Assembly (NCBI GenBank): GCA_019057865.1
Contig: JAHLWP010000050.1
Location: 1-24,041, forward strand
Source of the DNA: Promethearchaeota archaeon
GTDB lineage: Archaea; Asgardarchaeota; Lokiarchaeia; Sigyniarchaeales; SOKP01
Direction: 5' to 3'
Length of the DNA: 24,041 bases
Part shown: positions 1 to 24,041 of the stretch, piece after piece
Layout of the letters: each line of letters starts with the position of its first letter
Position numbering within the stretch: the first letter of the stretch is position 1
Position numbers and translations under genes: made by a program
The notes under the pieces: generated by a model
Told to the model about the DNA's origin: nothing
What the model saw: the letters and a program-made list of their open reading frames with translations, nothing else
Database searches by the model: none

Positions 1-55
1 TTGGAAACAATTGATGATCCAATCATCTTACCATCACTGAATTTTTTAACTAATC
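1..55. mobile_element. Terminus of a second IS related to the element at 2173-3808 (rest lies outside the window)
   Basis: 32-55 CATCACTGAATTTTTTAACTAATC matches TIR 3785-3808 CATCACTGAATTTTGTAGCCAATC at 21/24 positions; similarity continues inward (3-31 vs about 3757-3784). Confidence 0.85.
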
Positions 56-63
56 TCTAATTT

Positions 64-74
64 TTCTTTAAATA
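64..74 (+). promoter_or_regulatory. TATA-box-like motif TTCTTTAAATA upstream of the 138 gene
   Basis: Fits archaeal TATA consensus TTTAWATA; same motif precedes three other genes in the cluster. Confidence 0.6.
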
Positions 75-137
75 GAATGAAAAGATTTTAAATTAATTTA
101 GTTATCAAAATCAAAAAAATATGGTGATGGATGAATT

Positions 138-359
138 ATGGATGCAGATTCATATTTTACTAAAGTTGTTGAAGGTTATGAATTTCTTATTGCTTTTCTA
201 TCATTGATAGGATTTATTGGAATTCTGGTAGGATTTGCTATGTTATTAGTATTGGGCAGATATAATCGAAGTAATGCTTTTAAAATCATAATCATTAGTA
301 TTATAATTTTATCATTAACAGGATTAGCAACAGGTATTAATTATTTTCATATTGAATGA
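138..359 (+). CDS. Small two-TM membrane protein
   Basis: 73-aa ORF with two hydrophobic helices separated by GRYNRSNAFK; GGTGAT SD-like site at 123-128. Confidence 0.8.
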   Translation: MDADSYFTKVVEGYEFLIAFLSLIGFIGILVGFAMLLVLGRYNRSNAFKIIIISIIILSLTGLATGINYFHIE

Positions 360-443
360 GTCAAAAAAGTACAGAATGACATTAGATATTACTTCGGTGG
401 TTTATCAACTCCTTCTAATGGATTTTTAGAGAATTAATTGGAT

Positions 444-761
444 TTATATTGCAGTCAGAAAAAATCCTGAAAAAAGAATTATAATTGCTATAAATTCATT
501 CCTAATTGCCTTCAAAGCACTTCTAGGCACATTTGAGACTGCTTGGAAAAAGGCAATAAAAACCAAAATTGTTCCAATAATTATAAGTAAATTCCCAATC
601 GTGTTAAATACTTCTGAAACCAAAGTTCCTATCTGAAATCGTAAATCTTTCCCATAAAATGGATAATATATGGCGCCAAACAATATTATCGCTAGAAAAA
701 TCCAAAAAACTTTAGACCCACGTCTTCTTCCATTATACCCATAGGATTTATAACGGCTCAT
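444..761 (-). CDS. Small membrane protein (about 3 TM, basic N-terminus)
   Basis: 105-aa ORF, hydrophobic segments, GAGGT SD upstream of the ATG. Confidence 0.8.
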   Translation of the reverse strand: MSRYKSYGYNGRRRGSKVFWIFLAIILFGAIYYPFYGKDLRFQIGTLVSEVFNTIGNLLIIIGTILVFIAFFQAVSNVPRSALKAIRNEFIAIIILFSGFFLTAI

Positions 762-801
762 TTTTGTTTTACCTCTTGCATTATTTAAAGCTAGTTATTA
801 G

Positions 802-821
802 TGAGTATATTTAAATAAAAA
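802..821 (-). promoter_or_regulatory. Shared promoter motif TTTTTATTTAAATATACTCA
   Basis: 19/20 identical to 1897-1916; about 40 bp upstream of the 761 start. Confidence 0.65.
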
Positions 822-845
822 AATCCAATTTTATTTCTTAGAATT

Positions 846-1850
846 TTAAAACTTTAACTCAAATTGACTTTTTCTCTTCTTTTGATGATAAAAAACAGCA
901 ATAAGTACAGATAAAGTTATACTTCCTATAAAAGTAAAGAACCCCAACGTATATTCTATAGGAACAGAGAAGGTAAAACCCCTTGTTTCATTAGAAGGTT
1001 CATGGTGTGTTTCATTAACAGGTCCGATAATAGCATGGGCAATATTTACATTGCTAGTATAACATTCTATTCTCAATCTTACTTTATGGACTCCTGCTAC
1101 AGCAGTACTGAAATTAAAAGAATGGAGATCACCGATAACTGTCATCGTTAAATTAGTATAAATCTCAAAGTTGACATTATTAGAATCTGTAATATTGTAA
1201 TTAAGCTTTATGAGGTTATTTTCCTCTTTAGAGATTGACGAGACTCTTCCTATATAGAATTCATAAGCTGAACTCTTATCTATAAAAACAGAATGCTCAA
1301 TGTACGTCTCATTGTATACTCTAGATACATTATAAAACACAATGTTATCAATCTTTTGAGAGGGGATCTTATCAAATAGAATTTTTGACCCTTCTTCTAT
1401 TTTAATAAGAACATTAATATTTGTAGGTGTTTCCACAGAGAAATTTATGATGTAAAGACCAGAGAGAGCAGTTCCAAAAGGTATCTTATAAGATTTATGA
1501 CTTCCAGAGTAGTAATCCAACTCATTTTCAAATATATTATATTGTTGACTCTCAGGATCCCAAACTTGAATTTTCATTATAGATACTAAGTTAGGCACCA
1601 TCACTTCTATATCTATATAATACATAATGCAATCATGAAAATACAACATTAATGATAATGTATCATTTGGAGCCATAAAAGTATAAATATCATCGGGTAA
1701 ATTAGATTGTTTAATATTTATTGGCTCTTCTTTCACGATATTCTTATCCCTATTAAAATATAACTCTTTATAATCTATAGGAAATAATATTTGTAAAAAG
1801 AGTGTAATTAGCATAAAATAAATCAATAAATACTTAATTTTTCCTTTCAA
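846..1850 (-). CDS. Surface protein with N-terminal signal/TM, beta-rich extracellular region and C-terminal TM anchor
   Basis: 334 aa, TTG start with GTGAGG SD, hydrophobic N-terminus, C-terminal TM followed by basic tail KKRK, several N-x-S/T sequons. Confidence 0.85.
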   Translation of the reverse strand: MKGKIKYLLIYFMLITLFLQILFPIDYKELYFNRDKNIVKEEPINIKQSNLPDDIYTFMAPNDTLSLMLYFHDCIMYYIDIEVMVPNLVSIMKIQVWDPESQQYNIFENELDYYSGSHKSYKIPFGTALSGLYIINFSVETPTNINVLIKIEEGSKILFDKIPSQKIDNIVFYNVSRVYNETYIEHSVFIDKSSAYEFYIGRVSSISKEENNLIKLNYNITDSNNVNFEIYTNLTMTVIGDLHSFNFSTAVAGVHKVRLRIECYTSNVNIAHAIIGPVNETHHEPSNETRGFTFSVPIEYTLGFFTFIGSITLSVLIAVFYHQKKRKSQFELKF

Positions 1851-1896
1851 CTATCCTCACTTTTAACTACAGAAGTTTAATTAAATATTGATCTTC

Positions 1897-1916
1897 TGAG
1901 TATATTTAAAGAAAAA
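1897..1916 (-). promoter_or_regulatory. Shared promoter motif TTTTTCTTTAAATATACTCA
   Basis: Contains exact TTCTTTAAATA (1903-1913, minus strand); about 47 bp upstream of the 1850 start. Confidence 0.65.
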
Positions 1917-1930
1917 TTTTTGGTCACAAA

Positions 1931-2172
1931 TTAAAAAAATAGTGGAAGGCATGTTGTAAAACCAGTTAAAATTCCCATCATAACTCCCGCAAATAGACTT
2001 ATAAGTGCTTTTTTAAGATCAAATAGAACTCTGCCTATACCAAATACTTATTATTATATTTATGAATGCACCAAACGACACAGTAGCTATTATTGCCTGA
2101 TAATGGCTAATATTTAACCTTTTCTTTCTTTCTCTTCCTTTAACATTTTTACTATTTTTGATTTGATGTTTT
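1931..2172 (-). pseudogene. Frameshifted small membrane-protein gene remnant next to the IS
   Basis: Manual translation gives ...KGRERKKRLNISHYQAIIATVSFGAFINIIISI then, after a frame change near 2040, GIGRVLFDLKKALISLFAGVMMGILTGFTTCLPLFF*. Confidence 0.45.
2165..2172. repeat. Target-site duplication, left copy (GATGTTTT)
   Basis: Identical 8-mer at 3809-3816 directly flanking the other TIR. Confidence 0.9.
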
Positions 2173-2226
2173 GGGTAGTTACAAAACCCAGTGATGTGTA
2201 TTAAACATTTCCATTTTCCTTATTCT

Positions 2227-3639
2227 TTAAATTTTGGCAAAGTATTGCCTCCAAAGTCGTTTGTAATTTCCGTACCACTTATCAAGCTTTATTCTTTCAT
2301 GCTTAAAATACATTCCATGCCCTCTTATTGAGGGATGATAGTGAGTTTCTCGAACTAATAACTGATAATTTTCATATGTTTCATTGAAATCATCAATAAA
2401 TTCAGGAAATTTACCAAAATTATGCCTAAATACACGATAATCAAGTACTCTCTGTGCCCCTTCAGGAGTCATCATGCTCCTTTTAAACGATGGATAATAG
2501 GTATATTTCTTATGGAACCCTTCTAAGAGGTTATTCGTGGTTGTTATGAACGGATTCCGCTGATGGGCAATAATTTTCGGAAGCCATGACTCCAACTGCT
2601 TTAATGCAGTATGAAGCTCTTTTATCTTCTTTCCTTTCAAGCGTTCCACTGTTCTACGTATGATCTCTAATTTAATATATGCATCTGCTTCATCCTTAGA
2701 ATCAATCAGATCATAGAATCGCTTCAAAAGCCAACGCCATTTTTTAGGAACAGGTTTTCTTGATTGTTTCGATAATCCCGCAAATGCTTTTACATGCTTG
2801 GAGACGATCCATTTTACATGTGTTAAGCAATTTTGCTGTATTATATGCTTAAAACTTCTGGTTCTAAAGAGTCCGCCTAAGTTTGTAGTACAATCTTTCA
2901 TTAATCCATTTATCCACAGATTTTTGCCCCTCCTTCCTTCCATTAACACTTCCCTGCCCTCATTGCGCCCCATATGCTCTGAAATTTTAGCCACTGGCAC
3001 AAATTGGGTATTTATATCCACCGTATCTATAGCATACATCCGTTCTTTGCTAATTCTTAAATGGATCTCATCATATCCCCAATATCCGCTAGAAGGCACA
3101 GGTGTCTCTTTTAACATCTTTCTAAGCGGTCTAGCAACCTTATTTATCCAATTTACAAGTGTAGTTAATGAAATCTGTATACCAAAATCAATTTTAAACA
3201 CTCGCTGAATTTGAGAGGGCATCAACCCTTCCATATAATGTTGCCGTGTCCTTCGTGTATAATTCTCATGGTAATTGCCATATTTTGGCGCGATCTTCGA
3301 ATAATCAGGTTTAATTTCTCCACATCGAGGACAACGCTTTCTCTGAATGTGAAACTCGTGTCTCCCAAGCCCGTTATCTAAAATCGCAATCCTGTCATTA
3401 TGTCCATTTTTCACCAATCGAGAACCACATGTAAGACAGTGTGTCTCTTTAATATATATCGTTCCATTTCCTTTCATTCTTAAGGTATAACCCTTATCAA
3501 TAGATAATGCCTTTCTCCTTTTCACTTCAGCCAGTAGACTATGATTTTTAGGTTCAGGTAAATTAGGAAAAAATTTATTTAGAGTGTATTGTTCTATCTT
3601 AATGGGAGCTAATTTTTCTCTTATTTTACTTATTAGCAT
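2227..3639 (-). CDS. DDE transposase with N-terminal zinc ribbon
   Basis: CxxC...CxxC, HTH-like region, GYDE (D1), MKDC (D2), QNCLTH (CxxH signature of Mutator/IS256-type enzymes), TTNNLLEGFH (E). Confidence 0.93.
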   Translation of the reverse strand: MLISKIREKLAPIKIEQYTLNKFFPNLPEPKNHSLLAEVKRRKALSIDKGYTLRMKGNGTIYIKETHCLTCGSRLVKNGHNDRIAILDNGLGRHEFHIQRKRCPRCGEIKPDYSKIAPKYGNYHENYTRRTRQHYMEGLMPSQIQRVFKIDFGIQISLTTLVNWINKVARPLRKMLKETPVPSSGYWGYDEIHLRISKERMYAIDTVDINTQFVPVAKISEHMGRNEGREVLMEGRRGKNLWINGLMKDCTTNLGGLFRTRSFKHIIQQNCLTHVKWIVSKHVKAFAGLSKQSRKPVPKKWRWLLKRFYDLIDSKDEADAYIKLEIIRRTVERLKGKKIKELHTALKQLESWLPKIIAHQRNPFITTTNNLLEGFHKKYTYYPSFKRSMMTPEGAQRVLDYRVFRHNFGKFPEFIDDFNETYENYQLLVRETHYHPSIRGHGMYFKHERIKLDKWYGNYKRLWRQYFAKI

Positions 3640-3661
3640 AAATAAATTAAGGGAAAAGCTC

Positions 3662-3676
3662 CCTATAAATCTTTCG
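3662..3676 (-). promoter_or_regulatory. BRE-TATA promoter of the transposase (CGAAAGA-TTTATAGG), probably leaderless
   Basis: Purine-rich BRE followed by a TATA box ending about 23 nt before the ATG at 3639. Confidence 0.65.
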
Positions 3677-3808
3677 CCATTTCTAAATCAGTTTCCATCG
3701 GAAATTAAGGAGTTCTAATTTATCTGATTTAGGAAATCCTTATTCTTAATGATTATGACACAAATTGTGATCAGATCATTTCGCCATCACTGAATTTTGT
3801 AGCCAATC

Positions 3809-3816
3809 GATGTTTT
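3809..3816. repeat. Target-site duplication, right copy (GATGTTTT)
   Basis: Identical to 2165-2172. Confidence 0.9.
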
Positions 3817-3830
3817 TTCTTTAAATACTC
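3817..3830 (+). promoter_or_regulatory. TATA-box-like motif TTCTTTAAATACTC upstream of the 3906 gene
   Basis: Same motif as 64-74, 802-821 and 1897-1916. Confidence 0.6.
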
Positions 3831-3905
3831 CAGCAATATTATTATTCAACTTAATTATAACTAAAGCATATATATGAAGACTACTGATTTTAGAGGATTA
3901 AGAAA

Positions 3906-4640
3906 ATGAAATATAATAATAGACAGATATTTAAAGGATTGTTTATAGTTGGAATCATCTTGCTCTTTATATCGTTATTTTTGGATTGGTATACCTTCGA
4001 AGTGTACAATATAAATAAAGATCTCATTGCTTCATGGAATTACCACCATTTTACTGGGTGGACTACCCCCCTGTTAGATGCGTTTACCTATAATGATCTA
4101 TTTAGACCACATAATTTAGATATCTCTCCAATCCTCCATTTTCTTTTCATGTTCATCATAATCTCCTGTGCATTTACTACATTAACCAAAGATGTGGAGA
4201 AAGTTAGCTCACCTCAAAAACTTAAAAATTATGCATATTTAAATCTATTTTTACTCTTACTGGTCGGTTTTTATATTATTATATTTCCTATAGGATATTT
4301 ACTTCCCAATGAACTTTATTTTCCCTTTAATATGGTAGAAGATCATGATGCAAATCTATTCTATGTGTACTCACTAGATATAGGATATTATTCTCAAGTA
4401 ATAGGCTTTGTCTTAGTGTTTCCCTACTCCATTTTTTATTATCAGACCATTACTCATTTTGAAAGAAAGGATCAAACAGTTGAAAAAGTAATTGGTAAAT
4501 ATATCCAAGAAATTCAAGAACCGTTAGATATGGATAAGTTTATAGCCGAAGAGGTGCTAAAACAACGCATTAAGAGCGAACTTCCACCAAAGGTATTTGA
4601 ACATAACTCTTCTAATATTGTTAAAAAGAGGGTAAAATGA
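3906..4640 (+). CDS. Four-TM membrane protein with soluble C-terminal tail
   Basis: 244 aa, four hydrophobic helices, LFLDWY after TM1; GAGGA SD; ATGA overlap with next gene. Confidence 0.88.
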   Translation: MKYNNRQIFKGLFIVGIILLFISLFLDWYTFEVYNINKDLIASWNYHHFTGWTTPLLDAFTYNDLFRPHNLDISPILHFLFMFIIISCAFTTLTKDVEKVSSPQKLKNYAYLNLFLLLLVGFYIIIFPIGYLLPNELYFPFNMVEDHDANLFYVYSLDIGYYSQVIGFVLVFPYSIFYYQTITHFERKDQTVEKVIGKYIQEIQEPLDMDKFIAEEVLKQRIKSELPPKVFEHNSSNIVKKRVK

Positions 4641-5488
4641 TGGACTATTGCTTATTAGATTCAAAATTGAAGCATTTAATTCAAGTCTGTAAAGAGACGA
4701 AAAATTATAAAAAAATAGCAGTCACAGGATTTATTCTCATAAGCAATCTCTTAGACGAGATAGGAATCAAACTTGGGATACGCCCCCATAATAAATTAAA
4801 AGAGGAAAAAATTTTCGAGTATATGAGAATTATTAATGATGTATTCGAGACTAATTTACAGGTTAAAATTTTTTCAGTAGAGCTGCTCGATACCATAAAA
4901 AAATGCGAGCTCCTATTCCTAAGAAGCAGGGGAGATGTACCGTTTGAATACCTTAAAGAAATATTAAATGCTTATTATGAATTACGTAAGTTAGAGGTCC
5001 CCAATCTTCATGAACAATTAAAGGAAGGTAATATAATTGAAACCCCTAATCTGTTTTCCTTTTTATCTCCGCGAACTAAAAAAGATTCCAAAGATCCTAA
5101 TAAATTAAAACCCTTAATTCTTCATAAAATTAAACAAAAAGAAATTTCCCTCCGGGAGACCTTAAATTATAAGTTTAATCCCCAACTACTAGAAACCGCG
5201 ATCTACTTAAAAAAAGTGAGAAAGGGAATCGAAGAAAATGATCACCGAAAGATCGTGTATCAAGGATCATTAAAGAATAATATCAATTATCAACAATCCT
5301 TAGAACAAATTTTAGGCTATTTTACTTTAGGTGCTTTTTTGTTTGCTTTTTTGTTTGGTTTTGCAATAACTATCGAAACCATGTTATATCCTCTCACCAT
5401 TAATACTCAGGGGATATATTTATTGATTCTATTTGGAACAGCAGCTCTCCTTTTTATCGTTTATTGGCATTACTTTCGACCTGTTTAG
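4637..5488 (+). CDS. Helical soluble protein with two C-terminal TM helices, unknown function
   Basis: 283 aa, 4-nt overlap with upstream gene, two hydrophobic C-terminal segments. Confidence 0.88.
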   Translation: MMDYCLLDSKLKHLIQVCKETKNYKKIAVTGFILISNLLDEIGIKLGIRPHNKLKEEKIFEYMRIINDVFETNLQVKIFSVELLDTIKKCELLFLRSRGDVPFEYLKEILNAYYELRKLEVPNLHEQLKEGNIIETPNLFSFLSPRTKKDSKDPNKLKPLILHKIKQKEISLRETLNYKFNPQLLETAIYLKKVRKGIEENDHRKIVYQGSLKNNINYQQSLEQILGYFTLGAFLFAFLFGFAITIETMLYPLTINTQGIYLLILFGTAALLFIVYWHYFRPV

Positions 5489-5685
5489 TTTGAATTTAAT
5501 CATGTACTTCAATATTATATATAAAAACTGATAATTAATCGCAAATCAATTTCTTTACCTTAAGTTTCTTTAAGGGGATGTTAATCGGAACTTATAAAAA
5601 GCTGCTCAGCTTTCCTCAAGTGGAGATTTTTCGAATGTTATTAAAGCATATTCTAAAAGAGAAAATTAAATATGCTACGACATCT

Positions 5686-5997
5686 ATGAGTAAAAAAGAT
5701 TTCGAAATAGCAAATAAAAACGACCAAGTTCCAATAAAAACTGAAGAATTCTTTGAAAATGGGAAAAATAATGATTTAATTGTTGTTGAGCAAGTAGACG
5801 CAGAAAAGGAAGTCAATAGCATAAAGGCTATAATTACGAGTGAGACTCAGAAAGCACTACTTCTTCAATATAATGATGGAGATGAAGTGTGGACTCCCAA
5901 GTCCATCATACACTCTCAATATGATTCAAAAGAAGGAGTAAGGCAAATCTTTACAATTGAAAGCTGGTTTTTAAAGAAAAATAATATTATTAGGTAA
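5686..5997 (+). CDS. Small protein with ETxKA...WxPKS...W motif (seen in small virus/plasmid proteins)
   Basis: SETQKALLLQYNDGDEVWTPKSII...IESWFL; start moved from 5578 to the ATG at 5686 by inference (TATA-like TTATTAAA and an 8-bp inverted repeat 5645-5652/5669-5676 lie just upstream). Confidence 0.7.
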   Translation: MSKKDFEIANKNDQVPIKTEEFFENGKNNDLIVVEQVDAEKEVNSIKAIITSETQKALLLQYNDGDEVWTPKSIIHSQYDSKEGVRQIFTIESWFLKKNNIIR

Positions 5998-6017
5998 AGC
6001 AATAGAGAGGTAAAAAA

Positions 6018-6244
6018 ATGATAATTGAAGTGGAAAAGACTCTTTTTGGAAAGGAAATAAAGACTCCAGAAGAATTCATAGAGGATTTTGTGATCGTATT
6101 ACTCGCATTTATAACTTAGCAATGGAAGAAAATCTAGGAAATGAGGTTCATGAGGAGAAAAATTCGGAAATACAACTCTCCTACTTGCTGGGGGCTTTAA
6201 CCGGATTAGCAAACAGATTAAATAGAGTATGTGAAAGACCATAA
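6018..6244 (+). pseudogene. Small gene of about 75 aa with a single-base frameshift (not in ORF track)
   Basis: GAGGT SD, MIIEVEKTLFGKEIKTPEEFIEDF then, adding one T to the T-run at about 6086-6089, CDRITRIYNLAMEE...LSYLLGALTGLANRLNRVCERP*. Confidence 0.6.
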
Positions 6245-6372
6245 TTTAATAAGATGTATATAATTTATATTTTTTCTACCTTGAATTTCTTTATAATATC
6301 ATCGCACGTCGGATATTTCTTAAGAAAAAAGAATAAAATTTTTTTTTTTAAATAGAATTCATCCAACCACTT

Positions 6373-6498
6373 ATGATATCAAATCTGAGAATTGCTTTAA
6401 ATTATAATCCTAGTTTAAGAAAAGACATTAATGAAATAGAGGAATATGAAAATATTAGAAATTTAGAAGAATTTAGAAAATTAATTGAATTAAATTAG
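6373..6498 (+). pseudogene. C-terminal remnant of a TPR protein
   Basis: ISNLRIALNYNPSLRKDINEIEEYENIRNLEEFRKLI resembles the capping end of TPR arrays; in-frame stop at 6349-6351. Confidence 0.5.
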
Positions 6499-6518
6499 AT
6501 TAAAAATATATTTTATTT

Positions 6519-7328
6519 ATGACTGAAGATATAAAGACAAAATTAACTTCGTTATTAAAGTCAGATATAAATGCACTAATTAAAGGTATAAAAGACCTTT
6601 ATGAGCCCTTTGGTCAATCATTTCGATCCTCCGAGGGAGAATTGAAATCATTTTCCATTGATTTTAAATTATTTATTAATTTAGTGAATGAGTATTGTTT
6701 TAAAGATAGTATTCTATTTTCTGAGAATTTTGTAAATACATTCGATGGAACTTCATTTTCCAAAGATTTTCAGAATATTATAAAGAAAAATGAAATCTTA
6801 AAAGAGAGATTGAAACTTTTTAAAAAATTATTTACTATTCCATTTACTCTAATACAAATAGCCTCTAACCACAACACTATTAGCACATCAGAAATTTCCA
6901 TAGTTGGATTATATTATTTATTTTTTTATCAAGTTTTTAATGATTATGCATTTAAAAAAATTGAGATAAAAGAAATTTTGGACACCCTTCTTGACCAATG
7001 GCAAAATGTACTTGACAATCAAACTATACTTGTTACAATAAGAGTTGAAATGGATACTATTATATTACAAGATGATCTCAATTTTAACGAGCAATTTCAA
7101 CTTATATTAACTAACCATAGCCATATTGAAAGATTTAACCCGTTTAGTTCAAAAATTTACATCCCTTATTGCTTGATATACAAAACGGAGATTCATTTTA
7201 AAAAATATTATTCTAATGAAAGTTACCAAAGAAATATTGGATCAATAGATTCCTGGGTAGCATATAATTTTTTTAATATTATTCGAAAAGAACCAAAGAT
7301 TGATAAACTTGAAGAATTAATATACTAG
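6519..7328 (+). CDS. Hypothetical protein, possibly C-terminally truncated
   Basis: 269-aa ORF with no recognisable catalytic motif. Confidence 0.7.
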   Translation: MTEDIKTKLTSLLKSDINALIKGIKDLYEPFGQSFRSSEGELKSFSIDFKLFINLVNEYCFKDSILFSENFVNTFDGTSFSKDFQNIIKKNEILKERLKLFKKLFTIPFTLIQIASNHNTISTSEISIVGLYYLFFYQVFNDYAFKKIEIKEILDTLLDQWQNVLDNQTILVTIRVEMDTIILQDDLNFNEQFQLILTNHSHIERFNPFSSKIYIPYCLIYKTEIHFKKYYSNESYQRNIGSIDSWVAYNFFNIIRKEPKIDKLEELIY

Positions 7329-7465
7329 ATTCCGCTAATTTCTATTTATTAAAACTTCTACAATTTTTGAAAATAGATTTCATATTATATTAAGATATGT
7401 TTAAATAAAAGAGAAATGAAATTTATTTCTATAAAATTTCAATTTTGTTAAAAATTTAATAAATT

Positions 7466-7615
7466 CTAATCTTCATGTTTTGATAAAAATTCATCAATTG
7501 CTCTTTTTGTTAATTCAGTTCGATTTCCTAATCCCATTGATTTTCCTTTATTATTAATAAATTTATCAATTCGTTCAGTTAATTCTTCTGGAAGTTTGAT
7601 AATTTTTTTCCCCAT
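7466..7615 (-). CDS. Ribbon-helix-helix (CopG/Arc/MetJ family) regulator, 49 aa (not in ORF track)
   Basis: Manual translation MGKKIIKLPEELTERIDKFINNKGKSMGLGNRTELTKRAIDEFLSKHED*: beta strand-LPEEL..ID helix, G..NRTE...RAI.EFL helix. Confidence 0.88.
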   Translation of the reverse strand: MGKKIIKLPEELTERIDKFINNKGKSMGLGNRTELTKRAIDEFLSKHED

Positions 7616-7630
7616 AATAATCAAATAACT

Positions 7631-7644
7631 ACAATTATAATTGT
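7631..7644. promoter_or_regulatory. Perfect 14-bp palindrome ACAATTATAATTGT, candidate operator
   Basis: 15 bp upstream of the RHH start codon in the divergent RHH/MTase intergenic region. Confidence 0.4.
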
Positions 7645-7826
7645 TATTTATTTGTTTTGGTAACTAATAGTAATATTTAAATATATCCTCTGATATATAT
7701 TATAGTATACCAAACAATTTTTTTTTTATAAAAAACAAAAATATTTTAAGTTGTTAATAAAAAAATTAAAAATAGAGAATGATTAATATAAATTGAAGAA
7801 ATATAATCAAATTTTCGTGAAATAAG

Positions 7827-8702
7827 ATGACAGATAAAACTTTAAAACAAACTAGTATAATAGAATTACCCGACGAAAAAAAAACAAATCATAAACTAAT
7901 TATTGGGGATGCATTAGAAGCGTTAAAAAATGAAGATTTAATTGGATCAGAAAGTATTCAATCTATAATAACAAGTCCTCCATATGGATTATATAAAGAT
8001 TATGGAGGATTTTATGAAGATAAATTTAATTTAGAACAATGGAAGGAATTAATCGACAAAATTGCTAAAAATAGTAGAAGAATTTTAAAAAAAAACGGGA
8101 GTTTTCTTATTAATATATCTCCTATCCCAAAAAATACTAAGACAAAAGAAATTACACCACTTGATTCATATGTATATTTTATATTTAAAGAGAATGGATA
8201 TTTCTTAAGAAATAAAATTATTTGGCATTTTAACAATATGCAAAACTGTATTAAAAGATTAAGTGGAAGGTGGGAAGCAATTTTATGGTTTGTAAAAGAT
8301 TTAAATGATTATATCTTTAATCTGGAAGATATCAGAATCCCATTTATTACTAAAAAAGATAAGAGATTAGAAGGAAAAAAAGGGAGAAATCCTACTGATC
8401 ATTGGTATTTTAATAGAGTAAACAATATGACTAAGAATAGATTAAAAATAAATCATCCATGCGTTTATCCAGATCCAATGATAGAAAGAATAATTAAGAT
8501 GACTACAAATGAAAATGATATCGTTTTAGATCCATTTGTTGGTTCTGGAACAACTATGAGAGTTGCAAGATATTTAAATAGAAATTCAATAGGTATTGAA
8601 ATAAATCCAAATTACATTGATCTCATTAAAAGAAGGCTTGAATTAAATAATTTAAAATATGGAAAATCAAAATTTAAAGTAATTAGATTTAATAATATAT
8701 AA
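7827..8702 (+). CDS. Beta-class DNA amino-methyltransferase, probably N4-cytosine
   Basis: Motif IV IITSPPY near N-terminus, HPCVYP, motif I VLDPFVGSGTT, SIGIEIN. Confidence 0.95.
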   Translation: MTDKTLKQTSIIELPDEKKTNHKLIIGDALEALKNEDLIGSESIQSIITSPPYGLYKDYGGFYEDKFNLEQWKELIDKIAKNSRRILKKNGSFLINISPIPKNTKTKEITPLDSYVYFIFKENGYFLRNKIIWHFNNMQNCIKRLSGRWEAILWFVKDLNDYIFNLEDIRIPFITKKDKRLEGKKGRNPTDHWYFNRVNNMTKNRLKINHPCVYPDPMIERIIKMTTNENDIVLDPFVGSGTTMRVARYLNRNSIGIEINPNYIDLIKRRLELNNLKYGKSKFKVIRFNNI

Positions 8703-8743
8703 TTTTAAAAAATAGAATTAGCTTAAAATAACCCTAGTGATAA

Positions 8744-10258
8744 ATGTATAATAATTTCAATGAATTAAATGAATTGAAATCTTCTCCTTTTCAAACTATT
8801 ATTAGTAAAATTAACCATGATCATAACTTTATACCTAATATCCTACAATTATATAGAAAATGTTTAAACCTTTTAAAAGAGCAAGGAACTATATGGATTT
8901 TTTCAAATAATATAGTTTCTAATGGTTCTTTAATTCCATTACCCTTAATTTTAAGTAATAAGTTAACGAAATTGGGATTTATATTAAAGAATTTAATTGT
9001 CTATTATAATTTAGATTATCCTTTAAATTCCATAAATTTAGAAAACCGTTATTCGCATATAATTTTTTTAACTAAAGATAAAGATAATTATAAATTTTAT
9101 AAAGATCCTATACGAGAAAAACATATTTGGAAAAATGTTGAGTGGGGAGGAGGTCGAGTAAGTAGATATCATGAAAAAGGAAAAGATCCAAGTAATTTCT
9201 GGTTAAAAACTAAAGATAATGGTAAAGGAAAAATAATTGAACATTTAATTCTTAATAATTCTGAAGTAATAGATAGGATTATTAAAGCTAGTACAGATAA
9301 AGATGATAAAGTGTTATACCTACATGATAAATTTAATAAAACAAATTATTTAAATGATAATTTCACTAACATAGAATTAAAATTTGAAGATATTAAAATA
9401 GTTAGGAGAGATAAATTTTCAAAAATTTTGAAAACCGAAAGTTCGAAATTTTTAGAAAAAAATCCTTTTAACTCGAAGATTTATATTAAAACTAGTGAAA
9501 CTATGAAAGAACTATCTGACAATTCAATTCAAACTATTATTACAAGTCCTCCTTATTGGGAATTAAGAGATTATGAACATCCTGATCAGATCGGCTATAA
9601 TAGTACTTATTCTGAATATTTATCAAGATTAAACAGAGTTTGGAAAGAATGTTATAGGGTTTTAAAAAATTTTGGCTCACTTTGGATTAATATTAATAAA
9701 AGAGTGAAAAGAGGTAATATGATTCTTTTCCCATATGATTTTTATGTTAACATTGAAAAAATAGGTTTTAAATTAATTGATATTATTATTTGGCATAAAC
9801 CAATTACTGTATCTGCTTATGGTTCAAAAAATTTAGGAGATCGATATGAATTTATTTTATTATTTAGTAAATCATCTGATTATAAGTTCAATTTAAATTT
9901 TAATTTAGATAAACCAGATTACATCCACTTAAATAACAAAACTTTACCTAATGTATGGCAGATGTTTCGTAAAATTGGTAGTATTGGAAAAGAAGTTGCA
10001 GTAATGATAAAAAACAAGAAAATTCATCATACCGCTATTTATCCTATAGAATTAGTAAGAAGAATTATTTTATTAACTACTGATAAAGGAGATTTCATAC
10101 TTGATCCATTTTCAGGATCTGGCACAACTTTAGTAGTAGCTAATAAATTATCAAGAAATTGGATTGGTTATGAAACTAATTCAAATTATGTTGAAATTAT
10201 AAAATTTAGATTAAAGACTGAAGGGAAAAGAATAAAGAGAATAGATGAGTTCTTCTAA
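8744..10258 (+). CDS. Two-domain beta-class DNA methyltransferase (degenerate N-terminal domain plus intact SPPY domain)
   Basis: C-half has IITSPPYW, HTAIYP, ILDPFSGSGTT, WIGYETN; N-half keeps LLKEQGTIWI, GFILKNLIVY, GKDPSNFW, RIIKASTDKDDKVL but lacks motifs IV and I. Confidence 0.93.
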   Translation: MYNNFNELNELKSSPFQTIISKINHDHNFIPNILQLYRKCLNLLKEQGTIWIFSNNIVSNGSLIPLPLILSNKLTKLGFILKNLIVYYNLDYPLNSINLENRYSHIIFLTKDKDNYKFYKDPIREKHIWKNVEWGGGRVSRYHEKGKDPSNFWLKTKDNGKGKIIEHLILNNSEVIDRIIKASTDKDDKVLYLHDKFNKTNYLNDNFTNIELKFEDIKIVRRDKFSKILKTESSKFLEKNPFNSKIYIKTSETMKELSDNSIQTIITSPPYWELRDYEHPDQIGYNSTYSEYLSRLNRVWKECYRVLKNFGSLWININKRVKRGNMILFPYDFYVNIEKIGFKLIDIIIWHKPITVSAYGSKNLGDRYEFILLFSKSSDYKFNLNFNLDKPDYIHLNNKTLPNVWQMFRKIGSIGKEVAVMIKNKKIHHTAIYPIELVRRIILLTTDKGDFILDPFSGSGTTLVVANKLSRNWIGYETNSNYVEIIKFRLKTEGKRIKRIDEFF

Positions 10259-10279
10259 TCATATATAGAAGGTCATTAT

Positions 10280-11041
10280 ATGGCATATCAGACTCGTTTT
10301 ATTGATTTTATTAAAGAAATAAAGGAAGAACAAATCAATTTTTATGAATATGACTTAATTGTTTTAAATAACAAATGGAATTGTGAAAAGAAGAAAATTA
10401 AGGAAATAGCAAGGATAGAAACTAACAAATGGCTTTCATTAAAAAGGTTTGGTGGAAATTTAGTTTTAATATTAATTGATACAATATTTAGTTTAAGAAA
10501 CAATTATGAAAGAATGTTGAGAAATATATTAATCCCATTTTATCAAAAATTTTCAAAATTCAAGTTACAGGATTTTGAAAAGATGAATTATAATGAACTA
10601 ATATCCTTTTCTTCCAAGAACTATTTAAATCTAGAATCCCTTCATCCTTTTTCTGATTATAATAGATGGAAATTATTTAAGACTTTTGTATATTTTTTAA
10701 TAAACAATTTTGATGGTGAAATTGATAGAATTCATAATTGGGCAATAAACCTTGATATAAGGGATTTTCTTAAAAATAAATCAAATAAATATGATTTTAA
10801 AGGATTTGGAATAGCTGGAATTCAATATTTAAGAATGCAATTAGGAGTAAATACAATTAAACCTGAAATTAGGATTAAAAACTCTTTAAAATTCTTTAAT
10901 ATTCAGTTTAAGAATGATTTTGATGTAATTAAAAAATTAGATGACTTTAGCCAAATCTTAAATTTAAAATTAATGGAACTTGGATTTATATTATGGTATT
11001 CCTATCCAATAAGTAAATTAAAATTCCATTCTGGAAAATAA
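10280..11041 (+). CDS. HhH-GPD superfamily DNA glycosylase-like protein
   Basis: LIDTIFSLRNNY, helix-hairpin-helix FKGFGIAGIQYLRMQLG, VNTIKPE (Glu at the usual Asp position), C-terminal LMELGFILW. Confidence 0.6.
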   Translation: MAYQTRFIDFIKEIKEEQINFYEYDLIVLNNKWNCEKKKIKEIARIETNKWLSLKRFGGNLVLILIDTIFSLRNNYERMLRNILIPFYQKFSKFKLQDFEKMNYNELISFSSKNYLNLESLHPFSDYNRWKLFKTFVYFLINNFDGEIDRIHNWAINLDIRDFLKNKSNKYDFKGFGIAGIQYLRMQLGVNTIKPEIRIKNSLKFFNIQFKNDFDVIKKLDDFSQILNLKLMELGFILWYSYPISKLKFHSGK

Positions 11042-11267
11042 TTATAAATATTCAATTTAAAATTCTTATTTTATTAAAAAATGTAAGTTATGCAATTTGA
11101 TTTTATAAAGTATAATAACTTTTAATTATGTTGTTATTATATCTTTTTATGAGAAAGTTAGGATGATTTATCACCATACCCAAATTATCACCATCTCTGA
11201 TAAATTATTCCTCATCTTTCTCTTATTAGTTTTTAATGGCTTAGTGTGTTTTTAAAATTGATTTTTT

Positions 11268-12143
11268 TTAAAAATCATTTAAGCTTTTCTGAACTCTTAC
11301 ATTCTTCTTAGGTTTTTTAAAATTTTTTTTCCTTTCATTAATAATTTTAAAAGCTGTCTCTTTTTTATTTTTAAATATATAATATAAAGCTGAAAAAGGA
11401 TGCATTTCTAATAGGGGTAGATAGATTTTTTTAGTCACTGCAATTTTTTTTTTACCTTTAAAATCTCCTTCTCTTTCTTTTCTATTCCATTCAATTTTTA
11501 CTTCATCTAGATATTTAAATACTTCTTTTGCATCCCAAAAGAATACACCCTTAACACATGGATAATCTAACCAATATACATAATAAGTATCTTCATCAAG
11601 GCTATCAATTATTTCTCGTTGAGCTTTAATTTTTTTTGCAATATCTAGAGTTGTTGATCCTTCATAGCATTCTCTTCCAGGTCTTACTTTGTAAGTTAAG
11701 AGAAAAGGAGATGTTAAGAATTTAACTTCATAATAACATATAATTTCATTATCATCACCTTTTACTAAATTATCAGGGTAGTTTTTATACGATTTATCTG
11801 CTTTTTCAGAATTAATTTCTTCTTTCTCCTTAAGAAAATCAATTAGTAAGAATTCGAATTGACGTCCAAGAATAACATCTAGCTTCTTATTAGATATATT
11901 TCGAGGATTCATATAATACTTATAACAACCAGAACATACTTTTTTTAACGAAGGAATTATATTAAAAAAGTTTTGCCTTTCTTGAACAATATCATTTGTA
12001 TAATATAAATACTTATAACATAATTCAGATATATCATCAAAAATAAATTGCCTTTCCTGTAGATTTACATTTTGAAAAAATTCTGATAATCTAGGTTTAC
12101 TAAAATCTAATAATTCCTTGAATAATGAAATACTTTCTTCCAT
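11268..12143 (-). CDS. PD-(D/E)XK endonuclease, putative restriction endonuclease
   Basis: LGRQFE...NYPDNLV...YYEVKF; adjacent to two MTases. Confidence 0.8.
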   Translation of the reverse strand: MEESISLFKELLDFSKPRLSEFFQNVNLQERQFIFDDISELCYKYLYYTNDIVQERQNFFNIIPSLKKVCSGCYKYYMNPRNISNKKLDVILGRQFEFLLIDFLKEKEEINSEKADKSYKNYPDNLVKGDDNEIICYYEVKFLTSPFLLTYKVRPGRECYEGSTTLDIAKKIKAQREIIDSLDEDTYYVYWLDYPCVKGVFFWDAKEVFKYLDEVKIEWNRKEREGDFKGKKKIAVTKKIYLPLLEMHPFSALYYIFKNKKETAFKIINERKKNFKKPKKNVRVQKSLNDF

Positions 12144-12227
12144 AATTATTTCAAGGATTAATTTATTATTATTCTTTTTTTAAATTTGAAAAAATTTTTA
12201 TAAATTAATAATTACTAATAAATTATT

Positions 12228-13502
12228 ATGGGTTCTATAAAGACAGATTCCTTGGATATTCAAATACCATCATTTTTTCCAATAATAGGATGGCCAGCAG
12301 GTCGTGGAGAATATGATAATCTATTCAGAAATCTCTCTTATTTCTGTAATAAATTGGATCATTGGACATTTTTATTTAACTTTTCTTCATTTATATTTGG
12401 CTTTACTATACCAAAAACTAATCCTTTTTTCAATGATTATATTAAATATGAAGGGAAGAATATTAGAGATATATTAACCGAATATACATTAACTAATAGA
12501 GAGGTTGTAAGTAAAATAAAAATCCTCCTCGATGTTGGAGGTAATCGTATTTTTAATAAAGTAATAAATGATAATCTCCCTGTTTCAGAAATAAATAGTT
12601 ATAGACGTTATTATGAAGCGTATTTCAATTTTATAAAAAACGGAAAACCAAATGTATATGTTAATTTTGATATAGGTCCAAGCTACTCATCTAGAGATGA
12701 AGTTTCAATTAGAGGTCGAGAAGAATGGAATAAATTATCTCAATCCATAAAAGAAAACATAAATGATCAACTATTAGAAATTTCCATCCAAAATAAACAA
12801 AAGGAGAGTAAATTAATGATACCTATTAATGCCTTGAATCTAGAACATTTTAAATCAAAATTAAGTAAATTACATTCAAAATATCAAGAAGAAATTGATT
12901 ATATCGGAATAGCAGGAATAGCTAATCAAGGATTTAAAAAAGTAAATCAAACACTAAGATTTTTTAATAATTTCAGAAGAAAATCTAATTGGAATGTCTT
13001 ATGTCATGGATTAGGTTTAGGTGGATGGAAAAAAATATTTGCCTTAGCATATTATGATATTGAAAGTTGTGATGTTGCTACACCTTGGAGAAGGGCTTGT
13101 ACAGATAGAATATCTCAAGTTTATATCCCCTTAATTGATGAACAGTTAGAAATTACTTCTCACTCTGATCCTTTACGATATGAAGGATTATATAGTGACC
13201 GATTTCAAGATTTTGCTTGTAATTGTCCTTTTTGTAATGATATTCCTCTAGTAGATGTTAGAAATAGATGTATGAATGCAGATAAACAACTCATAAATCA
13301 GGAAAAACATGGTGAAGATTTTAGAGAAATGAGAATCAGAATATTTTTTCATAATCTATATCAACATATAGCATTACTTAGAAAATTATTTATATTAAAG
13401 CAAGAAAAACCACAAAATTTTATTAAATCCTTTTTAAATGAGATTAGAAATACAGAAGCAAGAAAAAAAATTAGAAATGCTGTAAAAGATTTAATGTTGT
13501 GA
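12228..13502 (+). CDS. tRNA-guanine transglycosylase (TGT) family protein, possibly DNA-acting (DpdA-like)
   Basis: IPSFFP, LLDVGG (cf. DSGG), NFDIGP, YIGIAG, HGLGLG, ESCDVATPWR (second catalytic Asp position), zinc site CNCPFC...HNL; no PUA domain. Confidence 0.85.
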   Translation: MGSIKTDSLDIQIPSFFPIIGWPAGRGEYDNLFRNLSYFCNKLDHWTFLFNFSSFIFGFTIPKTNPFFNDYIKYEGKNIRDILTEYTLTNREVVSKIKILLDVGGNRIFNKVINDNLPVSEINSYRRYYEAYFNFIKNGKPNVYVNFDIGPSYSSRDEVSIRGREEWNKLSQSIKENINDQLLEISIQNKQKESKLMIPINALNLEHFKSKLSKLHSKYQEEIDYIGIAGIANQGFKKVNQTLRFFNNFRRKSNWNVLCHGLGLGGWKKIFALAYYDIESCDVATPWRRACTDRISQVYIPLIDEQLEITSHSDPLRYEGLYSDRFQDFACNCPFCNDIPLVDVRNRCMNADKQLINQEKHGEDFREMRIRIFFHNLYQHIALLRKLFILKQEKPQNFIKSFLNEIRNTEARKKIRNAVKDLML

Positions 13503-13614
13503 ATCTTCCTTAATTTTTCCTTTTTTGAAGTAGGTAAGTGCAGATTTTAAATCTGAAAAAGGAGATAAGTTATTTCCTTTTTGAGCGACATTAAATTTCA
13601 TTTTAAAAAGTATA

Positions 13615-13809
13615 TTAAATTCTGATACTAATTATAATCCTTCCTACGCCAAGATAATCAGATGCTCCGTAATTATCGTTTGCAAAAAAATCGTTGATAT
13701 AAGCATCTTCTATTGGTTTTAATTTTGTTGTCTTAGTTGCTCTAACTGGAATTACAAATGCAAATACAAATAGAAACAACAAAACTCCTAAGAGATATTT
13801 TCTTTTCAA
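13615..13809 (-). pseudogene. 5' fragment of a secreted DNRLRE-domain-like protein
   Basis: GGTGAG SD, signal peptide ending VRA, KPIEDAYI...NDNYGASDYLGVG then premature stop. Confidence 0.7.
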
Positions 13810-14079
13810 TTTTTTTCACTCACCTTTTTTTGTTCTAATATCAAATCTATTTTATAATCAATCAAAATTGTTGCTACTTCAAAAAAAAATTAATTTATTT
13901 TGAGAATCTTTCTCTCTTCGATAAAACCATAAGAAATCATCAAATTTTAATATGAATATTCTGATAAAAATAAGATATAGATTATAGATATTTTTAGTCT
14001 GATTTGATTATTTTAGTTAGTTCAACAGAAATGGATGTATTTTTATTTTTCAGTTACGAATTGCGTTGGTTAAGAGAAA

Positions 14080-15177
14080 TTATTTATGTAATGACTCTAA
14101 ATTACTAATTATTAATTCTATCATATCAATTAAATTCGTCTCCGAACTAGAACTAAGTTCTTCCTTCTTCAACCTTAATTCTTTAATAATAGGAATTATA
14201 TTTTCTTCAATATTAGTCGAATTTAATAAATTTCTAAAATTTTGTAATGTATAGATATCTTTTTTATCAATAGCTTTATATATCTCAGTTAAAATGCTTT
14301 TAAAATATCCACATTTGTATAAAATTAGAGTAATATCACTATTTTTATATCCACTTTCATATAATTTTTTAAAATTGTGATAATTTACACTATTTACTAG
14401 TTCTGAAAATTTAGGCTTTAAAACTAACATCCTAACTGTTCCCAGAATAATTCTTTTTATTAGATCATTATTTTTGCTTAGAATATATTTATCTACACTC
14501 TCGACATATTTGTTGATTACATCAAGCTCATTTTCAGTAAAATCTTCTTTAACTAAAATTTGTGCAAATACATTATGAATTTTATTTAGCATTGGCACTA
14601 TATTCGTAGAAGATAACTGTGAATTCTTAATCATATCTAAATATTCTTTAATTAATTCTAAATCAGGCTTTATTTCAATTTTCTTGATTGGGTCAATATT
14701 ATTTAGGTCTTTTTCATTAAATAAAAAATATAATTGTTTATCTGAAACTAAGCGTTTCCCAAAAGGTGTTCGAATATAATAAATACGATTTTTAATCTCA
14801 GGTCCCTTTCTTTCAATTATAAATGCATGAGGAATATCTTTTTTCCTTTCAATTGTTATAATTGATAAATCTCCTTCCTCACATTCCAAAAATTCAAAAT
14901 TATAATTTATGATTGGGCTTATTTTATTATGAATAATATTATCAATATCACCTTTCAGGGTATCTACATCATAATCTTTTTTTCCATCAAAAGAACCATC
15001 ATTTTGAAGACCAATTATTATCTTACCACCATTTCGATTGGCAAAAGATATTATTTCCTTAGCTATTTTATCCTTCCAATCCTTTTCTTTAAGAATTTTA
15101 GAGCTCTTTAATTCATATTTAATATTTTCAAATTCAGATTTTTCTCGTAATTTCTCTATTTCGATACATTTGGTCAT
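14080..15177 (-). CDS. Schlafen/AlbA_2 domain protein with helical C-terminal domain
   Basis: EFENIKYELKSS, IAKEIISFANRNGGKIIIGLQND, IPH, YYIRTPFGKR. Confidence 0.92.
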   Translation of the reverse strand: MTKCIEIEKLREKSEFENIKYELKSSKILKEKDWKDKIAKEIISFANRNGGKIIIGLQNDGSFDGKKDYDVDTLKGDIDNIIHNKISPIINYNFEFLECEEGDLSIITIERKKDIPHAFIIERKGPEIKNRIYYIRTPFGKRLVSDKQLYFLFNEKDLNNIDPIKKIEIKPDLELIKEYLDMIKNSQLSSTNIVPMLNKIHNVFAQILVKEDFTENELDVINKYVESVDKYILSKNNDLIKRIILGTVRMLVLKPKFSELVNSVNYHNFKKLYESGYKNSDITLILYKCGYFKSILTEIYKAIDKKDIYTLQNFRNLLNSTNIEENIIPIIKELRLKKEELSSSSETNLIDMIELIISNLESLHK

Positions 15178-15411
15178 AATTTATTAATAAAATAATTTTC
15201 TATTTTAATCTGCAATCAAATCCTATATAATATATTCAACAACCAAGATAAAAATATTATTCCAAATTCTTTAAAAAGATGGAGATTATAATTTCTCTTA
15301 TAATAAATTAAAAGTTAATTATGGTTAATTATATTCAACTTTGAGTGAATTCTATGAGCCTAAACATTCAAACAGTTAGATTCTTAAATATAAATAATAA
15401 TTTAATTAATT

Positions 15412-16251
15412 ATGAGTGAAAATTTAATTCAAATGAAAAAATCAACCAATGTAAAACCAAATTCTTGGTATGAAATTTTATGTTATAAAAATCAGGGGAA
15501 TGTTAAGTATTATAAATATCGTGACGAAATTACTGATAAAGGTATGGATAGTATTGATTATTATCCATCAGAGTATGAATTCTATAAAAAATATCCTATT
15601 CAATTAATTAATACATTAGAAAAAAATAAACAGATTTTAGAACAAATTAAGAGTGAATTGATAAATTTAGGTAAACTGGAAGAAAATATGAAAACTAATA
15701 AATCCTTGTATTTATGTTGTAGGGCATTAGATAATGGATATTTGATTTCCCAGCAATTGAAAGATATGTTGTTTCAATTGGATGAATATAAGAGTAGTGA
15801 GATGGACTTCTATAAAAAATTCAAATTTAAGAATTATCAGCAAGATCTTCTCAATTTCATTAAACCAAACATAGGTTGGAGAAATAAAGAGAGAGACTTT
15901 GACATTTATATGGAGATAAAGAAGGGTACTCTTTATCAAGAAATAGCCGAAAAAGAAGAAATTAGTATCCAAGCTATTAGTCAAATTAATTCAAAAGTAT
16001 AGAGTTCAATTAATAATCTGAAAGGAAAGTTCTTTGAAATTGAGTATGAGAAATATCTGAAAAGTCTAAATAAATTTAAGAATTGTAAAGTGGTTAGAGA
16101 TGGTAATCCAGGTAAGCCAGACATATATATTATTGATGAAAAGAATAATAAAATGTAGGTGTTTTCTTTAAAAAATTTGGAGCTAAATATTACAAAAAAA
16201 TTAATTAGAAAAGGGAAAATCTTTAGATTCTTGAATATAAAGAAAAAATAA
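15412..16251 (+). pseudogene. HTH plus PD-(D/E)XK-like nuclease gene interrupted by two in-frame TAG codons
   Basis: ORF 15412-16002 ends in an HTH (YQEIAEKEEISIQAISQI); same frame continues SSINNLKGKFFE...GKPDIYII...KM*VFSLK to TAA at 16249-16251; TAGs at 16000-16002 and 16156-16158. Confidence 0.75.
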
Positions 16252-16260
16252 TAAAAAATT

Positions 16261-16527
16261 ATGAATAAAGAAGAATTTGAAAATAAAAAATCACTCATAA
16301 TCAGAAATGGATTAAATATTATAAATGGATTAAAGGAGACTTTTGAAGCGTTATCGAAATATGACTGGTATGAAAAATTTGTAGATACAATTAACATTGA
16401 TGGTAGAATTATAGAAACAGAGCCAGTGGATATAAATATATTATTTGATAAGATAAGAGCACTTGCTACTGAACTTATTAAATATCCCAATAATCTTGAA
16501 TCATTATGGGAAAAGGGTTTAAAATAA
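16261..16527 (+). CDS. Hypothetical protein, possibly a fragment
   Basis: 88-aa ORF, same strand and composition as neighbours. Confidence 0.55.
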   Translation: MNKEEFENKKSLIIRNGLNIINGLKETFEALSKYDWYEKFVDTINIDGRIIETEPVDINILFDKIRALATELIKYPNNLESLWEKGLK

Positions 16528-16559
16528 GAGTTAAAAGAATAATGATAATCCTATTAAAT

Positions 16560-17159
16560 ATGACCAAAAAAATTAAAAAAAAAAAGGAAAATCTTTCAAA
16601 TCTTCCCTCTAAAGACGGGAACTATAATCTTTTTAATAGAAAAGGAGAGATGGTCTATACAGGACAAGGAAACATAAAAGATAGAATCTCTACCCATTCC
16701 AATGAACCAAATGTGCCCTTCACATCATTTACATATAATCTAGAGCCATCTGCTAAAAAGAGAAAGGAGATTGAGGAAAAAAGAATAAAACGCTATAAAC
16801 CACCTCTAAATAAATTGTATGACCGTGATATTATAAAAATCTCTGGAGAATATGATTCACATCAGAAAGTCATTGCTAATTTAACTATGTTTGAAAAAAT
16901 TAAAAGCATAGAATTATCAAAATTGAAAGATCTAAAGTTCAAACATCCCATTGAATTCGAACTTGAATATAAGCATAGCGCTATTTTTGCTCATAATGAG
17001 AATTATGATCTTTATGCAACAGGTTCTACTTATAATGAAATGATTCAAGATTTATATAGAAGAATTAAAGCAATTATTGAAATGTATTCAAATCCTGAAA
17101 TCAGATTTACAAAATCATCAGAAGATTATCGAAGGAAATTTTTAGAAACTTTCTCATGA
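16560..17159 (+). CDS. GIY-YIG nuclease domain fused to a HicB-like C-terminal domain
   Basis: LPSKDGNYNLFN...VYTGQGNIKDRISTH...E..RIKRYKPPLN (GIY-YIG); IFAHNENYDLYATGSTYNEMIQDL (HicB-like). Start inferred at ATG 16560 rather than 16506. Confidence 0.8.
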   Translation: MTKKIKKKKENLSNLPSKDGNYNLFNRKGEMVYTGQGNIKDRISTHSNEPNVPFTSFTYNLEPSAKKRKEIEEKRIKRYKPPLNKLYDRDIIKISGEYDSHQKVIANLTMFEKIKSIELSKLKDLKFKHPIEFELEYKHSAIFAHNENYDLYATGSTYNEMIQDLYRRIKAIIEMYSNPEIRFTKSSEDYRRKFLETFS

Positions 17160-17182
17160 AATAAATAAATGGGTTTGAATAA

Positions 17183-17479
17183 ATGACTCAACTTAGAAGA
17201 AGAATTGTTATAAAAGGTCTAAAAAATAAAGGATTTAGACCAATTCCTGAAAAATCAAATGATCTCTGGTTTGGACTTACGATTGATGGCGAGTTTGTTC
17301 CTCAGATAAAGACTTTTATAAGCGGAGGTGGCCAAAGACAAATGATTTATGAGGATAATATTCACCATATGACTCATGAATTGCACATGGATAATAAAAA
17401 ACAATTTCTAAATTATATTAAATGCTCTTATATTTATAGTGAATATATCAGAGATTTAAGAAGAAAGAATATTATATGA
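17183..17479 (+). CDS. HicA-like small basic protein
   Basis: VIKGLKNKGF...WFGLTIDG...IKTFIS...M..EL.M.NKKQFLNYIKC; follows a HicB-like domain. Confidence 0.65.
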   Translation: MTQLRRRIVIKGLKNKGFRPIPEKSNDLWFGLTIDGEFVPQIKTFISGGGQRQMIYEDNIHHMTHELHMDNKKQFLNYIKCSYIYSEYIRDLRRKNII

Positions 17480-17585
17480 TTTCTTTTAATTTGATTGGAA
17501 GTGAAGTAAACATTTAAATTTTTTGTCGGTATGATAAGAATGAATAATTTTAAAATATTAAAAAAGACATAAATGAGGAATAAAA

Positions 17586-17725
17586 ATGATTTTTCAAGAG
17601 ACTATTTTTACAATTTCATGGCTAAGTGTAATTATTATAATAATCATTATTTATGTATTAGCAATAATTTTAGCTGTATGGGTTTACAACGATGCTAAGA
17701 AAAGAGATATGCTAAGAAAAGAGAT
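17586..17725 (+). pseudogene. 5' fragment of a membrane protein (WVYxDAKKR motif), broken at a tandem duplication
   Basis: GAGGA SD, TM helix then AVWVYNDAKKRDM; 17-bp duplication shifts the frame and the rest of the ORF to 17903 looks non-coding. Confidence 0.6.
17692..17725. repeat. Perfect 17-bp tandem duplication ATGCTAAGAAAAGAGAT x2
   Basis: 17692-17708 equals 17709-17725. Confidence 0.95.
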
Positions 17726-18204
17726 ACCTTTTTTGACGGTACTAAATAAAAATTATTCTTATTTAAAGCAAGACTGTGTTAAAAAAAATTATTTTTTTAC
17801 CAATAAAATGACTTTTATAATTTTTGTAATTTATTTCTCTCTTTTTCTTTTAATTGATATTTTTTCTTTATATAAGATGATATTATTTGGGATTACAAGA
17901 TGATTTTAAGAACAATTCACAATACCTAAGTGAGAATAATCAGTACCGAAGAAATCATATGCTTGGAATATCATAATAAAAGCGCTACGTATTATGTCGA
18001 TAATCTGAAGTTATCCACGTTATTACTTGAAATTATAGAAGAAGCTACCAAAAATATCTTAGACCTCCCTAAAATTCAGGTTCTCACTTATGCATTAACC
18101 CATATTCCGTTCATATACCTCTTCAGGATTTAAGAGATTTTCATTCTGAATTTAATTTATTTTATATTAAATATTTATTATCAGAAATAGGAAATCCTTC
18201 AATA

Positions 18205-18684
18205 TTGAAGCAAAGGAAATTCAAAAGCTGTATTCAAACTTTTTTATCTTTACTTGACATGAAAAGGCATCCAAAAGCTAGCTATATGAAGATACTATAC
18301 CTAGCCTTGAGATATCACCAAACAACCTTTAGTTTGGCAGAACTTCCGCATAAATTTCTAATTCTAACGGTTGTTTTCGAATCATTATTTAAAGGAGAAA
18401 AGGAGAATGCAAGCCGAGCAGCAAAAAGAATTTCAAAACTAATTTCAAAAGTAAAAAATGATCGGCAAAGAATTCATAAAGCATTCTGTGGTAATCCTCC
18501 AGATACATTTTGCAAAATTAGAAATGCAATTGCTCATGGAGACCCTAACCTTAAAGAAGAAATAGTAGAATCGAAATATCCATTATTGTACAAATATATC
18601 ACTAAAGCAATAATCGAATTAATTTTAATCCCATCTGGAGATATAAATTATAATAAAGATTATTATATTGAGATAGATAATTAA
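18205..18684 (+). pseudogene. ApeA-like HEPN domain, probably 5'-truncated
   Basis: FLILTVVFESLF and RxxxxH motif KIRNAIAHGD; TTG start, no N-terminal domain. Confidence 0.75.
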
Positions 18685-18782
18685 ATAGAAAATCATTTTA
18701 GTAAACTACCCTTAACATAAATTTATTTCTCTAAACTGAAATATGGGAATTTACCATGTATGTGGTGTTTAAAATGACATTC

Positions 18783-19808
18783 CTATAACTCAGTCTTTAA
18801 TAAAGGCAAACATACTTCCTTCATGAATATCTTACACTGTTTTATGTACTTCTTTACAAGTGCTTTTTTCTCTTCATTTAAAAAATCAATTAGCCATTTA
18901 TTATGATAAATATTTATTATAAAGACTTGCTGCCCATTCATCTCAAAAGATTTAAATAACCTTAGGGTTTTGAAATCTTCATAATATTTAGACATGTTGA
19001 CTTGTATGTCATTTAATAATCCCGCTGTAATTTTCATTCCTTTCTTTTTTAATAAATTTGTAAATTGTTCTTGGGATTCTTTTCCGAGGAAAATAATTAA
19101 CAGGGGTGTAATTAATTGAACCTCCTCATAGAGAAATTGAATGCAGCTTTCAGAGCACTCCTTCCATTTTTGATTGTTTTTCGCATTACATTTACATAAA
19201 TCTGTAATGTATATGTTATTCTTGATAAATTCGAAGCGAATTCCAAAGATCTCGGCGAAGTATTCCCAGAGATTATGATTCTCAATGCCTTTTCTGTATT
19301 TTTCTAATTTTTTCGCTTTGGAACTTTTTTCCCAGTATTTATACTTTTTATATCGTAAGTTGCCAAGCCCTTCATCACTTACTTCTTTCTCCAATTGCTC
19401 AAAGATTTGATTGTTTTCTTTCTCAGCCCATCTTCCATCATTTCTTATGTGGAGATTTACGAGTCCATAAGCTAAATTCAGATGAGTGGAAATGCCTGGA
19501 CCTGCAGCCTCTCCAACCACCATAATCAAAGCAGCTATCTCGCCACCTTTAAAGTTTAAAGTGACATTTCCTCCCGGGATCTCCATAGGTCGTTCTTGAA
19601 AACCCTTTCCAAAGGCCTGAATGCATTCTGGTCTTTTACAGCCTTCATTTATATTTCTCTTGAATTCAATCAGAAACTTGTTTATCGCAACCTTATCTTT
19701 TATGAATTTCACAGTCTCTTTTTCAATATCAAAATGCAACAACAGATCAGCTAATCTTGGACTATAATACCGTTTTAAAAGTGCTTCAAACTTAATAATT
19801 CTTGTCAT
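18783..19808 (-). CDS. Uracil-DNA glycosylase superfamily protein (divergent, with insertions)
   Basis: IMVVGEAAG (cf. GEAPG), IYITDLCKC, C..FLYEEVQLITPLLIIFLGKES, INIYH. Confidence 0.8.
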   Translation of the reverse strand: MTRIIKFEALLKRYYSPRLADLLLHFDIEKETVKFIKDKVAINKFLIEFKRNINEGCKRPECIQAFGKGFQERPMEIPGGNVTLNFKGGEIAALIMVVGEAAGPGISTHLNLAYGLVNLHIRNDGRWAEKENNQIFEQLEKEVSDEGLGNLRYKKYKYWEKSSKAKKLEKYRKGIENHNLWEYFAEIFGIRFEFIKNNIYITDLCKCNAKNNQKWKECSESCIQFLYEEVQLITPLLIIFLGKESQEQFTNLLKKKGMKITAGLLNDIQVNMSKYYEDFKTLRLFKSFEMNGQQVFIINIYHNKWLIDFLNEEKKALVKKYIKQCKIFMKEVCLPLLKTEL

Positions 19809-19831
19809 TGTTGATTAACACTCACTAGATT

Positions 19832-20362
19832 TTAAGTCATAAGTAATATTTTTTGATTATTTACATATTGTAATAAGTTCTCCTGTGATGCAACAAGGCT
19901 AGACCAGATATGTGAAGGACCAACTAATAAATAAAAAATTATTTTTGGATCATGAAGAGTTTTTGTAAAAAGTTCATCGATACCCTTTATAATATCTTTA
20001 TGGATTTTATTTTTACTCGTATTCCAATAGAAATAACAAATAGAGTATAATTCAGGACTTACTTCTCTATAATAAGAAGACCCTTTTCTTAAAAGTCGAA
20101 AATCCTCTAGAACCCTTTGCTTGAAGCGTTCCCTTTTAGCTTTTAATTCAAATAAATGAGTACAATAAACCACCCGCTTTTCGCCTTTAATTCGGGCGCC
20201 ATCTCTATTTTCTCCATGAACTATTTGAAATCCATTAGAGTCATTAATATTACTCACATCATTTTTAGAAAAAATTACGGTATCAACCTTATGTGCGCTC
20301 TCTTTATCCTTACTTTCAGATTTTATTGTCATATTAATACTAACCCTTAAAAAATCGTTCAA
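19832..20362 (-). CDS. Hypothetical protein
   Basis: 176-aa ORF between co-oriented genes; true start may be the ATG near 20332. Confidence 0.65.
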   Translation of the reverse strand: MNDFLRVSINMTIKSESKDKESAHKVDTVIFSKNDVSNINDSNGFQIVHGENRDGARIKGEKRVVYCTHLFELKAKRERFKQRVLEDFRLLRKGSSYYREVSPELYSICYFYWNTSKNKIHKDIIKGIDELFTKTLHDPKIIFYLLVGPSHIWSSLVASQENLLQYVNNQKILLMT

Positions 20363-20949
20363 AATTTAGCCTTTTTCACTTGTCTTTTTTTTATTCCATT
20401 TTCTTTAGCAATTTCAATAATTTCATTCAAAAAATCGGTTTTAATATCTTCTGGTTTCTTTGAAAGCGAATAATTAGGAATCATAATACAATCATCGTAA
20501 AATACTTTAGATGGATTTTGTTCGCCATAGACTTTAATGGTAGGGACAGTTCCATAAGTAGGAACTACATCAACTTCTTTAAAATCATAATTAATAAATC
20601 TATATCCACATAATTCTTGAGCATCTTCATAAAATTTTTTTAATCTTAAGATAGTTAATTTTTGGCTATTTAAATCTTCATATCCATTCCACTCTTTTTT
20701 CCTTATACGAAACTCTAAAATTGTAAGTTCTTCTGATTTATGACTTTTTGTAAACTCAATTTTATTCATTACATTTTTAGCAAAAACATACCAATTTTTA
20801 AATAACCTCTTTTTTGGCGGAAATTTAGATTGAATTTGTAGTATTTTACGATTTTTTTTATTCTGTCTTATATTATAAACACTCCAAATTATATTTCCAA
20901 TAATTATTCCTATTATTGTAATAAATAATACCATTAATTCTACGCTCAT
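20359..20949 (-). CDS. Hypothetical protein with N-terminal TM anchor
   Basis: 196 aa, hydrophobic residues about 4-25 followed by a basic stretch. Confidence 0.8.
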   Translation of the reverse strand: MSVELMVLFITIIGIIIGNIIWSVYNIRQNKKNRKILQIQSKFPPKKRLFKNWYVFAKNVMNKIEFTKSHKSEELTILEFRIRKKEWNGYEDLNSQKLTILRLKKFYEDAQELCGYRFINYDFKEVDVVPTYGTVPTIKVYGEQNPSKVFYDDCIMIPNYSLSKKPEDIKTDFLNEIIEIAKENGIKKRQVKKAKF

Positions 20950-21279
20950 ATATTTCTCTTCATTTTGTTTTAATCTAAATCGTTTATAATCTATTAATTA
21001 TTAGAATTTAAAAACAAACTTAAATTTTTCTAATTAATAATTAAAAAGAAAAAAAGTATAGAGGTTTTATTATTAATGGGTCATTGACATTTACTATTTC
21101 TCTAATGAAAGGCGTGGTAATTAAGTTTAATCTCACTAACTTCAAAATTAATTCGTTATTTTTCATGAAAGATTTCAAAACCAAAAAGGATTTATGCAAA
21201 GCATCAGAAAATTTTTAAACTAAGCAGGTGAAATTATTAATATTACAAAAACCAGAAGAAAAGTAAACACTGTTCAATT

Positions 21280-22308
21280 ATGAAATATTTATACCTTAAA
21301 CTTGGCAAATCAAATAGTCAGTTAAATTATTGGTTAAAAAAAGAAGAAAATTTATTTAAAAAGCCCTCCGCGGTCATCTATTTTGGAAAAATAACGACCG
21401 AGAAGTGTAAGAGTCTCTTTGAATTAACCAAGAATGAGATAGAATCTTTAAGAAAAAAAGATGGGGAAGTTCCTACAAATATAGACCTTCATGACCAAAT
21501 AAAAAAATTCATTAAAGCCGGAGAAAATAAGTATGTAAAATTTATTTCGATTCATGATAACAAAGTATATATATATGAACCAGCTACCGAAGTTTTTGAT
21601 ATGCCAGTAGAATTATATGACAGATTTTATAAAAGTTTAGAAGATTATGGAATTAAAAAAGATGATATTGAAGATATCAAGAATAGCACGCCAAAAATCA
21701 TGCATGTTAAAATTGTCGAGATAGTTGACAAAGACATTCCATATATATTAAGAACGTTAAATGTAAATCAATATTTTAATAGGGGAACTTGTAGGGAGAT
21801 TAAAGAGAAAGATTATTGGGGGATAATTCAAGCAATAAAAAAAATTTTAAAGCAAAAGAGGGATTATTCAAAAAAACTAGAGTCATATCAAATGTTCAAA
21901 CTTTTAAGTCCACATCAATTTGAAACTCTAATCTTCTTAATTTTGAACAACGCTGGACTCTTTTCTCCTGCATGGCGTGCTGGATCCTTACCGGATATTG
22001 ATATAATCGGGATAAATTATTCTGATTCAGAAGTTAAAATTGGAAATAATCCGACAATTAATTTTAAAAAGGATAAAGAGATTAAGTTTCAAGTTAAAAG
22101 AAAAAGCATTAAGGAAGCTCAAAATGCTGATTATACTATCGCTTTAAGTTCATCAGTCGAAAATGATAATAGTAATCGTATTTTAACATCAGATTGGTTA
22201 TTAGATGTCATTAGAAATCAAACAGAGACAAAAAAATGGCTTGAAAATTCATTAAGATGGTTTATAAAAAATACAAACAAGAACTCGATCTTTGAATTAT
22301 TCGACTGA
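21280..22308 (+). CDS. Mrr-like restriction endonuclease (C-terminal D...QxK nuclease, unknown N-terminal domain)
   Basis: LSPHQFETLIFLIL...GSLPDIDIIG...FQVKRK. Confidence 0.8.
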   Translation: MKYLYLKLGKSNSQLNYWLKKEENLFKKPSAVIYFGKITTEKCKSLFELTKNEIESLRKKDGEVPTNIDLHDQIKKFIKAGENKYVKFISIHDNKVYIYEPATEVFDMPVELYDRFYKSLEDYGIKKDDIEDIKNSTPKIMHVKIVEIVDKDIPYILRTLNVNQYFNRGTCREIKEKDYWGIIQAIKKILKQKRDYSKKLESYQMFKLLSPHQFETLIFLILNNAGLFSPAWRAGSLPDIDIIGINYSDSEVKIGNNPTINFKKDKEIKFQVKRKSIKEAQNADYTIALSSSVENDNSNRILTSDWLLDVIRNQTETKKWLENSLRWFIKNTNKNSIFELFD

Positions 22309-22348
22309 GGAAACCCTTCAACAACTGCCAAATTTTTATAACCTGAAT

Positions 22349-22510
22349 TTAACCATAAAGAGATACAACTTTTGAACTTGGAACCAAATTAATCACCATT
22401 TCCCGCCCTTTTAAAGAGCATGATAACTCGGTAATAAATAACTCTGATGAGTTTTGGTTATATTCCTCATACTGAGCAATTTTAAAACCAAGAATATTTC
22501 GTCCATACTC
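22349..22510 (-). pseudogene. Internal fragment of a CTP-synthase-type glutamine amidotransferase gene (not in ORF track)
   Basis: Manual translation EYGRNILGFKIAQYEEYNQNSSELFITELSCSLKGREMVINLVPSSKVVSLYG*, matching the E(Y/F)ARNVLG..A...E...YG segment; bounded by stops. Confidence 0.7.
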
Positions 22511-22605
22511 TCATCAAAAATTATTGATGAAAATATTAATTATAGTCTTTATTGGAATCATATGATATAAATTTAGGTTAACCAAACCGAAATCTTAACC
22601 ATAAA

Positions 22606-23110
22606 TTAGACTAGAGTCCTTAAAAACTCTGGATTCAATTTTTCAATAATCTCCGTTAATTTTGCATTTATTTGCGATATAACTTTTTCACTCTTTTCAG
22701 AATTAAGGTCACTAAAAAAATCATTAGCATTTTGATTTAATGTGACGGACTTGTGAAACTCCTGAGTTATTTTTGATTCTTCTATTTTAAAATTTGTAAT
22801 GTCATAAATTTTTTTACGATTATATTCAGTGAAGATAAATCTCGGATTTGTTAATAGCCTATTAATAAACCCTCCTTGCATTAATTCAGGAGATATATTT
22901 ATTCCAATTAAGACTCTTTTCTTAAGGAATTTAATAAAATATTTCAAATCCTTATCTTTTTGCCATTCATCAAGATAAATATAGAATGCCGGTTGACTCG
23001 GTTGCAGGTAAGTTTTTAATAGATAGTAAGGTTTTTTCCCTAATTTCTCTAAATTCTTTAAAATAGTTCTTAAAAACTTATTTATGGTTCCTGAAGATAA
23101 TGCATTAGAG
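22606..23110 (-). pseudogene. 5'-truncated hypothetical gene
   Basis: Frame stays open upstream of the TTG at 22947 (LSSGTINKFLRTILKNLEKLGKKPYYLLKTYLQPSQPAFYIYLDEWQKDKD) to the repeat at 23111 with no ATG. Confidence 0.55.
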
Positions 23111-23148
23111 ATTTTTGGCAGTAATTGCCATTTTTGGCAGTAATTGGC
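23111..23148. repeat. 19-bp tandem duplication ATTTTTGGCAGTAATTG(C/G)C x2
   Basis: 23111-23129 vs 23130-23148, 18/19 identical; internal hairpin TGGCA-gtaat-TGCCA. Confidence 0.92.
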
Positions 23149-23690
23149 AAGATTTACTTGGTGCTGGAGAATCTAATGTAACAGGGGCAAGATTACAAAT
23201 TATTATAACGAATATTACTACTACTAGCGTTGAATGGATACTCGACATTAAAATAACAATATGGACAGTTGGAGAGTTTCTATTCTATGATCAATTAACT
23301 AGTGAAATCGCTAGAAGCCCAGAAAATTTTGATGTATATGAACACTCCTCTCATTTCTTCCCCATTCCATTAAGAGATTATTTACTGAACATTACAACCT
23401 TTCCTTTAGGTTATTCAGCTGAGAATAACACTGTTATCTATTCAGATATTTGGTATGAGCCTTTTGAAATTTGGTATATTTTTAATGAAGATGTCGGAGT
23501 GAAAGAAAAATACCAAATTAAAAATGATGATGGAGATGTTATTTATGAGTATATCCTCATTTCAATGAAGCTTGGAGAAAAAGAAGCAGCGATTTCATTG
23601 GGATATATTTTTATTATTTTCATAGTAGTAGGTGTAATTTATCTAATTTTAATGAAAAGGCAATTTTTTACAGTTAAGCAACCAAAATAA
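23115..23690 (+). pseudogene. 5'-truncated surface protein with C-terminal TM anchor
   Basis: No signal peptide or SD, begins within the tandem repeat; N-x-T sequons; C-terminal ISLGY-TM-KRQ anchor. Confidence 0.65.
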
Positions 23691-23702
23691 ATTAATAATT
23701 AT

Positions 23703-23740
23703 TATCTTTTTTTTTATTTTCATATTTTTCTTTTTCTATT
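23703..23740 (+). terminator. Oligo-T tracts, possible archaeal intrinsic terminator
   Basis: Several T-runs directly downstream of the stop at 23690. Confidence 0.4.
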
Positions 23741-23785
23741 CTATTGTAAGAAACAAAATTACATCCACTATTACTTATAAAATAG

Positions 23786-23915
23786 TAGGTCTTGTCCTGC
23801 CAACAAGACTTAAGTACAGGTCCCCAAAAATCTTAATAGGGGGATGAGGGTGAAATCAGACTGTAAAAACTTACACTACCAAAAGACAAAAATCCAGGGT
23901 GTAGGCAGGAGTCAT
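23786..23915. ncRNA. Candidate structured non-coding element
   Basis: Locally GC-richer, three hairpins and a loop-to-distal pairing TCCTGCC/GGCAGGA; family not recognised. Confidence 0.3.
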
Positions 23916-24041
23916 GGTTTTTTATCTTATTTCTATGGTTAAAATGTATACTTAAGCATTTAAGTTCTTTTATTTTAAAAATATATACAGTATCAAAGGA
24001 TTTTAAAGTCTGAATCCTAATGAACTGTGACTTATTCTATT

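Follow-up and report, generated by a model that had tools for sequence, protein, structure and literature searches.

We propose, at a probability of about 0.8, that a 1.6-kb IS family from one order of Loki-type Asgard archaea, unclassified until now, inserts in a fixed orientation at a host TATA motif. Integration proceeds by an 8-bp staggered cut in a site of the form 5'-NNNNTTTT-TTC-TTTAAATA-3', at a single position and with a single orientation; the cuts lie 3 and 11 bp upstream of the TATA octamer of the host. The transposase-proximal end faces the TATA, and the transposase gene and the host gene are transcribed away from each other. Since the sequence is restored by the 8-bp duplication, the TATA should keep its native 11 bp of upstream DNA, and promoter and coding regions would thereby be spared. 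The regenerated site would be open to repeat insertion, giving rise to head-to-tail tandem arrays. A circular copy-out/paste-in intermediate is likely, as in IS256 relatives, and an asymmetric transpososome may read the sequence or shape of the TATA and T-tract directly rather than via bound TFB, probably through the N-terminal Zn-ribbon/HTH region of the transposase.

The window, by which we mean the whole analysed stretch of 24,041 nucleotides, carries one complete element (type A) and one end of a diverged copy (type B), the coordinates of which are collected in Table 1. The type A copy is the sole full copy in the assembly and is flanked by a perfect 8-bp TSD. Its predicted promoter is kept across 66 non-identical elements, and the transposase ATG lies 170 nt from the IS end in almost all elements compared. 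The initial annotation had placed the end of the complete element at 3808, followed by an 8-bp TSD, TTC and the octamer, and had described a diverged end finishing at 55, followed by a different 8-mer and the same octamer at 11 bp; both descriptions agree with the sequence, as does the report of unoccupied motif copies near 761 and 1850.

Table 1. Positions in the window of the two IS copies, their duplications and the occupied and unoccupied host motifs.
Feature	Position	Strand	Remarks
Type B copy, IRL end	1..55	-	diverged; cut by contig start
TSD TCTAATTT of type B copy	56..63	+	partner directly outside IRR, at start of contig C34
Spacer TTC and TTTAAATA beside type B copy	64..74	+	octamer 67-74
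Unoccupied motif copy (TATTTAAATAAAAA on + strand)	808..821	-	46 nt from start of gene 444-761(-)
Unoccupied motif copy (TATTTAAAGAAAAA on + strand)	1903..1916	-	upstream of gene 846-1850(-)
TSD GATGTTTT, left copy	2165..2172	+	
Complete IS, type A	2173..3808	-	1636 bp; imperfect terminal inverted repeats of ~24 bp
IRR, transposase-distal inverted repeat	2173..2198	-	conserved terminal GGGTAGTTAC; ...GTAACTACCC in transposase orientation
Transposase gene	2227..3639	-	470 aa; single ORF of the element
IS own promoter (predicted)	3662..3675	-	GAAAGA (A-rich BRE) and TTTATAGG; 22 nt before transposase ATG
IRL, transposase-proximal inverted repeat	3784..3808	-	end facing the TATA motif
TSD GATGTTTT, right copy	3809..3816	+	
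Host target motif	3817..3827	+	spacer TTC 3817-3819, TATA octamer TTTAAATA 3820-3827; points away from IS

The type B copy is cut by the assembly, since contig C43 starts where the window does. Its end (31-55) is identical to the type A end (3784-3808) at 22 of 25 bases; the same 55 nt also terminate contig C34, and the interior of this copy was not found in the assembly. The initial annotation had taken the two loci for separate insertions, which would require the type B duplication to recur at the other end of its element, and the 8-mer was indeed found abutting the IRR in C34. The two loci differ in their TSDs, outer flanks and IS interiors, and are no segmental duplication of one insertion. 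Two further ends are usable in this genome, a third intact one at the end of C34 (AACTTTTT-CTA-TTTAAATA) and a remnant on contig C55 (ATTATTTT-ATT-ATTAAATA), and all four carry [AT]TTAAATA at +12 to +19. With a background in this genome of 5.0e-4 per position and strand, the chance of three further matches at one fixed offset is ~1e-10.

Seventy independent insertions with unique flanks, drawn from this genome, other Asgard genomes and metagenomes, were compared for what lies beside the element. A TATA-like octamer stands at exactly the same offset in 65 of them, as predicted by the initial annotation for other copies of this end, and 41 have exact TATTTAAA; the IRL is the end adjoining the motif in all sites scored, and the octamer reads TTTA[AT]ATA-like away from the IS in all sites. 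The consensus over positions -19 to -5 of the 70 flanks is TATTTAAAGAAAAAA, conserved to 53-97% per position and to 79-97% if the G (53%) and the fourth base (71%) are set aside. TAT[AT]TAAA stands at offset -19 in 45 of 66 flanks and at other offsets in three, and never occurs in the flanks of the distal end. Of the 36 loci for which both ends are available, only 14 have identical 8-bp TSDs on both sides; the TSDs of both window copies are identical as well. Tandem arrays are recognizable from another proximal end exactly 8 nt on in 6-7 of 59 distal-end flanks. Four distant subfamilies (32-43% identity) retain the layout of TATTTAAA/TATTAAAT plus 3 plus 8, keeping the octamer but not the A-tract, and at locus L113 of a GC-richer host the octamer alone is left as an AT-rich element.

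The target is narrower than a generic promoter, namely a 15-bp combination of T-tract and TTTAAATA that does not include the host's canonical A-rich BRE. Directly upstream of the targeted TATA, where a purine- or A-rich BRE was looked for and not seen, the 6-9 nt are T/pyrimidine-rich, and this T-tract has no parallel in generic promoters; the directional promoter signal of the host, like the promoter of the IS itself, is A-rich (AAANTTTAAATA and AAAGTTTAAA occur 15 and 14 times in sense orientation versus 5 and 1 in antisense, as host signals). The ratio of TTTAAATA to TTTATATA is ~6 to 1 at occupied sites versus ~1.8 to 1 upstream of host genes. The original suggestion of an element that targets archaeal TATA promoters is thus upheld as to fixed distance and orientation, but not as to scope, the target being one specific motif rather than any promoter.

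The motif had been ascribed to the host, and it is host DNA because empty sites hold it without the IS: the orthologous sites L154 and L155 in two genomes of the same genus contain GATGTTTT only once, then TTC-TTTAAATA. The empty site of genome G179 shows, in this order, the end of a co-oriented upstream gene, a T-rich spacer, the TATA and, 48 nt after it, the ATG of the next gene. The extended word TATTTAAAGAAAAA occurs 40 times in this genome versus ~1.8 expected by our estimate from base composition, a roughly 20-fold excess, and almost all occurrences are intergenic. Long ORFs begin at the leaderless spacing, with an ATG exactly 21-24 nt beyond TTTAAATA, at 7 of 41 empty motif copies and at none of them in the reverse sense; some occupied sites also show a spacing of 21-25 nt. 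Crude ORF calls gave 34 outgoing and 8 incoming nearest ORFs on the TATA side of occupied sites, versus 13 outgoing and 21 incoming on the other side (Fisher p = 2.9e-4, comparing sides). Judged from this gene arrangement, the octamer probably serves as TATA box for the gene on the TATA side. At the window loci, 78 and 63 nt separate the TATA from the next long ORFs, and TATA-like boxes closer to the ORFs exist. Within this genome, unoccupied copies of the extended motif have no clear orientation bias relative to flanking genes (17 tandem-sense, 15 tandem-antisense, 24 divergent), so the bias of occupied sites toward gene starts could partly reflect selection after insertion.

The transposase is predicted to have an IS256/Mutator-like fold, as ISCth4 does. 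In its AF2 model (pLDDT 86), the DDE triad D190/D249/E373 sits on an RNase H-like fold in which a helical insertion precedes the E; D190 and D249 are invariant and E373 is nearly so in sets of 34 and 86 sequences. The best Foldseek match is ISCth4 (6xg8_A, E 5.6e-14, TM 0.50/0.57 over 390 columns), and a profile of the transposase family matches 6xg8 in hmmsearch at E 3.5e-8. Terminal inverted repeats and a TSD of 8 bp, where 8-9 bp is expected, are likewise those of an IS256/Mutator-like element. The N-terminal part features a Zn ribbon (C68/C71/C103/C106) and starts with a disordered stretch that contains the conserved PIP-like motif Q17-x-x-L20-x-x-F23-F24. None of the curated IS-family thresholds is passed by the transposase: the window protein matches neither the IS256 equivalog NF033543, which only twelve distant relatives hit, all below threshold, nor the ISLre2 model NF033529/UPF0236, which finds 2 of 34 distant relatives weakly, and it scores 29.8 bits against IS66 model NF033517 (cut-off 180).

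The initial annotation left it to either the TATA sequence or bound TBP/TFB to guide the element, and of the two the sequence is the better supported. Direct readout of the DNA by the transposase has, in our estimate, about even odds. Guidance by TBP or TBP/TFB, in which the transposase docks on TBP that binds and bends the TATA, much as Ty3 integrase makes use of TFIIIB, cuts one helical turn away and reads the DNA sequence only indirectly, is rather unlikely by comparison and is the strongest competitor. The conserved element is the canonical TATA octamer of archaea and is oriented in the sense of the neighboring gene, it is the octamer and not the A-tract that the distant subfamilies retain, and a fixed side and orientation suits an oriented protein-DNA complex; the conserved disordered N-terminal peptide could bind a host protein, and guidance by the same logic was proposed for TnGBS by Guerillot et al. 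2014 (PMC3942029). However, the TFB covers the BRE stretch next to the TATA, and cuts 3 and 11 bp from the TATA edge fall within that stretch, where a full pre-initiation complex would be expected to block access. The sites are also far more uniform than the host's own TATA usage, both in exact octamers and in the preference for TTTAAATA over TTTATATA, they carry a T-tract that generic promoters do not have, and the 3 TBP and about 11 TFB paralogues in the genome offer no obvious single partner.

A target that merely resembles a TATA box, that is, an attachment-like 15-bp word without any promoter role whose link to gene starts comes from survival of harmless insertions, would account for the high information content across the 15 bp, the missing A-rich BRE and the lack of orientation bias among empty copies. 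We consider it improbable, since such a word should not be over-represented and almost exclusively intergenic, stand at leaderless spacing in one sense only, face gene starts 34 to 8 when occupied, precede a co-oriented gene in the empty orthologous site, or persist as the sole AT-rich element in a GC-richer host. More doubtful still is promoter capture, in which the TATA fires into the IS, the element sits between the TATA and the start site, and host transcription through the proximal repeat drives the transposase. Read on the transposase strand, the target (GARAG)-TATTTAAAG-purines does resemble the IS promoter GGAAAG-ATTTAAAG-GGAGC, and a start 22-23 nt past the box would lie about 12 nt inside the IS; but the side to be served shows mostly incoming gene ends, at the empty site in G179 the motif would direct antisense transcription into the 3' end of the preceding gene, the purine block is 2-3 nt farther from the TTTAAA core than a canonical BRE, and the IS has a conserved promoter of its own. 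That the motif is part of the IS end, a chance match or a product of duplicate loci of one insertion is hardly credible: the identical 19-nt flank at two loci of one Odin-type MAG (L010 and L011) would fit the last of these, whereas a variable TSD separates the IS end from the motif and is repeated at the other end, the sites have unrelated flanks beyond the motif, and chance is at odds with the figure for this genome alone. The empty-site comparison refutes this artefact reading. Oriented insertion at a host TATA motif, most plausibly by direct readout, is the reading we prefer.

Promoter-seeking transposition is established in bacteria (TnGBS, ISLre2) and in eukaryotes (Ty1, Ty3, Tf1); for archaea we found no report of it in full-text searches, which covered a 2026 census of archaeal IS elements. 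The present elements define a new IS family, and their targeting, unusually precise down to the single base pair, occurs in Asgard archaea, in which transcription is carried out by the machinery that, among prokaryotes, models the eukaryotic one most closely. The family illustrates that a mobile element can spread through a gene-dense genome and leave the genes intact, probably marks a promoter class of its own (T-tract and TTTAAATA without an A-rich BRE) in genomes with many TFB paralogues, and offers a system in which the reading of a TATA box or TBP by a DDE transposase can be tested. Its strict specificity for site and orientation could serve as a safe-harbor insertion tool once Asgard genetics exists. 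If a TBP-bent TATA is what is recognized, the family would be an archaeal DNA-transposon forerunner of Ty3-like integration tethered to the initiation complex, in the lineage closest to eukaryotes, and each insertion would record, as a natural in vivo footprint, where TBP had been bound in an uncultivated Asgard archaeon.

ISCth4 and IS256 (PDB 6xg8, 6xgx) share with the Asgard family terminal inverted repeats, a TSD of 8-9 bp and the placement of the DDE on an RNase H fold that has a helical insertion. Sequence identity is only ~15%, scores against the IS256 equivalog are far below its cut-off, and the Asgard proteins have an extra N-terminal 4-Cys zinc ribbon and disordered PIP-like peptide. 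We know of no site specificity in IS256 comparable to that of the Asgard family. IS66, IS6 and ISL3 show weak HMM similarity (PF03050, PF13610, NF033587, NF033517), and IS66 and ISL3 also have an 8-bp TSD, but scores are far under curated cut-offs, the ends differ, and the accessory genes tnpA/tnpB of IS66 are absent. Ty3 (TFIIIB-tethered), Ty1 and Tf1 depend on yeast retrotransposon integrases for which tethering to host proteins was shown experimentally; they resemble the Asgard element in their fixed position relative to a TBP-containing initiation complex and in using a safe haven upstream of genes, whereas for the Asgard element a direct reading of the DNA is no less likely than protein tethering. 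ISH6 is an archaeal Mutator-like, single-ORF IS with an 8-bp AT-rich TSD, and its preference for AANATNTT was speculated to favor promoter or intergenic regions (Guerillot et al., PMC3942029). In ISH6, however, the preferred word is the duplicated site itself, with no fixed TATA offset reported, and the ISH6 model is matched only by distant members of the Asgard family, all below threshold. The TnGBS/ISLre2/ISKra4-group elements are bacterial and insert 15-17 bp upstream of the -35 box of sigma-A promoters (Brochet 2009; Guerillot 2014, PMC3942029). The Asgard family differs in being archaeal, in lying 11 bp upstream of a TATA box instead of a sigma-A -35 box, in a transposase that matches neither the ISLre2 nor the ISKra4 model, and in a target word much more uniform than a sigma-A promoter. 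In common with the bacterial group are a Mutator/IS256-superfamily DDE transposase, asymmetric inverted repeats, the sparing of genes and an insertion that keeps one orientation and a set distance upstream of the core promoter element. The parallel with bacterial Mutator-like elements drawn in the initial annotation is strengthened by the ISCth4-like fold, and the comparison as a whole supports an archaeal counterpart of the promoter-seeking transposons of bacteria and yeast.

The initial annotation had described two insertions in the window, each placed exactly 11 bp upstream of an archaeal TATA motif, and a re-reading of the sequence agrees with this layout of insertion sequence (IS), 8-bp target-site duplications (TSDs) and TATA octamer at a fixed offset. 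The end facing the motif is the transposase-proximal inverted repeat (proximal end) and the opposite one is the distal end. Besides the complete type A element there is a diverged type B copy, which is truncated by an assembly break since the window is the start of contig C43 (host assembly of 87 contigs, 4.26 Mb and 29% G+C).

Features of the IS family and its surroundings (plain coordinates, window; C, contigs of the host genome G000; L, fetched loci)
Feature	Location	Strand	Remark
Complete IS (type A), 1636 bp	2173-3808		Imperfect terminal inverted repeats of ~24 bp
Transposase ORF, 470 aa	2227-3639	minus	Single ORF of the IS
TSD GATGTTTT	2165-2172 and 3809-3816		Both flanks of the complete IS
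TTC, then octamer TTTAAATA	octamer 3820-3827		Right of the complete IS
Second-copy (type B) end	31-55		22/25 positions equal to the IS right end; then TCTAATTT, TTC and TTTAAATA (67-74)
IS end to transposase ATG	3640-3808	minus	170 nt
PIP-box pattern	3568-3591	minus	Residues 17-24
11-codon ORF	3872-3907		
Solo proximal-end remnants	C55:56225-56272; C48:6188-6211		Further subfamilies
Five-copy repeat, >300 bp	C33:2280; C50:7550; C58:54909; C61:5424; C66:163940		Mostly near contig ends
TBP paralogues	C9:61908-62600; C53:32695-33243; C54:65480-66019		
TFB paralogue (example)	C77:12215-12769		
Head-to-tail tandem arrays	L001; L009/L060; L014; L026; L047		Distal-end flanks; second proximal end intact or decayed

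The octamer is host sequence, as had been proposed from the window alone, and the alternative that it belongs to the IS is ruled out by the position of the TSD, which is variable and separates the IS end from the motif, and by empty sites with the motif but no IS. The orthologous empty site in two same-genus genomes reads '...TTGATTT GATGTTTT TTC TTTAAATA CTC...', with GATGTTTT present once only and a left flank of 72% mean column identity over ~240 aligned columns. The empty site of one of them (G179) comprises the end of a co-oriented upstream gene, a T-rich spacer, the TATA motif and then an ATG (MQTGKK...) 48 nt on, so the octamer at this locus is directed at the downstream gene, with the position that the IS has in the present genome behind it. 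When window 3828-3905 is compared with loci L154 (G179:C47) and L148 of two congeners, the orthologue of gene 3906-4640 is found there within an operon, ~12 kb from the targeted promoter on the same contig. A deletion in the present genome seems to have fused the promoter and first codons of the original gene, now the 11-codon ORF, to gene 3906.

More than 150 transposase homologues were found at 51-99% identity, the named ones almost all from Promethearchaeota (Loki) or Odin-type MAGs or sediment metagenomes, and the sequences from an exhaustive search fell into 111 clusters at 50% identity; the family is present in 22 of 400 species-representative genomes of the phylum, all 22 inside one order. 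One hundred loci were fetched, and location of both ends and removal of duplicate flanks left 70 unique proximal-end flanks; loci L116-L145 from a later genome search were mostly duplicates and added no new site. Read in transposase orientation, positions -19 to -5 of these flanks are T-A-T-T-T-A-A-A-G-A-A-A-A-A-A, conserved at 79-97% per position except for the G (53%) and the fourth base (71%). The exact octamer TATTTAAA is present in 41 of the 70 and a TATA-like octamer in 65, which bears out the fixed offset in further copies; the 3-nt spacer reads GAA in 33 flanks and TAA in 15, and the TSD starts with AAAA in 50. TAT[AT]TAAA occurs at offset -19 in 45 of 66 proximal flanks and elsewhere in 3, and it is found in none of 54 distal-end flanks. 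Of the 36 loci having both ends located, 14 have the same 8-bp TSD on either side. Four loci of distant subfamilies (32-43% identity) also have TATTTAAA or TATTAAAT, 3 nt, 8 nt and then the IS; their spacer and TSD are purine-rich with no A-tract, and in the GC-richer host of one of them the octamer stands out. Locus L001 is odd in having 11 extra nt. Two loci of one Odin-type MAG (L010 and L011) share an identical 19-nt flank, TATTTAAAGAAAAAGGATA, with unrelated DNA beyond it and a matching TSD in one only; the copies may have recombined with each other, or two promoters may be nearly identical.

In the host genome itself only one transposase gene is assembled; four contig ends terminate in diverged type B ends, among them that of contig C71, which is a distal end. 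The partner predicted for the window's second copy was located at the start of contig C34, with TCTAATTT directly before it, which bears out the expected duplication. At the end of C34 a further proximal end of type B precedes AACTTTTT-CTA-TTTAAATA, and the C55 remnant precedes ATTATTTT-ATT-ATTAAATA, which puts ATTAAATA at the standard offset. Each of the four usable proximal ends of this genome has [AT]TTAAATA at +12 to +19, the background being 5.0e-4 per position and strand. Duplication of a single segment, which the initial annotation had named as the case that would undo its reading of the two window loci, is ruled out: TSDs, outer flanks and interiors all differ, and the insertions are therefore independent. 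The C48 sequence, a possible remnant and weaker match, has no TATA-like octamer at the standard offset. A separate five-copy repeat holds TATTTAAAGAAAAAATCTTC internally and is not an insertion junction of the IS; it represents a different multicopy element or gene family that shares the promoter-like word.

Among ORFs of 50 aa or longer, the one nearest to the insertion on the TATA side is outgoing at 34 loci and incoming at 8, compared with 13 outgoing and 21 incoming on the other side (Fisher p = 2.9e-4 for both sides compared). This gene-start bias of occupied sites may come partly from the loss of harmful insertions; survivorship alone is rejected, because a single-bp offset cannot arise from it. 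The GARAG block made a promoter firing into the IS worth serious consideration, and this reading was discarded because of the gene arrangement. The host genome has 40 copies of TATTTAAAGAAAAA, almost all intergenic, against ~1.8 expected (estimated from base composition). A long-ORF ATG lies 21-24 nt past TTTAAATA in 7 of 41 empty copies, and in the opposite sense this spacing occurs in none of the 41; 21-24 nt is the leaderless-gene spacing in this genome, in which TTTAWA has its peak at -32 to -29. The BRE could not be defined from TTTAWA-anchored logos because of their noise and strand-asymmetric k-mers served better, while tRNA upstream regions, used as a promoter standard, were uninformative with only 13 tRNAs called. 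Directly before the box, the directional promoter signal of the host is rich in A (AAANTTTAAATA, 15 sense vs 5 antisense; AAAGTTTAAA, 14 sense vs 1 antisense). Boxes hit by the IS have a T-tract there instead, a feature not seen at generic TATA-like sites, and empty copies of the extended motif lack an orientation bias to flanking genes (17 tandem-sense, 15 tandem-antisense and 24 divergent), indicating that the IS targets one particular subclass of TATA sites. The genome encodes three TBP paralogues, of which the conserved one (C9) is 90-97% identical across the family and has an acidic N-terminal tail of ~45 residues, and TFB paralogues at about 11 loci. So many TFBs could serve several promoter classes, and the T-tract plus TTTAAATA class targeted by the IS may be one of them.

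Cleavage takes place 3 and 11 bp from the octamer edge. In the known structures of archaeal TBP-TFB-DNA complexes these base pairs are occupied by TFB at the BRE, so the site should be inaccessible once the initiation complex is complete, leaving naked DNA or a TBP-only complex. The ratio of TTTAAATA to TTTATATA is ~6 to 1 at IS sites and ~1.8 to 1 upstream of host genes, and IS sites have extra conserved positions on either side of the octamer; this greater uniformity and the extra positions favour direct readout of DNA sequence or shape as the way in which the site would be recognised. A complex prediction pairing the full-length transposase with the core of the housekeeping TBP scored 0.00, which weighs neither way on binding. 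The constant orientation requires an asymmetric transpososome, and the outer 8 nt of the two terminal repeats are consistently different; Guerillot et al. argued likewise from asymmetric ends for TnGBS-like elements (PMC3942029). Because the duplication restores 11 bp beside the box, the site remains targetable, and repeated hits on the regenerated site are expected to yield head-to-tail arrays. Such an arrangement, a distal end, exactly 8 nt and then another proximal end or remnant, is found in 6-7 of 59 distal-end flanks.

Pfam and NCBIfam matches of the transposase are all sub-threshold (DUF6431, IS6, IS66 and ISL3), as are those of its distant relatives to the models of IS256 and ISH6. D190 and D249 are invariant, E373 is nearly so, and four cysteines (68, 71, 103 and 106) form a zinc ribbon. 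A structure model from 86 sequences (pLDDT 86, pTM 0.79), replacing a poor one from 16 (pLDDT 63), has its best PDB match in ISCth4, an IS256-family Mutator-like transposase (6xg8_A; E 5.6e-14, TM 0.50/0.57 over 390 columns), and a sequence profile matches the same entry at E 3.5e-8. The sub-threshold family matches and the ISCth4 match together place the family as an unclassified branch of the Mutator/IS256 supergroup, and by homology it probably follows a copy-out/paste-in route with a circular intermediate. The transposase promoter, GGAAAG-ATTTAAAG located 22 nt ahead of the ATG, has the same A-rich form as the host signal and is conserved in 66 elements. Almost every element has the same distance from IS end to ATG, also where protein identity is down to 55%, which suggests a length-constrained leader, with binding sites or structure for example, beyond the conserved promoter. 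The disordered N-terminus features a canonical PCNA-interacting PIP-box pattern, QYTLNKFF (Q-x-x-L-x-x-F-F); of 137 full-length relatives, 111 match the strict pattern and many of the rest read QxTLxKFC, and the distant subfamilies retain Q-x-x-L-x-x-F. PIP boxes are known in the Pogo transposase, and PCNA is bound by an archaeal IS1634 transposase (PMC5371812).

A full-text literature search found no archaeal case of promoter-targeted insertion; for archaeal ISH6, with its AT-rich duplicated site, a promoter preference was only speculated (PMC3942029), and a 2026 census of archaeal IS elements leaves promoters and target sites unmentioned (PMC13343696). Most similar in behaviour are the TnGBS, ISLre2 and ISKra4-group elements, likewise members of the Mutator-like supergroup, whose insertions have one fixed orientation and lie 15-17 bp upstream of sigma-A -35 boxes (PMC3942029). 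The principle is already known; the novelty lies in the domain of life, in the promoter element and in the IS family.

Follow-up and report, generated by a model that had tools for sequence, protein, structure and literature searches.

The window, a stretch of 24,041 nucleotides from a Promethearchaeota archaeon (contig JAHLWP010000050.1), carries six genes between positions 7466 and 13502, all of them open, as an earlier note on this DNA had reported. A small RHH-like gene on the minus strand (7466–7624; 52 amino acids from TTG or 49 from ATG at 7615) is followed on the plus strand by the genes of MTase A (7827–8702), a beta-class amino-methyltransferase, MTase B (8744–10258; 504 amino acids) and an HhH-GPD-like accessory protein (10280–11041; 253 amino acids). 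A PD-(D/E)XK nuclease gene, here called X (11268–12143; 291 amino acids), lies on the minus strand, and the gene of a TGT-fold enzyme, here called TGTL (12228–13502; 424 amino acids), on the plus strand. The intergenic gaps are, in order, 202, 41, 21, 226 and 84 bp. The last of these, the divergent spacer between X and TGTL (12144–12227), was read directly, agrees with the earlier description and is A/T-rich, with TATA-like boxes on both strands. The GC content is 0.237 across 7456–13502, compared with 0.31 in the left part of the contig. The best explanation of the locus is a type II-like restriction-modification (R-M) cassette of approximately 4 kb, the conserved core of which comprises X, TGTL, MTase A and MTase B; to this reading as a whole we assign slightly less than an even chance. 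The RHH-like and HhH-GPD-like genes are lineage-specific extras, each confined to the closest relatives of the window.

Methyltransferases and accessory proteins

Both methyltransferases match PF01555 (MTase A, 2.5e-53; MTase B, 6.3e-63, the latter in two stretches), which confirms the identity previously given to them. MTase A also matches the PADLOC MTase_II profile (3.8e-56), carries the motifs SPPY at residue 50 and FVGSGT at residue 237, has orthologues of 55–81% identity in all of the loci described below and is probably specific for N4-cytosine. MTase B possesses a single catalytic set, SPPY at 268 and FSGSGT at 456, from which an active C-terminal beta-class domain spanning approximately residues 245–495 is predicted. 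Its N-terminal half shares about 28% identity with the central part of MTase A, and neither SPPY nor FxGSGT was present there in the motif scan. The term 'double-domain' used in the earlier note is therefore correct for two MTase-like halves, of which only the C-terminal half carries the catalytic motifs, and denotes an active plus a degenerate unit. Orthologues of MTase B occur in two sizes, of about 500 or about 275–300 amino acids. All 24 of the cassette methyltransferases checked are of the SPPY type with one catalytic set each, and motifs IV (S/D/N-PP-Y/F) and I (FxGxG), by which the amino-methyltransferases of type II R-M systems are recognized, are found as SPPY and FxGSGT in both enzymes and in all of their orthologues.

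The small protein encoded at the left end scores below the cut-off of Pfam RHH_1 (E = 0.021; 15.2 bits against 20.5). It is conserved in two other loci, being 79% identical in Loki_b31 (locus L001, 3356–3514) and 74% identical in L016, where its gene lies directly upstream of a TGT-like gene. By its Pfam score the previous RHH call is a weak one; the putative ribbon-helix-helix (CopG-type) protein is likely to be the controller of the cassette.

The 253-residue protein has only three close homologues, all in the nearest relatives of the window, and 136 remote ones. It contains a helix-hairpin-helix followed about 20 positions later by an acidic residue, with no lyase lysine in the hairpin. The catalytic aspartate expected about 20 residues past the hairpin is absent from the protein and its close homologues; Glu196, invariant in the four close sequences, stands in its place, and 90% or more of the members of the wider family, the consensus of which ends in KPD, have aspartate at this position. 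Neither the protein nor its four-member profile gave a profile match to the HhH-GPD or Ogg families. A 60-member profile of the remote family matches the archaeal Ogg 3fhg (E = 0.0036), two of these 60 members match PF00730 (6.9e-6), and among named clusters those closest in a language-model comparison belong to PF22175 (Ogg-HhH). We therefore regard it as a putative accessory, HhH-GPD-superfamily-like (Ogg2-like) protein, the likeness being at the superfamily level only and conveyed by remote relatives. The earlier HhH-GPD-like assignment holds to that extent, with no direct match and with the catalytic aspartate replaced.

The nuclease and the TGT-fold protein

Residues Asp124, Glu139 and Lys141 of X, which form a D...E-x-K motif, are invariant among 55 homologues, and the best structural matches of its AF2 model (pLDDT 88) are all PD-(D/E)XK nucleases: Hjc (Z = 8.2), D212 (8.1), ThaI (6.8) and MspI (6.0). 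One X homologue gives a weak match to PF27324 ('MjaV'). The invariant motif and the fold bear out the previous nuclease call, and X combines a catalytic motif with methyltransferase co-inheritance, as is characteristic of a type II R-M endonuclease. It is presumed to be the phosphodiester-cutting restriction subunit.

The AF2 model of TGTL (pLDDT 90.9) most closely resembles bacterial TGT (3unt; Z = 25.5, r.m.s.d. 3.3 over 328 aligned residues) and arcTGT (1iq8; Z = 25.4), followed by DpdA (Z = 19.3) and Cap10 (9ntn; Z = 18.5), while unrelated TIM barrels reach at most Z = 14.3. Both elements of the TGT-superfamily fold, the TIM barrel and the C-terminal zinc subdomain, are present in the model. 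Within the 27-member family, Asp102 and Asp282 are invariant and Asp148 is at least 90% conserved; by alignment, these residues correspond to the general acid/base, the nucleophile and the base-binding aspartate, respectively. Asp282 aligns with the nucleophile Asp256 of DpdA, for which the residue roles were taken from the literature (PMC10164549). A glycine loop, GIAGIA, is located at 227–232, and the zinc ligands Cys331, Cys333, Cys336 (CxCxxC) and His375 are invariant or at least 90% conserved in the 27 sequences. The aspartate and zinc motifs line up with those of the host's own arcTGT, and in the remaining X-linked TGT-like clades the three equivalent aspartates are invariant; the zinc ligands are retained.

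At the sequence level TGTL is divergent. It does not match PF01702, and a genome-wide PF01702 search also misses it; about half of its homologues have a precomputed and often weak match to this family. Its only weak family matches are to DpdA: NCBIfam NF041059 at E = 0.008 and 15 bits, below the equivalog cut-off of 200, and the PADLOC DpdA profile at E = 0.013. The sole PDB sequence match of the family profile is DpdA 7ui4 (E = 0.9). Compared with the arcTGT of the host, TGTL lacks the PUA and other tRNA-binding domains. The previous TGT-family assignment is thus upheld by fold (Z = 25–27) and motifs, and sequence and model together point to a divergent member of the superfamily with a complete and apparently active catalytic site.

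Distribution, gene coupling and deazaguanine supply

The four-gene set of X, TGTL, MTase A and MTase B occurs in approximately 15 independent loci with different flanks across at least five phyla, its carriers being Asgard, Methanosarcinales and DPANN archaea, Chloroflexota and metagenomes. TGTL loci were found in the window, Loki_b31, Methanolobus psychrotolerans (strain YSF-03 being a cultured carrier), Chloroflexota, Micrarchaeia, Woesearchaeota and about nine metagenome contigs, and every untruncated locus examined that has a TGTL homologue also has X, MTase A and MTase B. Searches begun from X recover the same set together with two additional clades that are more TGT-like. Of 400 Asgard genomes two contain the cassette; among 53 genomes of the same genus there is none that does. 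In Loki_b31 a 6 kb block is 75% identical to that of the window and its flanks are unrelated, and the genes neighbouring the cassette include resolvases, Mob and integrases. The cassette is rare, mobile and horizontally acquired. A literature search found no published description of it, nor of a TGT-fold enzyme as an obligate R-M component.

The earlier note had proposed a coherent defence-type locus, to be abandoned should homologues of the TGT-like and HhH genes never co-occur with the methyltransferases or the nuclease. Co-inheritance of the core genes supports such a locus for TGTL, the nuclease and both methyltransferases, and leaves the HhH-GPD-like gene outside the conserved core. The view that an ordinary R-M system has come to lie beside unrelated TGT-like and glycosylase-like genes can draw on the restriction of the HhH-GPD-like gene to four close relatives; against the repeated four-gene set and its conserved coupling it retains almost no probability, and for the core genes chance juxtaposition is ruled out by the co-occurrence data.

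The gene of X directly precedes that of TGTL, in the same orientation, in 14 of 19 distinct loci, often with the two genes overlapping by 4–17 nt or 3–15 nt apart, and in most loci the pair converges on the MTase A/B operon. Departures from this arrangement also exist: X and TGTL are divergent and not co-transcribed in the window and in Loki_b31, an X homologue is present without any TGT in L008, and L001 has a 464-residue TGT-like gene beside a methyltransferase without an X of its own. These departures weigh against placing TGTL in an attack arm.

Translational coupling with X would also suit an enzyme–substrate pair. TGTL might then modify tRNA, or attach a base to a protein such as X, as Cap10 does to its CD-NTase, and so regulate the cassette. 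The proximity of the model to tRNA TGTs and its resemblance to Cap10 of the Cap10–CdnD complex are in keeping with such a target. The QueC-like partner Cap9 is missing, the tRNA-binding domains of arcTGT are lacking and the gene context is purely one of DNA enzymes, and we consider a target other than DNA improbable.

None of dpdB (ParB-like ATPase), dpdC (DUF328), dpdD–K or the preQ0 genes is found among the open reading frames of the window, as previously noted; dpdB, dpdC and dpdD–K are likewise missing from the called genes of 15 related loci, and preQ0, DpdB and DpdC genes are absent from all of approximately 20 loci. The genome to which the window belongs is 99.7% complete and holds only remnants, a 62-residue QueC tail and a frameshifted QueD. 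QueC/QueD searches found no true homologue in Loki_b31 or in the Micrarchaeia and Woesearchaeota genomes, leaving Methanolobus as the only one of five host genomes (three of which are MAGs) with true QueC/QueD. The Micrarchaeia and Woesearchaeota genomes also lack arcTGT. The genome of the window retains arcTGT and an ArcS-like gene, so its host may import preQ0, and salvage of preQ0 may be compatible with the absence of QueC/QueD.

These findings bear on the main rival interpretation, a Dpd-like deazaguanine writer, in which TGTL would put a 7-deazaguanine, or some other salvaged base, in the place of guanine in host DNA and so add a self-mark to that of methylation, and X would restrict unmarked DNA. 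The TGT fold natively catalyses base exchange (PMC10164549), the active site is complete down to the glycine loop in which the 7-substituent is held, the only weak family matches are to DpdA, and the window's host has the arcTGT and ArcS-like genes mentioned above. Against a writer, the 15 bits obtained with the DpdA equivalog are far from the cut-off, the fold is nearer to tRNA TGTs than to DpdA, and a self-mark is already supplied by the two methyltransferases. The dual self-marking with deazaguanine envisaged earlier is further weakened because the loci lack preQ0, DpdB and DpdC genes, QueC/QueD is scarce among the hosts and TGTL is co-operonic with the nuclease gene rather than the methyltransferase genes. 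We judge it unlikely, though it carries appreciable weight.

Proposed mode of action and comparison with known systems

In the mechanism that we favour, the two methyltransferases would methylate, probably as m4C, both strands of an asymmetric site containing G:C pairs and thereby protect host DNA. The operon structure suggests an attack arm made up of X and TGTL. If the chemistry is like that of TGT and DpdA, TGTL would flip a guanine at an unmethylated site and break its N-glycosidic bond via Asp282, giving a covalent enzyme–DNA intermediate or an abasic site, and X would cut the phosphodiester backbone either close to the lesion or on the opposite strand. We propose tentatively, at not quite even chances, that TGTL is part of the restriction arm and that it cleaves the glycosidic bond of guanine where a site is unmethylated. 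The stronger claim, that TGTL is a 'restriction transglycosylase' which breaks such bonds in unmethylated foreign DNA, with a covalent adduct or an abasic site as the product, as part of a heteromeric restriction enzyme with the PD-(D/E)XK nuclease, is possible but somewhat less probable. A precedent exists in the base-excision restriction enzymes of the PabI family (PMC10273834, PMC4357717). Three further points count against an attack role. DpdA, the relative that has been characterized as acting on DNA, writes a mark and does not attack (PMC10164549). A PD-(D/E)XK nuclease can restrict alone, which leaves no obvious need for a second attacking activity. An incoming base is normally required in TGT chemistry to resolve the covalent intermediate, and excision alone would be an activity new to the fold. 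Base removal as a means of attacking DNA, one of the possibilities raised in the earlier note, fits better than self-marking while remaining a proposal.

The other possibility raised there was the de-protection of virus DNA, in which TGTL would remove or swap modified guanines, such as 7-deazaguanines, and so unmask sites for the nuclease. Viral DNA, including that of an archaeal virus, is shielded from restriction by 7-deazaguanines (PMC6884629, PMC10516641), and defence glycosylases that target 7-deazaguanine DNA are known (bioRxiv 10.1101/2025.10.29.685425). TGT pockets accommodate 7-deazaguanine bases by design, and a second glycosylase-like gene has been added in the clade of the window. 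Such a role alone would leave the constant linkage to two methyltransferases unexplained, and no TGTL family member was found in the viral contigs or phage records searched, so that nothing points to an arms-race partner. By established chemistry, TGTs activate the departing base through its N7 atom, and 7-deaza bases have no N7 to protonate, which makes de-protection chemically awkward. We give it a low probability, similar to that of a non-DNA target.

R-M is the best-studied form of prokaryotic defence, and either DNA-directed role of TGTL would be new to it; the nuclease–TGTL partnership hints that DNA may be attacked or marked at guanines in a manner not described before. Several known systems resemble parts of the cassette. 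The 253-residue protein shares with the R-M-linked HhH-GPD glycosylase of the Mig.MthI type and with archaeal Ogg2 (3fhg, 3knt) a helix-hairpin-helix with an acidic residue some 20 positions beyond it, and its wider family weakly matches the Ogg2 structures and PF00730. It differs in having glutamate for the catalytic aspartate, no lyase lysine and no Fe–S cluster, and the amino-methyltransferases of the cassette, in contrast to the Mig.MthI setting, create no T:G mismatches.

With DpdA (7ui4; PMC10164549, PMC6884629) TGTL shares the TIM-barrel TGT fold, the three aspartates, the zinc subdomain, the lack of tRNA-binding domains, a setting among defence or R-M genes and a nuclease encoded beside it as partner. 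The Dpd locus differs from that of TGTL in its DpdB ATPase, DpdC, DpdD–K helicase/nuclease set and preQ0 genes. Sequence similarity between the two proteins is marginal and the structural match falls below that to tRNA TGTs. The His of the His181–Gly182 pair of DpdA is Asn or Ser in the TGTL clade, a WRRA motif follows the nucleophile in TGTL and is found in neither DpdA nor arcTGT, and TGTL, unlike DpdA, is always paired with two amino-methyltransferases. Were TGTL to write a base, the cassette would be a minimal Dpd-like system of transglycosylase and nuclease, without DpdB and DpdC, in hosts making no preQ0, implying a new substrate or salvage route.

In type II systems such as BbvCI, Bpu10I, BtsI and BsrDI, an asymmetric site is served by two methyltransferases and by an endonuclease of two subunits. 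The cassette has in common with the BbvCI type two paralogous methyltransferases, two co-expressed restriction-side genes, one of them PD-(D/E)XK, and a compact, mobile layout; its second restriction-side gene, however, encodes a transglycosylase-fold enzyme instead of a second nuclease.

The PabI (HALFPIPE) enzymes (PMC10273834, PMC4357717) offer a possible analogy in working, since in them an N-glycosidic cut at an unmethylated site starts restriction and the cognate methyltransferase protects. The folds are unrelated, HALFPIPE in one case and the TIM barrel of TGTL with the PD-(D/E)XK fold of X in the other. PabI excises adenine, the methylated base itself, without a nuclease partner, whereas in the cassette the base would be guanine, the methyltransferases seem to be of the m4C type and there is invariably a dedicated nuclease. 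If TGTL attacks DNA, this would be a new restriction chemistry and might provide a sequence-specific guanine-excising or DNA-crosslinking tool; with a restriction transglycosylase, the TGT fold would for the first time be put to destructive use, and base-excision restriction would, after PabI, have evolved independently in a second class of enzymes.

The four-gene core and its distribution

The locus is confirmed as a real, conserved restriction–modification variant. An ORF check found all six genes of the earlier note open and its positions in agreement: an RHH-like gene (7466–7624, minus strand, 52 aa), the SPPY-type methyltransferase genes MTase A (7827–8702, plus strand) and MTase B (8744–10258, plus strand), the gene for the HhH-GPD-like protein W253 (10280–11041, plus strand, 253 aa), the PD-(D/E)XK nuclease gene X (11268–12143, minus strand, 291 aa) and TGTL, encoding a divergent TGT-fold enzyme (12228–13502, plus strand, 424 aa). 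X and TGTL lie head to head, with 84 bp separating their starts. The window is the entire 24,041-bp contig C43 of a 4.26-Mb MAG (99.7% complete) that shares its family with Promethearchaeota archaeon Loki_b31. The G+C content of the cassette block is 23.7%, compared with 31% for the contig's left part. The low-GC stretch runs on past the cassette into more defence-like genes, namely those of a Schlafen/AlbA_2 protein (14080–15177, minus strand; 8.4e-15), a HEPN-like protein with a weak match (18205–18684, plus strand) and a 341-aa UDG-superfamily protein (18783–19808, minus strand; 3.3e-10). A 470-aa ORF (2227–3639, minus strand), in a region labelled an IS element in the earlier note, occupies a patch of G+C 0.35–0.38 and has a weak DUF6431 match alone.

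Co-occurrence was assessed from the neighbourhoods of TGTL homologues together with genome and metagenome loci, all under uniform HMM annotation. Every locus not cut by a contig end contains X, TGTL, MTase A and MTase B. Chance juxtaposition, to be suspected according to the earlier note if the TGT-like and HhH genes never accompanied the methyltransferases or the nuclease, is therefore set aside for these four genes, but the association does not extend to the W253 gene, which is confined to the closest relatives of the window. Carriers comprise Loki_b31, Methanolobus psychrotolerans YSF-03, a Chloroflexota, a Micrarchaeia and a Woesearchaeota MAG, and about nine metagenome contigs. X usually precedes TGTL, with an overlap or a gap of 3–15 nt, and the pair is convergent with MTase A and MTase B. 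Searches begun from X recovered the same gene set, the TGT in these cases coming from two more clades (428–489 aa).

Two loci are exceptions. In locus L008 (5307–10758) an X homologue occurs without a TGT; here a Tag-like 3-methyladenine glycosylase gene (PF03352) precedes X, a 553-aa DPPY methyltransferase and an SNF2/DEAD helicase follow, and the island also has OLD-family and HD proteins. In Loki_b31 (locus L001, 366–3169, the same as L012, 2–2223) there is an additional pair of a 464-aa TGT and a 385-aa methyltransferase with no X of its own. This TGT (PF01702) is more canonical and adjoins the cassette, its partner is an SPPY enzyme with permuted motif order, and an McrBC pair flanks the cassette on the opposite side.

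The cassette is rare and mobile. A pattern scan, which detects the window-type TGTL clade alone, found relatives in four of 185,579 species genomes. Two of 400 Asgard genomes carry the cassette, as do none of the 53 genomes of the window's genus, and scans of the 400 with the X profile and the second TGT clade gave no contexts beyond the two known carriers. A 6-kb block (7456–13471) is 75% identical at the nucleotide level in Loki_b31, with unrelated flanks, and other cassette loci adjoin resolvase, Mob or integrase genes. The TGTL family was not found in IMG/VR viral contigs, neither TGTL nor X had a tblastn match among PLSDB plasmids, and the 464-aa TGT of Loki_b31 had a single marginal match among phage records.

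Nuclease, methyltransferases and add-on genes

X matched nothing in Pfam, nor any PDB sequence in single-sequence and profile searches. In both structure searches the leading matches of its AlphaFold model (pLDDT 88) were all PD-(D/E)XK nucleases (Hjc, Z 8.2; D212, Z 8.1; ThaI, Z 6.8; MspI, Z 6.0), and D124, E139 and K141 are invariant across 55 homologues. The Foldseek E-values are weak (~2e-3); X is assigned to the PD-(D/E)XK nucleases because of the consistent list of structural matches, the Z scores of about 8 and the invariant motif. One weak precomputed PF27324 (MjaV) match, in a homologue, may link it to R.MjaV. C70, C73, C159 and C196 are nearly invariant in the family and may form a structural metal site. 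The whole X fold recurs (TM 0.73–0.84) in two Atlas clusters with 109 and 177 members, most of them bacterial, so that the nuclease family extends beyond the 56 sequences obtained by sequence search.

MTase A (2.5e-53) and MTase B (6.3e-63) both match PF01555 and are of the beta class, each with one SPPY and one FxGSGT motif. MTase B possesses an additional N-terminal half that can be aligned to the middle of MTase A and is devoid of both motifs. SPPY is the typical motif form of N4-cytosine methyltransferases, and its presence would fit this type without proving specificity. A pairing of methyltransferase type with partner type, in which SPPY would go with a guanine enzyme and DPPY with the Tag-like adenine glycosylase, was considered and set aside: L008 is a single case, and in locus L027 a DPPY methyltransferase fragment stands beside a TGT.

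The W253 and RHH-like genes are add-ons to the cassette. W253 has three close and 136 remote homologues, and gave no matches in Pfam, NCBIfam, PADLOC or PHROGs, or in the PDB with a four-sequence profile. The hairpin consensus of the remote family terminates in KPD, its profile matches archaeal Ogg 3fhg (E 0.0036) and two of 60 members match PF00730. In the window's subfamily Glu196 replaces the KPD aspartate; W253 is a lineage-specific extra in which, judging from these alignments, the putative catalytic position has changed from Asp to Glu. The RHH-like protein, which has a weak Pfam match, is limited to three related loci, with identities of 79% in Loki_b31 and 74% in the short contig L016. 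In the latter its gene (136–273) lies directly upstream of a TGTL-type gene on the same strand, an arrangement that associates it with the TGTL side.

TGTL and the arm it serves

Taken alone, TGTL gives marginal family matches, to DpdA only, and no match to PDB sequences in a single-sequence search. Its model (pLDDT 90.9) is closest to bacterial TGT (Z 25.5) and archaeosine TGT (arcTGT; Z 25.4), followed by DpdA (Z 19.3) and then Cap10 of the Cap10–CdnD complex (9ntn_B; Z 18.5); other TIM barrels score 14.3 or less. Cap10 is TGT-like and acts by modifying a protein, and by analogy the substrate of TGTL might be something other than DNA, a reading to which we attach little probability. Across 27 TGTL homologues D102 and D282 do not vary and D148 hardly does; the glycine loop is conserved, as are the ligands C331, C333, C336 and H375, and these residues align with the motifs of arcTGT from the same host. 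The two additional X-linked clades, nearer canonical Tgt, retain the three aspartates. D282 aligns with Asp256 of DpdA, the nucleophile (PMC10164549).

The evidence leans towards a role of TGTL in the restriction arm, because its gene is coupled to that of the nuclease while MTase A and MTase B form a separate operon, because two methyltransferases already supply a self-mark and because no deazaguanine supply is evident. The predicted X–TGTL complex scored below the mark and is counted neither for nor against contact. Genes for preQ0, DpdB and DpdC were found at no locus on searching the window ORFs and related loci. In the window's genome queC is a 62-aa C-terminal ORF and the adjacent queD is frameshifted over two frames (contig C53; L011, 2668–3391), which points either to a lost capacity for de novo preQ0 synthesis or to errors in the assembly; arcTGT (contig C80) and an ArcS-like gene (contig C79) are retained. 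True QueC and QueD occur in one of four other hosts, Methanolobus, and arcTGT was not found in the two DPANN genomes (Micrarchaeia and Woesearchaeota). Salvage of preQ0 by the hosts is possible, and most of them are MAGs.

This apparent want of a deazaguanine, together with the self-mark already provided by two methyltransferases, makes a Dpd-like writer rather unlikely, even though entry of the incoming base is normally the end step of TGT chemistry and so speaks for it. De-protection of modified viral DNA by TGTL is chemically disfavoured for 7-deaza bases and appears highly doubtful. The writer draws further support from DpdA, the only characterized DNA-acting relative of TGTL, which is itself a writer (PMC10164549). 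A restriction-arm role remains the reading that we tentatively favour.

Relation to known systems

Full-text literature searches returned nothing on a TGT-fold gene within a cassette of a nuclease and two methyltransferases, and a restriction–modification variant with TGTL is apparently undescribed so far. The topics found were Dpd/DpdA, BREX-related TGT modules, defence glycosylases and PabI-type restriction glycosylases. A likeness of the cassette methyltransferases to DpdM, the dPreQ1 methylase, was ruled out because DpdM belongs to DUF3109 and they belong to PF01555. The plasmid of Haladaptatus sp. YSMS36 (L032; NZ_CP119784.1, 51560–68570) carries two annotated tRNA-guanine transglycosylase genes, and around them are genes for DEAD-box helicases, large ATPases, a PLD-like nuclease and a DUF6884 protein. 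A gene with a weak DUF6884 match is found close to the Methanolobus cassette as well (L002, 6090–6773). The Haladaptatus locus is Dpd/BRIGADE-like and separate from the X/TGTL/methyltransferase cassette. Every nuclease-linked TGT clade has in common a WRRA motif after the nucleophile, by which these enzymes differ from arcTGT, where the motif is absent.

Follow-up and report, generated by a model that had tools for sequence, protein, structure and literature searches.

The TGT-fold enzymes known so far either install 7-deazaguanine in tRNA or DNA or bind a protein that carries a modification. The question raised here is what a divergent TGT-like protein does in a Promethearchaeota archaeon, on a stretch of DNA of 24,041 nucleotides (assembly GCA_019057865.1, contig JAHLWP010000050.1; called the window below). 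The first-pass annotation had proposed a repurposed, possibly DNA-targeting enzyme, with an anti-tRNA role as a second option. The features on which the argument turns are the following.

7827 to 8702, plus strand: DNA methyltransferase MT1, 291 aa (PF01555, E = 2.5e-53; beta-class motif order, SPPY then DPFxGxG)
8744 to 10258, plus strand: DNA methyltransferase MT2, 504 aa (PF01555, E = 6.3e-63, in two stretches)
10280 to 11041, plus strand: accessory ORF, 253 aa (helix-hairpin-helix-like motif by eye)
11268 to 12143, minus strand: PD-(D/E)XK nuclease, 291 aa (invariant P123-D124, E139 and K141; near-invariant E97)
12144 to 12227: AT-rich spacer of 84 bp between the divergent nuclease and TGT-like genes
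12228 to 13502, plus strand: TGT-fold protein, 424 aa, ATG to TGA (D102, D148 and D282; zinc ligands C331, C333, C336 and H375)

The family assignment of the 424-aa protein rests on its fold and its relatives. A Pfam scan of the query gave no TGT match, phmmer against the PDB no match at all, and neither TIGR00430 (bacterial Tgt) nor TIGR00432 (arcTGT; cut-off 350 bits) recognized it, the best relative reaching E = 1e-5 with the latter. Comparison of its AlphaFold model (pLDDT 90.9) with known structures revealed a (beta/alpha)8 barrel and a C-terminal zinc subdomain; bacterial, archaeal and eukaryotic TGTs were matched with Z scores of about 25-27 (rmsd 3.1-3.7, 11-15% identity) and unrelated TIM barrels with Z of at most 14. 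In profile comparisons (hhalign), the wider TGT-like family aligned to arcTGT with a probability of 98.6%, the arcTGT catalytic domain being the best match. Membership of the TGT superfamily is thus settled by the predicted structure. The model aligns end to end with residues 21-351 of the 577-aa arcTGT 1iq8; it spans just the catalytic domain and therefore has no PUA and no C1-C3 tRNA-binding domains. The lack of a PUA domain, pointed out by the first-pass annotation, is confirmed by this alignment and loses its diagnostic value, since bacterial Tgt and DpdA also do without one. The gene appears to be under constraint (dN/dS of about 0.17 against the ortholog of Promethearchaeota Loki_b31). 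A weak search limited to proteins of at least 857 aa found no longer or fused forms, and no relatives were found in viral contigs or plasmids; two weak partial phage matches were recovered.

Profile alignment with arcTGT and Tgt equates D102 with the acid/base residue, D148 with the guanine-binding residue, G230 with the backbone position and D282 with the nucleophile. The retention of two catalytic aspartates (D102 in DVGG, residues D102-G105, and D282 in SCDV) and of the zinc ligands had been noticed before and holds; the third aspartate, D148, also retained, the pocket changes at N106 and N201 and the four-gene cassette described below had gone unnoticed. D102, G104, D282 and H375 are invariant in 26 full-length relatives sharing 43-70% identity, and G104, D148, H260, L262, D282, R289 and Q379 remain so in 36 sequences down to 16% identity, a set in which D102 and H375 are near-invariant. 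A WRR motif after the nucleophile D282 is invariant as well (TPWRR), and a Gly-rich loop follows strand 1. The unusual spacing between CxCxxC and the histidine is real: it amounts to 38 residues, compared to 22 for arcTGTs, 25 for the Tgt of E. coli and 21 for a pair of archaeal DpdAs. The zinc cysteines are missing from a few relatives (P0027, P0063, P0064 and P0069). The base pocket is a different matter: the DSGG-Y/F and Gln203 pocket of bacterial Tgt is absent, the query having V103, N106 and N201. N106 replaces the base-stacking aromatic residue (F99 of arcTGT, Y106 of Tgt), and N201, at a position variable within the query's subfamily, the guanine-reading His or Gln (His181 of DpdA, Gln203 of Tgt). 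DVGG in place of DSGG, taken earlier as a mark of divergence, is present, as a trait of this subfamily, while a profile search showed that the wider family reads DSGSG; one branch of it, clade B, retains an APIHG histidine. These patterns suggest that catalysis has been conserved in this enzyme while its base pocket was remodelled.

The eroded pocket would also suit a non-catalytic specificity subunit, in which the barrel would aim the nuclease by binding or flipping a base, without breaking a bond. The modelled nuclease is a single small domain, nearest to structure-specific resolvases (closest structures Hjc, RecU and restriction enzymes, with a modest best Z of 8.4), which speaks for this reading. 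We nevertheless consider such a subunit quite improbable, D148 and D282 being invariant down to 16% identity, unlike what a degenerate binder would show. A complex prediction for the TGT-like protein and the nuclease gave a score of 0.00, which is no verdict and weighs neither way.

Whether the protein could be a divergent housekeeping enzyme, acting on G15 or G34 of tRNA, was addressed through its genome, its phylogeny and its distribution. The fold, the aspartates and the profile match to the arcTGT catalytic domain are those of such an enzyme. However, the host genome, an Asgard assembly that is 99.7% complete and belongs to the same family as Loki_b31, has its own arcTGT (TIGR00432, 394 bits against the cut-off of 350) as well as an ArcS-like gene. 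In the tree, the query's clade (support 100/99) stands outside the arcTGT clade (100/98); deep branches are long, particularly those of a 9g DpdA and P0039, and the tree is trusted for this separation alone. The gene and its cassette occur in one of 54 genomes of the genus, being absent from the 53 congeners, and relatives are scattered among Asgard archaea, Methanolobus, Micrarchaeia, Woesearchaeota and Chloroflexota. With the missing PUA domain added, a housekeeping function is barely credible, in agreement with the first-pass annotation.

Nuclease, TGT-like gene, MT1 and MT2 share a contig in 14 distinct loci of archaeal, bacterial and metagenomic origin; in some of these, the TGT-like gene is of clade B and shows no more than about 23% identity to the query. 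In a 15th locus, a different methyltransferase sits at the MT1 position (L027:4878-9672, where a 729-aa DUF1156-type enzyme replaces MT1 and an HhH-GPD-like gene follows MT2). The usual order is nuclease then TGT-like gene, with the two methyltransferases convergent on the other strand, and the distance from nuclease stop to TGT start is -20 to +15 nt in 16 loci. The divergent orientation seen in the window is confined to two Asgard loci, the 84-bp spacer being presumably a shared promoter region. MT1 shows 50-84% identity across cassettes; in MT2, the N-terminal methyltransferase half is degenerate and the C-terminal half, with SPPY and DPFxGxG, intact. Both motifs are intact in both methyltransferase genes of 13 loci, and SPPY, which is not decisive, suggests that MT1 and MT2, both assigned to the N6/N4 DNA methyltransferases by Pfam, are beta-class N4-cytosine enzymes. 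Searches of plasmids and the PDB with the methyltransferases named no cognate system or target site, and no MT1 relatives were found in viral contigs. The 253-aa ORF, confined to the two Asgard loci, is not a core part of the cassette. No Pfam or PDB match was found for it and no kinship to the HhH-GPD-like gene of L027 could be detected; its motif ends in KPE, where glycosylases usually have an Asp.

The cassettes, four genes in about 4-5.7 kb, are AT-richer than their flanks, as is the one in the window, and frequently have integrases or other defence genes nearby. PADLOC gave no match for the neighbours, and no published cassette of a nuclease, a TGT and two methyltransferases was found in the literature searched, of which coverage was incomplete, so that an earlier mention is possible. 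The cassette is a mobile, apparently undescribed variant of restriction-modification. Travelling with a nuclease and two DNA methyltransferases, the TGT-like protein most likely helps an immune system against foreign DNA. We therefore read it as a DNA-acting defence component and not a tRNA enzyme, with a probability of about 0.85, and the repurposed, probably DNA-acting role proposed at first is supported by this conserved context.

Another reading, an anti-tRNA or abortive-infection effector that backs up the restriction-modification pair by damaging tRNA or modifying a protein, had to be weighed against the same neighbourhood. Both profile and fold are nearer to the tRNA TGTs (Z of 25.5 with Z. 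mobilis Tgt and 25.4 with arcTGT) than to DpdA (19.3), and Cap10 (10.1101/2025.04.06.647259) and TIM-B (10.64898/2026.10.19.760177) are examples of TGT folds reused off DNA. All conserved neighbours, however, are DNA enzymes, and no CD-NTase, QueC-like Cap9, cyclase, antitoxin or sensor was found in any cassette locus. The anti-tRNA option of the first-pass annotation thus received no support from any neighbourhood, and we regard such an effector as very unlikely.

Other genes of possible defence interest lie in the window, in which no tRNA gene was found. A 341-aa protein of the UDG superfamily (18783-19808, minus strand), family-4-like at a score below the cut-off and with a long N-terminal part, is a possible defence glycosylase in this defence-rich region. 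A Schlafen/AlbA_2 domain protein of 365 aa is encoded at 14080-15177 (minus strand), and a 470-aa transposase-like ORF of higher GC, with weak IS66-type matches, at 2227-3639 (minus strand). Small ORFs at 16506-17479 and 18205-18684 (both plus strand), in which the N terminus looks GIY-YIG-like by eye and the matches, antitoxin-like and HEPN, are weak, may be toxin-antitoxin or defence genes. Finally, a 342-aa ORF at 21280-22308 (plus strand) gave a weak PADLOC match to HEC-01B (E = 0.019) and carries, by eye, a C-terminal PD..QVK nuclease-like motif.

There are exceptions to the four-gene pattern. Four nuclease loci were reached without a TGT query, of which one is a full cassette and three lack both TGT and MT1. 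At L036:7307-12758, a nuclease homolog without TGT lies between a gene of the adenine-glycosylase family and a type III Mod/Res pair; in L039, a decayed locus, the truncated nuclease is beside an HNH gene and MT2, with HNH in the TGT slot (a weak observation). In a phage, the nuclease stands alone between terminase and portal (L040:515-1393 and L041:3298-4176), at 27% GC compared to 42-44% for its neighbours, and looks like a free-standing mobile endonuclease. In Loki_b31, the island also includes McrBC and, at the end opposite the cassette, a second TGT-like gene, of clade B and with its own 385-aa methyltransferase (L001:2366-5169, minus strand).

Within the two TGT clades and between them, mean identities are 50, 27 and 23% for the TGT-like proteins, 61, 61 and 59% for MT1 and 46, 44 and 41% for the nuclease, which indicates that TGT subfamilies were exchanged between otherwise similar cassettes. 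Loci L004 and L030, for instance, share 68-71% identity in their methyltransferases, 50% in the nuclease and 23% in the TGT, and no co-variation of TGT subfamily with the methyltransferases was found (Spearman 0.13). Such exchange fits a fast-evolving protein of the restriction side and is silent on whether a methylated site or a viral modification is read. We place the TGT-like protein on the restriction side rather than in self-marking as the probable arrangement.

Swapping of subfamilies among cassettes with similar methyltransferases would also be explained, like the coupling to a nuclease, by a role against viral camouflage. 7-deazaguanines shield phages from restriction and are present in archaeal viruses (PMC6884629), and glycosylases targeting 7-deazaguanine phages exist (10.1101/2025.10.29.685425). 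In a counter-counter-defence, the main rival reading, which we keep as a possibility at low odds, the modified base of 7-deazaguanine-bearing viral DNA would be swapped back to guanine, opening the site to the nuclease, or excised, in which case the nuclease would cut the lesion. Stated as a reverse transglycosylase that strips the viral 7-deazaguanine, restores guanine or leaves a lesion, and hands over to the coupled nuclease, it is rather doubtful. This reverse reaction would need just guanine and so fits hosts without preQ0, and human TGT gives it a precedent, guanine displacing preQ0 from tRNA (PMC8136771). In the same study, however, guanine failed to displace preQ1 or queuine. An accessory gene of this kind should moreover often be lost, and no intact set of nuclease, MT1 and MT2 lacking the TGT was seen, in a sampling that was mostly TGT-led. 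The pocket residues are lost in the query's subfamily, and in Methanolobus, a preQ0 producer, the forward direction would be the favoured one.

The forward reaction corresponds to a DpdA-like writer, which would give the host's DNA an additional self mark by inserting preQ0 or a base related to it. NF041059, the DpdA model, is alone among NCBIfam models in matching each of the 27 close relatives (best E = 3e-9), clade B retains the APIHG histidine, and DpdA2 is without this residue although its phage carries dPreQ0 (PMC6884629). The query itself, however, scores 15 bits against a cut-off of 200, and no dpdB, dpdC or que genes were found among the called genes of the cassette loci. The TGT-like gene is transcribed with the nuclease and not with the methyltransferases, which already give a mark. 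Supply of the base speaks in the same direction. No intact queC was present in five of six carrier genomes (the host genome, Loki_b31, a Micrarchaeia, a Woesearchaeota and G709), Methanolobus being the exception, and among five carriers checked for both queD and YhhQ, these were intact solely in Methanolobus; carrier genomes are few and mostly incomplete MAGs. In the host, all that remains of queC is the final 82 codons out of 536, and queD carries a frameshift, in the middle of a contig (C53:5670-6393, outside the window); no YhhQ transporter was found. The Micrarchaeia carrier, besides having no intact queC, showed no canonical TGT. Forty of the 53 congeners have a QueC match and 13 have none. 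The loss of queC and queD in carriers argues against a writer, which we hold to be unlikely; the host retains arcTGT, so that an unknown preQ0 salvage route is possible. With arcTGT and the ArcS-like gene both kept, either loss of archaeosine synthesis or preQ0 salvage may have occurred in these Asgard archaea. Separately, L054-L060 of Halobacteriota encode DpdA-like fusion proteins of 740-1160 aa with a second, 350-aa TGT-like gene nearby.

Coming back to a restriction-side enzyme, we tentatively propose guanine excision at unmethylated foreign DNA, followed by breakage by the nuclease, every chemical step of which is inferred. The two methyltransferases, probably N4-cytosine enzymes from their SPPY motif, would protect both strands of a site in the host. 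Where foreign DNA is unmethylated, the TGT-fold enzyme would go through the opening half of the TGT reaction, with D102 activating a flipped guanine that D282 then displaces. If no replacement base entered, the outcome would be an abasic site or a protein covalently attached to the DNA, and the small PD-(D/E)XK nuclease might cut the opposite strand or the lesion, leaving a hard-to-repair break.

Several observations favour this scheme: the persistence of the four genes together across highly divergent TGT relatives, the abutment of nuclease and TGT genes with the methyltransferases usually on the other strand, the conserved catalytic residues, the cassettes devoid of dpdB, dpdC or que genes, carriers mostly lacking an intact queC (and, in the Micrarchaeia genome, a canonical TGT), the sporadic, low-GC character of the cassette and, weakly, the HNH gene in the TGT slot of L039. 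Others count against it. No TGT is known to yield an abasic site as the outcome of its main reaction. The missing co-variation with the methyltransferases is awkward if the TGT reads the same site, and the nuclease is also found without a TGT gene (L036, L039 and phage L040/L041). Host genomes are few, mostly MAGs, and activity is inferred. Among known enzymes, DpdA forms a covalent Asp intermediate, a precedent for the first half-reaction, but requires the ATPase DpdB on DNA (PMC10164549), while the cassette has no ATPase. PabI carries out base-excision restriction aided by a separate AP endonuclease (PMC10273834), but the base it takes out is the one protected by methylation; in the cassette, C probably carries the mark, and the pocket looks like one for guanine. 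The four-gene cassette is present in a cultured methanogen, Methanolobus psychrotolerans, and is therefore directly testable.

Among the closest known systems, DpdA (PDB 7UI4, NF041059, PMC10164549) has in common with the query a PUA-less TGT barrel (304 residues superposed at rmsd 3.7, Z 19.3), the three aspartates and the zinc site, as well as a context of defence and a sporadic distribution. It differs in having His181 and Phe99 where the query has Asn at both positions, in the family cut-off that the query falls far under, and in its partners: DpdB, DpdC and Que genes are replaced here by methyltransferases and a nuclease, in hosts mostly without preQ0 synthesis. The missing histidine also recalls phage DpdA2, described as a gene beside preQ0 synthesis genes, but no relative of the query was found in viral contigs. 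TgtA (1IQ8), Tgt (3UNT) and QTRT1 are the best structural matches (Z 25-27), and the query is set apart from them by its lack of C-terminal tRNA-binding domains, its longer zinc loop, Gly-rich loop and TPWRR, and by a separate clade that is mobile rather than core. A TGT fold in defence is shared with Cap10 of type IV CBASS (9NTN; Z 18.5), the BRC TGT (PMC12839542) and TIM-B (10.64898/2026.10.19.760177), whose respective partners, CD-NTase with QueC-like Cap9, HerA/PglZ/GNAT and toxic effectors, are absent here. Type IIT restriction enzymes are made of two genes, and the four-gene type II systems (BbvCI, Bpu10I; PMC12707154) likewise combine two restriction-side with two methyltransferase genes; in the present cassette, one putative restriction-side gene has a TGT fold instead of encoding a second PD-(D/E)XK subunit. 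PabI (PMC10273834) offers the likeness of base removal from unmethylated DNA with a separate nuclease, an activity that is proposed here, and differs in its HALFPIPE fold, its adenine target, its single methyltransferase and its lack of a dedicated nuclease, as against a full-length TGT TIM barrel. If a TGT fold does serve the attack in restriction-modification, it would be a second, unrelated route of base-excision restriction after PabI, or alternatively a means of reversing the hypermodification of phage DNA. In either case, restriction would gain a new chemistry and, possibly, a tool would follow for exchanging DNA bases in a sequence-specific manner.
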